A stretch of 64,000 nt of DNA from an uncultured delta proteobacterium (GCA_963745835.1 CAVUZH010000024.1:128001-192000); one strand, 5' to 3'; shown: positions 1 through 64,000, counted from the stretch's first letter. Numbers and translations are program-made. Notes: generated by a model from the letters alone, not told the origin.

Positions 1-375
1 AGAATATCATCCCTATCTTGCACCTGGCGGTCCGACGTCCTCGCCGGGCGCGGGCCGCCGCGCAGAGGTAGTCGGTTCAAACGACAGCCGGCAGCCTTCG
101 AACGTTTGTTGTGAATTTTTCTTTGGACGTTGGTCTTCTATACCCTTTGGGGCCGCAACCTTCGTACCATTAGAGAATCAAAAAACTTATTGCGCGGCGG
201 CTCAAGTCTCCTGGATAGGTCGTGGATTGTACCGGAATAACGACATTACGATCGGAGTTGTTGCGGCTTCAAGACATTGAGATAGTTAGCAGAATACAAA
301 TTAGACTGTTATCGACACTCCACTCCTCTGTTCGAACCTGCTATGCTCAGCCAATAATTAATAAATGGAGGACTT

Positions 376-1188
376 ATGAACGCATCGTATTTCGCGCGAG
401 TATTAATATTGTCTATGTGCGTCGCCCTGGTCGGCGCCTCCGGGGCGGCACAAGCGCAGCCGGCGAAAAGCTATGAGCCCCAGGTCGGCCAAGAAGGCAA
501 GGATGTGGTCTGGGTGCCAACGCCTCAGGCTCTGGTAGACAAGATGCTCGATATGGCAAAAGTAACTCCTAAAGACTTCGTCATCGATCTGGGTTCGGGC
601 GATGGTCGCACTGTCATAACAGCGGCTAAACGCGGCGGCAAGGCTCACGGCATCGAATACAATCCGGATATGGTCGAACTAGCCAAGCGCAATGCCGCCA
701 AAGAAGGCGTCAGCGACCAAGCCACCTTTGCTAAGGCGGACTTATTCGAAAGCGATTTCTCGCAAGCTCAGGTGATCACGATGTTTCTCCTGTCGAGCAT
801 CAATATGAAGCTGCGCCCTAAGATTCTCGATCTAAAACCGGGTACGCGCATCGTTTCGAATACTTTCGATATGGGAGAATGGAAGGCGGATGAAACGGGC
901 AGGGCCGACGATTGCAACGGTTATTGCACGGCTTACCTGTGGATCGTGCCGGCGAAGGTAGACGGAACGTGGAAGCTGCCCAATGGCGAGCTGACGCTTA
1001 AACAAACTTTTCAGATGATCAGCGGCACTCTAAAATCCGGCAACGTCGTCACACCGGTCAACGGCAAACTAAACGGCGAGGAGATTACCTTCACTGCCGG
1101 TGAGGGACAGTACAACGGGCGGGTTAACGGCAACTCGATGGAGGGATCGCTAAAATCCGGCGGCAAATGGAGCGCCACGAAGCGGTAA
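376..1188 (+). CDS. Class I SAM-dependent methyltransferase with N-terminal signal peptide (copy 1)
   Basis: Motif I VIDLGSGDGR, then GIEYNP and ADLFESD; hydrophobic signal ending AAQA; GGAGG RBS upstream. Confidence 0.85.
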   Translation: MNASYFARVLILSMCVALVGASGAAQAQPAKSYEPQVGQEGKDVVWVPTPQALVDKMLDMAKVTPKDFVIDLGSGDGRTVITAAKRGGKAHGIEYNPDMVELAKRNAAKEGVSDQATFAKADLFESDFSQAQVITMFLLSSINMKLRPKILDLKPGTRIVSNTFDMGEWKADETGRADDCNGYCTAYLWIVPAKVDGTWKLPNGELTLKQTFQMISGTLKSGNVVTPVNGKLNGEEITFTAGEGQYNGRVNGNSMEGSLKSGGKWSATKR

Positions 1189-1520
1189 ATCGTGACAAGA
1201 CTTCTTGGAGTAGATCATTTCGCTGACGCCGACTTGAAGCACCGCATTCTGCTTGTCGCTTCAGTCCGGTACCCGCGCGCCGGCATCTCAACAGCTCACA
1301 AAAACGCGGCCCAAGGCATTATGACTTGGGCCTTAGTTTCTCTCGCTCCTTGGTCGAATGACACAAACAACCCATCCAACTCCTTGGCACCGCCTAGGAG
1401 CGCCAAGTTATCGTGCTCTTCCTTTCTGGACAATTGCGCATCGCTAAGGTATGGATTGAACGTTTCGTCTGCTCTATTCACCGGCCGATACTGCCAGTAT
1501 CACCGATCTCGGAGGGTTAG

Positions 1521-2333
1521 ATGATTGTATCGCGTTTAGCTAGCATTTTATCATTGGCGCTTAGCCTTTCTCTAATTACCGCAATCGGATTTGCTCAGCC
1601 GGCAAAGCAATACGAACCGCAGGTCGGCCAAGAAGGTAAGGACGTGGTCTGGGTGCCAACGCCTCAGGCTCTGGTAGAAAAAATGCTCGACATGGCAGAA
1701 GTCACCGCCAAAGATTATGTCATCGATTTGGGTTCGGGTGATGGCCGCACTGTAATTACGGCAGCTAAACGCGGCGCCAAGGCCCACGGCATCGAATACA
1801 ATCCGGACATGGTCGAGCTCGCCAAGCGCAATGCCGCCAAAGAAGGTGTCAGCGATCGAGCCACCTTTGCTAAGGCGGACTTGTTCGAAAGCGATTTCTC
1901 GCAAGCTCAGGTGATCACCATGTTCCTCCTGCCCAGTATCAATCTCAAACTTCGTCCCAAGATCCTCGATTTAAAACCGGGCACGCGCATTGTTTCGAAT
2001 TCTTTTGATATGGAAGAATGGAAGCCTGACGAAACCGCCAACGCGGAAGGATGCAGCAACTGGTGCACAGCCTACCTTTGGATCGTGCCGGCGAAAGTAA
2101 ACGGAACGTGGAAGCTGCCTAATGGCGAGCTGACGCTTAAACAAACCTTTCAGATGATCAGCGGCACTCTAAAATCCGGCAACGTCGCCACACCGGTCAA
2201 CGGCAAACTAAACGGCGACGAGATTACCTTCACTGCCGGTGAGGGACAATACAACGGGCGGGTTAACGGCAACTCGATGGACGGATCGCTAAAATCCGGC
2301 GGCAAATGGAGCGCTATGCGGGCCGGTAGGTAA
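1521..2333 (+). CDS. Class I SAM-dependent methyltransferase with signal peptide (copy 2, tandem paralog)
   Basis: Same motifs and same 270-aa length as 376..1188; GGAGG RBS. Confidence 0.85.
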   Translation: MIVSRLASILSLALSLSLITAIGFAQPAKQYEPQVGQEGKDVVWVPTPQALVEKMLDMAEVTAKDYVIDLGSGDGRTVITAAKRGAKAHGIEYNPDMVELAKRNAAKEGVSDRATFAKADLFESDFSQAQVITMFLLPSINLKLRPKILDLKPGTRIVSNSFDMEEWKPDETANAEGCSNWCTAYLWIVPAKVNGTWKLPNGELTLKQTFQMISGTLKSGNVATPVNGKLNGDEITFTAGEGQYNGRVNGNSMDGSLKSGGKWSAMRAGR

Positions 2334-2545
2334 GATATAGCTGGTCGTTAGCTGGTCAAAATCAACTTGGTTGCGAGTTGCCGCAGGACTGAGAAAGCCG
2401 TGTTAGGTGAGGCAGCTGTCCATCACAATTGCCGCCTTCGCCGCCAAACGGCAGTCCACTAGACAAGCGACAGCACCTCACACCCATGCATGGGCGGGAA
2501 GGCTTTCCCGCTACTAATTTGATTTCTTGCACTTCGGAGATGTGC

Positions 2546-2571
2546 GGCTCCGGTCATCGACCGGAGCCTTT
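2546..2571. terminator. GC-rich hairpin between convergent genes, probable terminator
   Basis: GGCTCCGGTC-atc-GACCGGAGCC followed by TTT. Confidence 0.45.
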
Positions 2572-2616
2572 ACCTACATCGCGTATTGGAAAAGATTGAA
2601 CAACGATTTGATGCGA

Positions 2617-3003
2617 TCAGGCCGCAAGCCGATGCGAGCTACCGTTTCTAACCTTCTGGTATTTACCTCTTTCTAATCGCTTGACTCTTCCCTCCTTTGC
2701 CCATCTGGAAAGCGCCAGTCGAAGGTAAACCGATGGTTTTTTGGTGCGCGTCGCCGCCTTGATAAATTCCTTGCTGGTAAATGTTTCGGGCAGCCCGCCT
2801 AGCACCCCGGCGAGATCTGTTTTTCCGCGCGGTCGACCTTTTCTTCTCGCATTCCTATTGTGATCATCACGCAGCAGAGTCAGGACGGACTCATAGCGCT
2901 TCAACTCTTTCTCCAAGTCGGCTACCTCGAGAGCCTTTTCAGAGATTGCCACCTTGAGTTCATTTATATTTTCCATAACCGCGGCTTCGAGATTTACTGA
3001 CAT
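2617..3003 (-). CDS. Small basic putative DNA-binding protein (coiled coil, AT-hook-like motif, winged-helix-like C-terminus)
   Basis: AGGAGG RBS before ATG 3003; heptad N-terminus; RRKGRPRG; LSRWAKEGRVKRLERGKY wing-like motif. Confidence 0.65.
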   Translation of the reverse strand: MSVNLEAAVMENINELKVAISEKALEVADLEKELKRYESVLTLLRDDHNRNARRKGRPRGKTDLAGVLGGLPETFTSKEFIKAATRTKKPSVYLRLALSRWAKEGRVKRLERGKYQKVRNGSSHRLAA

Positions 3004-3271
3004 AACACGATACCTCCTGGCTGAAGAGTATGTAATCTGGCGTCTCAACTCAAGATGGCTTCAATATAAAATCGCTTTATTTGTAATATTTCCTGGATGC
3101 GGATCAGTGATAGCATTGCGTCTACTCAGAGTTTGTAGCGGGGACGCTACAAACAAAGAATGGCACACTTGAGATCAAATTTTGCAGCGGTGAAAACATC
3201 GCGAATGCTCGGCGCGCCAGAGATAGCATCAGCTCATAGTGTATAATTAAGCCGGATTAAACAGGTGGACG

Positions 3272-4297
3272 TTACACGCCGCCGAATCCTTCATCCTGCG
3301 CTTCAGCCAACAACCAGGGATCTTTGACTTCAGTGCTTGGGCCTCTGCCGCTAAGAACATTGACAACTTCGCGCGCCGCATGTGTCTGGCAATCAATGTA
3401 GGACTCATCGGAGTTCGCAGCGGTGTGACATGTTACGATTACATTTGAAAGGGTAAGAATCTTGTGGTCCGCCGGCAACGGTTCCGGTTCGGTAACGTCT
3501 AGGGCCGCTCCGGCCAATTCTCCAGCCACCAGCGCTTCATACAAACCCTCAGTGTCGACCAGACCGCCGCGCGCGCAATTGATCAAGTAGGCGGTTTTTT
3601 TCATGGCTTTGAACTGGGGCGCGCTAAACATTTTGCGGGTTTGTCTCGTGAGAGGCGCATGAAGGCTGATGAAGTCCGATGTTGCAACCAGCTCATCAAA
3701 CGACACCAGCTTTACGCCGAGCGACTGGGCAACTTTAGAATCCAGATACGGATCGACCGCTTGTACATTCAGCCTCATTCCTTGGGCTCGCGGCGCCACT
3801 TGCCGCCCGACATGGCCGAGCCCGACGATCCCCAGCGTGCGCCCCTGAATGCGATAAACCCGCCCGCGATAGGCATGCAGTTCGGCAGTATGCCGCCGCC
3901 ATTTACCGTCGCGCACGTACTGATTCATGCGCACGAGCTTTCTCGAGATAGCGATCAGTAGTCCGATCGTCTGTTCCGATACTTCGATGGAATTGCAGCC
4001 GGCCGCATTGCAGATAATCATGCCGTGATCGGAAGCTGCTTTAAGATCCATTCGATCGACTCCGACACCGGTGCGGCAGATAACTTTACAACGCTTGAGT
4101 TGTGAAATGATCTCTCTTGTTAGCGGCACCGAACCATGCATGATGATGCCATCGGCATCCTTGCCCATTTCGACCACCTCGGCGTCGTCGGTCGGTCGCC
4201 TGATCGTCATATCGGCATCGATTTCCGCCAGGATCGGCTTGATCAGCTCCACCGGCACATCATTGCTGCCAAAATAAACCACATGAAATTTGCCCAT
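3272..4297 (-). CDS. D-isomer-specific 2-hydroxyacid dehydrogenase (SerA/CtBP-like)
   Basis: GIVGLGHVG Rossmann motif, SLHAPLT, INCARGGLVD, LDVTEPEP; RBS GGAGG. Confidence 0.9.
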   Translation of the reverse strand: MGKFHVVYFGSNDVPVELIKPILAEIDADMTIRRPTDDAEVVEMGKDADGIIMHGSVPLTREIISQLKRCKVICRTGVGVDRMDLKAASDHGMIICNAAGCNSIEVSEQTIGLLIAISRKLVRMNQYVRDGKWRRHTAELHAYRGRVYRIQGRTLGIVGLGHVGRQVAPRAQGMRLNVQAVDPYLDSKVAQSLGVKLVSFDELVATSDFISLHAPLTRQTRKMFSAPQFKAMKKTAYLINCARGGLVDTEGLYEALVAGELAGAALDVTEPEPLPADHKILTLSNVIVTCHTAANSDESYIDCQTHAAREVVNVLSGRGPSTEVKDPWLLAEAQDEGFGGV

Positions 4298-4485
4298 CTC
4301 AAACCTCCATTTCATACGAACAGATCGGATTAAACATAAAATTTGCGGCGCGTCTCAGCGCAGTATTCGCGAAATTGCCGGTGCCGACGCTATGCGCCTA
4401 ATCAATAGAAACGGTCCAGATCCGCGCCGGGACTTCCACGATCGCGAGTTCTCCGCCGTCGGAACATTCTGAATGTTCTGATTCC

Positions 4486-4599
4486 AGGCTGTACGAAGGC
4501 TCAGACGCAAGGCCCGCAATTGATCAGAGCGGCGGCGTACTTGCTGATTACTTACTCGCAAAGGCAAGTGACGGAGCGTGCGAGTCTTTTCGACAGGCC
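4486..4599. repeat. Degenerate REP/MITE-like intergenic element
   Basis: Imperfect terminal inverted repeats AGGCTGTACGAAGG ... CTTTTCGACAGGCC between co-oriented genes. Confidence 0.3.
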
Positions 4600-4600
4600 G

Positions 4601-5704
4601 CTAGTGTGCCACCTTCATGCCGAACAGCTTCATGGCGTTGCCGCCGAGAATCTTATCTTTGTCTCTATCGCTCAAGCCGCGCATCGCTCTGATCGGCGCG
4701 ACCGTTCTAGGCCAGGTCGAGATCGCGTCGCCATGATCGAAATCGCTGCCGATGATGATGTTGTGATCGGGCCAAATTTCCACGATTTTCGGCAGATAAT
4801 CTTCCCAGGCGATGGCCGCGACATACAGCTGTTCGAAGTAAGCGCTCGGTTCTTTCTTCAAGCGATCCCTGCCTTTGAAGAAATCGTTCACCGATGTCGT
4901 CCCCGGCGACTCGGACAACGTGTGATGATTCAGCGTCTTCATTAGCCACGGCACCCAACCAATGCCGCCTTCGAAAAAGGCAAACCGCAAGTTTGGAAAT
5001 CTATCCAGCGTACCGCTCATGATAAGTCGCGCCGCGCTCACCATATAAGTCAGCGGAAACCCGAGCGCAGTGGCGAGCATTTTAAAACCATCATAGCGTT
5101 CGCTGCCGACCAGCCAGGGGTGACAGTCCTGGGCTTCGAAGATGCGCGTTCCCGGATGAACCAGAACCGGCACATCCAGCTTGCAGACCGCTTCGTAAAA
5201 AGGCCAGAGCACCTCGGCGTCGAGATCGCAGTTTTGATGACCACCCATCAATTTTACGCCTTTGAAGCCGAGTTCCGTCACAGAGCGCGTCAGTTCACGC
5301 ACAGCTTCAGCGACGTCAGGCAAATACACCCAGGAGATTGGGATGAATCGTTCGCTGCCGCCAATATCCTCGGCAACCGTATTGTTATAGGCGCGCGCCA
5401 TGGCATTGCCCAGAGACGGCTCCACTTCATAGATGAGCGGCCGGTTGTCAGGAATTACCACCTGGTAATCGAAACCTTCGCGTTCCATCACATCGTGGCG
5501 GATCTCCAGGTTCCAGCGAGTTTCGCTGAAAGAATGAATCTTCTTGCCGTCGCGGTAGTAGGTCGCGGCATCGCCGGGAAATTTCTCGCCATAGCGGATC
5601 ATTTCACCGGCGCCTTTTTTAAGCTCAACGTGCCCTCGGCCGGGATGATCGACTCGTTCGATAAAGCGCACCGGCCAATAATGGGTATCGCCATCGATAT
5701 ACAT
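4601..5704 (-). CDS. Amidohydrolase_2 family metal-dependent hydrolase/decarboxylase
   Basis: IDGDTH, PVLVHP, FEGGIGW, IGSDFDH, KILGGNA motifs. Confidence 0.85.
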   Translation of the reverse strand: MYIDGDTHYWPVRFIERVDHPGRGHVELKKGAGEMIRYGEKFPGDAATYYRDGKKIHSFSETRWNLEIRHDVMEREGFDYQVVIPDNRPLIYEVEPSLGNAMARAYNNTVAEDIGGSERFIPISWVYLPDVAEAVRELTRSVTELGFKGVKLMGGHQNCDLDAEVLWPFYEAVCKLDVPVLVHPGTRIFEAQDCHPWLVGSERYDGFKMLATALGFPLTYMVSAARLIMSGTLDRFPNLRFAFFEGGIGWVPWLMKTLNHHTLSESPGTTSVNDFFKGRDRLKKEPSAYFEQLYVAAIAWEDYLPKIVEIWPDHNIIIGSDFDHGDAISTWPRTVAPIRAMRGLSDRDKDKILGGNAMKLFGMKVAH

Positions 5705-5864
5705 TTTTACCTCATTAGAAATTTTGAATCACAGGCCGGATCTTATTTGTAAGGCGATGTGAGGTCAACCAGTGCGATAACCAGATGATCTATGGATCTG
5801 CGCATAAGTTCCTTTGGCGAGACGCCTTTGACAGTCAGGCTCAAGTTCTAGTAACGGTTGGATC

Positions 5865-6815
5865 ATGGCAAAAACCAAAATCACTTTGGCATTGGGTTCT
5901 TACGACCGCCACGCGCCGCTGCTGGAAGGTTGTATTCAGCACCCGCAATTCGATGGGCAATATGTCGAACTCGACCCGCAGCAGGGGCGGCACGAGCGCT
6001 TCCTGCAAAATTTTGAATTCGATGCTGCTGAACTGTCGCTGTCTTCCTATCTGATTGCCGTCGACCGAGGAATGCCGGTCCATGCCGTGCCGATTTTTCC
6101 AAGGCGCTTGTTCAGCCAGTCGCAAATGTATAAGAACGTTCACTGTCACATCGACTCGCCCATGGATCTGGCCGACAAGAGGATTGCTCTGAGCGGATAT
6201 CAAAATACCCTCGCCGTGCGAGCAAAAGGCGACCTGAGCCGTTTTTATGGCGTGCCGCGCACAACCGTAACCTGGATAACTCCAGGCAAAGAGGTGCTGG
6301 ATCTAGAGTTGCCGGGCGATGTCAAACTCGAAACCCGGAACAGCATGGATCAGATCGAAGCCGAGTTCGTCCAAGGCAAAATCCATGCAATGTTTGTCTC
6401 CCGTCTGCCGAAAGTTTTTCGCGAAGGAAACCCAAATGTCGCTCGCTTGTTCAGTGACCCGCAGGCGGAGGAGGAGCGCTACTTGGAGGCCGAGGGTTAT
6501 TTTCCGATCATGCACGTGCTGGCATTCCGAAAACAACTGGCGCAACGAGAGCCGGAACTGCCTAAAGCTCTTTACGACATTTTTGAGCAGGCCCGACTTA
6601 AGGCGCTAAAGCGGTGGGCCGATCCTAATTGGTCAATGGTGATGTGGGGCAGGTGCGAACTGGAGCGGCAAGAGACGCTTTGCAACTTCGATCCTTGGCG
6701 CAATGGGCTTGAAGCAAATCGAAAAAACATCGAGAGGTTCGCCCTGTATAGTTACGAGCAGGGACTAACAAAGCGCCAATTAACGCCGGAAGAGTTATTC
6801 GTGGCGATTGAATGA
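5865..6815 (+). CDS. 4,5-dihydroxyphthalate decarboxylase-like protein (periplasmic-binding-protein fold)
   Basis: LALGSYDR, EFDAAELSLSSY, PIFPRRLF, FPIMH, EQGL..R..TPEELF. Confidence 0.75.
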   Translation: MAKTKITLALGSYDRHAPLLEGCIQHPQFDGQYVELDPQQGRHERFLQNFEFDAAELSLSSYLIAVDRGMPVHAVPIFPRRLFSQSQMYKNVHCHIDSPMDLADKRIALSGYQNTLAVRAKGDLSRFYGVPRTTVTWITPGKEVLDLELPGDVKLETRNSMDQIEAEFVQGKIHAMFVSRLPKVFREGNPNVARLFSDPQAEEERYLEAEGYFPIMHVLAFRKQLAQREPELPKALYDIFEQARLKALKRWADPNWSMVMWGRCELERQETLCNFDPWRNGLEANRKNIERFALYSYEQGLTKRQLTPEELFVAIE

Positions 6816-7008
6816 AGTCGGTGCCAATGTCACGACAGGGTTCGATCAGCGGCCGAGCTTAGACAGTTATCTTCCTCGTATCGGATGATGAAGCAGCAAC
6901 GATTGATCAGCGCAAGTTCTTTAGGCTAACAGAATGGATGTCCGGAATCTCAAAAAATTTTATCGACATCAACCGCTGATCCGTTCCACTATCGTTCGCG
7001 TCGCATCA

Positions 7009-7854
7009 CTATACGGCTCCGGCTGAGAATGTATCGCATTGGTCGAGATCTCGACTCTCGAGGCCGCGACGAAACCATCGCACACGTTGCCCCGCGCTGC
7101 CGTGAGTAAAGCCCTCCGGCACTACGTAACCTTGACTGCGTTTTTGAATTCGGTCATCACCGATCTGCGCGGCTGCATTCAGACCCTCCTCGATGTCTCC
7201 CTCCTCGAGAATCTTCCGATCCCGGTTCGCCGTGCCCGCCCAGATCCCGGCAAGGCAGTCGGCTTGAAGTTCCACCCGCACTGAAATGGCGTTCGCTTGG
7301 GCGCGGCTCGAGCGGCTCTGCAACTCGCCTGTCTTTCTCATGACACCGAGTTGATTTTGCACATGATGACCGATTTCGTGGGCAATGACATAGGCCTGCG
7401 CGAAATCTCCCGGCGCTTTGAAACGGTCGCGCAGCTCGCGAAAGAATTCCAGATCGATGTAAACCCTCCTGTCCTGCGGGCAATAAAATGGTCCGGAAGC
7501 TGATTGGGCAAACCCACAAGCAGACTCGACGGCGCCGGAAAAAAGCACCAACTTGGGCTCCTGATATTCTTGGCCATGCCGGCGGAAGATTTCTCCCCAG
7601 GTGCGTTCGGTGCTGGCAAGCACACTCGAAACAAACTGACCCATTTCATCGTTAGCGCCTTGTTGCGGAGCTTGTTGGGACGGCGGTGCGCTATCGATGT
7701 TTCCTTGCAGTAACACGCTGGGATCAATGCCGAAGAATAGGCCGATCAGGACGATAGCGATTGTGCCGATCCCGCCACCGGCCAACCCCCGGGACACTCG
7801 CATCCCGCGGCGGTCTTCAACGTTTGTGCTTTGGCCTTCTTGATCGAGTCGCAT
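7009..7854 (-). CDS. ypfJ: Neutral zinc metallopeptidase, YpfJ family
   Basis: STNVEDRRG, GPFYCP, AHEIGHHVQ (HExxH), ELQADCLAG, FTHGS. Confidence 0.9.
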   Translation of the reverse strand: MRLDQEGQSTNVEDRRGMRVSRGLAGGGIGTIAIVLIGLFFGIDPSVLLQGNIDSAPPSQQAPQQGANDEMGQFVSSVLASTERTWGEIFRRHGQEYQEPKLVLFSGAVESACGFAQSASGPFYCPQDRRVYIDLEFFRELRDRFKAPGDFAQAYVIAHEIGHHVQNQLGVMRKTGELQSRSSRAQANAISVRVELQADCLAGIWAGTANRDRKILEEGDIEEGLNAAAQIGDDRIQKRSQGYVVPEGFTHGSAGQRVRWFRRGLESRDLDQCDTFSAGAV

Positions 7855-8096
7855 ACAAACTCCTTGGCGGTAAACTTTAGAAGGGTTACCGCCTGCACCA
7901 GTAGTCTTCTCGAGAGATTAAGTGTGTCGATAGGCAACTTTCATACCATGAGATGCTCAGATTCCCGCCTAGCGAATAATTCCTCTTATCGAGATCTTGC
8001 CCAATCGTCTACAGCATCTGTGTCTCAGGAATCGGACGGAACTTTCGGTCGCTAGTGGTCGGTTAGTTGTGGATACGCCTTGCGCCATTTTTCTAC

Positions 8097-9092
8097 TTAC
8101 TTGAGTTCCTTAGAGCGCATATATGGCTTTGGATCAAAGGCGCTTTCAGGCGGATCTTTTTGCGCGCCGCCGTGCGCCTTGACAATCTCATGCATACGTT
8201 TCAGCGATGTTATGTCTTGGGGCTCGAAAGAGGCCATATACGCGCCGTCCCACTGGCTGGCATATGCAGTGGCGTCTTTGCTATCCATGTTGGCGACTTT
8301 CTGAAGTATCTCGGCAACACGGGATTTGTTTTTGGATCCATATTCGACGGTTTTCCTCATCGCCACGATAAACTTCGCTACCGCCTCGGCATTCTTCGCC
8401 AGGTAATCGCTGTACACGATGGTGACGCCCAGAATTGGCGCGGCGCTGCTCTTGGTGAGCTTTTTCCATTCATCGACGATACTCGCGAGACGGCGCAACT
8501 TGGTTTCCTCCATCTGTGCAATCGTCACCGATCGGATGATTGCCGCGTCGATTTCCTTTTGCGTCAAGAACTGCGCCAGCCGCGCTTCATTGCCCGGTGC
8601 GACGCTGTATTCCTTCGATTTGATGCCGTAGTTCTGATCGAGAATCGCGCTGCTAATGGCGTGAGTTGCGCTGCCGGGCGGCGACATACCGATTTTCTTC
8701 CCCTTAAGATCGGCAGCCGTTTTAATCGGCGCGCCTTCGAGCACGACCATCTGCGCCTCGGCGATCTGTGTCGCCAATACGATCTTCACCGGCACGCCGT
8801 CAGCGGCGATGCCGATGGAATTGGTCGAGGGCGCGGCAAAGGCAAGGTCGATGGCATTGGAAACGATCGCGCGAGTAGGTCCGTTAACTTCGGCAAACTT
8901 CACCCATTCAACATCGAGCGCCTCTTTCTCCGCCAATTTCATTTGCTCCAAAACTGCGCCGAATCCCAGGCTGAATCCGCTGGTCCAATAACCAACTTTA
9001 ATTTTTTGCGCGAACAGCTGGCATGGCATGAAAGCCACGGCCGCGAGGACAAGTCCAGCAGCTGCGCGCCTAGCTATTTTCCCGACTCTCAC
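8097..9092 (-). CDS. ABC transporter substrate-binding protein, SsuA/TauA/NMT1 family
   Basis: Signal peptide; ADLKGKKIG..PGSATH; operon with ATPase and permease. Confidence 0.85.
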   Translation of the reverse strand: MRVGKIARRAAAGLVLAAVAFMPCQLFAQKIKVGYWTSGFSLGFGAVLEQMKLAEKEALDVEWVKFAEVNGPTRAIVSNAIDLAFAAPSTNSIGIAADGVPVKIVLATQIAEAQMVVLEGAPIKTAADLKGKKIGMSPPGSATHAISSAILDQNYGIKSKEYSVAPGNEARLAQFLTQKEIDAAIIRSVTIAQMEETKLRRLASIVDEWKKLTKSSAAPILGVTIVYSDYLAKNAEAVAKFIVAMRKTVEYGSKNKSRVAEILQKVANMDSKDATAYASQWDGAYMASFEPQDITSLKRMHEIVKAHGGAQKDPPESAFDPKPYMRSKELK

Positions 9093-9120
9093 GTTTACCT
9101 CCCTTTTTCTGGGGAGCAGG

Positions 9121-9243
9121 CTCGACCGCTCCCTTCCGGTCGCTATTCAACAGTTCCACCGCTCGCGCTGCTCGCTATTCAACGGTGCGGAACTTGACGT
9201 TGAACGTTTGAATACGCCGGACGCCCTGTTGGACGGTTGAACA
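9121..9243. repeat. Intergenic TTCAAC/GTTGAA-rich REP-like element
   Basis: TCGCTATTCAAC twice (9140, 9172), inverted GTTGAAC units at right; resembles 36987..37132. Confidence 0.45.
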
Positions 9244-9281
9244 ATTTCCTTTCGCAGAGAAATACCCCGCGCCGATCCTTT

Positions 9282-10085
9282 TTAAATGAGTGCTCTCAAT
9301 TTCTGAATATAGTTTGCGACTTCCGGCCGGGTCGTGTCGCGCGGGCGCGCTAGGGTTATCGGTACGATCTCTCGGATCGTGCCGGGCCGCGGCGACATCA
9401 CCGCTACTTCATCGGCGAGAATTACCGATTCCTCGACGTCGTGCGTTACGAATACCACCGTCATCCGTTTGATCTCATGTATGCGCAGCAGTTCCTCATG
9501 CATCAGCCCGCGGGTTTGGGCGTCGAGCCGAGAAAACGGTTCGTCCATCAAAAGAATGCGTGGCTCGGTGACCAGGCTACGCGCCAGAGCGACACGACTG
9601 CGCATGCCGCCGGAGAGCTGATAGGGAAACGATGCTTCAAAACCATTCAAATCGACCAGCTCCAAGGCTTCGCTGGCGCGCTCAATCCTTTCACTTTTCG
9701 GCATCGCTCCCGCTTCCAAAGCGAATTCAACATTGCGCAGCGCGTTGCGCCATGGCAACAATCGATCGTCTTGAAACATATAACTGATCGTGCGCCAGTC
9801 GTTGAATTCCGCGCTGGGCGCGCCGCAGATGCATACCTGGCCATGGTCCGGTTTAACAATGCCGGAGATGATGTTGAGCAACGTGCTCTTGCCTGAGCCC
9901 GATGCGCCGAGCAATCCGACGATGGCGTGGTCGGCCACCGTAAGATTGACATCCTTCAGCACTTCAAGCCGGCTATCACCGGCAGCAAAACTCTTGCTGA
10001 TGCCGCTTAGGCGGATGGCGGCTGCCGGCTGCCCCGGTTCGATGCACGCTTGCTGCGCTAAGCTCGGACTATCCATTGGTTTCAA
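9282..10085 (-). CDS. ABC transporter ATP-binding protein, SsuB/TauB family
   Basis: Walker A GASGSGKS, LSGGM signature, LLMDEPF, VTHD. Confidence 0.93.
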   Translation of the reverse strand: MKPMDSPSLAQQACIEPGQPAAAIRLSGISKSFAAGDSRLEVLKDVNLTVADHAIVGLLGASGSGKSTLLNIISGIVKPDHGQVCICGAPSAEFNDWRTISYMFQDDRLLPWRNALRNVEFALEAGAMPKSERIERASEALELVDLNGFEASFPYQLSGGMRSRVALARSLVTEPRILLMDEPFSRLDAQTRGLMHEELLRIHEIKRMTVVFVTHDVEESVILADEVAVMSPRPGTIREIVPITLARPRDTTRPEVANYIQKLRALI

Positions 10086-10148
10086 TAAGCGCTGATCGTC
10101 ATGCTTTCGAGAGTAGAACGCGTCTCCTAAAAAGACAATTTCCGTTTT

Positions 10149-11003
10149 TCATTGCCCTTCCGCTTCTTTCTTCCAGCGAAACAGGTGATTCTCCAGCGGC
10201 TTTAACAAGCCCGTTTCCAAGGTGGCCATCATAACAACCAGAGTTAGAGTCCAGGCAAATACCTGGTCGGTCTGGATCAAATCCGCCGCCTGGCGCAGAC
10301 GATAGCCGACTCCGCTCGACGCGCCTATGGTCTCGGCGACCAGGGAGACGCGCCAGCCGAAGCCAAACGCTAGGCGCGCGCCGGAGAAGAAGTAAGGAAG
10401 TATCGTCGGCAGATAGATTTTGGTCATCACTTTCCATTTCGGCATGCGCAGCACCTGGGCCAACTCGATGAACTCCGCGTTGACCGTGCGCGTACCCTGC
10501 CAAACGTTGGTAATGATCAATGGCATCGCAGTCATGAACACTACGAAAATAGTCGTGGCGTTGGAGATGCCGAACCAGATGATGGCGAAGATGGCCCAGA
10601 TCGCAGACGACACCGTGTTCATCACCGGGATTACCGGCTCAAAGAATTCGCCCGCCCGTTTGTTCGCTCCCAGGAAGATCCCAAGGGGCAAACTTACAAG
10701 CGCCGCAATGACAAACCCCACGGTGACCCGCCAGAGCGTAATACCGAGATTGCTCCACAGATCGCCGTTGGCGGCGATAAGTGTGAGCGCCTGCCAGACT
10801 CGCGCCGGTCCGGGCAAAATGTAATGCGGCACCGACAAAGAGAACAGCCACCAGATGCCGATCAACAACGCAACGAGAACGAGACGCTGAAGAAGAAGGT
10901 CAAAGCGCAGCCTCCGGAAGTTGGAACGCGTCCATGCGTTATCTGCAACTGCTTCGGTCATTTCATGTTTCATCCGCGTTCTCTTAGAAGAGGCAAGCCC
11001 CAC
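10149..11003 (-). CDS. ABC transporter permease, SsuC/TauC family (start may be about 30-40 nt downstream)
   Basis: About six TM segments, IYLPTILPY, WRVSLVAETIG. Confidence 0.9.
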   Translation of the reverse strand: MGLASSKRTRMKHEMTEAVADNAWTRSNFRRLRFDLLLQRLVLVALLIGIWWLFSLSVPHYILPGPARVWQALTLIAANGDLWSNLGITLWRVTVGFVIAALVSLPLGIFLGANKRAGEFFEPVIPVMNTVSSAIWAIFAIIWFGISNATTIFVVFMTAMPLIITNVWQGTRTVNAEFIELAQVLRMPKWKVMTKIYLPTILPYFFSGARLAFGFGWRVSLVAETIGASSGVGYRLRQAADLIQTDQVFAWTLTLVVMMATLETGLLKPLENHLFRWKKEAEGQ

Positions 11004-11260
11004 CGATTCTGATTATTACCCTATCCCGCTGCGCCGAATCTTGCCACAAGCCATACTCGTCTTGAGCGATTCGCAGGACTTTACCGGCCATATGACTTAC
11101 CTGATAAATTTCCGACACATTACAAATGAACTCGGAGCCAAGTTCTTAATAGGGTCTTGTCAGCGACATTGTGTGGGGCAGAACTGTAGTGTATCGGTGC
11201 TTTTTACCAAGCGGAAGCTGCTCGGAGCAATCGAGAGCAGGCAGGTAACAGTAAATTAAA

Positions 11261-12113
11261 CTAGGCCCGGCGTTTGGCCTCTAACAGCGGTTGCGCTGAT
11301 GCGGCGACTTCGGCTAGGAGCGAGCCCATCTTCGGATGAGCCGGCTCAATGTCAGGATCAATGCCGAAGCGGTCGAGCACTTCCGTGCAGATTGGCCCAA
11401 CGGAGCCCACGACGGCCCGCTCCAAGCCCTCACGTAATGAATTGGTATTGTTGCTTTCCGCCGCCACTCGAAACAGATGATCAACCTGAGCGCCGTTGGT
11501 AAAAAGCACAACTTCGGCATCGACCCTGCGTTATCTTCTCGATGGCTTGCCGAAGAGGTTCGAGATCTTCTGGCAAGTCCCAGCGATAGATTGGAATGCC
11601 GAAACTGTGGCGCCCTGAGCCGTAGGGCGGACGTCAATTCCGGATTCGGAATGCCATATTCCTGAATCGCAATTCGCTTTCCGCGAAGATCGACGCGCGG
11701 CATCGAGCGCGGAGAGAATTTCGCGCCAGGTATTGGGCTCGGGCACGCTGATGGCCGGCACAAGCCGTCAACTCTTTCAGAGCGGCTGCCGGCTTCGGCC
11801 CGCGCACCACCAACTTTACACGCTGCATCGCTGCAATGATTCGCTCTTGCGAAAATTGGGTTAACAAAACCTGGTTGAGGGTCCTGGTGCCGACGCCGGT
11901 CATGAGAATCAGCAGGTCGAGGTTCCCCGCTTCCAAGTCAGGAATAAGTTCTAGAGCGGCGCGGTTTTCCTCAAGCGGAATTTCACGCATCGAAGGCGCG
12001 ACAAAAGGATCACCGCCGTAGCGGCGAATCAACTCGGCGATCTCGACAGCACGCCGGCTTTCGAACGAGACAACTTTCAGCCCCTGCAAGTCAGCTCTTA
12101 AATTTAAGTCCAT
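11261..12113 (-). pseudogene. hemD: Uroporphyrinogen-III synthase HemD, split by several frameshifts
   Basis: Consecutive segments in different frames: FESRRAVE...RGPKP / PEPNTWRE / RIAIQEYG / YRWDLPED / LFTNGAQV...SVGPIC...HPKMG. Confidence 0.8.
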
Positions 12114-12218
12114 AAAACAATCTCAGCTAAGTTCATCCCAACGAGGCGACGTCAAGAAAACAATAAGACATCAGACAAGCATGCCGGCGGCGAAGCTGTC
12201 GTTGCTCGCAGTGAGTTC

Positions 12219-13030
12219 CTAGTCCAGTGACGGGTAGATAGTCGCCTCTTCACCATAGGACCGAGCATCTCGCTGCGATTCGAAAGCTGACTCGAACCAA
12301 TTCAGCCGCTGTTGCAACCCGACGACTCTGCCAACGACGATAACGGCAGGCGAATCGAGGTGCGCCGCTTTATCGACAATATCGTTAACCGTGCCCGTGA
12401 CTGTCTCTTGCACCTGTGTCGTGCCGCGGCTAATGACAGCAACGGGTGTTCCGGGAGCCAGCCCATGACTAAGCAGTGCACTGGTAATCTGCTGAAGGTT
12501 CCTAAGCCCCATGAGAATCACCAGTGTATCCACCGCTGCCACAAGCTTGTCCCATTGAACTGAAGATTCGAGCTTGCGTGATTCGTGGCCCGTAACTACC
12601 GCGAACGAAGAAGAATACTTTCTGTGTGTGAGTGGAATACCGGCGTAGGCTGGCACCGCCACCGCCGAGCTGACGCCTGGAACGATCTCGAAAGGAATAC
12701 CGGCGGCTGCCAGCGCTTCGGCCTCTTCGCCGCCGCGGCCGAACACGAATGGATCGCCGCCTTTGAGTCGCACGACTTCGTACCCGACGCGCAGCATGAT
12801 CGATCAGCACCTGGTTAATTTCTGATTGCGCGATACAATGACGGCCGGCTCTGTTTACCGGCGAAAATTCATGGCTAACCGCTGGAGACGTCTCTCTCCA
12901 ACAGAACCGGATTGACCAATTGATCGAAGACGATGACTTGCGCTTGGCGCAGCAATTCGAGCCCGCGCACTGTCAGCAATCCCGGATCGCCCGGGCCGGC
13001 GCCGACCAGATAAACCCTTCCTAATCGCAT
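12219..13030 (-). pseudogene. cobA: Uroporphyrinogen-III C-methyltransferase (CobA/SirA), frameshifted around 12800-12890
   Basis: [15 protein letters not shown] from ATG 13030 (GGAGAGG RBS); VVRLKGGDPFVFGRGGEE and VPGVSS follow after a disrupted segment. Confidence 0.85.
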
Positions 13031-13657
13031 GACCTCTCCTCCAGTTGCGCGACAAGAAGTTGCTTTGCCTCCGCCACTTTTCCTTGTCGAAGCAATAGAC
13101 GAAAGTCGCCTTTCAATGCCTCGTTCCACGACTCCGCTCTTGCATGGATTGAACGTTGCCGCAGATCGGCGCGCACTTCGGAGGCGGTTTGAACAAGCTG
13201 CAGCAAAGTCTCCGGTAGAGATGGCTTTCGAGCTCTTCTCGAATGGCACGAGTCGCTGCCGGGCTCGCGCCCCCGAGGAAATGGCAACCGCGAGTTGACC
13301 GCGCCGGATCACCGCCGGCGAAATAAAATCGCAGTGACTTGGATCGTCCGCGCAATTCACCCAAATGCCGCGGGTACGCGCCTCATCGAATACCGCTGCA
13401 TTGACGGTTCCATCATCTGTCGCGACAAACGCGATGGCGAATCCTGCAAGATCTCCCTTTTCATATTTGCGCGCCAGATGTTCTAACGATGACTGCAGAA
13501 TCAATCGCCGGAGTCCCTCGGAGATTTCCGGACTGACAACGGTGACGTGCGCTCCTGCAGCTAATAGCCCATCTACTTTACGTTCAGCGACCACGCCCCC
13601 GCCGATGACGATACATCGCCGGCCGGTGAGGTCGAGGAAAACTGGATAGTACCTCAT
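13021..13657 (-). pseudogene. Precorrin-2 dehydrogenase/sirohydrochlorin ferrochelatase (SirC/Met8/CysG N-terminal type), frameshifted
   Basis: [29 protein letters not shown]; [13 protein letters not shown] and C-terminus in other frames. Confidence 0.8.
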
Positions 13658-13998
13658 TGATCGTCATCCGAGTCGAAGATCTTCCAAAGATCGCCGTCGC
13701 CCGCCTGTAACTGTTGCAATGCGTCGGCGACGAACACCCTCGACCCAAGAAGTCCAATGTCGACGGCCCAGCCGCCGTGGCGCAGCTCGTCTCGATAGAG
13801 ACTTTCGGCCAATTGTTCGGCGAGTTCGCATAAAGGAATTTGCTGGTTACGACTGAGCACCGCTGCGGCGTTGCCTTCAAGCGGGGTTCGCGCAGATCGA
13901 TTTAACCTGCTGAGACGCACGTTGCGGTCTGTCATCGATGATTCACTTTGGCGTTTACCTAGAAGGATTGTTGAAATTAGTTCCATGATGCCTGCCAT
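13654..13998 (-). CDS. Hypothetical protein in the siroheme operon
   Basis: GGAGG RBS before ATG 13998; stop overlaps the next start (ATGA). Confidence 0.6.
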
Positions 13999-14168
13999 CG
14001 TGCGCCTCCATTTACTTGAGTTGGGCTTAAGAAAAGTAGGAGCTACCATGATTTCCCCTGCTCTTCGGTAACTGTCGGCCGGTAACCCGGCTGCAGCGGC
14101 AGTTTCAAGTGCCGTACAAACCCACTCAGATTCACCTCGAAATCGAGAAGGGGTGAATGCGTCGAGCA

Positions 14169-14759
14169 TCAACTGCTTTGCGTTTCAGCACCTGAAGCCT
14201 CGGCCAACTTATCCATGTCGAAATGTTTGGATGCACGCACCGTGACTGAGAAACGCTGTCTTGGATCTTGATTATGTTCGAGCGTAAAGTTTGCGTCGCC
14301 GACCAGGGGGCGAACGGCGCTTTCCAAATCCGGCTTTAACGCCGTAAGCGTCTCCTGGCTGTTCGGCGCACGGAAGACGATCGTTAATCGAAATGCAAAT
14401 TTCCTCGTCCGAAAACTTCAGTCTGCCGCGCAACGTCGGTTCCTGCTCGAGATGCCGGCAGTACTTCAGCGCCGCGCGGAGCACCGCGCGAATTTTCTCT
14501 TCATTGGAGCCACTAAGATGTGCTTTTTGGCTATACAGAAGCCCACACCGATTGTTAGTCTCATCGATGCTCAGATTGGCGTGACTGGCTACCAGAACAA
14601 TCCCCGGTCCGGCCCGCATGTGGCTGTAGTCGGCAACATCGTGGTACACCCCGTCGGCGGCCTGAATCCAGCCATGGAAACACGTCGATAAAGTCAGTCA
14701 GCGGAATGTCATCCGGCAAGCTCGACAAAAATTTTAACGGTAATCTTTTGCAGGTCCAT
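14169..14759 (-). pseudogene. Hypothetical protein downstream of the sulfite reductase, about 3 frameshifts
   Basis: Reconstructed MDLQKITVKIF...FIDVFHGWIQ..DVADYSHMRAGPGIVL...NDRLRAPNSQETL...DPRQRFSV across frames. Confidence 0.6.
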
Positions 14760-14815
14760 GTTGCTTATACCGTGAAGCTAAACGCTCGGTTGAGCTAGGT
14801 TGTCCAGTTTAACCG

Positions 14816-17074
14816 TTAGCTCACAACTCCGCCACGAAGCTTGTTATGACAACCGTGGGCAGCGTCTATAAATAACTGCGCTTCCTGCAGTAGTTGAACC
14901 GCGCGATCGGCATCTGCGGCTTTAGCATGGCTCACGAATTCCCTTGCCTTAAAGAAATATTCGGCAAACTTTCCGCCGGCATACTTATCCCAGAAAAGCT
15001 GGGTGTCATAAAAGCGCGTGGTGAATTCTCGGATGATTTGATTCTCATCTTCAGAGACGCTGGGGTTCTGGTCTTTGACCAAGCCCTGCGCGGCGCGCAA
15101 CATCGAGGCGTAGGCGCCCTTCACCGCGTCCTGCGACTGACCGGCGTCAAGCAGCAGTTGCGCTTCGAACAACTCGCGTTCGCTTGCCGCCAGGGTAAAT
15201 TCGGCTTGACTGACCACTGCGCCGGCGCATTCGCCGACGCCCATGTCGACCAGAGTGAATTCGCGCGGATCGCCCCAATCGCTGTAGTAGGACCGATCCA
15301 CTTCATGCGCCGGAATCTTGGTGAGATTTTCGAGCAGCTCCTTGACCGCCTTCTTACCGACACGCCCGATGAATTCCTGGAATCGTTCATTCCTCTCGCG
15401 CCGGCGCAGGTAGAAGTCGGTGATCGACAGCACCGCCTCCGGGATTCGCTTGGATGGCACCGCGCCGATGGGCATCCCATATTCGCCGGCATTGTCGTGA
15501 AACTTGCCGCCGAGGATCACTTGAAAATGCGGCACCTGAAAACCTTTGACGTTGCGATTGATGCCGTAGAATCCGATATCGGCGATATGATGCTGGCCGC
15601 AGGAGTTGAAACAGCCGCTCACTTTAATGCGCAGGTTCTTGACCGCCTCGTCGAGTTCCAGGCTTTTTTCGCCCAACCGATAGCGCAGTTCGCGCGCCAA
15701 ACCGCGCGATGACGCGATGCCCAGTTTGCAGGTGTCCGTGCCAGGGCAAGAAGTCACGTCAACGATGGTGCCCGCGTCCGCCGCGCCCAGGCCAATGGCT
15801 TTGATCGCCTGATAAAACTCCGGCAGATCGGCTTCGCTTACCCAACGAAACAGAATATTTTGCTCCACCGTCGTGCGCAGAGTGTCCCTGACGAAGCGGC
15901 GCGCGATAACGGCGAGCGCGCGCATTTGATCGGCGCTGGCATCGCCCAGTGGAAGCGTGACGGTGGCCGCGACGTAGCCAGGCTGTCGCTGTTTATAAAC
16001 ATTGGTGGCATACCAGGCCTCAAACCCTTCGGCGCGCTTTCGCCCGTTAAGACTCGCGCCCGCACGAAGCGGTTGCTCGTCCTGTTCGTTGACCGTCGCC
16101 AAGAAGTCCGTCCAGCGCGGATCAGCCGGCAGCTTTTGTCTCTCTTCCAGGACCAGCTTGCGAAATTCATCGATACCGAGGCTGGCGATTAAAAACTTAA
16201 TGCGCGCCCGGGCGCGATTGCGCTTCTCGCCCAGACGGGCAAAGACGCGGGAGATTGCCTGCATCGTCGGCAGAAGTTCTTCTTCCGGCAAAAATTCATC
16301 GAACAGTTTCGCCTTGTACGGCACCGAGCCCAAACCGCCGCCGACGTAAAATGCAAAGCCGCGCCGCACTTGGCCATCGACGACTTTGGTTTTGGCGATC
16401 GCGCCCATGTCATGCATGGTGACCAAACCGCAAGGATTTTGTTCGCAGCCCGAGAAGGCGAGTTTCACCTTCCGCCCAAAGTCTTGGGTATCGAGGTGGC
16501 CCAGTAAGAATCTTGCCGAAGCCTTGGCGTAAGGCGTCGTGTCGAATTTTTCCTCGTGGCAGATTCCCGCCAGCGGACAGGCTGTGACATTGCGCACGAC
16601 ATTGCCGCACGCTTCGCGCGTGGTGATCCCGACCGCGGCGAGACGGCGCATGAGCGCAGGCGTGTCATCGATGTGGACATAATGAAATTGAAAGTCTTGG
16701 CGCGTGGTGACGTGAGAAACACCGTCGGCGTATTCTTCCGAGAGATCCGCTAGCGTCTCCAATTGTTCGGGCGTTACTCCGCCGAAAGGAATTTTGATGC
16801 GCATCATTCCGGGCGCGTCCCACAACGTATCGGGTCCTTTGAGTACGTCTGCGCGGTATTCGAGCTTTTGGATACGCTTGCCGTCGTGACGCTGGCCGTT
16901 GTCGTAGCGCTGGCCGTAGATGCCGCGCCGCAGGCGGGTTTCGGCGAAAACCTTTTCATCGATCTTGCCCTGTTTGCGGAGCTCCATCTGCTGCTCGAAG
17001 ATATCGATCTCACGGCCCAGATCAGCGGGAATTTTATGCCCTAGCTTTTCTTTCCAGTTCAGTTCGCTTTTCAT
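14816..17074 (-). CDS. Ferredoxin-type siroheme nitrite/sulfite reductase with C-terminal HEPN-like domain
   Basis: HVTTRQ, CGNVVRN, SGCEQNPC, SCPGTDTC, SGCFNSCGQH siroheme/4Fe-4S ligands; adjacent siroheme genes. Confidence 0.9.
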   Translation of the reverse strand: MKSELNWKEKLGHKIPADLGREIDIFEQQMELRKQGKIDEKVFAETRLRRGIYGQRYDNGQRHDGKRIQKLEYRADVLKGPDTLWDAPGMMRIKIPFGGVTPEQLETLADLSEEYADGVSHVTTRQDFQFHYVHIDDTPALMRRLAAVGITTREACGNVVRNVTACPLAGICHEEKFDTTPYAKASARFLLGHLDTQDFGRKVKLAFSGCEQNPCGLVTMHDMGAIAKTKVVDGQVRRGFAFYVGGGLGSVPYKAKLFDEFLPEEELLPTMQAISRVFARLGEKRNRARARIKFLIASLGIDEFRKLVLEERQKLPADPRWTDFLATVNEQDEQPLRAGASLNGRKRAEGFEAWYATNVYKQRQPGYVAATVTLPLGDASADQMRALAVIARRFVRDTLRTTVEQNILFRWVSEADLPEFYQAIKAIGLGAADAGTIVDVTSCPGTDTCKLGIASSRGLARELRYRLGEKSLELDEAVKNLRIKVSGCFNSCGQHHIADIGFYGINRNVKGFQVPHFQVILGGKFHDNAGEYGMPIGAVPSKRIPEAVLSITDFYLRRRERNERFQEFIGRVGKKAVKELLENLTKIPAHEVDRSYYSDWGDPREFTLVDMGVGECAGAVVSQAEFTLAASERELFEAQLLLDAGQSQDAVKGAYASMLRAAQGLVKDQNPSVSEDENQIIREFTTRFYDTQLFWDKYAGGKFAEYFFKAREFVSHAKAADADRAVQLLQEAQLFIDAAHGCHNKLRGGVVS

Positions 17075-17100
17075 AGCTTGCCTCCCCGTCACCGCTTAAA

Positions 17101-17124
17101 TGACTAATTCAATCGGTTTAGTCA
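17101..17124. promoter_or_regulatory. Palindromic operator, probable Rrf2 binding site
   Basis: TGACTAA-N10-TTAGTCA directly upstream of the reductase RBS. Confidence 0.6.
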
Positions 17125-17148
17125 AAAATCAACACAAAAAATTTTCAG

Positions 17149-17580
17149 CTAGATGTAATACATGTATGATTCAGCAGTTGGTTTACACAGATCCGCCAGG
17201 GTCGTCTCCTCCAACACTTGCTCCATGGCGCGCACGCCGCGCGCCCAGGTTTCGATCAGCTTCTGGGTGACGGAAGACAGACCGCCGCCAGCTCTGGTTT
17301 TGGGATCTAGCCCCACTCCAGGTCCCTCCAGTGACTGCAAGATCTCTTTGACGCTAATGGTTTCCGGCGCGCGAGCCAAAATGTACCCACCGGTTGGGCC
17401 GCGCGAGCCGTGTACCAGATGAGCCCGCTTCAATATCACCATGATCTGGCCGAGATACTCCGAAGGAATATTCTGATTGCTGGCGATTTCTTTGACTTGC
17501 ACAGCGCGGCGCATCCGATAATTCGCAGCCAACTCGGCCAGCGCCAGCAACCCATAATGACCCTTCGATCCGATTTTCAT
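17149..17580 (-). CDS. Rrf2 family transcriptional regulator (CymR-like, lacks the 3-Cys Fe-S motif)
   Basis: KGHYGL.AL.ELA, YLGQI, SRGPTGGY.LA, MYYI C-terminus. Confidence 0.9.
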   Translation of the reverse strand: MKIGSKGHYGLLALAELAANYRMRRAVQVKEIASNQNIPSEYLGQIMVILKRAHLVHGSRGPTGGYILARAPETISVKEILQSLEGPGVGLDPKTRAGGGLSSVTQKLIETWARGVRAMEQVLEETTLADLCKPTAESYMYYI

Positions 17581-17611
17581 TTTGAACCGTTTTGATTCAG
17601 CTTTGGTCGAA

Positions 17612-17629
17612 ACTAAGTTAACCGATATA
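17612..17629. promoter_or_regulatory. Second, degenerate copy of the putative Rrf2 site (possible autoregulation)
   Basis: ACTAAGTTAACCGATATA matches ACTAATTCAATCGGTTTA (17103) at 13/18 positions. Confidence 0.4.
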
Positions 17630-18088
17630 AAAAGTCAAGAACTCTATAGGAAGCTATTTTTAGTTGCCCGCAACAGAGGATTACGGGTATAAATCGGCCA
17701 ACTCGCGGCGCCGAGGGCACTGGCTGGTAAAGAAGTGCAACCGAAAGTACGACCTTCGAAAGGACGATGCTTTAGTAGCTCTAAAATAAACCGGCATCCC
17801 ACGGACTGCGCGATCCCGCAGCGGCTGAAACAGCTTACCAAGAGGTGCTCATCCTGGTACGTATGAAGGAATAGCGCAAAACCATGCGTCATAAGTCTTA
17901 CGGCGGCTGCTGAAAGGCCAAAACTAAAGAGTCGGCGAGTTCAAAGATGGAGAATCTCGTCGTTCCAAGTATTGTGCAAAGGTGGACGGCAGCGGCTTCT
18001 TCGAAAAACTCTATGCCGATCACCGAGTGAGATAAGGAAGGACGTAGCGAATTTCGCTTTTTATCTTTTCAACTGGAGGAGGCCGCTT

Positions 18089-19150
18089 ATGAGGCATATC
18101 AAATTAATTGCATGGTTATCCAACTTGGTTCTGTTGGCTCTGTTCCTGTTTCGCACGCCGCTTCACGCGCAAGAATCGTTCTACAGAGGGAAAACTCTTC
18201 GATTTATCGTCGCATACGAGCCCGGGGGCGGCTTCGACGTCTATACCCGCACAATTGCGCGCCACTTTGGCAAACATGTGCCAGGAAATCCCACCACTAT
18301 CGTGGAGAATATGACTGGCGCGGTCGGCATGATCGCAGCCAATTATATTTACAATCAAGCTAAGCCCGACGGTCTAACCATCGGTCATTTCGTCGGCACG
18401 TTGATCTTGCAGCATGTGCTGGGCAATGAAGCGGCAAAATTCGACGGACGCAAATTCGGTTGGCTAGGCGTACCTATCGCCGATCACGGCGTCTGCGCTC
18501 TAACCAAAGCCAGCGGCATATCGACTCTGGATGGCTGGCTAACGGCCAAGGAACCGGTGAAGATGGGCGGGCATGGACCAGGTGGAGTGACCTCCGATAC
18601 AGCCCGCATTTTGCGCGATGCTCTTAGCGTACCGCTTAGAGTCGTCGACGGTTACAAATGCACCGGCCCGATCCGGCTTGCAGCCGAATCCGGCGAGGTC
18701 TCCGGCGGGTGCTGGGCTTGGGAGTCTATGAAACCGACTTGGTCTCAGGGCTTTGAGAGCGGCCAGGTAAAGGTTGTCGTGCAAACAGCCCTTAAAGCGC
18801 ATCCCGAACTGAAGGACGTTCCTGTCGCCATCGATTATGCGAAGACTAAGGAAGCGCGGCAGCTGTTGGAAATTCTCGATCATGCTTACGGCACAAGCTT
18901 CCGCAGCTACTCTGTGCCACCGGGGACACCGAAAGACCGGTTGACGGTTCTACAAAAAGCTTTTCTCGACACCTTGAAGGACCCGGAGTTTCTTGCAGAT
19001 GCAAAAAAAGCGAAATTAGACATCGCTCCCATCGACGGTGCTGCAACCGCCAAGACGCTCGCCGGTTTCTATGATCTCGATCCTCCGATAGTCGCCAAAC
19101 TCAAAAAAGTTTTACTCTCGGATGTGAGTGGCAGGGAGACACCGCAATGA
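18089..19150 (+). CDS. Tripartite tricarboxylate transporter substrate-binding protein (TctC/Bug)
   Basis: PGGGFD.Y.R, VENMTGA, KPDGLTI, PPGTP, DPEF; GGAGG RBS before ATG 18089. Confidence 0.88.
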   Translation: MRHIKLIAWLSNLVLLALFLFRTPLHAQESFYRGKTLRFIVAYEPGGGFDVYTRTIARHFGKHVPGNPTTIVENMTGAVGMIAANYIYNQAKPDGLTIGHFVGTLILQHVLGNEAAKFDGRKFGWLGVPIADHGVCALTKASGISTLDGWLTAKEPVKMGGHGPGGVTSDTARILRDALSVPLRVVDGYKCTGPIRLAAESGEVSGGCWAWESMKPTWSQGFESGQVKVVVQTALKAHPELKDVPVAIDYAKTKEARQLLEILDHAYGTSFRSYSVPPGTPKDRLTVLQKAFLDTLKDPEFLADAKKAKLDIAPIDGAATAKTLAGFYDLDPPIVAKLKKVLLSDVSGRETPQ

Positions 19151-19986
19151 CGACAATCCAGACACAGCTGTTGAGTTTTACAACGACGGACGAGGAAACT
19201 CTGCACGGACTCCTCTTCACGCCGGCGGATAAATCGTCCGATCTGGCATTGCTCTTCGTCCATGGGGTAGCGATGAATTTTTATCTGCCGCCTCTTGCTG
19301 TTTTCGGGCAGGCTATCGCCGAACGCGGCTATCACGGCTTTGTCATTAACACCCGCGGGCACGATTGGATAAACCGCGCAGGAGATTTGACCGCCTTCGG
19401 CGGTGCGACCTACGAAACTTTCGAAGACAGCGCAATGGATCTCGATGGCGCGTTGGAGTGCCTAAACCGGCAAGGCTACAAGCGCTTCATTCTGATTGGT
19501 CACAGCTTGGGTTGTATCAAGTCGCTCATGTATCAGGGCAGCCGGCGCCGTCGTGATGTTGTAGGCATCGTTTCTTGCTCTTGCCCTAAACAATTTTATT
19601 CAGCGCGAGCAATGGAGCAGCCCGAATTCAAGCAGTTGATGGCCCAAGCGGAAGAAATGGTGGCGCAAGGCAAAGGAGAAGAAATTCTTTGGGCTCCGGC
19701 GAGCGGAGCGATGGGAATGTTTTGCGCGCGCACGTACGTCAACAAGTACGGCAAACACGAAAACAACGACGTTCGGCCTCATGCCGGCCGTTTAGGCTGT
19801 CCTCATCTCGCTATCGCGGGTGGTGCGGAACATCCGTTTTTCCCGGAATACGCCAAAGAGCTTGCCGAGGCGAGCGGCGCAACTGGTACTTACAGGATCG
19901 TTTCAGGCTCAAATCACTTCTACGACAAACACGAACCCGAGGTAATCGAAATTATCACGCACTGGCTAGAACAGTTCAAAACTTGA
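19147..19986 (+). CDS. Alpha/beta hydrolase
   Basis: FVHG, nucleophile GHSLG, C-terminal GSNHF; ATGA overlap with upstream gene. Confidence 0.85.
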   Translation: MTTIQTQLLSFTTTDEETLHGLLFTPADKSSDLALLFVHGVAMNFYLPPLAVFGQAIAERGYHGFVINTRGHDWINRAGDLTAFGGATYETFEDSAMDLDGALECLNRQGYKRFILIGHSLGCIKSLMYQGSRRRRDVVGIVSCSCPKQFYSARAMEQPEFKQLMAQAEEMVAQGKGEEILWAPASGAMGMFCARTYVNKYGKHENNDVRPHAGRLGCPHLAIAGGAEHPFFPEYAKELAEASGATGTYRIVSGSNHFYDKHEPEVIEIITHWLEQFKT

Positions 19987-20235
19987 TACGGCTAGCACGG
20001 CATTTGACCGGTAATTGAAGCTGCCTACAGCCTCTCTTCCCGCAGTTTACTTCTAACAGAGACGACAATACAAAAATGAAATTTGCAAGCTCGTGGCTCG
20101 AGTGAATCATTTTTATAGCCGCCACCCCGCAAATCATCGAATCACCGCATAGGGCCCCCGTACCATTTGGGTAACATCAAGGATAAAGTTTCTAACGGGT
20201 TAAAGTTTCGCAATCTTTTGAAAGGAACAAGAGAA

Positions 20236-21270
20236 ATGAATTGTCGCTCCATCAGAGTCTGTGTGATTGTACTTTGTTTTGTCGGCTGGCCACTGTGGTG
20301 GCACATTCCCGCGCACAGCGCGGCCGCGCCCGTGAAAATCGTCATCGGCTACGCGACTGTCACGGCGCGCCTGATGCCGCTCTGGATTGCTCACGAGCAG
20401 GGAATCTTTGCCAAGTACGGCATCGATGCGCAACCGATTCTGATCCGCGGCGCGCCGACCCTGGTAGCCGGCCTGGCCTCGGGCGACATACACATCGGTC
20501 GCACCGGCGGCAGCGCTATGCTGGCCGCGGTCGCGGCGGGACACGATTTTAAATTCGTCGCCAGCTTCTCCAGCCGCAACACTTATGATCTGGTCGTCCG
20601 GCCCAACATCAAGAGAGCTGAAGATTTGCGCGGCAAACGTTTTGCGGTGACCAGCATCGGCGGCACCACATGGATGGGCATTCTCCTCTGGCTGGAACAC
20701 CTCGGCCTGGATCAGCAGCGCGATCAAATTCAGATGCAGGTGGTCGGCGATCAGGGAATCCAGGCGCAAGCGGTCGAGAATGGTCTCTGCGACGCGGCGG
20801 TTCTCGACGGCGCATTCAGCCGCAAACTCCAGCAAAAAGGCATGACGATCCTGCACGAATACACCGAGATGACCAAGCTTCTCGCCGGCCAATCGATGGT
20901 GGTCCCTGGCGCTCTGCTTAAGCAGAAAAGCGATCTCGCGGAGAATTACTTGAAAGCTGAAATCGAAGCGTTGGCCTATTCTCTCGCGCCAAAGAACAAA
21001 CCGGCAGTTATAAAATCATTGATGCGTCACCTGAGGACTGACGCCGCGGGCGCGGAAGATGGATATCTGGATTTAACCCGCGGTGTCGATCGCAAGCCGA
21101 TCCCTTCTGTGGAAGGGCTGCGCAACGTGCAGCGGCTTCTGAAAACACGCACCCCCAAGGTGGGCGATCTCAAAGTGGAGGATGTTATCGACGGCCGCAT
21201 CGCCCGGAGACTCGACGAAAGCGGCTTCATCGAACGTACCTTCGCCACCCACGGCGCGAGCTTGAAATAA
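20236..21270 (+). CDS. Orphan ABC substrate-binding protein, SsuA/NMT1 family
   Basis: Signal peptide, PLWIA.EQGIF.KYG, EDLRGKR, LDESGFI. Confidence 0.85.
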   Translation: MNCRSIRVCVIVLCFVGWPLWWHIPAHSAAAPVKIVIGYATVTARLMPLWIAHEQGIFAKYGIDAQPILIRGAPTLVAGLASGDIHIGRTGGSAMLAAVAAGHDFKFVASFSSRNTYDLVVRPNIKRAEDLRGKRFAVTSIGGTTWMGILLWLEHLGLDQQRDQIQMQVVGDQGIQAQAVENGLCDAAVLDGAFSRKLQQKGMTILHEYTEMTKLLAGQSMVVPGALLKQKSDLAENYLKAEIEALAYSLAPKNKPAVIKSLMRHLRTDAAGAEDGYLDLTRGVDRKPIPSVEGLRNVQRLLKTRTPKVGDLKVEDVIDGRIARRLDESGFIERTFATHGASLK

Positions 21271-21303
21271 ATCTACCAGCAAACATCTCACGAGGTAAAT
21301 TAA

Positions 21304-22338
21304 ATGAAACGACAAATCCGCTGCGCAAGTTTTCTTCTGCCGATGCTTCTAATGCCGCTCTTGATCGTATCAAGCGTTTATTCGCAAGACACTTTCTTCA
21401 AAGGCAAGACCATGCGCATCATCGTCGGCGGCCCTCCGGGCGGGGGTTTCGATACCTATGCGCGCATGATCGCCCGGCAAATGTCCAAGCACATTCCCGG
21501 TAACCCAACCATCATCGTCGATAATATGCCCGGCGCCGGCATGATGATCGCAGCCAATCACATCTACAAAGCAGCCAAGCCCGACGGCCTCACCATCGGC
21601 CATTTCACCGGCAGCCAGAGCATTAGCCAAATACTCGGGCAGCCCGGCGTCGAATTCGACATGCGCAAATTTACCTATCTCGGCGCACCCACCGCGGATC
21701 ATTTCTCCTGCGCTTTTACCAAGGCAAGCGGCATTGTCAGCACGGATAAATGGCTCGCCTTGCCGAAGCCGGCGAAGATGGGTGCGGTGGGACCTGGAAA
21801 CCTGACCGATAATACCTTGCGAGTTCTCAGCACTGCGACCAACTTTCCGATTCAGCTGGTCTCCGGATACAAGGGCACGGCGCCGGTGCGACTCGCGATG
21901 GAAGCCGGCGAGCTCGACGGCTCGTGCTGGGGATGGGATTCGATCAAGTCGACCTGGAGCCGAGCCATGGAAACGGGCGATGGCATCGTCGTGCTTCAAG
22001 CGGCCCCAAAAGCTCATCCCGACTTGCCCAAAGTTCCGCTGGCGATCAATTTCGGCAAGAACGAGGAAGGCAAACAGCTGATCGACGTGGTGATCCATGG
22101 CGGCAATATCGTCGAGCGCTCATTTATGCTTCCGCCGGGAGTGCCGAAGGATCGAATGGCCACCATAAAATCGGCATTCGATACGACCCTGCGAGATCCG
22201 GAGTTTCTCGCCGAAGCAAAGAAAGCCAGACTCGGGGTGGCGCCGATATCCGGCGATGAACTGACCCGGAGGGTGAACGCGTTCTTCAATCTGCCTGAAG
22301 ATATGAAGAGGAAGATCAAAAGAGTGCTGTACGAGTGA
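21304..22338 (+). CDS. TctC/Bug family substrate-binding protein
   Basis: PGGGFDTYAR, NMPGAG, KPDGLTI, GYKGT, PPGVP. Confidence 0.88.
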   Translation: MKRQIRCASFLLPMLLMPLLIVSSVYSQDTFFKGKTMRIIVGGPPGGGFDTYARMIARQMSKHIPGNPTIIVDNMPGAGMMIAANHIYKAAKPDGLTIGHFTGSQSISQILGQPGVEFDMRKFTYLGAPTADHFSCAFTKASGIVSTDKWLALPKPAKMGAVGPGNLTDNTLRVLSTATNFPIQLVSGYKGTAPVRLAMEAGELDGSCWGWDSIKSTWSRAMETGDGIVVLQAAPKAHPDLPKVPLAINFGKNEEGKQLIDVVIHGGNIVERSFMLPPGVPKDRMATIKSAFDTTLRDPEFLAEAKKARLGVAPISGDELTRRVNAFFNLPEDMKRKIKRVLYE

Positions 22339-22460
22339 TCAGTCGGAGGAAATAAGGTTCGATGGGATGAGAGCTTAGTTGGAGTATCGCTAAACCGGGG
22401 CTTCTTCGGTCTAAGAAGACGTGGTCGCAAATTCAGAGCGCCTCTTCGAAATTTACAAAC

Positions 22461-23168
22461 GTGAGATTCGATACCGTCATTTTCGACTTGTTTGGCACCT
22501 TGGTAACCCATTTCATGTCGTCGGTCGGCCAAATGCATAAGGAAATGGCCGACGTCCTGACGGTGCCTTACGAACAGTTCAACCCGCTCTGGAATCAGAC
22601 CACGGAAATGCGAGTCGTCGGCGATTTTGCATCCGTCGAGGCCAGCATTGAATACGTCTTGAACGAAATGAATGTAGATGCGCAAGCTGCGCAAATTGAA
22701 CAAGCCGTCGCAATCCGGATGGCCTACATCAAAAAGGCGCTGCGACCGAAGGCTCACGCCATAAGCACACTAAACCAGCTTAAGCGCCAGCGCTACAAAA
22801 CCGGACTGCTCAGCAATTGCTCAGTGGAGATTCCGCTGCTCTGGCCCGAAACCGATTTCGCCGGCGCAATCGATATGCCTATTTTCTCCTGCCTCGCTCG
22901 TTTGAAAAAACCGGATGAGAGGATCTATCATCTGGCATGCGAACAACTCGGCAGCAAAGCTGAATCCTGCCTCTATATTGCCGATGGAGAGGAGTATGAA
23001 TTGGCAGCCGCGGCTAAAATAGGTTTACAGCCGGTGCTGATCCGATCATCCTCAGAAGAGTCCCTGAGTGAGTTGCATAGGGAGGCGAGAGAATGGCGCG
23101 GGCTGGCTATCACCACTCTCCCAGAAGTATTGGCTCTCGCGGGTATTGAAAATTCGCAGTATGATTAG
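22461..23168 (+). CDS. HAD family hydrolase
   Basis: FDLFGTL, LLSN, KKPDERIY, YIADG (motif I second Asp replaced). Confidence 0.8.
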   Translation: MRFDTVIFDLFGTLVTHFMSSVGQMHKEMADVLTVPYEQFNPLWNQTTEMRVVGDFASVEASIEYVLNEMNVDAQAAQIEQAVAIRMAYIKKALRPKAHAISTLNQLKRQRYKTGLLSNCSVEIPLLWPETDFAGAIDMPIFSCLARLKKPDERIYHLACEQLGSKAESCLYIADGEEYELAAAAKIGLQPVLIRSSSEESLSELHREAREWRGLAITTLPEVLALAGIENSQYD

Positions 23169-23284
23169 GCAGCCGATGCTGCGCTTTTCGTTTTTCGACT
23201 CACCGCCTGCCTTGGAGCGATCCGAAGTTTCTGCGCTTGTCGCTGACATGCCTGGAATCAAAGGACTAGGGTAGCACTGAGCTT

Positions 23285-23989
23285 CTAACTGAGAAAGAAC
23301 GTAAGGCCCAGCATAAACAAACTGCTGTTGATACCGGCATTTTTGCCGTGAATACCCGCGTTGGAAATATGATGAAAGCGCCACTCTCCGGTCAATGCGG
23401 TGCGTTGGCTTATGAAGTAGTGAAGACCTACGCCTGATTGCACGATGAAATTCAAACCATCGGCTTGCCGAGCCAGATCGGCGTCCAAAGCGATGAAGCC
23501 GACACCGGCATGGAAGAACGGAATAAACCGAGTGCCGGTCAAGAAATTATAGCGCAGCCCCGGTGCGATACCTCCGGCGATTCCAGGGTTGGGTTCGAAC
23601 ATGTAGAGGAAGGTCCCTTCGAGTATTAATTCGAAGTTCCCCCGGTACCAACTGCGTCCTCCCAACGGATCCGAAATGCCGATGCCCCAGCGCGGAGTGG
23701 CATAGACGAATTGAATATCTTCCAACACGGGGGCGTGACTACCGCCAACCGGCAGTGCATATCCATAGCCGCCACTGATCCCCAACGATTGCTTACCATA
23801 CCCGAACGCCGACTCGTATGTGCGCGGCTGGTCTGCGGCATCCGCGGCCACAGCTTCGCCATTTTTCAGCGCAAATCCCGAGAGAGTAATCGATGCAACG
23901 ATTAGAAGGATGACGTGTCGAAGGAAGCTTGAATAAGTGTTTGGTCGTCGGTCGAAGATGCGGTTTTGATACCACGAGTCGTTGATCAC
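23285..23989 (-). CDS. Lipid A 3-O-deacylase PagL / acyloxyacyl hydrolase family beta-barrel
   Basis: FHHISNAG...N.GINS catalytic motif, amphipathic beta strands, aromatic residues near the C-terminus. Confidence 0.8.
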   Translation of the reverse strand: MINDSWYQNRIFDRRPNTYSSFLRHVILLIVASITLSGFALKNGEAVAADAADQPRTYESAFGYGKQSLGISGGYGYALPVGGSHAPVLEDIQFVYATPRWGIGISDPLGGRSWYRGNFELILEGTFLYMFEPNPGIAGGIAPGLRYNFLTGTRFIPFFHAGVGFIALDADLARQADGLNFIVQSGVGLHYFISQRTALTGEWRFHHISNAGIHGKNAGINSSLFMLGLTFFLS

Positions 23990-24299
23990 TTAGGAACCTC
24001 CAGATGTCGGCCCGCGCTACCAGATACTGTGACTTGATAGATCGTTCAGAGATCATTCCAACTCTCGAGCACCCGGCTCGGCCAGGGCACAAAAATGCTC
24101 ATCCCTTCATCTATGCAAGGAAATGGCTCTTACTACAAGTCCACCATCGAATAACGTTTCGAGACGTTTTTTGCGCCTGCCAAGCATGATCGAAAAGCGT
24201 GAAATGTCTGAAGCCACGCAGCAACAGGTGCACTGACCGTTGAACGAGAAACTCGTGAACCGCAGTTTGTGCAGAGATTAGCGAAACCCCAAATCTCGA

Positions 24300-25178
24300 T
24301 CATTTCCACAACGTCAGCAGCAACACGCCGCCGACAATCATGGCGGCGCTGATGACGATTCGAAGAGTGACACGCTCGACATCGCGTAAAAAGAGCGCGC
24401 TAAAGATCAGTGAAAAGAACGGGCCGGTGCTGCTTATCGGAATCACCACAGAAACTTTACCCAAATCCAAGGCATAGTAGATGCAGACCATGCCAAGGCT
24501 GATGGTAATCCCAGCCGCAAAAAACCACCAGAAGCATTTCCGGTTCATTTTCCAGGTTTCTTGACTCTTCTCCACATACCAGAGCGTCAACAGCGACACC
24601 ACGAAGGAAGAAGTTGCGGTAACCGCCGCGGCTAGAAACGGATGGGGAACGGCTGCCAAACCAAATTTGCGCACCACCTGAGAGGCGCCCGCGAGTGCCG
24701 AGGCGCCGATGGGATACCATAAAAAGATGGCGGAGCCCGCGAGTTTCACTGAACCGCTGCGCCAGGATAATAAGGTGATGCCAGCGATAATCATCAAGGT
24801 GGCGACAACGATTGGCAAAGTGATTTGCTCGCCGAGAAAGATAATCGCCATCATCGCGCTGAACAGCGGGGTGGTGGCGCGGATGGGATCGGTGATCGCC
24901 ATCCCCAGCGCATCGATGCCTTTGTAGGTTAACAATCGGGTCAATCCCGGTTGGAAAAATCCGACCACGACAAAAATCAAAATTGACGCGCTAGTTAAAG
25001 ACGACAGCGGCACGAACAAGATCGACACGCTCCAGAGAAATACAATGTTAATCAACAGGCTACTGATCACGCCGGTGGCAGGATTGGAGTAGCGCATCGC
25101 CTTTTTGGTGAGCATGTTATGGAATGCGAATAGAAAAGCGTTCGCCAGGGCGTAGAATTCAGCGGGGATGGCAGCCAT
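24300..25178 (-). CDS. EamA/DMT family transporter
   Basis: Ten TM segments in two repeats, FLGEQIT, GKVSVVIPI. Confidence 0.88.
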   Translation of the reverse strand: MAAIPAEFYALANAFLFAFHNMLTKKAMRYSNPATGVISSLLINIVFLWSVSILFVPLSSLTSASILIFVVVGFFQPGLTRLLTYKGIDALGMAITDPIRATTPLFSAMMAIIFLGEQITLPIVVATLMIIAGITLLSWRSGSVKLAGSAIFLWYPIGASALAGASQVVRKFGLAAVPHPFLAAAVTATSSFVVSLLTLWYVEKSQETWKMNRKCFWWFFAAGITISLGMVCIYYALDLGKVSVVIPISSTGPFFSLIFSALFLRDVERVTLRIVISAAMIVGGVLLLTLWK

Positions 25179-25421
25179 GTTGCGTGAATTATTATTTGGG
25201 GGAAATATGCCGGGATTGTAGACGTTCGTGATCTGCTGCTTTCGACGTGCACCTGAGCTATACAGTCTTTAATATCAGAGGACAAATAATCGTGCCATCA
25301 AAGGGTTATTATCTAGACGCTCAGCGCTCCAGAAATTGATTCTTTGATTCCCCTTCCTGCAAACAGGAAAAAAATTAGATTAGAGAACATCGAACGAGTT
25401 GAGAGCTTTAATGGCCGTCTC

Positions 25422-28202
25422 ATGAAAAGAACCTTCTTGCTTTCTTTACTGCTCGCTCTGCTCTTACTTAGCACCTATGCCTCGATCAGACAGGCTCAGG
25501 TCGGTAGCTGCCTCGCCTATGCGTTTGGCGGCTTGCGCGAAGTCGCGCAGGAACGCTCGACGCGCTTTCTCGGAAAAGTTCACGAGGACAGCGCACGCTG
25601 CCGCGGCGGCGAGTCAGCGGTAGCTTGGCGCAACACACCGTGGATCGACTGGCAACGCTACTCGGCCGCGGCGGGCCCTGAAAGTCGGACCCGCGGTTGG
25701 GCCGGCAACCTCGGTTTTTTTAGTCCGGACAACCGCGGCCTTAACGGCGCGCTGCTCGATCTCGAGTACCAGCGTCTTGAATTGCTCAAGTTTAATCTGT
25801 TCGACAACAGCGGCACTTTCCCGACTTATATGCGCGACTGGCACAGCCCATCGGATGTCACAAAGACCTGGCCCGAATTGCGGCTGCCGAAGGACCATCC
25901 GCTCTACAAAGAGGTCGGCGGCGATGGTCCTCAACTCTGTTCCGGTGAATTAATACGCTTTCGCACGATCAGCGGGATTTGCAACGACATCACCAATCCG
26001 CTGATGGGCTCTACCGGCCAGCCGTTTGCGCGCAACGTTGAATTCGAGAGCACGTTTCCGGAGCTGGCTATGGACCCGGTTGCCGCAAATCGCCACGGCG
26101 GTCGAATCGGTTTGTTAAAGCCCGACCCGCAGCTCATTAGCCAAAAATTATTCAGCCGCCCATTAGTAGGAACATGCGATGGTTACGAGCTAGGAAATTC
26201 GACTGTAGCGAGTTGTGCCTATCAAAAAGCGTCACACTTAAATTTGCTCGCAGGATTCTGGATCCAGTTCGTGACCCACGATTGGTTTTCTCATCTAGAC
26301 GAAGGACAAAACCAATCGGCAATGATGGCGATGGGCTGCGATGATCACGAAGGAGCAAACGATCGAAGTAGGTTGGCGGCCGCGCGAGCCGAACCAGCCG
26401 GCTGCCGCCCCACCGATCGCATCGATAAAAGCTTGATCGCTCAGGACCTGCCGGCGCCGACCTTCAAGCTTGGCAAAAACTCCTACATGACGCGTGCGCA
26501 CAGAACCACGGTCAACAAAGTCACCGCGTGGTGGGATGCTTCGCAAATTTACGGATATGACGAGACATCGCGCCGGCGGGTAAAGCGCGATCCGCGCGAT
26601 CCGGCCAAGCTATTGCTGGAGCCGGGAATAACGGCTAGGGAAAACACGCCGGTTTATTTGCCGAGGTTGAACTCTGCCGATCCCACGAATCCACAGTGGA
26701 TCGGCCAGGAAGCTGTCGCCTTCCCCGACAACTGGAACATCGGTCTGAGTTTTTTCCACAATGTATTCGCGCGCGAGCACAATCTTTTCGTCGACGCCTT
26801 TCGCCTGGAAATGAGAAAAAACCCGGATGCCGATTCCGGATTACGACGACCGGTACAGCCCGACAAACTGATCAGTAACAAGGAGGTCACAGCCGACGAG
26901 CTCTTCGAAGTGGCGCGTCTAGTGATTGCAGCCGAGATTGCGAAGATCCACACCATCGAGTGGACCACCCAGCTGCTTTACAACAAGCCGGTCTACCTCG
27001 CTATGAATGCCAATTGGTCGGGTCTGTTTGACGAGCACCCTTTGGTCAATGCCGCTCTCGAGCGGGTAATCCAGCGGTTTACTCAATCCGATAATGGCAG
27101 AAAAGCCACTGGATGGTATGCCGCTTTCGCCGCCGGACCGGGGATCGTCGGTCTCGGCAATACGCAAGCCGACGTTAGTGCCGGGGTCAACCACTTCGGT
27201 TCGCCTTTCAGTTTTCCTGAGGAGTTCATCAACGCCTACCGCTTGCATCCGATGCTTCCCGACTTCATCGAACTCCGCGAGCTGAACCACCGAAACGTTA
27301 TCAAGTCGAAGATTGCAGTTTCCGAAACTCTGCGCGGCAAGGCGACTCAAGCGATGCATCAGCACGGGCCGGCCAACTGGGCGCTCTCATTGGGCCGGCA
27401 GCGACTCGGCAAGCTGACATTGCGTAACCATCCGAAGTTTTTACAAAGCCTATCCATGCCTCGCCTAAAAGGTGGCAGCGGTAAAATAGATGTCGCCGCT
27501 TTGGATCTGATCCGCGACCGGGAACGCGGCATACCACGTTATAATGAATATCGACGCCAGTACGGTCTCAAACAGCTGACCAAGTTTGATGATTTCATCG
27601 ACCCGCAGGTTTCAAAGAACTCGGCCGAATGGACAGAGCAGCAAAAGCTCGTGGAGCTACTCCGGGAAGTTTATGGACAACATCGATGTGCTTCGTCGAA
27701 GATCATCACGACCGCGCAGAAAAATGACGACGGCAGCCAAATCAACGACTGCCTTGGCCATCCCAACGGCAGCCTCGTGGATAACATCGAGGACGTCGAC
27801 GCTATGGTAGGATGGCTCGCTGAATTCGCGCGCCCTCACGGTTTTGCCATCTCGGAAACACAATTCCAGGTTTTCATTCTTAACGCATCCCGGCGGCTTT
27901 TTAGCGATCGCTTTTTAACATCGAGTTTTCGACCGGCGTTTTACACCAACCTAGGCTATAACTGGGTAAACAATAACGGTCCTGGCGCAAAAATCTTCGA
28001 ACCGAAGAAAGCCAACGGACATACGGTCGAAGTGTCGCCATTAAAGCGCGTGCTTCAAAGAACGGTTCCAGAATTGCGCGAAGAACTCGAACAGGTCGTA
28101 AATGTTTTCGATCCCTGGACCCGGGACCGCGGCGAATACTACTCGCTCGCTTGGAAGCCGCGGCGCGGCGCAGAAGCGGACTTATCCTTCAAAAGCAATT
28201 AG
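25422..28202 (+). CDS. Secreted heme enzyme of the peroxidase-cyclooxygenase superfamily, fatty-acid alpha-dioxygenase-like
   Basis: Signal peptide MKRTFLLSLLL; WIQFVTHDW, WWDASQIYG, AKIHTIEWT, YRLHPMLPD, RDRERGIPRYN, ASRRLFSDRF. Confidence 0.85.
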   Translation: MKRTFLLSLLLALLLLSTYASIRQAQVGSCLAYAFGGLREVAQERSTRFLGKVHEDSARCRGGESAVAWRNTPWIDWQRYSAAAGPESRTRGWAGNLGFFSPDNRGLNGALLDLEYQRLELLKFNLFDNSGTFPTYMRDWHSPSDVTKTWPELRLPKDHPLYKEVGGDGPQLCSGELIRFRTISGICNDITNPLMGSTGQPFARNVEFESTFPELAMDPVAANRHGGRIGLLKPDPQLISQKLFSRPLVGTCDGYELGNSTVASCAYQKASHLNLLAGFWIQFVTHDWFSHLDEGQNQSAMMAMGCDDHEGANDRSRLAAARAEPAGCRPTDRIDKSLIAQDLPAPTFKLGKNSYMTRAHRTTVNKVTAWWDASQIYGYDETSRRRVKRDPRDPAKLLLEPGITARENTPVYLPRLNSADPTNPQWIGQEAVAFPDNWNIGLSFFHNVFAREHNLFVDAFRLEMRKNPDADSGLRRPVQPDKLISNKEVTADELFEVARLVIAAEIAKIHTIEWTTQLLYNKPVYLAMNANWSGLFDEHPLVNAALERVIQRFTQSDNGRKATGWYAAFAAGPGIVGLGNTQADVSAGVNHFGSPFSFPEEFINAYRLHPMLPDFIELRELNHRNVIKSKIAVSETLRGKATQAMHQHGPANWALSLGRQRLGKLTLRNHPKFLQSLSMPRLKGGSGKIDVAALDLIRDRERGIPRYNEYRRQYGLKQLTKFDDFIDPQVSKNSAEWTEQQKLVELLREVYGQHRCASSKIITTAQKNDDGSQINDCLGHPNGSLVDNIEDVDAMVGWLAEFARPHGFAISETQFQVFILNASRRLFSDRFLTSSFRPAFYTNLGYNWVNNNGPGAKIFEPKKANGHTVEVSPLKRVLQRTVPELREELEQVVNVFDPWTRDRGEYYSLAWKPRRGAEADLSFKSN

Positions 28203-28282
28203 GCAAACTCGCGAGACGAGGAGCCGGCTCGGGGTTCTACTCCGCCGGAAATCGAGCCGCAATAACCAGATCTGATAAGTAG

Positions 28283-30136
28283 CTAACGATTGTCAGCCAG
28301 GATCGCGTCCGCAGCCTTTTCACCGATCATGTACACGGCGCTGACGATAAAGAAGCCTGGAATGCGCGGAAATACCGAAGCATCGACAACCCGTAGCCCT
28401 CTGGTGCCGTGCACCTGGAAATCGCTCGTTAGCACCCCGCCTTTTTCTTTGGCCCCGATTGGGCAAGTGCAGGAAGCATGGTGACCCCAGGCGTTGTTGC
28501 GCACGTAATCGCCAAGCTCGGCATCCGATTGAACCTGACTACCCGGCAATTCCTCCTCTGAAATGACCTTCTCTGTTCTGAGCGCTGCTGTCATTTTGCG
28601 CACGAACTTGATGCCTTCGACAACGCTGTCGAGGTCCTCTCCACTCGTGTCGCTACCCTCATCGAAATAGCGAAAATTGATTGTCGGGGTATCTCTTGGA
28701 TCTGACGAGCGCAAGCTCACCGCCCCCGCGTTGTTGCGGGTATGCGCTTTCAACACCACCCAACTCAAATAGTTGTGGTGCGCTGATATCAGTTGTGAGT
28801 ATCCCGGGAAATAGCCCTTGAATTTGCCGATAAAGCCGAGGCAGAACAGATCCGGGACGGTACGACTCGGCTGGGATTTCTTAACCACCACCAGCGCTGC
28901 GCCGGCAGTGGCATACACACCCTTCCTATCTGCGGCCCATTCTCGATACTGCGGATCGCTGCTATCGAACTTTGCCGCTGCCAATACATTCCAGTCCTGC
29001 GTCATGCGATTGACGACACTCACCTCATAACGGTCCTGCAGATTCCTGCCGACGCCGGGAAGGTCGATCCGCACTTTGATGCCGTGAGATTGCAAGTCCT
29101 CTCGTGGGCCTATGCCGGACAGCATGAGCAATTGGGGGGTATTAAAAGCTCCGCCGCACAAGATCGTCTCTCGCGCAGCAAACGCTTGGCGTATTTCTCC
29201 TGGCTCGCTGCTGGGATCACTATGGGCGCGGTACAGACGCTCCCCTTTGAGGTACTCGACGCCTAATGCGCGATTATCCTGGTCGAACAGCACTCGCGTC
29301 ACCAGAGCGTGAGGCTCGATGTGCAGCTTACGGGGGTATCTCTTGGCCACGTCCAAGACGCGCTCGCGAGTGCCGATGCGCCCCTGATTGCACGTGGTCA
29401 GAGGTGTGTAGCGCACGCCGAACGAATTAGACTGCACCAAGCGCCAGTCATTGGGATCGTGCTGCGATTTGATCGACCATCTAACTTGCGTCAGCGGATC
29501 TCCCATTTCTTTGAATGCCTTCAGCGCCGATCCCTTGATCATGTCCATCATGTCTCGATCGCCCAGCGCCAATCTGGGATCTCTTCGCTCGGTAGTCAGC
29601 CAACCGCTGAAACCATGGCGCGTTGGATTTAATCCCAAGATTTTCTTTAGCCAGCGATAGGGAGGTCGATGGCGGCAGTCTTCCAGACGCTCGAAGTACC
29701 GGCGCATGTTTTCAGCTCGCCAGGAAGGATCGCCCGTCAGGTCGGCGATATCGTCCCAATCTTGATTGTGCGGATAGACCAGAATCATTGCGTTATGGCT
29801 CGTGCAACCGCCCAACGCGCCGGCGCGAGGATAAAGGACGCCGTCTCTCATGGCCGTGAATTTAGAGTCTTTCTTCTGGCGCTCGTCATCATCGTAGTGG
29901 CGCACGAAGAAATCCCACCTCAAGGCAGGATTCTCAGATGCGAAAGGATGAAAGGCAGGGACTTGGTAGTCTTCCGGCAAACGTGTGCCGGCTAGACCTA
30001 GGGGATCGCCGCCCGCTTCCAGAAGCAAGACCGTGCGTCCGGCTTCGGCCAATCGCGCGGCGACTGTGCCGCCGCCGGCGCCCGATCCGACGACGACGTA
30101 ATCATATCCATTGGATGGCAAATCCGCGGCAGACAT
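28283..30136 (-). CDS. GMC family FAD oxidoreductase
   Basis: DYVVVGSGAGG, LGGCTSHNAM, GAFNTPQLLMLSGIG, PGVGRNLQD, LRVVDASVFP. Confidence 0.92.
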   Translation of the reverse strand: MSAADLPSNGYDYVVVGSGAGGGTVAARLAEAGRTVLLLEAGGDPLGLAGTRLPEDYQVPAFHPFASENPALRWDFFVRHYDDDERQKKDSKFTAMRDGVLYPRAGALGGCTSHNAMILVYPHNQDWDDIADLTGDPSWRAENMRRYFERLEDCRHRPPYRWLKKILGLNPTRHGFSGWLTTERRDPRLALGDRDMMDMIKGSALKAFKEMGDPLTQVRWSIKSQHDPNDWRLVQSNSFGVRYTPLTTCNQGRIGTRERVLDVAKRYPRKLHIEPHALVTRVLFDQDNRALGVEYLKGERLYRAHSDPSSEPGEIRQAFAARETILCGGAFNTPQLLMLSGIGPREDLQSHGIKVRIDLPGVGRNLQDRYEVSVVNRMTQDWNVLAAAKFDSSDPQYREWAADRKGVYATAGAALVVVKKSQPSRTVPDLFCLGFIGKFKGYFPGYSQLISAHHNYLSWVVLKAHTRNNAGAVSLRSSDPRDTPTINFRYFDEGSDTSGEDLDSVVEGIKFVRKMTAALRTEKVISEEELPGSQVQSDAELGDYVRNNAWGHHASCTCPIGAKEKGGVLTSDFQVHGTRGLRVVDASVFPRIPGFFIVSAVYMIGEKAADAILADNR

Positions 30137-30406
30137 TTTTATTGAAGCTCGCCGGATAACATTGCTAGCGCGGATTATTCATTCTTCGAAAAGCACGACA
30201 CCGTGTTGCCGGGGAGTCAGCCTCGGAGCGAGCGGGCGGAGGAACGTAAAAGCTGCGCCTACCTGTAACGGAATTGGTAATCGGCTTCGTTTTCTTCCTG
30301 CTGTACACTCTACCACTTATATTTAGTCGGCGGCCTCAAGAAACAGGCCCATTGCTCGCGCTCGCAAACTCGCTCCTCGGACATGGTTCTGTGAATAAAT
30401 TTCGTA

Positions 30407-32803
30407 TTAGAACGTCTTCAAGAATTCGATCAACGCTCGTTTATCTTCGTCGCTCAGCGGCGTCTCTTCCTTCAGCAAACTCGTGCCGAAGTAGTGGCCC
30501 CGGTTGACGACGAAATCCGGACACTTGCTGACCTGCAAGAGATCAGGCACGAGGTTTTTAAACACCTCGGCCGCTTCCTGTTCGCTCTTGCCTTCTACCG
30601 CCTTGAGATCGGCTTTCATCTTCAATAACAGCTTAGCCAAATCGATTTTGCTGCTCTCTAAGTCGATATTCGTAAGCAGATTCACCGGAGTGCCCTTCGG
30701 AATGGGGCCGATTTGCACCCCTTCTTCATTAAACAGCCAAGGCAACCAGCGCGCTCCCAAATCATTCCAGCTGAGCAGATGGTTCAGAGAAGCGGGTAAG
30801 AACCCGGGGGCGAGTTTGATATAGCTCGTCGCGGTGGTGCGATAGATGAACCCCGGCACCTTGTCAGCGAGAATCGGGTCTTTGTCACGCTTTTCCGGCC
30901 ACAGCATTTTTTCTATCGAATCATTGAACGACTCCATGCGCGCCTCCACGGATGGTGACGGATTGAACTTGCCGACTGAATTGTTGAGCAGAAAAGGCGC
31001 CGTTGACCACAAGCTAATTAGCGAGGGCACGCGGGTATAGCCGCGCCCATTGCCGGGCATCTCGTATTCCTGCGGGCTGCCGTCGATCGGGTTGTGCACG
31101 GTAATCTTGCCCACCGATGGCAAGTCTTTATAGGTTTGCGATGAGTAATTGTCCCAGATGTTGCCGCCGAGAGCATTGGTCGCCAGCGGACTGCAAGCGT
31201 TGGTCTGGAGCAAGGTAACAGGAATGCGGCGGTCCGTGGACAAATAATTATCGACGAGAAAATCATCCGCCATCACCATCTCAGTCATTTTTTTCTTGAA
31301 GTCGTCGGTCTTGGTCCATTTCCAGTATTGCTCCCAATCCCGTTCATCCACACCAGCGGACGCTGCGGGAATCTTGCTCGAATGACAGCGCGCGCAGGTC
31401 TCCGCGAACACCGTCTTGCCGCGAGCCAACTGAGCTTGATCCTTGGTCAGATATTGCTCGCCACCCGGAACATTCTTGAGCAGATCCGGCTGCGCCGTCT
31501 TGAGGAAGAACAGCGCAACATCCGGAGTCTGGGCCACGGTTGCGTTCCAGTAGCTCGAATTTTTTTCGGCATCCTCAATCCTAATGGGCGTGATTTTTTT
31601 TCCGCCTACTAGAGCATTGAAATGCAGCAGCCACTCTTCGCTGAACAGCCCAATGTTGATGAACACGCGATTCAGCGCCCCAAGCACGCCGACGGAATCC
31701 GCACCGTCTTTTAGGATGCGCGGCGTCCATACGGTGTCGGGTGGTTTATGGTACTGCGCCAAAGCCGCGGTTTGCTTGAAGTCTTGGAACTGCTTGTTCT
31801 TGACTCCTCCGCCGGCGAGTTTTTCCTCTCCCCAGCGTTCGGCCGCCTTTAAACGCGCCGCGACGCTGTAGACGGCGTTCATTGTGCGCGGGTTATTGAT
31901 GTAGTCGGTGGAAATAAACGATGTGTCTAAAGTACCCGGCAATGACGTATGGAGCAGTTGCTGGATGAAATTGGCGTCATCCTTTTCCCAGAAAAGAATC
32001 CGGTCCACCCAGAAATATTGAGTGCCGGGATTCGAGTTCAGGTTTTCCCATTTGGGATTTTCCGGATCCGCCGGCGGTTTAACCGGACTCGGCCCAACAT
32101 GGCAAAAGCCACACGACATGCCGACTCGGTAAGGACGAATCAGGTTTTTATCATTATAGTAGTCGGGGTCGGTATAAAATTTTTCCGCATTCCATTTCTT
32201 TTGCGCCGCTTCGTCGAACTCCGGATTCGGAAACAGGCGCAGGCCGACAATTCCCGACGCATAGCCGTACAACGATCCCACGGGAATGTTCTTACCGCGC
32301 GCGCCAATCTGGATGCCGGGATATTTCTGTTCGTTTTCGAACGGGTCCGGCGGGCAATCTTTGCTGCGCGTATCCAGCCACAGGCCGAAGCGATCTTTGT
32401 TCGCGGTCTGTGGCTTATCAAAGCAGGGCTCGTTTACCAGGCCAAGTTCTTGCCAACGCGTGTCCCGGCTCAGATGTTTGATGTTGGGATGAGATGAAAG
32501 AATCTTAAGTAGATCGACGGCGCCAAAGCTCTCGCTAACGAGGTGATCCCAGAAGCGGTCGTTGCCGCCGCTCCAAACGATCCAGTTGTTGCGTCCCCTC
32601 ACCTCATTGGCCGTGAGTTCCACCCCGCCATCCATGTCTTTAAAATAATCCTCATCGGCGGCCGGCAAGCTTTCCGCAGTGCGTCCAACCGTTAACGCCT
32701 CGTCCTTAACCGAGCCAGGTTCGGGCGATCCTTTTCCGCATCCGGAAGCTGCGAGGATGACGAGTATCGATAGCGCAGAAAGGTTCAGACGACGGATTTC
32801 CAT
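30407..32803 (-). CDS. Large di-heme c-type cytochrome lipoprotein (RoxA/CcP-like family)
   Basis: Lipobox LAASGC; CGFCH and CARCH; LWSTAPFLLNNSVG; NRGHYFG; ALIEFLKTF. Confidence 0.8.
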   Translation of the reverse strand: MEIRRLNLSALSILVILAASGCGKGSPEPGSVKDEALTVGRTAESLPAADEDYFKDMDGGVELTANEVRGRNNWIVWSGGNDRFWDHLVSESFGAVDLLKILSSHPNIKHLSRDTRWQELGLVNEPCFDKPQTANKDRFGLWLDTRSKDCPPDPFENEQKYPGIQIGARGKNIPVGSLYGYASGIVGLRLFPNPEFDEAAQKKWNAEKFYTDPDYYNDKNLIRPYRVGMSCGFCHVGPSPVKPPADPENPKWENLNSNPGTQYFWVDRILFWEKDDANFIQQLLHTSLPGTLDTSFISTDYINNPRTMNAVYSVAARLKAAERWGEEKLAGGGVKNKQFQDFKQTAALAQYHKPPDTVWTPRILKDGADSVGVLGALNRVFINIGLFSEEWLLHFNALVGGKKITPIRIEDAEKNSSYWNATVAQTPDVALFFLKTAQPDLLKNVPGGEQYLTKDQAQLARGKTVFAETCARCHSSKIPAASAGVDERDWEQYWKWTKTDDFKKKMTEMVMADDFLVDNYLSTDRRIPVTLLQTNACSPLATNALGGNIWDNYSSQTYKDLPSVGKITVHNPIDGSPQEYEMPGNGRGYTRVPSLISLWSTAPFLLNNSVGKFNPSPSVEARMESFNDSIEKMLWPEKRDKDPILADKVPGFIYRTTATSYIKLAPGFLPASLNHLLSWNDLGARWLPWLFNEEGVQIGPIPKGTPVNLLTNIDLESSKIDLAKLLLKMKADLKAVEGKSEQEAAEVFKNLVPDLLQVSKCPDFVVNRGHYFGTSLLKEETPLSDEDKRALIEFLKTF

Positions 32804-32888
32804 TGTTTGTTTCTCCCCAACCACAACGCTGCCATTCCAAAGAATCGGCCAGCTTTTCGGCAATAGATCTGTTTCGACTTAGCGAATG

Positions 32889-34349
32889 TCAAAGGCTCTT
32901 CAGATATTCGATCAACGCGTCTTTTTCCGGGGCCGACAAGTTGACGCCGAATTCGTGGCCCTGGTTGCCGCTGGCGCGTTCACTGACATCATATTTGGTG
33001 CCGATTCGTTGCGCCTCCGGACCTTGGCTAACGAACCCGACATTCTCCGGATCGTAAACATCATAACCGCGATAGAATACCTTTGGCCGCTCGGCGACCG
33101 CTTTGAGCAAATCGCGCAGAGTCGGCACCGAACCGTTGTGCAGATAAGGCGCGCGCAGCCAGATGCCGTCCAAGAACTGCGCGATGTATCCACTCGGTTC
33201 ATTTTCGACCAGACCGCGCCGCTCGATGCCGAAATTGCGCACGACTTTGTTGGACTCAATGGCTGCCTGCTTGCTCCAGGTTTTTAGCCGCTCGCGATCC
33301 GTGCCGACCTCTTCAACCGGCACGCGGGTGCCGGTGCGCTCGCTCGCGTGACACCTGGCGCAATTAGCATCAAAAATAGTCTTGCCCAGTTTGGCTTGTT
33401 CCGCCTTGATCGGGAATGGATACTTTGGCGCCTGCAGTTCACTCAAGTATTTCACCAGCCAATCAATCTGCTCCATGAAATCGTCGCGATCGTGCGGCTC
33501 GGCATTGAGCAGGCCCAAGGCCGAATCGATGATCACCGAACGCGCATCATGGCTGTCGCCGGCAAGGTTCATTAGCATGCCTTTCTCCGGCTGGTACTTT
33601 TTTAAATTCCAGACCGACGGCATGTCGGTGGGACCAATCGTATCGTCCATAGGCCAGTTGAGTAGGAAATATTTGGTGAGATTCATGGCATCATCGCGCC
33701 CCCGGCCCCACAACGGGAACTCCTCGTGATACACCCACTTGAATTGCGCTTCGCGTTCGAGCAAACGCTTTTTGGTGATCGGAATCAGCACGTAGCGATA
33801 AATCAGCCGATCCAACAGCGGCAAATCATAAACGAGCGCGATTTCGCTCATGATCTCATCGGCGTTGAAGCGGGGATCCCTGGCACAGTCCACGACGAAG
33901 CGGAAAAATGCCTGCAGATTGAGCGTGTGATTGGGCCCTGCCGGCACAAACACAGGATTTTCATCGGCGCTCTTACGATAGCTGGCGGTGTGGCACGAGG
34001 CGCAGTTATTAGCCACGCGTGGAAAGCCGATCACTTTTTTAGTGAAACCGATCGGCAGCTCCTGACCCTGCTCCCACGCGACTCCTAAGGAAGCATAACC
34101 GCCAGGCCCCGGCAACTTCTCGGGAAACATGCGCGGCAGTACGAAAAAGATCCAATACGGTATGCCGGCATCGTGCTCCGCGCCAATGGAGCCATATTTA
34201 AAACGCATGTCGGGTGTGGCGGTCACCCAGTTAGGTTGCGGCTCCTCACGGAGAAATTTATACCAACCGATAATACCTCCGACAGCAACGAACAGGAGCA
34301 CAAGCAGCAAACAAGTTTTCCACCAGGATTTTTTTTGTCCTGCAACCAT
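32889..34349 (-). CDS. Membrane-anchored di-heme c cytochrome, RoxA-like
   Basis: N-terminal TM; CASCH and CARCH; WLRAPYLHNGSVPTL; GNQGHEFG; ALIEYLKSL. Confidence 0.82.
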   Translation of the reverse strand: MVAGQKKSWWKTCLLLVLLFVAVGGIIGWYKFLREEPQPNWVTATPDMRFKYGSIGAEHDAGIPYWIFFVLPRMFPEKLPGPGGYASLGVAWEQGQELPIGFTKKVIGFPRVANNCASCHTASYRKSADENPVFVPAGPNHTLNLQAFFRFVVDCARDPRFNADEIMSEIALVYDLPLLDRLIYRYVLIPITKKRLLEREAQFKWVYHEEFPLWGRGRDDAMNLTKYFLLNWPMDDTIGPTDMPSVWNLKKYQPEKGMLMNLAGDSHDARSVIIDSALGLLNAEPHDRDDFMEQIDWLVKYLSELQAPKYPFPIKAEQAKLGKTIFDANCARCHASERTGTRVPVEEVGTDRERLKTWSKQAAIESNKVVRNFGIERRGLVENEPSGYIAQFLDGIWLRAPYLHNGSVPTLRDLLKAVAERPKVFYRGYDVYDPENVGFVSQGPEAQRIGTKYDVSERASGNQGHEFGVNLSAPEKDALIEYLKSL

Positions 34350-34385
34350 CGAACCTCCAGGGTCACTCAGGAGCGCACCCGCGAT

Positions 34386-35906
34386 TTAAAAAGTCTTGAG
34401 GTACTCGATCAAAGCGTCTTTGTCTGCGACCGGCAGCTCGGTGCCGTAGCGGTTTCCTTCATGACCTTGATTCGAATTGCCGGGCTCAGCTGTATCGTAA
34501 AGAAAATATTTCCGGCCTTTCTCTTCGCTGACGTCGCCAACAAAGCCAACCTTCTTCTGGTCGTAGACATCGTAGCCGCGGTAAAAAGTTTTCGGTCGTT
34601 TGTCACTGGGCTCCAGCAGGTCGCGCAAGGTCGGCACCGAGCCGTTGTGCAAATACGGCGCCCGCAGCCAGAGCCCGTCGAGCGGACTATTGGCATAACC
34701 GAAAGTTTTGCGGAAGTGCCTGAAGCGTTCTTCGGCGTATCCGGCGAAGATCATATTTTGATTGACGGCAACCTCATAGGTGTAGGAGTCGAGACGTGCG
34801 CGGTCGGTGCCAATATCCTTGATCGGCACCACCTTGCCGACATCTTCGCCGCGAAAATCCTTGCCATCGGCGCCATGGCATTTCGCACAGTACTCTTTGT
34901 AGATCGGCGCGCCTTGGGCGGCGAGATCATTGTTGATCGCAAACGGATAGGCTGGCGCGGCGAGATTGCGGACCCAGTCGGCGACGCGTTTCAAGCTGGC
35001 CCGGTCGCCGGTGGGCGGCGTGATGCCGGTGCCCATGGCGGCGCTGCGGTTACGCTCCTCCAGCGACACGTTGTTACCGTCCCAATGCAAGTTCATTTTG
35101 AGACTTTCGCGTTGGTCCTGATTCCAAATGGACGGAAAATCCGTCGTGCCAATTCGTTCCTCCTTCGAAAGCTGATCGGGCGGGAAATTAAAATAAGCTT
35201 TCAACGGGTTGAAGGTGTCGACTCGCCCCGGACCCCACTCGGGTTGCTCTTTGATGAAATCCAGCCGATCGCGCAAAGTCAGGATTCGTTCGCGCATGAA
35301 ATAAATGCCGTAGAAACGCAGTACCAGCCGATCGATCATGGGTAAATCGTCCAGACCTTCGCGTTCTCGGATAACCTTAATCTGCCGCAGGATGTCCCTT
35401 GGCGTAAATCTCCTGTCCTCGCCGGTCGCGAACAGAAATCTCATGAAGGCGCGGAAGTCAAAAGTATTTGCCGGCATTGCTGAATAAACCTTGGGCTCGC
35501 TTTCCGCGCTTTCGCGCACGGTTCCCGCATGGCAAAAGGCACAGTTGAGCCACACTACGTCAAAGCCGAGATAGCGGCGCTGGGACATGCCGACCGGAAG
35601 ACTTTTCCCCTTCTCGAAAACAAAGCCGACCGACTCCCAGCCACGGCCGGGCTGCGGCAACTTGTCTTCAAACAGCTCAGGTAAGGCGCGCCAGATCCAA
35701 TACGGCACGCCAAACTCGTGCTCGCTGCCGAGGGACCCATACTTGAAATGCTCGAGATCGTCTTTGTAAACCACCGGAGTATCGGCGCCGAAACGTCCCA
35801 GCAACAAAGCTCCCCCCACCATAGCCAGTACCAGCACCACAACAGTGATCCAACCGATGAGCTTCAGAATACGTTCGCCCGGCGACGCTAGTTCAGGCTG
35901 CGCCAT
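34386..35906 (-). CDS. Membrane-anchored di-heme c cytochrome, RoxA-like (paralog of neighbour)
   Basis: GGGGAG RBS before ATG 35906; TM; CAFCH and CAKCH; WLRAPYLHNGSVPTL; SNQGHEG. Confidence 0.82.
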   Translation of the reverse strand: MAQPELASPGERILKLIGWITVVVLVLAMVGGALLLGRFGADTPVVYKDDLEHFKYGSLGSEHEFGVPYWIWRALPELFEDKLPQPGRGWESVGFVFEKGKSLPVGMSQRRYLGFDVVWLNCAFCHAGTVRESAESEPKVYSAMPANTFDFRAFMRFLFATGEDRRFTPRDILRQIKVIREREGLDDLPMIDRLVLRFYGIYFMRERILTLRDRLDFIKEQPEWGPGRVDTFNPLKAYFNFPPDQLSKEERIGTTDFPSIWNQDQRESLKMNLHWDGNNVSLEERNRSAAMGTGITPPTGDRASLKRVADWVRNLAAPAYPFAINNDLAAQGAPIYKEYCAKCHGADGKDFRGEDVGKVVPIKDIGTDRARLDSYTYEVAVNQNMIFAGYAEERFRHFRKTFGYANSPLDGLWLRAPYLHNGSVPTLRDLLEPSDKRPKTFYRGYDVYDQKKVGFVGDVSEEKGRKYFLYDTAEPGNSNQGHEGNRYGTELPVADKDALIEYLKTF

Positions 35907-36119
35907 AGACGTTCTCCCCCCGTAATGGTTGCTCGCTGCACTGGCGTTGTCACGATCATCAAAAGTTAGTGCCGTCGTTTGACGTGAATCGATTGAAGAT
36001 TGGCTCGAGATCGAAATAGCTGGAGTTGTTCGTGAAGAATATGGCTTCGATCCTGGGGGCCCCCGCGGCAGGATCGCCCCGAACCGCGGTGTCAGGTTCA
36101 CAGCATCGGCTTTATCTGA

Positions 36120-36557
36120 CTAGGAGTTAAACTTCAGGGCAAAATCAATCAATCGCTTTTTCTCCCAATAAACCTTCCCCAAGTAGAGGCCGGGTTCGAT
36201 TTGGCGGATCTCATCACGTATCCACTGAGCGATAATGGAGGTATCGGAGTAATCCAGAACAATACAGTCTTTGCCGTCGAGCCAACTAGGTGCTTTGTAA
36301 ACTTTGGCGATGATGGCATTGAGACCAAAAGGAAGAATTCGGTTTTTCAGGACTCCCTTGCCGGCATCGAAGACTTTACCTTGCCAGGCAAAGTTACTGA
36401 TGAACTTGGCGATGTTCGAACTGAACTTCGTGCCGGGCGCAACGATCGCGGTTCCATCCGCTTCGCCGTTTGGAATCTCGCCCGCGGCGCATTTGCCGAA
36501 AAGGTCGTCGAGGTCTGCTTGCGACATGCTCAAAAGTTTCTCGACATCGTAAGCCAT
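36120..36557 (-). CDS. Small conserved hypothetical protein (possible lipocalin-like beta-barrel), first gene of the cytochrome operon
   Basis: Strong RBS; WQGKVF, SWLDGKDCIVLDYS, IRDEIRQI.PGLYLG. Confidence 0.75.
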   Translation of the reverse strand: MAYDVEKLLSMSQADLDDLFGKCAAGEIPNGEADGTAIVAPGTKFSSNIAKFISNFAWQGKVFDAGKGVLKNRILPFGLNAIIAKVYKAPSWLDGKDCIVLDYSDTSIIAQWIRDEIRQIEPGLYLGKVYWEKKRLIDFALKFNS

Positions 36558-36773
36558 GGTAGTTTCCCTCCTCCCGTCAGATATATATTCGAGGAAGATG
36601 TCACTCGTTGAAACGAACTAACGACGACTAATCTCATACGACTGCGCCCGACGTCAAGAAAATTTCCTACGGCTGAAGAAAATCGCAGATGAGAATTAAA
36701 GTGTGCACGCATCGCGCGATTTTGAATTGTGAATCGAAGTAACTTTTGTCAAGCTACAATCTAAGTGGAACAC

Positions 36774-36983
36774 ATGAAAACAAAAACAGCGATCATCTCT
36801 ATCGATGATTTAAAATCGGATGATTTGCCGGCTCTGCGCCAAACGCTCGGCACATTGCCTGGAGTTCAGAGTTTAGATTTCAGCTTGGAGCGCAAGGTCG
36901 CGGTGATTGATTTCGATCCCAAACAGTCTCACCTTGACGATTTTTTGCGCGCAGTTTTGAAGGCGGGATTTAGAGTAAGCTAA
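36774..36983 (+). CDS. HMA/CopZ-fold small protein lacking the CxxC motif
   Basis: L..LPGV.S...SLE...A.I.FDP......AV.KAGF pattern; no cysteine. Confidence 0.7.
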   Translation: MKTKTAIISIDDLKSDDLPALRQTLGTLPGVQSLDFSLERKVAVIDFDPKQSHLDDFLRAVLKAGFRVS

Positions 36984-36986
36984 CAG

Positions 36987-37132
36987 CCGTTCAACCGTTC
37001 AAAGTTCACGGTTCTAGGCTAACACTGCGAGTGCTCACGACGCAGCAGTGTTCGTCCCGAGCTTGTTTACTTCAAATCATTCCGGCTCAACAGCGTACGG
37101 ATTGAACGTTCGAATGTTGAACCGTTGAACGG
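36987..37132. repeat. REP/MITE-like element with 16-bp terminal inverted repeats
   Basis: CCGTTCAACCGTTCAA ... TTGAACCGTTGAACGG (1 mismatch) between convergent genes. Confidence 0.6.
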
Positions 37133-37135
37133 TAC

Positions 37136-38491
37136 TTACTCTCCGGCCACGGTCATCTTAGAAATTTTAATGGTAGGCGCGGCGATGCGGCCTCTCATTT
37201 CGAGATCGTTGCCGATCGTCTCGATATTTTGAAACATCTCTTTGAGATTCCCCGCAATCGTCACCTCTTCGACGGGATACGCGAGCTCGCCGTTTTCGAT
37301 CCAGATGCCGGCGGCGCCGCGCGAGTAATCGCCGGTTACGAGATTAACACCGAAGCCGATGGTCTCGGTTAAATAGAGGCCCCGTTTCACAGAACCGATA
37401 ATCTCGTCAGGCGCTTGCTTGCCGGGCGCAAGATAAAAGTTGGTGGGCGCCACACCCGGCGGTTCACCTATCGAACGAGAAGCATTTCCGGTCGAAGCCA
37501 TGTTTAACTTTTTGCCGCTGTAAGTGTCGAGCAGATAGCTGCGCAAAAACCCATTCTCAACTACAGCCTTTTGGGTAATCGGCAAGCCTTCGGAGTCAAA
37601 TGGTTTCGAGCCGAGCGCTCCGGGAATGGTTCCATCGTCCCAAACCGTGGTTAGATCCGACGCGATCTTGTTGCCGAGCTGACCGTTTAGAAAGGATGCG
37701 CCTTTGTACAAAGAGTATCCCGACAACGCGGAGGACAGATTCCGCAACAGCGAAGCCGCCATATCGGGATCGAAAACAATCGGCACTTCGCAAGTTTTAA
37801 TTTTACGAGCGCCCAGACGGCGCAATACCCGTTCGGCGGCTCTTTTGCCAACGCTCTCCGCCGAATCTAATCGGGCAAATTTTCGATTGGACGAATACCA
37901 ATAGTCTCTCTGCATCGAACCATTTTGCGACGCCACCGGAGCGACTGAATGACCGAAATTCGATCCGTGATACTCGCCGCAGAATCCATGACTGCTGGCG
38001 TAGATAACCCGACCGGATTGGTTGGAAAATTCCGCCCCTTCAGAGTTGGTAATGCGAGGATCGAATTCCATGGCCGCCTTCTCGGCCGCCAGCGCGATGG
38101 CGATTTTGTCATCGACAGAAACTGAGTCCGCCGCATTATCGAAGAGATCCATGTCGGGAATATCTCGAGCCAACAATGCAGCGTCGGGCAAGCCGCTGAA
38201 CGGATCTTGAGCGGTAAACCGGGCCATATTGATGGTATCCTCAACAAGTTTGTCGATGGCTTGTCTTGAAATATCCGAAGTTGAGGCAGAGGCGGAGCTA
38301 TTGCCGTAAAACAACCGCAAACCCAGCCGCTTTTCTTGAGCCTGGCTAATTTTCTCCACTTCGCCAAGACGAACGGTGACAAAGAAAGAGTCTCCCTCCA
38401 CCATGACGATGTCGCCCTGAGTCGCTCCTTTAGCTTTGGCCGTGTCGAGAACCTCGCGCGCCAATTGCTGACTGAGATCGAGTCGTTCCAT
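37136..38491 (-). CDS. pmbA: Metalloprotease partner PmbA/TldE
   Basis: MQRDYWY, PFDSEG, GVNLVTGDYSRGAAG, EVTIAGNL; follows tldD. Confidence 0.93.
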   Translation of the reverse strand: MERLDLSQQLAREVLDTAKAKGATQGDIVMVEGDSFFVTVRLGEVEKISQAQEKRLGLRLFYGNSSASASTSDISRQAIDKLVEDTINMARFTAQDPFSGLPDAALLARDIPDMDLFDNAADSVSVDDKIAIALAAEKAAMEFDPRITNSEGAEFSNQSGRVIYASSHGFCGEYHGSNFGHSVAPVASQNGSMQRDYWYSSNRKFARLDSAESVGKRAAERVLRRLGARKIKTCEVPIVFDPDMAASLLRNLSSALSGYSLYKGASFLNGQLGNKIASDLTTVWDDGTIPGALGSKPFDSEGLPITQKAVVENGFLRSYLLDTYSGKKLNMASTGNASRSIGEPPGVAPTNFYLAPGKQAPDEIIGSVKRGLYLTETIGFGVNLVTGDYSRGAAGIWIENGELAYPVEEVTIAGNLKEMFQNIETIGNDLEMRGRIAAPTIKISKMTVAGE

Positions 38492-38530
38492 GTTTCCTTC
38501 CCGCTTACTGCCTGAACTATTCCGGGTCGA

Positions 38531-39982
<1,452 letters not shown>

Positions 39983-40149
39983 GTTAGATTCTCCCTTGAC
40001 GATTTGTACCACCTCGAACCTTCGCTTTAAAGACATTCGCTCACGCGCATTGAACTGACCTGCTCTGCCAAAAATGGCCTAAACTGCTCGGTTGATCGTT
40101 CTAATCGGTATGGGTTAGAATCCGCTCCATCAAAACCTAGGTGAGGACA

Positions 40150-41218
40150 ATGGCACAAAAAAAAATCATTCATGTGGTCGGCACCGGAACTATCGGCGAA
40201 CCCCTCATCGGGATTCTCTGCACCTTCAAGGAACAGTTCGGCATAGATGAAGTGACTTTTCATAAACGGACGCCGCTTCTCACCGACCGTTCAAAGGTCA
40301 TGGTCCTATGCAATCGAGGCGCGCAACTTTGCGTCGATAAAGAACGGCGGCAAAAATTCGTCGAGATGGGCATGACCCCGACCTATGAAGCTGAGGAAGC
40401 CATTGAGCGCGCCAGCGTAATTATCGACTGCACACCGGTCGGCAACGACAACAAAGAGAAGCTTTACAACAAGTACGCTAATAACGGGCGCGGGTTTCAT
40501 CGCTCAAGGCAGTGAGTACGGATTCGGCAAGATGTATGCGCGTGGCATCAACGACAAGGCTCTGATCAAGGGAGAGGACCAGTTCATCCAGGTCGTAAGC
40601 TGCAATACTCACAACTTAGCCGTGCTCATCGATACCATCGCATTAGGACCGGAAAAGGAAGACAATTTAGAAGAAAGCCGTTTTGTCTGCATGCGCCGCG
40701 CTAACGACATCAGTCAGGAAGGGGATTTCATCCCGGCGCCAGAAGCAGGCAAGCACGATGATACCGAGTTCGGGACTCATCAAGGCCGAGACGCGCATTA
40801 TCTGTTCAAGACCCTGGGCATGGACCTGAATATCTATTCCTCGGCTCTCAAGCTAAACACCCAGTATATGCACACAATTCATTTCGACCTTAAGTTACGG
40901 CGCGGCATTGACAAAGATCAATTGATGCGGCGACTGCAGTCCAACGGCAGGGTCGCGATGACCAACAAAAAATCATCCGCTTCGGTCTTCTCGTTCGGCA
41001 GGGATCACGGGCTCTTCGGCCGCATTTTGAATCAAACAGTGATTGTCACACAAAGCTTGGCGATGAGAGGAGACCGCGAAATCATCGGCACTTGCTTCAC
41101 GCCGCAGGACGGCAATTCGCTATTCAGTAGCTTGGCGGCAACCATGTGGTTTTTGTATCCAGACTCTTACGAGGACAAGCTGAGCCCGGTTCGAGATTAC
41201 TTCTTCAACGAGATCTAA
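40150..41218 (+). pseudogene. Archaeal-type (class II) glyceraldehyde-3-phosphate dehydrogenase-like protein with one +1 frameshift near 40495
   Basis: VVGTGTIG, IIDCTP, QVVSCNTH, RRANDISQ, GTHQ..DA, TQYMH; removing one base in GGGTTTCATC joins the two ORFs via FIAQGSE. Confidence 0.7.
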
Positions 41219-41250
41219 CCTTGCATATAACGGCGTGGCTCGGCGCCGTT

Positions 41251-41868
41251 CTATTCCCTCACCGTTTCCGCGGCAACATCATCAAACCTGACCGCGTCCC
41301 CGGCTTTAAAACCGTATCGGCGTGAAAGTCCGCCGTTAATTTCGAGTACATACTGACTCGGAACCGATACCGAACGGCCATCCAAGGAAAACGGCACGGT
41401 TTCATGGACGATGCCGACGATTTTGCGATCGCGGCTGATGAAAATCATGTCGAGAGGAATCGGCGTGTTCTTCATCCAGAACGAATTGATTTTCTCGCCT
41501 GGAAAGATAAACAACATCCCGTGATTGGGCGGTAGCTCGCGCCGATACATCAGGCCAACCTCGCGCCTTTCAGGCGTGGCGGCGATCTCAATCTGAAAGC
41601 TAACCTCACCTTTGGTGGTTTCAATAGTCACTTTGGGTTGTCCCTTGCAAGCGATTGGCATCATTGAAAATACTGAGCTCAATACCAAAGCTCCAGCATA
41701 CCTAATCCAGAACCGTGCTCTATTTACGAATTCTTCTTGTGACCAGTTCTGCAATATCGAACACCTCCGGCCCGCTACCCTCTTCTTTAGCTGTCTCCTC
41801 GGTAAGCATTCGCAGACAAAATGGACAACCGGTTGCGACGGTTTGCGCGCCGGTTTGCTTGAGCTCAC
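41251..41868 (-). CDS. DUF192 family exported protein (true start probably near 41690-41730)
   Basis: EIA.TP..R..GLM.R, GMLFIF, FWMKNT.IPLDMIFI, VLEINGG. Confidence 0.88.
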   Translation of the reverse strand: MSSSKPARKPSQPVVHFVCECLPRRQLKKRVAGRRCSILQNWSQEEFVNRARFWIRYAGALVLSSVFSMMPIACKGQPKVTIETTKGEVSFQIEIAATPERREVGLMYRRELPPNHGMLFIFPGEKINSFWMKNTPIPLDMIFISRDRKIVGIVHETVPFSLDGRSVSVPSQYVLEINGGLSRRYGFKAGDAVRFDDVAAETVRE

Positions 41869-43714
41869 GAAACCGATTGGTACTCACCCGCTCTTTGCCT
41901 CTCTCCTCATCCTTCCAGAACTGTCCGCCACCGGCGCCGCAACAAAAGCTATTGTTCCGAGTCCGTTCAGGCTCAATGAGATTGGCGCCTGTCATCTCGA
42001 TCAGCGAACGAGGCTCGTCGAAAATTCCATTGTGCCGGCCGAGATAGCAAGGGTCGTGATAAGTTACCGCGGTAGCCGAGTTTCGCTCGATCTTGAGCTT
42101 GCCATCGCGGATCAACTCGCTAATGAATTCGGTGTGATGTCTTACTACGTAGTTGCCGCCAAACTGCGGGTATTCTTTGCCAATTGTGTGAAAGCAGTGC
42201 GGACAAGTCGTTACGATGACTTTGGCTTTGATAGCATTCAATGCGGTGACGTTCTCGTCGGCCATCTGGGCAAACAGGTATTCGTTGCCGGTGCGCCGAG
42301 CGGTATCGCCCGTGCACTTTTCAGTCTTGCCTAGTACTGCCCAATTTAAGCCGGCGGAATGGAGAATTTCCGCCATGTTGCGCGCGATCTTCTGCGCACG
42401 CGGATCGAACGAGACTGCGCAGCCAACCCAGTAAAGCACGTCCGGATTGGCATTCTGATCAATCGTCGGAACCGGGAACGGCAAATCTTTCGTCCAGACC
42501 AGCCGCTCCTCTGCTGAAATCCCCCATGGGTTTCCTGCCTTTTCCATCTGATTGAATGTGTTTTTAAGACCGTTGGGAAATTCGGCGGCGCTCAACACCC
42601 GTTCACGCCTGACGTCGATGATGTGCAGCATCTGCTCATTGCCCACCGGACAAACCTCGATACAAGCGTTGCAGGTGGTGCAAGCCCAGGCAGCCTCTTC
42701 ATTGAGAGCGAAATCGAGTAAAGGGCGCGGGCTCTCCGCTCCCGCAGCAAACTTCGGGAAAAGATCGTTTAGCTCGAATCGTTCGTTGATCAATATCGCT
42801 GCCGGGCTAAGTGCTTTGCCGGTGTTGGTGGCGGGACAGACATCCTGACAGCGGTTACACATGATGCAGCTGTACGCATCCATCAGGCGCGGCCACGCGA
42901 ACTCCTCCAATTTGGATGCGCCGAACACTTCCTCATTCTCAAAATCCATGGGCTGCAGCACACCCGGATTCTTTTTCTGTAGCGCTAAATTGATCGGCGC
43001 CATGAATAGATGGATGTGTTTGGTGCGCGGGAAGTACGGAATGAAAACCAGGATCGACCCTAAAGCGCCCCACCAAAAGAAATGATGGAAAATCTCAAGC
43101 GCGCCTGGAGTCATCCCGGAAAATAGCGCCGCAAATGCCGTGCTCACGGGTTGCCACCGGTCCGCGCCTTCGAGGGCAAGCTGGCAGGCTTTGTACATCA
43201 GCCGGCTGCCCACATGAAAAAGTATAAAAGCCGAAACAATCGCCGAATCGCGGCGAATGCCGTTGCGTACTCCCTCTCGGACCGGCACGTTCGCGGGAAA
43301 GTCGAAATCTTTAGGCCGGACAAAGAAACGCCGGATCACCAAACTAATAATCCCGATCAAGACAGCTGCAGTTAGGATATCGGCGGTCAGATTAAATGCG
43401 TTCCACAGACCGCCCCGGGTGTGCAAGGCTAGATAACCCTCGAGCACATCGACTAAATTGACCAAAAAATAAAAAACGAATCCGTAGAAAACCAGAGCGT
43501 GAAAGAAAGAAACCAGCGGCCGCGTCCGAAACACGGAGCGCTGAAGAACAACATTCACCACAGCATCGATAACCCGCCTAGGTAGCTGATCGAAGCGACC
43601 ATCCGGCTTGCCGCGAGCGATGCTTCGATAAACGTCGTAAAATCTTCGCCCGCCGTAATAGAACGATGCCGCCAACAACAGAAAGAACAGTATTTTTTCG
43701 AGCGACGTAAGCAT
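41720..43714 (-). CDS. Membrane Fe-S oxidoreductase, FadF/HdrD-like (TM domain + 2x4Fe-4S + CCG domains)
   Basis: CIMCNRCQDVCP, CTTCNACIEVCP, CTG, CPHC, YHDPCYLGR, CCGAGGG, CPFC. Confidence 0.9.
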   Translation of the reverse strand: MLTSLEKILFFLLLAASFYYGGRRFYDVYRSIARGKPDGRFDQLPRRVIDAVVNVVLQRSVFRTRPLVSFFHALVFYGFVFYFLVNLVDVLEGYLALHTRGGLWNAFNLTADILTAAVLIGIISLVIRRFFVRPKDFDFPANVPVREGVRNGIRRDSAIVSAFILFHVGSRLMYKACQLALEGADRWQPVSTAFAALFSGMTPGALEIFHHFFWWGALGSILVFIPYFPRTKHIHLFMAPINLALQKKNPGVLQPMDFENEEVFGASKLEEFAWPRLMDAYSCIMCNRCQDVCPATNTGKALSPAAILINERFELNDLFPKFAAGAESPRPLLDFALNEEAAWACTTCNACIEVCPVGNEQMLHIIDVRRERVLSAAEFPNGLKNTFNQMEKAGNPWGISAEERLVWTKDLPFPVPTIDQNANPDVLYWVGCAVSFDPRAQKIARNMAEILHSAGLNWAVLGKTEKCTGDTARRTGNEYLFAQMADENVTALNAIKAKVIVTTCPHCFHTIGKEYPQFGGNYVVRHHTEFISELIRDGKLKIERNSATAVTYHDPCYLGRHNGIFDEPRSLIEMTGANLIEPERTRNNSFCCGAGGGQFWKDEERGKERVSTNRFRELKQTGAQTVATGCPFCLRMLTEETAKEEGSGPEVFDIAELVTRRIRK

Positions 43715-43897
43715 TAGCGCTTATTAACCTCCGGCTCTGTCTACTTTATCGAATTTGAATGAAGCGGATGACCGGACTGAGCCCGGCGCTGGTAAATCAT
43801 CACGAAATGTGGCGAACCAGTGCCGCAGACTGAGTCGAGTAAATGAGTTGACTCTACAGGAAGCAGTATTTATGAATCAACGGGCGGAATCAGCGAA

Positions 43898-44677
43898 TTA
43901 TCCGGCGTACCCCAACCGTCTTGAAAGATCACGTCCGGAATCAAGAATCAAAGGCGAGATATCGTTTCGGAGCTTCTCCAGAGTCAGTCGATCACTCGGT
44001 CCCACTATAGCCAGCGCGCCGACCAGGCTCCTGGTGTAGTCTCTGACCGGGACAGCGATCGAACTGATCTCATTGATAAACTCTCCGTCGTCGATGGCAT
44101 AGCCGATCTCTCCGGTTTCTTTGACCTGCTGAGCCAGCCCTCTGGTATCGGTAATCGTCTTATCGTTGTAACGCTTCAAAGGGTCAAGGTCGCCAAGCGA
44201 CACACCGCCATCCGACTCAAAAGCAAGGTATACCTTACCTACCGCGGTGCAATGCGGCGGCAGTACCGAGCCGAGAAACGAGACAACTCGCACCGGTCGC
44301 GCCGGCTCGACAAAGTCCAGCGGCACTATCCCCGCGCCTTTTCGAATCGCCACGAACGCACTCTCTTTAGCTGACTTCGCCAGCTCTTCAAGAGTTGCGC
44401 GGGCCTGTAACAACAAACCCATCTGGTGTATGAACGTTTGCCCAAGCTGCAGACACTTGAGGCCGAGGCGATAATTTTCCGAGACTTTGTTCTGTTCGAT
44501 GTAGCCGCGCGCCTCGAGCGTGGCCAGCAGACGAAAAACGTTGTTCTTGTGAAGCTTCAATCGTTTGCTCAACTCAGTAACGCCTATCTCATCAACATTA
44601 CCGTTGAACTGCTCGAGGACATCAAGGGCGTGCGATACGGATTGAATTACGTAATTAGATTTCTCCCGGCGAACCAT
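43898..44677 (-). CDS. IclR family transcriptional regulator
   Basis: IQSVSHALDVLE, HKNNVFRLLATLE, HCTAVGK, SIAVPVRD; GGAGGAG RBS. Confidence 0.93.
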   Translation of the reverse strand: MVRREKSNYVIQSVSHALDVLEQFNGNVDEIGVTELSKRLKLHKNNVFRLLATLEARGYIEQNKVSENYRLGLKCLQLGQTFIHQMGLLLQARATLEELAKSAKESAFVAIRKGAGIVPLDFVEPARPVRVVSFLGSVLPPHCTAVGKVYLAFESDGGVSLGDLDPLKRYNDKTITDTRGLAQQVKETGEIGYAIDDGEFINEISSIAVPVRDYTRSLVGALAIVGPSDRLTLEKLRNDISPLILDSGRDLSRRLGYAG

Positions 44678-44866
44678 GTCTCCTCCTGCCTCAGTCTGTG
44701 TAGAAATCAAAATAGACTGGTATGGGCCGTTCCAAAAAAGCGTTTTAACCTATATCGCCATCCGCACCTTGTCAACGAACGCCAAAAACAGCCTCTGATA
44801 TCCGCGTTTACCGAAAAAGCTGATCCTGGCTGTATACAGATAAGTCAACCTCCATCTCAGCTCGTC

Positions 44867-44895
44867 TTGACCGGTATAAGACAATAAGGCACACT
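44867..44895 (+). promoter_or_regulatory. Putative sigma70 promoter of the trp leader
   Basis: TTGACC-N17-CACACT; predicted +1 falls on the leader ATG at 44902. Confidence 0.45.
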
Positions 44896-44901
44896 CGTGC
44901 C

Positions 44902-44982
44902 ATGACTGAGCGGTCGGGATTTGCTGTCTTGATTGAAAGCTGGTGGCGCAGGCAGCAGTCGCTCCGATCGGCCTGTGGCTAA
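44902..44982 (+). CDS. trpL: Trp operon leader peptide MTERSGFAVLIESWWRRQQSLRSACG (not in ORF track)
   Basis: 26-aa ORF with tandem TGG TGG at 44941-44946 immediately upstream of trpE and of alternative hairpins. Confidence 0.8.
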   Translation: MTERSGFAVLIESWWRRQQSLRSACG

Positions 44983-45008
44983 TTCCAGTCAGTTTACTAA
45001 CATTGAGG

Positions 45009-45046
45009 AGGGCCGTAGGCGGTTAGCTTATGGCCCTTTTTGTTTG
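45009..45046 (+). terminator. Attenuator terminator upstream of trpE
   Basis: AGGGCCGTAGGC-ggtta-GCTTATGGCCCT (12-bp stem with G-U pairs) followed by TTTTGTTTG. Confidence 0.85.
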
Positions 45047-45053
45047 TGAGCCT

Positions 45054-46541
45054 ATGATTCACCCGACATTTGAAGAATTCTGCCGGTTGGCGGAGCAAGG
45101 CAACCTGGTTCCGGTCTATCAGGAACTGCTCATGGACTTGGAAACGCCGCTCTCATTCTTTAAGCGCCTCGAACGGGATCGTTACGCTTTTCTGCTCGAA
45201 AGTGTTGAAGGTAGCGAACGTTGGGCGCGTTACTCTTTTTTGGGAAGCCGGCCCCGGCTTGTTTTTAAAAGCCACGGCAAGCAGGTCGAAATCATCGAAG
45301 ACGGTAAGAGTAGAAAGTTAGCCTCCGAAATGCCCCTCGATACTCTGAAACAGCTCGTGGGGAATTATCGACCGGTTACAGTGCCGGGTGTTCCGCCCTT
45401 TTTCGGTGGCGCCCTTGGTTACGTCGCCTACGATGCCGTCGAGCAATTTCACGGGATTGGCAACAACAAACACTCTCCGCTTGATGCCCCGGAGATTTTC
45501 TTTCTGTTCGTTCAAACTCTCATCGCTTTCGATAACTTGAAACATACCATCAAGATCATCGACAATGTCCAGTTAGAAACAGGAACTGATCTGCGAACCG
45601 CCTACAAGGAAGCGAGCGACAGAATCCGCAAAATTATCTCCTCGCTGCAGAAGAAACCACGCGGAATCGAACCTCGTGAGTTGAGCGATGGCAAAGCGCA
45701 GAAGCAGTTTCACTCCAATCTGAACCGCGATGGTTTTCAGAAAGCGGTCATCAAGGCCAAGGAATACATCCAGGCGGGCGATATCATTCAAACAGTCCTA
45801 TGTCAGAGGCTCGAAACCCAAACGGTTGCGGATGCCTTTGAAATTTATCGGGCTCTGCGCTTTATCAATCCTTCGCCGTACATGTTCTATCTCGAGCTCG
45901 AGGATCTACGGATCATCGGCTCGTCGCCTGAGACGATGGTGCGATTAACCGGCGACATGATTGAGCTTCGGCCGATTGCCGGAACCCGGCCGCGGGGCGC
46001 CACACCGGAAGAAGAACAGACGCTTGAAGCCGACCTGCTTGGCGACCCTAAAGAACGCGCTGAGCACATCATGTTGGTCGATCTGGGACGAAACGACGTC
46101 GGGCGCGTCGCGGAGATCGGCAGTGTCGAAGTCAACGAGCTCATGGGCATCGAACGCTACTCTCATGTCATTCACATCGTTTCCAACGTGCGCGGCAAGC
46201 TCGAGGCTGATAAGAGCCCATTTGATCTATTTGTCTCGGCGTTCCCTGCGGGAACGGTTTCTGGAGCGCCCAAGATTCGCGCGATGCAGATCATTAGCGA
46301 GCTGGAGCCGGAGAGACGCGGGCTATATGCAGGCGCCATCGGATACTTCGGCTATAACGGCAACCTGGATACCTGCATCGTCATTCGGACGATTGTGATG
46401 AAAGGCAGCAAAGTATTCATCAACGCGGGAGCTGGAATTGTCGCCGACTCCGATCCGGACATGGAGTATCAGGAGACTCTGAATAAGGCGCGGGCGATGT
46501 TTCGCGCCGTGGAGCTCGCCGAACAGTGGAGCAAGGCATGA
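45054..46541 (+). CDS. trpE: Anthranilate synthase component I
   Basis: FLLESVEG, NPSPYMF, RPIAGTRPRG, EHIMLVDLGRND, FPAGTVSGAPK, AGAGIVADS. Confidence 0.95.
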   Translation: MIHPTFEEFCRLAEQGNLVPVYQELLMDLETPLSFFKRLERDRYAFLLESVEGSERWARYSFLGSRPRLVFKSHGKQVEIIEDGKSRKLASEMPLDTLKQLVGNYRPVTVPGVPPFFGGALGYVAYDAVEQFHGIGNNKHSPLDAPEIFFLFVQTLIAFDNLKHTIKIIDNVQLETGTDLRTAYKEASDRIRKIISSLQKKPRGIEPRELSDGKAQKQFHSNLNRDGFQKAVIKAKEYIQAGDIIQTVLCQRLETQTVADAFEIYRALRFINPSPYMFYLELEDLRIIGSSPETMVRLTGDMIELRPIAGTRPRGATPEEEQTLEADLLGDPKERAEHIMLVDLGRNDVGRVAEIGSVEVNELMGIERYSHVIHIVSNVRGKLEADKSPFDLFVSAFPAGTVSGAPKIRAMQIISELEPERRGLYAGAIGYFGYNGNLDTCIVIRTIVMKGSKVFINAGAGIVADSDPDMEYQETLNKARAMFRAVELAEQWSKA

Positions 46542-47104
46542 TCCTGCTTATCGACAATTACGATTCATTTACTTACAACCTGTACCACTACCTGGGCGAG
46601 CTCGGGGCGGATGTAAAAGTTTATTTGAACGATAAAATCAGTTTGGACCAAATAGCCGAGCTAGGACCAGAGAAGATCGTTATTTCTCCCGGTCCCTGCA
46701 CGCCTAAAGAAGCAGGGATTTCCTGTGCCGTAATCCGCCACTTCAGCGCACGAATCCCAACATTAGGCGTCTGCCTTGGCCATCAGGCGATCGGAGCGGC
46801 TTTTGGCGGTGAGATCGTCCGAGCGCCGGCGATCATGCATGGCAAGCTCTCGGAAGTAGCTCATGATTCGCAAACCATTTTCCGCGGCATTAAAAACCCG
46901 TTTGCCGCAATGCGTTATCACTCATTGGTAATTGATCGACAGAAGCTGCCGGACGATCTAACCGTCAGCGCGCAGACTGCGGACGGCGTTATCATGGCGG
47001 TGCGGCACAAAAAAATGCCGGTCGAAGGCGTCCAATTTCATCCCGAATCGATACTTGCCGAGGAAGGCAAGAAAGTCCTACAAAACTTTTTAGACTACTA
47101 TTGA
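46538..47104 (+). CDS. trpG: Anthranilate synthase component II (glutamine amidotransferase)
   Basis: IDNYDSFTYN, SPGP, GVCLGHQ, RYHSL, QFHPES; ATGA overlap with trpE. Confidence 0.93.
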   Translation: MILLIDNYDSFTYNLYHYLGELGADVKVYLNDKISLDQIAELGPEKIVISPGPCTPKEAGISCAVIRHFSARIPTLGVCLGHQAIGAAFGGEIVRAPAIMHGKLSEVAHDSQTIFRGIKNPFAAMRYHSLVIDRQKLPDDLTVSAQTADGVIMAVRHKKMPVEGVQFHPESILAEEGKKVLQNFLDYY

Positions 47105-47118
47105 TAAACGGGTCCGTC

Positions 47119-47538
47119 ATGAGACTTCTATGTTTCCAAGCGAAACGGTTCCGCTGGAAAACTCACTCTAAAACCCTCCCCGAGGTTCCGGATCTGGAAG
47201 CCGAGGAAGAAATTACCGATGGGGTCGTTATTTTCGTCCAAGCCGAAGCGGCCGATGCGCCGGAGCAACATCTGGACTCGATCAAGCGCAAAGCGGTCAA
47301 GCATATCAAATGGCTGGCAAACAAACGGGATCTGAGAAACATTGTTCTCCATTCATTTACTCACCTCGGCGGCGACACTGCAGATCCGGGCTTCGCCGAG
47401 CCGCTTATCCAGAGTATTGGAGACCGGCTCAACCAAAGCGGCTATCACGTTCGAATCACCCCATTCGGCTATTTTTGCGAATGGGATTTATCAGTCTATG
47501 GTGAAAGCCTTGCCAAGGTTTGGAAAGAAATACATTAG
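47119..47538 (+). CDS. Free-standing archaeal-type threonyl-tRNA synthetase editing domain protein
   Basis: MRLL start, VVIFVQAE..D, IVLHSFTHLG, V.ITPFGY, G.SLAKVWK. Confidence 0.75.
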   Translation: MRLLCFQAKRFRWKTHSKTLPEVPDLEAEEEITDGVVIFVQAEAADAPEQHLDSIKRKAVKHIKWLANKRDLRNIVLHSFTHLGGDTADPGFAEPLIQSIGDRLNQSGYHVRITPFGYFCEWDLSVYGESLAKVWKEIH

Positions 47539-47627
47539 CACCGCTACCTAGAGTCTTTTGCACCAGCTAATCGGTCACTCGATCGAAAACGTGCTACAAT
47601 CATTCACCCAAAAACCGGAGGAACACG

Positions 47628-48176
47628 ATGAGCCTGATAAGAAGCAACGTTATCTTATGGTCGTTTGCAATGGTCTGTTTAACTGTCTTCGGCTGCAGAA
47701 ACGGCGAGGAGCTCGCTAATCCTGACGACCTCCCGGATATCAATAAACAGCTCCGCCCATACATCACCATTGCAAGCACAAAAGTCCGGACCGGGCCGGG
47801 CCCGCAGTTCAGAGCTACTGGCGAAGTGCCGCCTCGCGCGAAGGTTCACGTGGTCGGCAGAGATGGAGACTGGGTGCTGATCGTGTCAAAGAAAGGCAAC
47901 ATTCCAGGTTTCATCGAAATGGCTTCCGTCAAACCGGGTGAAGGCGAAGAGATCGCAACCGGCGATCCGACAGTCGGCGGCAAGTATGAAATACTGGCAA
48001 ATACCCGGCTCCATAGCGGACCCGGACTTCATTACCCGGTGGTTGCGGAGGTTTCAAAAGGGACGATTATCAACGTCGTCGAAGAAGACAAAGGCTGGAT
48101 AAAGGTAGAGTCAAAACGAGGCAAGCAGCCTGGCTACGTCGAATCGAGCTTGGCCAAACCGGCGGCGGATCAATAG
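47628..48176 (+). CDS. Lipoprotein with two bacterial SH3 domains
   Basis: Lipobox VFGC; repeats VRTGPG...DW...GFI and LHSGPG...GW...GYV. Confidence 0.8.
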   Translation: MSLIRSNVILWSFAMVCLTVFGCRNGEELANPDDLPDINKQLRPYITIASTKVRTGPGPQFRATGEVPPRAKVHVVGRDGDWVLIVSKKGNIPGFIEMASVKPGEGEEIATGDPTVGGKYEILANTRLHSGPGLHYPVVAEVSKGTIINVVEEDKGWIKVESKRGKQPGYVESSLAKPAADQ

Positions 48177-48468
48177 ATCCTAAGCGGGAAACGTTCTTGT
48201 ATGCGCAAGGCGTGAAACTGGGATCACTCCGTTAAGGCTATTATATGCGGTCCGGGCGTGGTCTGCCGGCTGATTCTTGATCGACCGCGCTGCTAGATCC
48301 TCAACAAGCGATGTCTGAGATGAGATAGAAGAACATATTAATCTTACGCACTCTTGCTAAACCTCCATTCAAGCCTCGACATCGGCTCTTCTGCCATACG
48401 AGATCGACTAAATGCTTGTTGTTCAGCTGGTTTCTCGCATAGAATCGCTGCCACACTTGTAGGAGGAG

Positions 48469-48939
48469 ATGATTATGGAGATTGAGAGGAAGTTAGCAGA
48501 ACTTGGGATCGAAGTGCCGGCGCCGCCGGTACCGGCGGCTCATTACATTCCCTGCGTTCAAGTCGGTAATCTCTTGTTCGTCGGCGGCAACACCGGCAGG
48601 CTCAATGGCCAGCCGCACCTATACGCCGGCAAAGTAGGCGATCACGTAACTCTGGAACAAGCCTATCAGATGGCGCGTCATTGCGCCCTAAATCATCTGG
48701 CAATCATCAAGTCGGCGTTGGGCGATCTCGATCGGGTGGAGCGCTTTGTCAAACTACTCGGCTTTGTAAATGTTGCTCCAGGTTTTACCAAGATGCCTCA
48801 AGTGGTGAATGGCGCGTCCGATCTGTTCATCGAAATCTGGGGGGAACGAGGACAGCACGCCCGCGCCGCGGTGGGAGTTGCCTCTCTCGCCAACGAAGCG
48901 CCGGTCGAAACGGAAGTCATCTTGCAGATCAGAGATTAG
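48469..48939 (+). CDS. RidA/YjgF family protein
   Basis: GKVG, VKLLGFVN, VVNGASDL, HARAAVGV.SL, PVETE. Confidence 0.9.
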   Translation: MIMEIERKLAELGIEVPAPPVPAAHYIPCVQVGNLLFVGGNTGRLNGQPHLYAGKVGDHVTLEQAYQMARHCALNHLAIIKSALGDLDRVERFVKLLGFVNVAPGFTKMPQVVNGASDLFIEIWGERGQHARAAVGVASLANEAPVETEVILQIRD

Positions 48940-49136
48940 GTACTGCGAATGCAATCTACCCAAATCGGCTGTCCAATTCAGGGTAGCCTACGGATCATCG
49001 GCTGCCGGTGGTTGATGTTCCTATCGCGCCACGCAGCAGCTCTCAGTAACATCAACCGTAAAACGTCGTCTATGGACTGAGATCACTGTGATGTGAACTG
49101 TTGTGATCTATCTGTTTGTCACATCGTTGCCGCAGC

Positions 49137-51425
49137 TTATGCTTTGCCCGCGGCTTTCAATCCCCGCAAAACGTTCTCAGGACTCAGCGGCAACTTGTAG
49201 ATGCGCACGCCGGTGGCGTTGAAGATCGCGTTGGCGATGCAGGCCATCGGCGGGACACAGGCGATTTCACCGGCGCCTTTCGCGCCGTAGGGACCGGCCC
49301 CTGGATAGCCGGGCACCAGAGTCGTTTCGATGCGTGGCATCATGTTTATCGTCGGCATCAAGTAATCCACGAACGAAGGATTCAACGTTCTCCCGTTGTT
49401 GTCGAAGACAACCTGTTCGCAGAGGGCCTGGCCGATGCTCATGGCGGTGGCGCCTTCGATTTGACCTTCGACGGCGGCTTGATGGATAGGTTGGCCGATG
49501 TCGTGAACAGCCACGTATTTCACAATCTTCACGTTGCCGGTGTCCGGACTCACCTCGACGATGCAGGCATGCGCGGTGAACGGCTGCGAGCTGCCGTGGG
49601 CTTTTTCTTCAGCCATTAATTCGAGATTGTCGCAGTAGCCGCGGCCAATCACTTCGCCGATGACGTTGTGCGCATTGGTTGCAACGGTCGCCAGCGCTAC
49701 TGCCTTGGTTGGCGTGCCTTTGACCCGGATCTGCTTGTCGACGATCTCGAGATCGTCCGGACTCGCCTCGAGCTGGCGGGCGGCCATTTTGAAAAGCTGG
49801 TTGCGCGCGTCGATGGCAGCGAGCCGGGATGCGGTGCCGGAAACCAGAATGCCGCGGCTTCCGACCGTGCCGGCATCCCACGGGCTGGCGTCGGTGTCGA
49901 CATTGACTACGGTGACATCGCTTACTGGAATGCCCAGCTCTTCGGCGACGATCATGGGAATACCGAAGCCGGGAATAGTGCCCATGTCGATTTTGCCGAT
50001 ATGCACCGTCACCGACCCATCTTCGTTGACTTTCACGATGGCGCCGCCGCCGGGACCGGCGCTCTCGATCCATGACCCCGTCGCGAGGCCCAGGCCCTGG
50101 TTTTTTTCCAGCTTAACTTTGCCCCAGCCGATTTTTTCCTTGGCGATGCGGATGGTTTCAGCCAACGAAACATCGCGCAGCTTGGGCACGCCGACGATCT
50201 TGTCGCCGGCTTTAGGAACGTTCTTAAGACGGAATTCAACCGGATCCATGCCGAGCTTAGCGGCGATGGAATCCATATGCGATTCAACGGCGAACGCAGC
50301 CTGCGGGCCGCCGGGACCGCGCACCGGGCCGCAGACCTGCTTATTGGTGTAAACGCTGTAGCCTTCGATGTGGCAGTTGGGCATCAAGTACCAGCCGCCG
50401 AGCATGTTGGTACAGCGGCCGCCGGCTTGCACGCCGAAGCCCGAGTAGCCGCCCGCGTCGTAGAAAACTTTGCCAGTGCGGGCGACGATGGTGCCATCCT
50501 TTTTGACGCCGGTTTTGATGTACATGCGCGCGCCGGAACGGATCGTCGTCGAAATGGTTTCTTCGGCTTTGTCGAGGACGATCATCACCGGCCGCTTGGC
50601 TTTCATCGCCAACAGCCCGCAGATCGGCTCGACAGCGGCGCCCGAGGTTATGCCGCTCCCCTTGCCGCCGAAGCCGCCGCCGAGCCCGGCAGAGATCACG
50701 CGCACGTTGTTGAGCGACAGCCCCAGCATCTTCGCCACCTCCTGGCGCACCGGGAACGGCGCCTGGGCATTGGCCCAGACCGTTAGACGGCCGTTCGGTT
50801 CCATCTGCGCCGCGGCGATGCGCGGTTCCAGATACTGAGGATGGATCATCTTGGTCTCGTAGACTTCGTCGACCACGATGTCCGCCTCCGCCATCGCTTT
50901 TTCGGCATCGCCGACTTTGACGACGGCATGGCCGCAGATATTTTTGAGGCCGGTGTCCGCCGGAATAGTTTTCGGCAGCGGCATGTCCTCGTGCAAGGTC
51001 GGCGCGTCAGGCTTGGTGGCCTCTTCGGGATCGAGCGCCACCGGCAGCGGCTCGTAAACTACTTTGATTTTTTTCAGCGCTCGTTTGGCGATCGCGAGCG
51101 AGTCGGCAGCGACCGCTGCTACCGGATCGCCCATGAAACGCACCTTGTCCCGTGCCAGAATATGGCGGTCCATGTAGCTGCGCCCATAACGCACATTCGG
51201 CGCATCGGCGGCAGTGACGACGGCATGAACGCCGGCGACCTTCTTCGCTTCGCTGGTGTCGATGCTGACGATTTTGCCATGGGCGTGTTGACTGCGCAGG
51301 ATGGCGCCGTGCAATTGATCCTTCAGCATCAAATCGATGCCGTAAACACCCTTGCCGACGACACGCTCGACGCCGCCCATTCTGGCTGGACTTGTGCCGA
51401 CGACTTTGAATTCCGCTTTAGCCAT
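49137..51425 (-). CDS. Xanthine dehydrogenase family molybdopterin-binding large subunit
   Basis: LRSQHAHG, GGGFGGK, VRGPGGPQ, GTVGSR, EGQIEG, GAKGAGE. Confidence 0.92.
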   Translation of the reverse strand: MAKAEFKVVGTSPARMGGVERVVGKGVYGIDLMLKDQLHGAILRSQHAHGKIVSIDTSEAKKVAGVHAVVTAADAPNVRYGRSYMDRHILARDKVRFMGDPVAAVAADSLAIAKRALKKIKVVYEPLPVALDPEEATKPDAPTLHEDMPLPKTIPADTGLKNICGHAVVKVGDAEKAMAEADIVVDEVYETKMIHPQYLEPRIAAAQMEPNGRLTVWANAQAPFPVRQEVAKMLGLSLNNVRVISAGLGGGFGGKGSGITSGAAVEPICGLLAMKAKRPVMIVLDKAEETISTTIRSGARMYIKTGVKKDGTIVARTGKVFYDAGGYSGFGVQAGGRCTNMLGGWYLMPNCHIEGYSVYTNKQVCGPVRGPGGPQAAFAVESHMDSIAAKLGMDPVEFRLKNVPKAGDKIVGVPKLRDVSLAETIRIAKEKIGWGKVKLEKNQGLGLATGSWIESAGPGGGAIVKVNEDGSVTVHIGKIDMGTIPGFGIPMIVAEELGIPVSDVTVVNVDTDASPWDAGTVGSRGILVSGTASRLAAIDARNQLFKMAARQLEASPDDLEIVDKQIRVKGTPTKAVALATVATNAHNVIGEVIGRGYCDNLELMAEEKAHGSSQPFTAHACIVEVSPDTGNVKIVKYVAVHDIGQPIHQAAVEGQIEGATAMSIGQALCEQVVFDNNGRTLNPSFVDYLMPTINMMPRIETTLVPGYPGAGPYGAKGAGEIACVPPMACIANAIFNATGVRIYKLPLSPENVLRGLKAAGKA

Positions 51426-51458
51426 TATGATGGTCTCCTTACCGGATTTGGAAATTTT

Positions 51459-51536
51459 CCCGCAAGCCGCAAAGACGCGAAGTTCGGAAGTTGGAATCCG
51501 AGTACTTTTCCTTTGCGCCTTAGCGTCTTTGCCGGA
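51459..51536. repeat. Intra-operon REP-like inverted repeat
   Basis: GCAAAGACGC (51469) pairs with GCGTCTTTGC (51523); extra CGCAA/TTGCG units. Confidence 0.5.
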
Positions 51537-51560
51537 GGTAATGCTTTCGATTTCATCTCG

Positions 51561-52025
51561 CTAGAGCTTCTGTGCCGCGAGATAGATCGCATCGACGATC
51601 TTGTTGTAGCCGGTGCACCGGCAGATATTGCCTGAGACAGCCTCTTCGATGTCTTCAGCCGAAGGTTTCTTGGTACGGTCGAGCAGTGCTTTCACCGACA
51701 TGATAAATCCCGGCGTGCAGTAACCGCACTGCACCGCGCCGGTGTCGATGAACGCCTGCTGCACAGGATGTAATTTATCGCCATCAGCTAATCCCTCGAT
51801 AGTGATGATCTCAGCGCCGTTGGCGTCGGCAGCCATGGTGACGCACGAGTTGATCGGCTTGCCGTTGTAGATCACGGTGCAAGCGCCGCACTCGCCGGTG
51901 TTGCAGCAGAGCTTGCTGCCCTTCATTTCCAGCGTGTCGCGGAGAAACTCCAAGAGTGAGGCCGACGCATCCGCGCTAGCGCTGATCGACTGACCGTTTA
52001 TTTTCGTGTTGATGCTGACACTCAT
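51561..52025 (-). CDS. 2Fe-2S small subunit (CoxS/XdhC-like)
   Basis: CNTGECGACTV, QCGYCTPG, GNICRCTGY. Confidence 0.95.
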   Translation of the reverse strand: MSVSINTKINGQSISASADASASLLEFLRDTLEMKGSKLCCNTGECGACTVIYNGKPINSCVTMAADANGAEIITIEGLADGDKLHPVQQAFIDTGAVQCGYCTPGFIMSVKALLDRTKKPSAEDIEEAVSGNICRCTGYNKIVDAIYLAAQKL

Positions 52026-52894
52026 CTACCTACCTCCTTGCCGGTCGCGGCCTTCCAGGTTTGTTCTAGACCCCGCCGGGTCAGAGCTTCGACGATCCAG
52101 CGCCGGTTCTCGGCGCTGCTGCGCTGATCGTCGATCGGACTCGCTTCGGTCGCGGCCAGCGCGCCGGCTTCCTTTAGAAGTGCCGCGGTCAGCGGCTTGC
52201 CGCGCAGCAGCGCTTCGGTCTTCGGCGCGCGAACCGGGGTCGGTGCTACCGCGCCCAAGCCGATGCGAACATCTTGTATATTGCTCTTCCCGGCATCCGG
52301 CGTCATCAAGACCGCCACACCCACCATCGCAATATCCATTGCGCCGCGCACGGCATGCTTCAAATACACGCCTTTGCTGCCGGCTGGGGGATAGGGCACA
52401 TCGATTTCGGTCAGCAGACCTTTGCTACCGAGAACGGACTTTCCCGGTCCCTGAAAAAATGACATGAACGGTTGATTTCTCTCGCCTTCCGAAAAAGCGC
52501 ACTTCGCGCTTGCTTCGAGCACCAGCAGTGGTGCTAAGGTTTCGCCCGAGGGCGAAGCGCGGCAGATATTGCCGCCGATGGTGGCGGTGTTGCGCACCTG
52601 TAAGGACGCGAATTGGTGCGACGCATCCCAGAGCAGCGGCAGCTTGTCACGCAAAATAGCGTTGGTCTCAAGCTCACGGATGGTCGCCAATGGCCCGATG
52701 CGGAGGCTGCCGCCGTTCTCTTGGATACCCGATAGCCCGCTGAGCTTTTTGATGTTGATCAGGCAGGCCGGCTCTTCCTTATACTTGATGTCCACCATTA
52801 CATCGGTGCCGCCGGCAATCACCTTAGCTTCGGCCCCGTGCTTGATGAGCAACGACAAAGCCTCGTCTGTGGATTTCGGTTCAAAGTATTCCAT
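52022..52894 (-). CDS. FAD-binding medium subunit (CoxM/XdhB-like)
   Basis: IAGGTD, VRNTATIGGN, GAVAPTP, PIDDQRS. Confidence 0.93.
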   Translation of the reverse strand: MEYFEPKSTDEALSLLIKHGAEAKVIAGGTDVMVDIKYKEEPACLINIKKLSGLSGIQENGGSLRIGPLATIRELETNAILRDKLPLLWDASHQFASLQVRNTATIGGNICRASPSGETLAPLLVLEASAKCAFSEGERNQPFMSFFQGPGKSVLGSKGLLTEIDVPYPPAGSKGVYLKHAVRGAMDIAMVGVAVLMTPDAGKSNIQDVRIGLGAVAPTPVRAPKTEALLRGKPLTAALLKEAGALAATEASPIDDQRSSAENRRWIVEALTRRGLEQTWKAATGKEVGR

Positions 52895-53178
52895 CAGTTC
52901 CCCCGATAATTTACTTGAGCTGATATGGTCAGTTTCAATCTCTACAGCATTACAGGTCAGCTCGTCACTCGGCGATCTGTCAGTTTCATATTAGCCCAAC
53001 GGTGCAACTGTCAAGGGACAAAGTAAGAAAACGATCAGGAATGCGAACGCAAACAGCTAGAACAGTCGGCCGGGCGAAGTGATCGCCGAGTTCGGTCACT
53101 ACCAGCCCTGATCGGCATTCGGAGACTGCTGCTGGCGTACTTTGCTCATCCTTGGTCGGATTCAAGCCTGGATGAAGT

Positions 53179-53574
53179 TTATCTCTCGAGTAAGGTCTTT
53201 AGTTTGTTTAGATCCCTCTCGACAGATCCGGCGTCATCGGCAAACTTTTGATCCGACATGCCGGCCAGGCGGTAAAGCGTAAAAACTACTTCACTGCCGT
53301 CGTTATTCGGGAAGACACGCATGGGGTTATAGAATTTGGTTCCGGACGATAAAGTCACATCATGATCTAGAATTCCAAATTTGTTTTTCTCGGCGAAATT
53401 AACTTTCACCGTTCCCATCGGCGCCTCGGCTATCCATTCGTCGTCGACGTTTTTTATGGAACCGCTGAGTCCTCCGGCCCATCGAGGGAGGTTCTCAGGG
53501 TTCGATGCAAATTCATAAACCTCAGCGGCGCGGCGTTCGATCGACACACTGATATGCTTAGCCATGAACGTCAT
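53179..53574 (-). CDS. SRPBCC/polyketide cyclase family protein
   Basis: VYEFASNPENLPRWA, GILDHDV, NPMRV, DL..LK.LLE. Confidence 0.85.
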   Translation of the reverse strand: MTFMAKHISVSIERRAAEVYEFASNPENLPRWAGGLSGSIKNVDDEWIAEAPMGTVKVNFAEKNKFGILDHDVTLSSGTKFYNPMRVFPNNDGSEVVFTLYRLAGMSDQKFADDAGSVERDLNKLKTLLER

Positions 53575-53663
53575 TAGAAAATCTCCTTACATTAGGTTCG
53601 GATTAACCGGAACTCAGCTTCAGCCGCTTGGTTGACCCTCACACCAGATCGCGCAATTAATAG

Positions 53664-54101
53664 ATGTATATAAGCCAAGCTCAGCTCGGTTTTCGCAAGC
53701 CCGATCTATTTGAACGTATGTTGAACAAAGGTTTTCGGGGGCTTGGCCTAGGTCACAAGTACCTCTTGGAGGTGCAGGGTCGCAAGATCTATCGAGTCTA
53801 TTCGACTCCCGTGGACCTGCTGGAGTTCATGGGGACGCGCTTCCTCGTTGCTCCTCGCGGACGCACACCATGGGTCCGTAACGCCGAGGGCCCAAATCAA
53901 ATCGCTTTGAAGAGGCGTCCAGCGCCGAAGATCCAGATTCGGATCGTTTCAGATGATGAAAAATCGCAGATCCTGAAGGAGTATCTGGACCGCTTCAACT
54001 TGACGGTGCAGAGATATTTTCTAATCGAAGCCGGCTCCAAGTCCCGATATTTTGTAACAATCGTCAGCCTATATCCGGTTTTTGAATTGTTCGAGCTCTA
54101 G
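53664..54101 (+). CDS. Deazaflavin-dependent nitroreductase-like protein, apparently degenerate
   Basis: LL.V.GRK, STPV, LVAPRG.T.WVRNA, YPVFEL; seems to carry small internal deletions. Confidence 0.55.
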   Translation: MYISQAQLGFRKPDLFERMLNKGFRGLGLGHKYLLEVQGRKIYRVYSTPVDLLEFMGTRFLVAPRGRTPWVRNAEGPNQIALKRRPAPKIQIRIVSDDEKSQILKEYLDRFNLTVQRYFLIEAGSKSRYFVTIVSLYPVFELFEL

Positions 54102-54180
54102 TGTTTGTCTTACGATAAGTCGATGAACGAAAGGCGCGCCATGCTGCCGGCATTATCGAACGGAAAAAATAGCGCCCATC

Positions 54181-54207
54181 TGTCCTGAATGCCCTTGCTC
54201 ATTCGTC
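54181..54207 (+). promoter_or_regulatory. Putative ECF42-type promoter for the YciI-sigma locus
   Basis: TGTC..-N17-CGTC ending about 35 nt upstream of the yciI start; resembles the TGTCGA/CGWC consensus. Confidence 0.5.
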
Positions 54208-54241
54208 GACTCAATGAAAGCACAATCTACAGGAGGAAATC

Positions 54242-54658
54242 ATGAGCACACAGACGACAACAGAATGCATGTTGTTATTTCGCGGCACCGACTGGCACAA
54301 AGGGCTGTCACCGGAGGAAATTCAGGAGGTGGTGAAGCAAATGTATGCCTGGCTTGACCGCTTGACGGCGCAGGGTAAGGCCAAAGCCGGCAAACCCCTC
54401 TTTCCAGAGGGTAAAATCGTTTCACAAAAGAAAGGCCGTTCAGTCGCGGATGGTCCGTTTGCCGAGTCCAAAGAAGCGATTGCCGGATTCTTTTTGCTCG
54501 AGGTCGGCAGTTTGGAGGAGGCGGCGGAGATCGCCAAGGATTTTCCAGGCTTGAATTACGGCGCCACCGTGGAAGTTAGGCCGGTGGCGCCTGAATGCCC
54601 ATTGGCGCTAAGCCCAAGGGAACAAAGCGCTGCACAACCGGCTCGCGCGGGCGCGTGA
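54242..54658 (+). CDS. YciI/DGPF domain protein
   Basis: DGPFAESKEAIAGF, VEVRPV; AGGAGG RBS. Confidence 0.9.
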   Translation: MSTQTTTECMLLFRGTDWHKGLSPEEIQEVVKQMYAWLDRLTAQGKAKAGKPLFPEGKIVSQKKGRSVADGPFAESKEAIAGFFLLEVGSLEEAAEIAKDFPGLNYGATVEVRPVAPECPLALSPREQSAAQPARAGA

Positions 54659-54903
54659 TTTCACCGCGCCGTCATCGCCTGTTGTACAAAATCCCGACAG
54701 CCTCGCCACGAGCGGAAGTTTCAATGTTCCCAATCCTTTCCGTTCGCGGTGAGCCGGCGGGAGGAGTCAAAAAAATTTTCAGCCCGGGCGCGGTCAAGCG
54801 GCCTAACCCCTTGAGCTCAATGTTGGATCGCCTTCAATGCGGCGGTCGAGCTGAAGCCTAGCGTTGCCGATTGCGCCTGCGACGGTCACAGAATGGCTCA
54901 TTA

Positions 54904-56265
54904 ATGAAGACGACAAATTCCGATACCAAGAGTCCGGTGCCGTGCTCGGGAGAAGTTACTCAGGTGGTGGAGCATTGCTTCCGGCATGAGTCCGGAAGGA
55001 TAATTTCGACCTTGACCAGAATTTTTGGCATCGAGCATATCAATCGGGCCGAAGACGTAGTTCAGGAAACCTTAGCCAGGGCATTGCAAACATGGCCCTA
55101 TTACGGAATCCCGCAAAATCCCGCCGCTTGGATCACGCAGGTAGCGAAAAATTTGGCTCTGGATCTCATCCGCCGCGAAAAGATTTTTCACAATAAACAA
55201 ATCGAGATCGCGCGCTTGATAGACCAGGATTCGCCGAATGCCGCAGCCGAGAATGCGCTAGTCGGTGAAAAGGAAATTACCGATGACCGTCTCCGTATGA
55301 TGTTTGTCTGCTGCCATCCCGTGCTCCCGCAAGAGGCCCACGTGGCGCTGGCGCTCAAGACTCTTTGCGGCTTTAGCCCCGGCGAGATTGCCCGAGCATT
55401 TCTCACATCTGAAGCGGCAATCGCCAAACGGCTGACCCGGGCAAAGCAAAAGATCCGCGACGCGCGCGTGCCGTTTGAAATTCCGGCAGGCGAGGAGCTG
55501 GCGCAGCGCCTCGACGGCGTGCTGCAAACGCTTTATCTGCTTTTCAACGAAGGTTACAAAGCTTCAACAGGAGACCAACTGATTAGAGAAGCGCTCTGTC
55601 ATGAAGCCATCCGCCTCGGTGGGTTATTGGCTGAACATCCCGCAGGCAATCGTCCCCGAACTCACGCCTTGCTGGCGCTGATGTTACTGAACGGGGCACG
55701 GTTGAAGGCGCGACTGGACCAGAATGGAAACATTCTCCGACTGAAGGAACAGACCCGCTCAACCTGGGACCAGGCGATGATCGCGCGCGGATTGTTTCAT
55801 CTGATGCAATCCATGGCCGGCGACGAAATCAGTGAGTATCATCTGCAGGCCGGCATTGCGGCGTGCCACTGCGCTGCCAAGGATTACCAATCCACCGATT
55901 GGGCGCAGATCCTTTCGCTTTACGACCGGCTGCTCGAGCTAAATGATTCGCCCGTGATTGTCCTCAATCGTGCGGTAGCTCTCGCCAACCTGCACGGTCC
56001 GAGGGCAGGCATCGAAGCGGTGCACTCGATTCAAAATCGGCAGGAGTTGAATTCATATTATCTACTCTATGCAGTTCTGGCGGAGTTTGAGGCGGATCTA
56101 AACAATAAAGAAGCTGCCGGCAACTACTTCCGCAGGTCCCTGGAACTAACCACCATCAAGTCGGAACAGATTTTCATCTCGAAAAAGCTCAATCAGCTTG
56201 AGGCCGGCTCCTCAACGACTAATGTCGCGGGAAGGCGAAAACGGCGCCCGGCAACGACCCGGTAA
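54904..56265 (+). CDS. ECF sigma factor with C-terminal TPR extension (ECF42-like)
   Basis: AEDVVQE, DDRLRMMFVCCHP, EIARAFL, YLLFNEGY, YHLQAGIAACH, LNRAVA; next to a DGPF gene. Confidence 0.9.
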   Translation: MKTTNSDTKSPVPCSGEVTQVVEHCFRHESGRIISTLTRIFGIEHINRAEDVVQETLARALQTWPYYGIPQNPAAWITQVAKNLALDLIRREKIFHNKQIEIARLIDQDSPNAAAENALVGEKEITDDRLRMMFVCCHPVLPQEAHVALALKTLCGFSPGEIARAFLTSEAAIAKRLTRAKQKIRDARVPFEIPAGEELAQRLDGVLQTLYLLFNEGYKASTGDQLIREALCHEAIRLGGLLAEHPAGNRPRTHALLALMLLNGARLKARLDQNGNILRLKEQTRSTWDQAMIARGLFHLMQSMAGDEISEYHLQAGIAACHCAAKDYQSTDWAQILSLYDRLLELNDSPVIVLNRAVALANLHGPRAGIEAVHSIQNRQELNSYYLLYAVLAEFEADLNNKEAAGNYFRRSLELTTIKSEQIFISKKLNQLEAGSSTTNVAGRRKRRPATTR

Positions 56266-56571
56266 CTCCAGCTTGCCCGGGCCGACGCTCGCAGCCCATC
56301 ACTCAGGCAAGCCGACCTACGATGCCCCCGCTTTATCAGTAATGCCTGCAAATCTTCAATCCGTCGACGATTAACACCTAGATCGCTGTAACCGAGCCGC
56401 GATGCCAACCTCACCGCAATAACTCCTCAGCGATCCGCAAGTGAAGTTCGAGATCGTCGACAAAGCCAAAGACGGCGCTGGTGCATTCGGCATGAAGATA
56501 ATCGGCACTCGCAGCAATGATTTTGGTACGCGGAAGTGCGGGGCGCTTTACCTTTTTTCTTGTCATTCAAC

Positions 56572-56901
56572 TTAGAACTCAGATGCTTTGGCGACTGAGA
56601 TATCGTATCCTTCCCCCTCTTTGCGCAAGCGGCCGTCAATCACAAACGGCCCAAATGGAAGCAACGCCGCAAGAAGGACGAGACCCGTCCACCGAAAGCT
56701 CCAGCGCATGGCATCTTGCGCCAGCATCAAGGCGATGACAAACCCGATAAACAGGATTCCGTGCACCCATCCGACAATACGCACTGCCTCCGGCATTCCG
56801 GCAAAATGTTTTAACGGCATCGCTATTCCCAGCAACACCAGGAATGAAACGGCCTCAACGATTCCAATCAAGCGAAGCCGGCCGACTGGTGTTCTCAGCA
56901 T
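56572..56901 (-). CDS. DUF3817 family small membrane protein
   Basis: EAVSFL.LL.IAMPLK, G.VHG.LF, LPFGPF. Confidence 0.85.
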   Translation of the reverse strand: MLRTPVGRLRLIGIVEAVSFLVLLGIAMPLKHFAGMPEAVRIVGWVHGILFIGFVIALMLAQDAMRWSFRWTGLVLLAALLPFGPFVIDGRLRKEGEGYDISVAKASEF

Positions 56902-57114
56902 ACTCTCCCTTTTTATCCAAACCGATGCCGTACTTTAGCGAATCGATTCTACTGCAGTATCCTGATCTATCCGCGATCGCCAATATTCCGCAGTCAACCT
57001 GGGAAATGGACGGGGAAGAGGCCAAATTCATAGCCGATTTCCCCCGGCGGGACCGCGCGCGGAGCAAATCGGAAATCAATCAAAATCAAGCTGCTTCATC
57101 CTGAGTATCCTCTC

Positions 57115-58005
57115 TCACGCGGCTGGGAAGTCAGCGACCGCAGGAATGATTTGCTTGCCGATTAGTTCGATGGACGTTATCTCGTGATCGTTAGGTACAT
57201 TGATAATCAAGTGCTCGATGCCGGCGTCACTGATGGATCGGCAGTATTCTATAGCTTCGCGCACGCTGTTTGAACCACCGACATCGAGCCTGCCAATGGC
57301 GGTGCGCTCGATCTCGTCATAAGGTCGGCCGATTGCGTCGCAACTTTTTCGCAGCACGTCGAGCTTGGCGCGAACGACTTCCAGACCGTCGAACGCATAG
57401 AGATTGCAAGCATCGCCGTATTTCGCCACCAGAGGCAGGGTCTTCTTCTCACCGGCGCCGCCAATTAGAATATTTGGATGCGGTTTGGCAAGCGGCTGAG
57501 GCGAATTGAGCGTCTCGGCCAGGCGATAATGTTTGCCGTTATACGGGACAACTTTTCCTGACCACATCTGCAGCGCAATCTGGAGGGTTTCCTCTAAACG
57601 CTCGAAGCGCTCTTTCAGCGGCGGAAAGGGAACACCAAGGCCGATAGCCTCGCGTTCGTACCAGCCCGCCCCGACCCCAAAATAGGCCCGGCCTCCGGAT
57701 AGGACATCGAGAGATGTTACGGTTTTGACGAGAATGCCGGGGTGGCGGTAAATCACCCCGCTAACGAGTGTTCCGAGGCGGATTCGCTTGGTCACGGCGG
57801 CCAAGAAGTTAAGCGCGCTGTAGCCTTCCAACATTGGCTCTTCGGGCTTACCGATCATGTCGATCTGAAAAAAATGATCCATCACCCAGAGACTTGCAAA
57901 ACCGGCTTCCTCCGCTGCTTGACCGATCCGAGCCAGGGTTGATGCTATAGCCGATTCCCCCGCTGGCCAAGTAAAAGATGGTATCTGCAGCCCCAGTTTC
58001 ATCAT
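57115..58005 (-). CDS. LLM class, probably F420-dependent oxidoreductase
   Basis: WVMDHFFQI, YRHPGILVK, LDVLSGGR, GAGWYERE, IGGAGEKKTL. Confidence 0.88.
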   Translation of the reverse strand: MMKLGLQIPSFTWPAGESAIASTLARIGQAAEEAGFASLWVMDHFFQIDMIGKPEEPMLEGYSALNFLAAVTKRIRLGTLVSGVIYRHPGILVKTVTSLDVLSGGRAYFGVGAGWYEREAIGLGVPFPPLKERFERLEETLQIALQMWSGKVVPYNGKHYRLAETLNSPQPLAKPHPNILIGGAGEKKTLPLVAKYGDACNLYAFDGLEVVRAKLDVLRKSCDAIGRPYDEIERTAIGRLDVGGSNSVREAIEYCRSISDAGIEHLIINVPNDHEITSIELIGKQIIPAVADFPAA

Positions 58006-58068
58006 GCCCTCCGCGCGAAAAATTGAACGCAGATCGCGGTGATTATCTCACAAGAATATTTAGGATCT

Positions 58069-59202
58069 TCACAGGTCGGCGTTTGTGGGCTGAACTTTGA
58101 GCGGGAGTCGCACCATAAACTCGCTGCCTTTACCAACGCCCTCGCTGCGAACCTGGACTGAACCACCGTGGAGCGCGACAAAGTCTTTGACCAAGGCCAA
58201 GCCGATGCCGAGTCCGCCATGCGAAAGCTGGGTTTCCACCTGGGTGAAGAGATCGAATATTCGCGGCAACATATCGTGAGGAATTCCCACTCCGCTGTCA
58301 GTGACCCGGACCACGGCCTCGTCGGCCTCGGTGGTCACCTTAATAGAGATAGCCCCGTGCTCTGGAGTGTACTTGACCGCATTACTCAGTAGATTCAAGA
58401 AGACCTGCTGCAATCGATCACGATCGCCTTGCAGCACGATCGCGGACCATGGCCCAATCACCTGGATTCTCTGACGGCGTTCGTCAACCTTGGGCCGCGC
58501 CGACTCCACAGCCTTTTCGATAACTTCCTGAAGCACGACAGGTCCGATAGTTAAGCGAACCTTGCCTGTGCTGATGCGCGTCACATCCAATAAGTCATCA
58601 AGCATCCTGCGAACGAAATCCAACTGCTCCTCGATGAGTTTGAGCGAACCCTCTAAATCGGGGTTGCGAGAGGCTGTTCTACTGATGAGTTCCACCGCCG
58701 TGCATATCGACGCCATCGGGTTACGAAGCTCATGCGAGAAAGTGGCTAAAAAGTTATCCTTTCGCTGATTCGCTGCAGTCAGTGCCTGTACTTGGTTGCG
58801 CAATGTTTCGAGTTGCTCGCGCAGATCCGTTCGGTTGCGAAGGATCTTGCCAAAGCCTAAGAGATTCTGGTTCTGATCACGCAGGGCTATTAGTATGCCG
58901 GTGGCCCAAAATCGAGAGCCGTCTCGGCGCATCTGCCATCGATCATCTTCCGCTTTGCCGAAATTAAGCGCCAGTTCGATTTCCTGATCGGGAATTCCCC
59001 TCTCTCTATCTTCCGGGGTAAACAGAATTCCAAGAGGCTGGCCTACCATCTCGTTTGAGCTGCGGTCGAAGATATACCCGGCTCCGGGGCTCCACCACAG
59101 AACGCGCGCATCCGCATCTAGAAGCACAAAAGCGTGCTCTTTCGACTGCTGAGCCAGAAGACTAAGAAGTTGATGAATGCGCGCTGTATCAGGTTCTGAC
59201 AT
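58069..59202 (-). CDS. Soluble PAS-domain sensor histidine kinase
   Basis: PAS (RRDGSRFWA), SHELRNP, NLLSNAVKY, DSGVGI, GLGIGL, GKGSEF. Confidence 0.92.
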   Translation of the reverse strand: MSEPDTARIHQLLSLLAQQSKEHAFVLLDADARVLWWSPGAGYIFDRSSNEMVGQPLGILFTPEDRERGIPDQEIELALNFGKAEDDRWQMRRDGSRFWATGILIALRDQNQNLLGFGKILRNRTDLREQLETLRNQVQALTAANQRKDNFLATFSHELRNPMASICTAVELISRTASRNPDLEGSLKLIEEQLDFVRRMLDDLLDVTRISTGKVRLTIGPVVLQEVIEKAVESARPKVDERRQRIQVIGPWSAIVLQGDRDRLQQVFLNLLSNAVKYTPEHGAISIKVTTEADEAVVRVTDSGVGIPHDMLPRIFDLFTQVETQLSHGGLGIGLALVKDFVALHGGSVQVRSEGVGKGSEFMVRLPLKVQPTNADL

Positions 59203-59690
59203 TCAGTAGGTCCCTTTGTTGAAAAACTTGTGCTGGGGTTTACGGCGGTGTCGTCAGCAGAAGTCCGCCGTATAGACACTACTGCAAGTATACCGGAGAT
59301 CTCGCGCAACTCCAGATTCGGTTGCAAACAATTTGAAACCTCTCCGGGCGAAAAACGGCTCTGAGAGTTTCATTAATTTGATTATCTTGAGCCAACGGTT
59401 TGCCGCTTAAGCTGCTGATTTTTGCGGTCATCTGACTCTTCAAAGCAGGCTAAAATTCCGCCAGATAAGCGACCATCACTGGAATATCCCAGGGGCATCT
59501 CAGCGAACTGGTACTTGCCTCATCCAGCAATTATCCGACATCAGAAGAAACACACGGAGAGTTTGCATTAGTTCCCGCCGAGCTGTTAAATCGTCGCTGT
59601 CGACGACCGACGTAGCAAACACGTTGAGTGAACTTTATGCTTACAATTCGAATAACCTACGACCCACCTTTTTCAGGAGATAAAATCACT

Positions 59691-60677
59691 ATGGTAGCGA
59701 AAGGCGTTTTTATAATCGGATTGCTGGCTGCTATTCTGCTAACGCCTGGCAGACCGGTTTTTGCCGCGTCGACATCGATGCGGGTTCTATATCCTAGCTT
59801 TGGTGGCACCTGGGCGACGCCCTGGATCGCCAAAGAGGCCGGCTATTTTGCCGCCGAGGGACTTGACGTCGAACTCATTCGGGTCGGAGGCAGCACGAGA
59901 ATGGTGGCAGCGATGTTGGGAGGAAGCGCGCCTATTATCCAAGCCGGTGCTGCTGCGGCAATCGCCGCCACGGCCGCCGGAAGCGATGTCGTTATTATCG
60001 CCGCTACGGGGAACGTATCGCCGTTTCGTTTGATGGCCCGACCGGATATCAAGCAACCTTCAGACCTAAAAGGTAAAAGAGCCGGCATCACCACGTTCGG
60101 ATCAACGTCGGATCAGGTGGTTCGCATAGCGCTGCAGAAATTCAATTTAGAGCCAAATAAAGATGTGGCGATTCTATCGTTGGGGGCCCAGCCGGAGGCG
60201 TTTGCCGCATTACAAAGCGGCGCGGTGCAAGTGGCGGCCTTAAGCTATCCGCTTTACGCGAAAGCAGCCCAACTGGGAATGCGCGAGTTGATTAACTTCG
60301 GTGACCTTGGAGTGGAAGACGTCAACGGCGGGGTCATCACCACCCGGTCCTATATTGCGCAGCATCGTGATACTGCCACCCGTTTTATCCAGGCTTACAT
60401 ACGGGGCGCACACCGGTATCGGAACGACAAGGAATTTAGCAAACGCGTTCTAGGAAAGTACGGCAAAATTACTGAAGATGATCTTTTGGAAGGCACTTGG
60501 CAGGATTATGCGCCGACGATTCAAAAAGTCCCACGTCCCTCCCCGAAGGCCGTTCAGTTTTTGATTGAGTTTCAGTTCAAAGGCAAGACACCGCTGCCCA
60601 AACCGGAAAACTTTGTCGATATGTCGATCGTGGATGAACTCGAAAAGAACGGCTTTATTGATTCGGTTTACAAGTGA
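59691..60677 (+). CDS. Orphan ABC substrate-binding protein, SsuA/NMT1 family
   Basis: Signal peptide, PWIAKEAGYF..EGLDVE, DLKGKR.GIT..GS, LEKNGFI. Confidence 0.85.
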   Translation: MVAKGVFIIGLLAAILLTPGRPVFAASTSMRVLYPSFGGTWATPWIAKEAGYFAAEGLDVELIRVGGSTRMVAAMLGGSAPIIQAGAAAAIAATAAGSDVVIIAATGNVSPFRLMARPDIKQPSDLKGKRAGITTFGSTSDQVVRIALQKFNLEPNKDVAILSLGAQPEAFAALQSGAVQVAALSYPLYAKAAQLGMRELINFGDLGVEDVNGGVITTRSYIAQHRDTATRFIQAYIRGAHRYRNDKEFSKRVLGKYGKITEDDLLEGTWQDYAPTIQKVPRPSPKAVQFLIEFQFKGKTPLPKPENFVDMSIVDELEKNGFIDSVYK

Positions 60678-60790
60678 TCGGCAGCAGATAGCCCCGCCGG
60701 AACAGGCGAAGCCGGGTCATTCGCGGAAGCTGCGGCGCCGTGCAACAACTCACGCGAGGCCGCCTAGCAGTCACTGGCATCCTACGGCTG

Positions 60791-61102
60791 CTACTTCTTC
60801 TGAACCTGGAGATTGTTGGTAACTTTTTTTACGCCACCAACGCCGCGCGCTAGCTCTTCCGCGCGGGATCTGTCCTGCGGCGTATTAACGACTCCGTTTA
60901 GCGCAACCACACCGCTGGTGGTATCGACATCGACACGGGTCAAGGTCCCGGCCTTATCTTGGGCCAGTCGAGCTTTCACGCTTGAGGTGATGGTCGCGTC
61001 ATCGACATTCTCGCCGGCTGTCCGGCCGGTCATCGCCTGACATCCTCCGAGGATCCCGAGCAGCACGAGCACGACGGCCATCGATTTTAGATTCCGTATC
61101 AT
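60791..61102 (-). CDS. BON domain lipoprotein (OsmY-like)
   Basis: Lipobox LGGC; DDATITSSVKA, VDVDT..GVV.L.G, GVKKVTNNL. Confidence 0.92.
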   Translation of the reverse strand: MIRNLKSMAVVLVLLGILGGCQAMTGRTAGENVDDATITSSVKARLAQDKAGTLTRVDVDTTSGVVALNGVVNTPQDRSRAEELARGVGGVKKVTNNLQVQKK

Positions 61103-61170
61103 AGTTGAATCCTCCTCTTTGTACGTCTAACAACCGGCGAGCGTTGAGGCAACTAGGGTCGATACGAAAA

Positions 61171-61194
61171 ATCAAAAATCAATCAAAAATCAAT
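61171..61194. repeat. 11-bp direct tandem repeat upstream of the BON gene
   Basis: ATCAAAAATCA-ATCAAAAATCA-AT. Confidence 0.5.
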
Positions 61195-61403
61195 ATAGAT
61201 GTCTGTAGTCCAAATTTCTCTTGACTTGTTCAGGAACCAGCCTGCGATCCGAAACTTCATATTCCACATTCGTATTTGGAGCAGAAAATAGCATTCTGCT
61301 GTTTTGCCGGTCAGGCACGCATAAATCCGCAACTCGGCCATTCTGAAACTCGTCTGTGACACATATCCTGGATGCTGGGCTTTATGTCAAAGGCTAAATT
61401 CAG

Positions 61404-62306
61404 CTATGATCCGCGCACTATCAACACCGGATCTTGGCAATGTCGCACGACCTTTTCAGTGACGCTGCCCAACACCCAGCGCTGTAATCCTGAACGTCCG
61501 TAAGGAGACATGGCGACCAAATTGTCCGGTGTCTTGCGGGCAAGGTTGATAATGGCATCCGCGGCTGACCCTTCGATTACTACTGTAGAAACTTCCGCAA
61601 CTCCTTGTGCCCGTAACAAACTAGCTCTGGAGTTCAAATAGTCCTCAGCTTCGTCCCTTATCTGATCCTTGAGCTCAACATAGTCAGGCACGTAGTAATC
61701 ATCTCCACCGTATGTCGGCAGCGGCAGCCCGTAAACTCGGATCAGAAGGACCTGCAGATCCAAAGCCTGAGCCAAAGCCGCAACAGGCGAAAGAATGGTT
61801 TCGGCGACGTCTGAACCGTCAAGAGGCACGATAACCGAACGCAATGCTGCTTCCCCATCGGTCTTCGAATTTCCAGGCGCACGCACCACCAGGAGCGGAT
61901 TGACCGTGCCGCGCAAAACTTTTTCAGTGACACTGCCCAGCAGCCAGCGAGTCACACCCGAACGGCCATGAGTGGCCATGGCAATCAGGGTGCCCCTGTC
62001 CGCGGATGCGGCCGCAATGATAATATCCTCGGGGCGGCCTTGTTCCACGTGGCAACGTACCTGGCCGTTGAGAAACGTTTGCGCCAATTTTTCGAGATAC
62101 TCTGTGCTGTTCCGTACAGCTTCTCTAACCAGCGCTCCTGCATATTCAGCTTGGTTGGAGGCAATGTCTTCGGCAATGTCAGCCATTTCAACTACACCGA
62201 GCAATTCGACCGCAACGCGGGCACCAGCCGCAAGTCGCCGCGCGTAGGGCAGCACGTCCTCCGCCGTCTTCGAGCCGTCTAACGGAATCAGCATTCGGCT
62301 AAACAT
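61404..62306 (-). CDS. Tandem-domain universal stress protein
   Basis: Two USP domains (IPLDGS...HGRSG...LGSVTEKV; VPLDGS...YGRSG...LGSVTEKV); GGAGG RBS. Confidence 0.93.
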   Translation of the reverse strand: MFSRMLIPLDGSKTAEDVLPYARRLAAGARVAVELLGVVEMADIAEDIASNQAEYAGALVREAVRNSTEYLEKLAQTFLNGQVRCHVEQGRPEDIIIAAASADRGTLIAMATHGRSGVTRWLLGSVTEKVLRGTVNPLLVVRAPGNSKTDGEAALRSVIVPLDGSDVAETILSPVAALAQALDLQVLLIRVYGLPLPTYGGDDYYVPDYVELKDQIRDEAEDYLNSRASLLRAQGVAEVSTVVIEGSAADAIINLARKTPDNLVAMSPYGRSGLQRWVLGSVTEKVVRHCQDPVLIVRGS

Positions 62307-62476
62307 AGTTCCTCCCTCGATGATAGACCCTAGTTCCATGCGGAGTCATTGCCATAATCGGAGCAATGTATCAGCTTTAAGAAATCATTAAGAGATTATT
62401 CTCGTATCCAGGACAGCCCACCACTTCGAATCTGCAAAACCCAAGCAGCGCAATAAGGAAATAAGTCGGCCACTTA

Positions 62477-62492
62477 TGGCATCTTTTTTGCG
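62477..62492 (+). promoter_or_regulatory. Putative sigma54 (-24/-12) promoter upstream of the DksA-like gene
   Basis: TGGCATCTTTTTTGC = GG-N10-GC with TGGCA and TTGC. Confidence 0.55.
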
Positions 62493-62631
62493 GTTTTTAC
62501 TGCTTATCGTCGCAGTTGTGTACCATCTTCCGGACGCGAGCAGCCTTTGCTTCATCCCTGAATCCACATGCAGATGAGTCTTTGATTATCGTCTTAACGG
62601 AATTCGCTTCTAACGGAAGGAGACCGCTCCG

Positions 62632-62970
62632 ATGCAGAGCAATATTGAGCCCCCTTACGCAGCCCGCTTGCGGAGCCGGCGTATGGAGGTCGAGAAAACT
62701 CTGGGACATCTTTCGACTGAGAGGCATCAGGTCGAAAGTAATACCGAGTGGCTGAATTACACCGCCTACAAAAGGCGAATAACTCTCCTTGATCGTGTCA
62801 CCGCGTGGTACCGTAGCGAGATGGCACAGATTGATAAAGCCCTTACCCGGGTCAAAGATAAGCGCTACGGTGTTTGCGTTGCTTGCCATAAGCCCATCGG
62901 GATGGAACACCTAGAGCTTGCGCCTGAATCAGAGCATTGCCCTTCGTGTCAATCGCTACAAGAACACTGA
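62632..62970 (+). CDS. TraR/DksA C4-type zinc finger protein
   Basis: IDKAL.R...YG.CVAC..PI...L...P...CPSC; GAAGGAG RBS. Confidence 0.85.
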   Translation: MQSNIEPPYAARLRSRRMEVEKTLGHLSTERHQVESNTEWLNYTAYKRRITLLDRVTAWYRSEMAQIDKALTRVKDKRYGVCVACHKPIGMEHLELAPESEHCPSCQSLQEH

Positions 62971-62977
62971 AGCAGGG

Positions 62978-64000
62978 TCAGCCCGTATTGCCAACAGTAC
63001 TCGACAATCGGCCTCGCAAAAACCGCTCGCTCCAACGCCTGAGATCTTTAATGGAATTGTCCGCATACAGCTCGAGGCAGACCTCGGCAGAGCATTCTCC
63101 AAACGGTTCCTCTCTCGATTTTTGCTCCAAATAAATTTCCCAGCGTCCGTCCGATACTTCATTTTCATTCCTCGCCCGCTGACGTAAACGGGTTTGAGTA
63201 AGGTTGTCGGAAGCGACACAATGCAAGAAGTACACGGGCACACGATGCCGCGCCGCAACGGCAACGAGTTTCTCCCGGTAACGTCTTTGCGCGAAAGTGG
63301 CATCTAACAGCACGCTCCGGCTCTGCGAAAGGTTTCGATCGGTTTGATCAAACATTTTGTCGTAGGTGTTTTCGGTGATTTCAGGGCTATAAATTCCCTG
63401 GTTAATTGGCACTCCCCTGCCGCTCTTACCCGTAAGCTCTTTGCGCACCACGTCTGAGTTGATCACAGATATCCCGATTCGCTCACCCAGCTCACGGGCC
63501 AAGGTCGACTTGCCGCTGCCAGTCAGACCACAAACCACCACCACAAACGGTCCGTATGGGCTCCAGGTCTGTCGTCCGGCGATGGTGAAATATTTTACCG
63601 AGGCGGCGCTCGCGCCGGCGCGTAACACTTCGACCTTGCCGCGAATCAATGCGCGGTAACATTTATAGAATGGCAGCAAGACGCTAAGACTGAAATCATT
63701 TATGAGATCGCGATATCGCATCAGGAACGCTTCGCCCAAAGGGGCACCGCCGCGAGCCTCCAAGTCCATCAGCAAAAAGCCAATCTCCGAGGCGGGATCG
63801 CACAAACGCAGTTGCGGATCGAATTCTACGCAGTCGAAGATCTGAATTCCTTCCGGCGCAAAACAGACATGCTCGCAATGCAAATCGCCGTGCCCGTCGC
63901 GCACCCAGCCGTCGGATGCGCGCCGCGAGATCAGTTCCCGGTTTTGATCGAGGAAGTTGTCGCCGAACGCTTTGATGGCCGCAAAATCGTCGGCGTCGAT
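62978..64000 (-). CDS. Aminoglycoside-phosphotransferase-like / AAA_33 kinase fusion (Rv2004c-like), 5' end outside the window
   Basis: Frame open to the window edge; RDGHGDLH, FDCVEF, YRA.IRGKV, Walker A GLTGSGKST, SDVVRKEL, LDATF. Confidence 0.88.
   Translation of the reverse strand: MDADDFAAIKAFGDNFLDQNRELISRRASDGWVRDGHGDLHCEHVCFAPEGIQIFDCVEFDPQLRLCDPASEIGFLLMDLEARGGAPLGEAFLMRYRDLINDFSLSVLLPFYKCYRALIRGKVEVLRAGASAASVKYFTIAGRQTWSPYGPFVVVVCGLTGSGKSTLARELGERIGISVINSDVVRKELTGKSGRGVPINQGIYSPEITENTYDKMFDQTDRNLSQSRSVLLDATFAQRRYREKLVAVAARHRVPVYFLHCVASDNLTQTRLRQRARNENEVSDGRWEIYLEQKSREEPFGECSAEVCLELYADNSIKDLRRWSERFLRGRLSSTVGNTG

Follow-up and report, generated by a model that had tools for sequence, protein, structure and literature searches.

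The question raised by this locus is what a haem dioxygenase, three di-haem c-type cytochromes, a GMC-family flavoenzyme and a small protein of a very large unannotated family might do together. The host of the six-gene cluster is an uncultured soil bacterium. Within the window (the whole 64,000 nt stretch of DNA that was analysed), all six genes, along with their six CxxCH motifs and predicted export signals, were located where a first-pass annotation had placed them, and the flanking genes are, as it had held, unrelated (EamA, PagL and HAD families on one side, PmbA/TldD on the other). Exactly two CxxCH motifs are found in each of the cytochromes (cyt818, cyt486 and cyt571), and none when the haem dioxygenase, the GMC protein and p145 are scanned. 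The cluster is genuine and represents an undescribed form of the oxylipin-type haem enzyme systems of bacteria; its chemistry we infer from its parts. As to what that chemistry achieves, the balance of probability tilts slightly towards a modular system, spread over two compartments, in which fatty acids or fatty-acyl lipids are oxygenated and the resulting hydroperoxides then processed.

The secreted haem dioxygenase (25422..28202, plus strand) is 926 aa in length if translation starts at ATG 25422; the ORF of maximal length, which begins with a TTG at 25344, spans 25344–28202 and has a hydrophobic, signal-like segment at its residues 29–49. It reaches no NCBIfam family and matches PF03098 (An_peroxidase) with an E-value of 4.8e-66. 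The earlier designation as alpha-dioxygenase-like is borne out, in that its best solved relatives are the plant fatty-acid alpha-dioxygenases of rice (4kvj, E 3.8e-50) and Arabidopsis (4hhr, E 4.8e-46). Its WIQFVTHDW, AYRLH and ASRRL segments align with WIQFMVHDW, VYRMH and ASRRL of the rice enzyme, and thus the two share what we take to be the distal His (HDW) and the catalytic Tyr and proximal His (the Tyr-x-x-His of AYRLH), together with SRRL. The solved plant chains, however, comprise only 621–652 aa and align in four separate blocks, and a predicted signal peptide distinguishes the window enzyme from plant and cyanobacterial fatty-acid alpha-dioxygenases (the latter cited as reference 31 in PMC13049297). 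Judged by its sequence, the protein is a member of the alpha-dioxygenase branch of the peroxidase–cyclooxygenase superfamily; it may carry out 2-hydroperoxidation of fatty acids or, just as possibly, act with a 10S-DOX-like or other regiospecificity.

Two of the cytochromes, cyt571 (34386..36101, minus strand, 571-aa ORF) and cyt486 (32889..34349, minus strand, 486 aa), are membrane-anchored tandem paralogues of approximately 40 % identity. Homologue starts place the probable start of cyt571 at 35906, giving 506 aa; ORF residues 75–107 form its anchor, and the CxxCH sites lie at 187 and 405. By comparison, cyt486 has its N-terminal hydrophobic anchor at 8–34 and CxxCH sites at 116 and 330. Both carry a RoxA-like_Cyt-c domain (PF21419; E 3e-16 for cyt571 and 6e-17 for cyt486), and exceed the 150-bit cut-off of NF040606 (186.6 and 155.7 bits, respectively), a model that has no match in any of 14 control genomes. 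The title of NF040606 is that of a di-haem cytochrome c peroxidase subfamily. A profile of the pair matches RoxA (4b2n) with an E-value of 2.6e-23, including PYxHNGSVP and a C-terminal His-bearing tail, where NSNQGHE...EYLKTF aligns with GNDNGGHDF...EYIKTL of RoxA. The inter-haem Trp (W302 column of RoxA) is retained in all eight cyt571-type rows as LHWDGNN, aligned with FWDG of RoxA, whilst all five cyt486-type rows have Leu at this column. Equivalog status as RoxA, RoxB or RoxC is ruled out for both proteins, which reach only 56.8–87.1 bits against the corresponding NCBIfam models (NF050033, NF050034 and NF051462; cut-offs 900–1000).

RoxA-family enzymes also cleave polyisoprene, which makes an isoprenoid substrate conceivable: the system might cleave an unsaturated polymer or related compound (polyisoprene, a carotenoid or a squalene-type lipid) in the manner of RoxA, with the GMC enzyme oxidizing aldehyde or alcohol products as in rubber degradation. 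The shared domain, the aligned W302, PYxHNGSVP and C-terminal His motifs, and the standing of RoxA, RoxB and RoxC as next-best NCBIfam matches all speak for such a role, but it is made distinctly improbable by scores so far beneath the cut-offs, and by the size and location of the proteins, which at 486–506 aa are membrane-anchored and some 25 % shorter than RoxA, as opposed to secreted enzymes of 70 kDa. The neighbourhood also suggests fatty acids instead, as recurrent partners are fatty-acid and hydroperoxide enzymes along with lipases, with no isoprenoid enzymes seen at the loci; the Binatota genome paper, moreover, makes no mention of peroxidase, GMC, RoxA, dioxygenase, oxylipin or rubber.

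For the fatty-acid reading, the nearest characterised counterpart of the pair is the oleate-diol synthase of Pseudomonas aeruginosa, in which PA2077 is an oleate 10S-dioxygenase and PA2078 a 7,10-diol synthase, termed 'fatty acid di-haem cytochrome c peroxidases' in PMC4496055. As far as that description extends, these too are tandem, RoxA-related di-haem paralogues with an extracytoplasmic location, at 43 % identity; the inter-haem Trp is present in PA2077 (W251), as in cyt571, and lost in PA2078 (S243), as in cyt486 (Leu). The pair therefore appears, by analogy, to fit a PA2077/PA2078-type pattern, in which two tandem proteins share approximately 40 % identity and only one of them retains this residue. 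CxxCH spacing counts amongst the common traits (245 and 235 in PA2077 and PA2078, 218 and 214 in the window pair). A difference is found in size, with approximately 65–68 kDa for the Pseudomonas enzymes (PMC4496055) and approximately 486–506 aa, with an N-terminal helix anchor, for those of the window. The third di-haem lipoprotein, the GMC enzyme, p145 and the COX/alpha-DOX-type enzyme of the window are likewise distinguishing, none being reported for the Pseudomonas operon in the same portion of that account.

The first-pass annotation had counted three RoxA-like cytochromes, a view that holds for cyt571 and cyt486 but not for cyt818 (30407..32863, minus strand). This di-haem c-type lipoprotein is encoded by an 818-aa ORF with a probable start at 32803 (798 aa), has CxxCH sites at residues 251 and 490, and begins with a signal and a lipobox-like ...AASGC site, signal and Cys being present also in its homologues. 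NF040606 gives only 43.8 bits (cut-off 150), confined to profile positions 293–448, and APFLLNNSVG stands where RoxA-like proteins have PYLHNGSVP. Structural comparison of its AF2 model returns YhjA (Z 8.3), MauG (8.0), BccP (7.7), hydrazine synthase (7.5), the MauG-like 6e1c (7.4), RoxA (6.5, 354 residues aligned) and BthA (6.2). These seven best rows are set apart from the next, at 4.5, with Z values that are middling, and Foldseek alone finds nothing for the model at E ≤ 0.001. A two-domain di-haem fold of the CcP/MauG/RoxA type is thus predicted for cyt818. The best of these matches are ordinary peroxidases, with RoxA at only Z 6.5, which counts against the proposed fatty-acid system.

The same matches bring into play a role in peroxide defence or respiration, whereby the di-haem cytochromes reduce H2O2 or membrane lipid hydroperoxides with electrons from a GMC-fed quinone pool, much as in the YhjA-type membrane-anchored quinol peroxidases, and the patatin, DyP-like and catalase-related partners found at related loci serve lipid repair rather than synthesis. 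We regard this as unlikely, if the least so of the alternatives. In keeping with it are the cytochrome c peroxidases (YhjA and BccP) amongst the top fold matches of cyt818, the N-terminal anchors of cyt571 and cyt486, the name of NF040606, and the best NCBIfam match of the GMC protein, the choline dehydrogenase model NF002550 (250 bits, under its cut-off), choline dehydrogenase being linked to the respiratory chain. Weighing against it, none of the three cytochromes matches PF03150 (CCP_MauG) at E ≤ 0.01; the co-occurring haem dioxygenase retains the Tyr typical of dioxygenases; and the division into Trp-bearing and Trp-less cytochromes fits a dioxygenase plus isomerase pair. The C-terminal GH motif, in addition, aligns with the C-terminal His of RoxA and not with a CcP-type Met ligand (ligand roles in part from PMC4496055).

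The GMC-family FAD oxidoreductase (28283..30136, minus strand, 617 aa) contains both family domains, PF00732 (GMC_oxred_N, E 3.7e-21) and PF05199 (GMC_oxred_C, E 6e-30), and in the PDB it comes nearest to chloramphenicol oxidoreductase and choline oxidase (E 1e-44). H553, within YHPVGT, aligns with the catalytic His of choline oxidase. The second active-site His/Asn of the family was not found in the window protein, which has Phe (PGFFIVSA) at the column of choline oxidase N510, this Phe being invariant in 25 homologues. Assignment as the choline dehydrogenase BetA was rejected, with scores far below the equivalog cut-offs (TIGR01810, 212.8 versus 732.1 bits; NF002550, 250.1 versus 605). The FAD motif, VVGSGAGGG, begins at residues 14–23 in all homologues listed, and no signal peptide is present in the window protein or in any of these, so that the enzyme is predicted to be cytoplasmic or to lie at the inner membrane face.

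Similarly, p145 (36120..36557, minus strand, 145 aa) and all of its listed homologues are devoid of an export signal. It has no Pfam or NCBIfam match, and 7719 homologues (all 120 of those listed being unnamed or 'hypothetical'); mean column identity across phyla is 77 %. Its AF2 model (pLDDT 79.6) is a small closed barrel that best matches 4mve (Z 10.3; next row 6.5), with lipocalins and fatty-acid-binding proteins amongst the weaker structural neighbours of the predicted fold. The nearest named Atlas cluster, GXWXG/DUF4334 at 0.87, is a lead only; membership of that family was rejected, as PF14231 and PF14232 give no match at E ≤ 10 in 24 members of the p145 family. p145 is predicted to be a small, cytoplasmic beta-barrel protein of a very large unannotated family.

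Without export signals on the GMC protein and p145, two compartments are to be envisaged rather than a purely cell-surface system. The cell-surface location first proposed may hold for the haem enzymes, with their predicted export signals and anchors, and fails for these two proteins in all homologues examined. For the same reason, the suggestion that GMC supplies H2O2 directly to the peroxidases is unlikely, the two being in different compartments. It also bears on a further possibility, a periplasmic complex of the fructose/gluconate dehydrogenase type, in which GMC, p145 and cyt818 would be the catalytic, small and cytochrome subunits, oxidizing a sugar or alcohol and passing electrons to the respiratory chain. 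A trio of GMC, p145 and c-type cytochrome genes does recur in Acidobacteriota, and the C-terminal cytochrome domain weakly resembles cytochrome subunits of fructose/alcohol dehydrogenases (Z 3.6–3.7); yet neither GMC nor p145 has a signal, Tat or other, in the homologues listed, the two haem sites and CcP/MauG/RoxA-type fold of cyt818 do not fit a three-haem subunit, and two loci (L164 and L166) hold p145 without GMC. Such a complex is therefore very improbable.

With regard to conservation, the parts of the cluster recur together far above chance, but not as an indivisible unit of six genes. GMC is present in 63 of the 72 loci fetched with cyt818, in 38 of the 41 whose flanks extend for 6 kb or more to either side, and in 28 of the 31 outside the Binatia type (amongst them Acidobacteriota, Sorangium, Geobacter hydrogenophilus, Steroidobacteraceae and Methylomirabilota); many of these loci come from related genomes, and so the counts are not independent. 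The core of the system is thus cyt818 plus GMC, with p145 as a frequent third member, whilst the RoxA-like pair and the haem dioxygenase are exchangeable, separable add-ons, each of which is found in related Binatia contigs that lack the other. Across the 81 family genomes, 28 possess both the dioxygenase and cyt818, seven only the former, 15 only the latter and 31 neither. Where both are present, they share a contig, within 10 kb of each other, in 22 of the 28. The dioxygenase may nevertheless be only loosely coupled to the rest: the cytochrome–GMC block lacks it in L028, L030, L033 and nearly all non-Binatia loci, and in nine of 14 dioxygenase loci with flanks of 6 kb or more to either side it has no partner at all.

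These patterns prompt consideration of whether the dioxygenase, the RoxA-like pair and the cyt818–GMC couple are simply independent genes, adjacent through shared ancestry in one lineage. The full six-gene layout is indeed restricted to Binatia-type contigs, and the dioxygenase alone lies beside EamA in L104 and L106, as against the cytochrome block alone in L028, L030 and L033. Inherited gene order by itself is, however, hard to uphold, because members are reshuffled in order and orientation at 40–60 % identity (G011, G167, G177:C234, L143 and L164), and the cyt818–GMC adjacency spans several phyla; absence of any joint function accordingly has little probability. The dioxygenase, for example, converges on GMC in the window and has a co-directional layout in G022; in L143 its neighbours encode a patatin-like protein and an alpha/beta hydrolase, and in L164 and L166 a homologue of approximately 50 % identity heads a same-strand run that continues with a catalase-related gene, p145 and a RoxA-like cytochrome. 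The catalase-related protein is U396, whose profile matches the coral catalase-related allene oxide synthase 1u5u (E 2.6e-6).

At other loci the add-ons are replaced or joined by genes for catalase-related AOS-like, DyP-like and patatin/lipase (including Lipase_3) proteins, and it is these exchangeable partners that suggest, as substrates, fatty acids and the hydroperoxides formed from them. The earlier notion of hydrophobic-substrate oxygenation is therefore best read as lipid or oxylipin chemistry, and not as the work of a dedicated six-gene unit. Gene content, family and fold assignments, export signals and the recurrence of the parts together are shown by the data, whilst the scheme that follows, from substrate through step order to individual reactions, is inferred. 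The haem dioxygenase, cyt571, cyt486 and cyt818 would all lie outside the cytoplasmic membrane, where the Trp-bearing, RoxA/PA2077-like cyt571 probably adds O2 to a fatty acid, and the Trp-less cyt486, like PA2078, probably converts the hydroperoxide by rearrangement or reduction. On the cytoplasmic side, p145 would probably act as carrier of the hydrophobic product, a hydroxyl or aldehyde group of which GMC may oxidize.

A second analogue is the linoleate 10S-dioxygenase of Nostoc punctiforme, a cyclooxygenase relative that works with a 10S-hydroperoxide lyase of catalase-related type, encoded by a gene of its own (Brash et al. 2014, as summarised in PMC13049297). Its pairing of dioxygenase and catalase-related protein is mirrored in L164 and L166. 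The window, in contrast, has no catalase-related gene, adds di-haem cytochromes, GMC and p145, and encodes a dioxygenase with approximately 300 extra residues and a signal peptide, which amongst solved structures is closest to plant alpha-dioxygenases. A literature search found no publication describing this gene set, and so the claim that no characterised pathway matches it stands for the set as a whole, but is tempered by the Pseudomonas and Nostoc analogues. Fatty-acid oxygenation would here probably proceed by a hitherto undescribed route.

The EamA/DMT-family transporter gene (24300..25178, minus strand; PF00892) is divergent from the haem dioxygenase. It is found at the cluster edge in Binatia-type loci, with or without the dioxygenase or cytochrome block, and was not seen in loci of other phyla; it is possibly a lineage-specific accessory, and a weak candidate. 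It is the sole nearby transporter for passage of a product to GMC and p145, and its lineage-specific nature counts against the proposal. Finally, the 266-bp spacer between GMC and cyt818 (30140..30405) has no Rfam match and contains a repeat, a second copy of which (G000:C3:496609-496825) is 77 % identical over 217 bases. The corresponding gap in L020 measures only approximately 35 bp, and the spacer is probably an insertion with no functional part in the system.

Open reading frame listing, translation and Pfam/NCBIfam searches bear out the gene set that the first-pass annotation had described, together with its six CxxCH sites, exactly two of which fall in each of three cytochromes. The minus strand carries p145, encoding a 145 aa protein (36120–36557); cyt571, a 571 aa ORF (34386–36101) for which the Met at 35906 is the likely start, as judged from homologues of 504–507 aa; cyt486 (486 aa, 32889–34349); cyt818 (818 aa, 30407–32863, with a probable start at 32803); and a GMC oxidoreductase of 617 aa (28283–30136). 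Convergent on these is the plus-strand ORF of a haem enzyme (25344–28202), 926 aa in length from the ATG at 25422. The cluster is flanked by EamA, PagL and HAD genes on one side and by a PmbA/TldD pair on the other, within an assembly of 7.3 Mb in 25 contigs; near-identical contigs found elsewhere are labelled as Candidatus Binatia or ‘delta proteobacterium’ MAGs. No GC anomaly was seen over the cluster in the composition profile, and no claim of recent transfer is therefore made.

Of the three cytochromes originally taken to be RoxA-like, two retain that description. Both cyt486 and cyt571, which are ~40 % identical and each possess one N-terminal hydrophobic helix, match the Pfam family RoxA-like_Cyt-c (E-values of 6e-17 and 3e-16, respectively) and exceed the cut-off of NF040606, a di-haem cytochrome c peroxidase subfamily model on which cyt818 reaches only 43.8 bits against a cut-off of 150. 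A profile of the pair matches RoxA (4b2n) with an E-value of 2.6e-23 over RoxA residues 273–542 and 627–662, taking in the APY(L/F)HNGSVP motif and the C-terminal ...GH...EY(L/I)KT(F/L) tail. The equivalog models for RoxA, RoxB and RoxC return 57–87 bits for these proteins, versus cut-offs of 900–1000, and although both fall within the RoxA superfamily, NCBI criteria do not class either as a rubber oxygenase. Isoprenoid cleavage by the cluster, with RoxA kinship on its side and these low equivalog scores to set against it, is accordingly an improbable reading. A different parallel is provided by the oleate-diol synthase of Pseudomonas aeruginosa, for which the source paper describes two tandem RoxA-related di-haem proteins of 43 % identity, with the 10S-dioxygenase PA2077 keeping an inter-haem Trp (W251) and the diol synthase PA2078 having Ser (PMC4496055). 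The same pattern of tandem pair and Trp/no-Trp split is repeated by cyt571 and cyt486: the column of RoxA W302 contains Trp in 8/8 cyt571-type sequences (LHWDGNN) and Leu in 5/5 of cyt486 type (MNLAGDS).

The third cytochrome, cyt818, is a di-haem c-type protein whose export signal is followed by a Cys (AASGC). It finds no match amongst PDB sequences, and its kinship with the RoxA-like pair stays weak at the sequence level, because hhalign of its profile against theirs covers just 28 columns in the region of the second haem. An AlphaFold model (26-sequence alignment, pLDDT 74.5) was compared with known structures using an exhaustive structural aligner, the best seven matches being di-haem CcP/MauG/RoxA-type structures with modest Z-scores of 8.3–6.2 (next row 4.5), of which RoxA gives the longest alignment, at 354 residues. 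Foldseek retrieves nothing from the PDB for this model at E ≤ 0.001, and it is thus the exhaustive aligner only that places cyt818 in the di-haem superfamily.

With regard to recurrence, two sets of loci were collected, 72 with cyt818 from species-representative genomes and 80 with the haem enzyme from metagenomes; the six proteins were mapped onto both and every ORF was clustered before counting. A GMC gene is present in the same locus in 63 of the 72 cyt818-seeded cases. Where at least 6 kb is available on both flanks (41 loci), GMC is found in 38, p145 in 20, the RoxA-like genes in 9 and the haem enzyme in 8, and under the same criterion the 31 loci outside the Binatia type yield 28, 12, 2 and 1, respectively. 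By these counts, cyt818 and GMC form an invariant core, with p145 as a common third member. Carriers of cyt818 outside the Binatia type include Acidobacteriota, Sorangium, Geobacter hydrogenophilus, Steroidobacteraceae and Methylomirabilota, amongst others. Recurrence across phyla thus holds for the core, often accompanied by p145; the full six-gene layout was seen only in Binatia-type contigs. Some organisms with the core pair are in culture (Acidobacteriaceae KBS 89 and KBS 96, Sorangium sp. So ce176 and G. hydrogenophilus DSM 13691), making experiments feasible.

Two loci with the full Binatia-type cluster (L026 and L071, with cyt818 87 and 83 % identical) derive from bins labelled Verrucomicrobiia and Chloroflexota, which probably reflects mis-binning or mislabelling. 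Another recurrent partner of the cyt818–GMC pair, adjoining it in five non-Binatia loci (L038, L065, L073, L076 and L143), is a DUF4331 protein, which is often accompanied by a TPR protein. An apparent 1460 aa GMC–patatin fusion in L145–L147 was dropped, as it contains no Pfam domain and is an over-extended ORF overlapping GMC in another frame.

The haem enzyme is separable from the remainder of the cluster. EamA directly follows GMC in L028, L030 and L033, and four loci (L099, L100, L104 and L106) harbour the haem enzyme without the cytochrome block, with EamA adjoining in all of these save L100; both GMC and cyt818 are missing from 9 of the 14 haem-enzyme-seeded loci that extend 6 kb or more to either side. 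Elsewhere it is co-directional with GMC (genome G022), preceded by genes for a patatin-like protein and an alpha/beta hydrolase (L143), parted from GMC by an unknown protein of 258 aa (L098, L102, L103 and L134) or, at ~50 % identity, part of a tight same-strand run with a partner protein termed U396, p145 and a RoxA-like cytochrome (L164 and L166). The occurrence of either block alone in related contigs would suit genes that have no joint function; against this, members recombine in different orders and orientations and the cyt818–GMC adjacency spans several phyla, and we regard that explanation as quite unlikely. Of 81 same-family genomes sampled, 35 contain the haem enzyme and 43 contain cyt818, with both in 28, the haem enzyme only in 7, cyt818 only in 15 and neither in 31 (28/7/13/31 of 79 without the unpublished genomes G018 and G183, both ‘cyt818 only’); these counts are descriptive rather than statistical, the related genomes being non-independent. 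In 22 of the 28 genomes having both, the two genes lie within 10 kb on one contig, including pairs whose haem enzyme shares just 40–58 % identity with that of the window (G011, G167, G166 and G184). A phylum-wide sample, too sparse to be telling, contains the haem dioxygenase in 0/120 other genomes.

Genome G177, of the same family, has a second, divergent pair ~2 kb apart (C234, 6499–11420), with a haem enzyme of 40 % and a cyt818-like protein of 44 % identity, suggesting that the linked pair underwent an older duplication. In further same-family genomes, copies of cyt818 in G189 (C18), G192 (C50) and G201 (C42; the haem enzyme as well) are in pieces or contain internal stop codons, reflecting either decay or assembly errors.

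The two remaining proteins are a flavoenzyme and a small barrel. GMC comprises GMC_oxred_N and GMC_oxred_C Pfam domains and is equidistant from chloramphenicol oxidoreductase, choline oxidase, alcohol oxidases and fatty-acid photodecarboxylase (E-values of 1e-44 to 5e-33). The catalytic His is kept, and around residues 594–597 an invariant Phe occupies the place of the second active-site Asn of choline oxidase and chloramphenicol oxidoreductase; Phe at this second Asn/His position is unusual for the active site of a GMC enzyme. For p145, Pfam and NCBIfam give no match, and neither profile nor single-sequence searches of PDB sequences found anything, whilst the family itself is very large (7719 homologues, the 120 listed being all unnamed or ‘hypothetical’) and strongly conserved, with a mean column identity of 77 % from Binatia to Acidobacteriota. 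The best fold match of its model (pLDDT 79.6) is the structural-genomics protein 4mve (Z 10.3; next row 6.5), and amongst the weaker rows are lipocalins, fatty-acid-binding proteins and other small closed barrels. A predicted complex of GMC with p145 scored 0.00, which says nothing either way on pairing. In one same-family genome (L013; G024, C60, 6591–9640) a second, very divergent pair, p145-like and cyt818-like (28 % each), directly adjoins the main GMC–cyt818–p145 block.

The cluster had been described as a cell-surface system, which fits the cytochromes but not GMC or p145. No signal-like segment was found in either protein in the window, nor any export signal, Tat or other, in any of the listed homologues, where GMC starts just a few residues ahead of the FAD motif and p145 at a conserved MAYD... 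sequence. The listed homologues of cyt818 always have a signal with Cys or a membrane anchor, and c-type cytochromes mature outside the cytoplasm. The system would therefore span the inner membrane and, given two compartments, GMC cannot on these predictions hand H2O2 directly to the cytochromes. The co-occurrence of a GMC enzyme with cytochromes recalls a dehydrogenase–cytochrome complex, but Tat export of such a complex conflicts with this topology, leaving it a very remote prospect. The two sides could be linked by transport of a product or through the quinone pool.

Evidence as to substrate comes largely from the haem enzyme and from partners in related loci. The former, which has a hydrophobic, signal-like segment, matches Pfam An_peroxidase (E-value of 4.8e-66), and its best solved relatives are the fatty-acid alpha-dioxygenases of rice and Arabidopsis (3.8e-50 and 4.8e-46), lactoperoxidase and myeloperoxidase being much weaker. 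The plant enzymes are ~300 residues shorter. The WIQFxxHDW, xYRxH and ASRRL stretches align, and would hold the distal His, catalytic Tyr, proximal His and carboxylate-binding Arg. The usual Acidobacteriota layout is DyP-like (500 aa)–U433–p145–GMC / U396–cyt818–cyt818′, and in L031 and L033, of Binatia type, the RoxA-like pair is replaced by U433, the DyP-like protein and U396. The 500 aa protein has weak DyP matches. A 12-sequence profile of U396 finds the coral catalase-related allene oxide synthase (AOS; 1u5u, E-value of 2.6e-6, and 3dy5), as well as a small mycobacterial catalase-related protein (3e4w, 0.011); the single sequence finds nothing in the PDB, and against Pfam Catalase the copy in L164 reaches 24.7 bits. 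Fatty-acid hydroperoxides are the substrates of AOS-type catalase-related proteins. Patatin-like proteins occur in 7 of the 72 cyt818 loci, and a class-3 lipase and alpha/beta hydrolases are also recurrent. In the cyanobacterium Nostoc, a COX-related 10S-dioxygenase works with such a catalase-related protein (Brash et al. 2014, as cited in PMC13049297). Fatty acids and their hydroperoxides would be the most economical substrate class in view of the AOS-type partners, the Nostoc pairing, the kinship with alpha-dioxygenases and the resemblance of the RoxA-like pair to PA2077/PA2078. Peroxide defence or respiration, to which the peroxidase-type matches could also belong and the alpha-dioxygenase affinity less readily, is rather unlikely.

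On balance, we lean towards a mechanism in which free fatty acids would be oxygenated outside the membrane by the alpha-dioxygenase-like enzyme and/or the Trp-bearing cyt571, the resulting hydroperoxides would be converted or reduced by cyt486 and cyt818, and products reaching the cytoplasmic face would be bound by p145, with GMC oxidising a hydroxyl or aldehyde group. It is conceivable, if doubtful, that the loci constitute a widespread, hitherto undescribed bacterial oxylipin machinery, by which soil bacteria from many phyla would produce oxygenated fatty acids as signals or antimicrobials through chemistry on both sides of the inner membrane. Interchangeable haem modules (COX/alpha-dioxygenase-type dioxygenases, RoxA/FadCcp-type di-haem pairs such as PA2077/PA2078, AOS-like catalase-related proteins and the DyP-like protein) would then surround a fixed cyt818–GMC pair, and p145 would represent a new lipid-carrier barrel family.

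Bacterial oxylipin-type haem enzyme clusters are of an already known kind; to our knowledge, the cases of oxylipin formation in bacteria are few, comprising the Pseudomonas di-haem diol synthase, the Nostoc 10S-dioxygenase/catalase-related lyase, a few lipoxygenases and alpha-dioxygenases. What is new in the window is the attachment of a RoxA/FadCcp-like pair and an alpha-dioxygenase-like enzyme to the cyt818–GMC–p145 core. In line with the first-pass annotation, which knew of no characterised pathway with these genes, no published description of this gene set was found in the full-text literature searched (including few subscription journals), and the Binatota genome paper makes no mention of peroxidase, GMC, RoxA, dioxygenase, oxylipin or rubber. 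The core and p145 matter in being widespread and unstudied: three of the known oxylipin enzyme kinds, or their relatives, share one exchangeable neighbourhood here, to which the cluster adds two conserved partners, namely the GMC enzyme, with its unusual active-site residue, and the 145 aa barrel family of thousands of unnamed members. If the proposal is true, several large groups of ‘hypothetical’ genes in the dominant soil phyla (Acidobacteriota, Binatia) would acquire a testable function, biocatalysis would gain a source of new fatty-acid oxygenases, and uncultured soil bacteria would have a possible route for lipid signalling or lipid repair.

As to expression, metatranscriptome contigs from four soil libraries of four studies lie on all six genes, some in X16 with 0–2 differences, which is no more than a hint, since these are assembled contigs from RNA libraries that can hold DNA. 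Scans for promoter-like sites (7, versus 8.8 expected from shuffles) and terminator-like sites (26, versus 17.3 ± 3.9) were uninformative. The 266 bp spacer between cyt818 and GMC (30140–30405) has no match in Rfam; it looks like a small inserted repeat, because another copy, sharing 77 % identity across 217 bases, lies at 496609–496825 of contig C3 in G000 and the corresponding gap in the close relative L020 is only ~35 bp. A PagL-type lipid A 3-O-deacylase, an outer-membrane enzyme, is encoded two genes from the haem dioxygenase (23285–23989). The two also lie close together in the nearest relatives (L020, L021, L022 and L039), with the position of PagL loose and other genes inserted in L021 and L022. 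PagL frees hydroxy-fatty acids, and could supply these to the cluster. On the opposite side, the PmbA/TldD metallopeptidase pair (37136–40036) adjoins p145, an arrangement seen in 11/22 Binatia-type loci, and in 11/14 of those with 3 kb or more to either side, but absent in other phyla, and probably representing inherited gene order.
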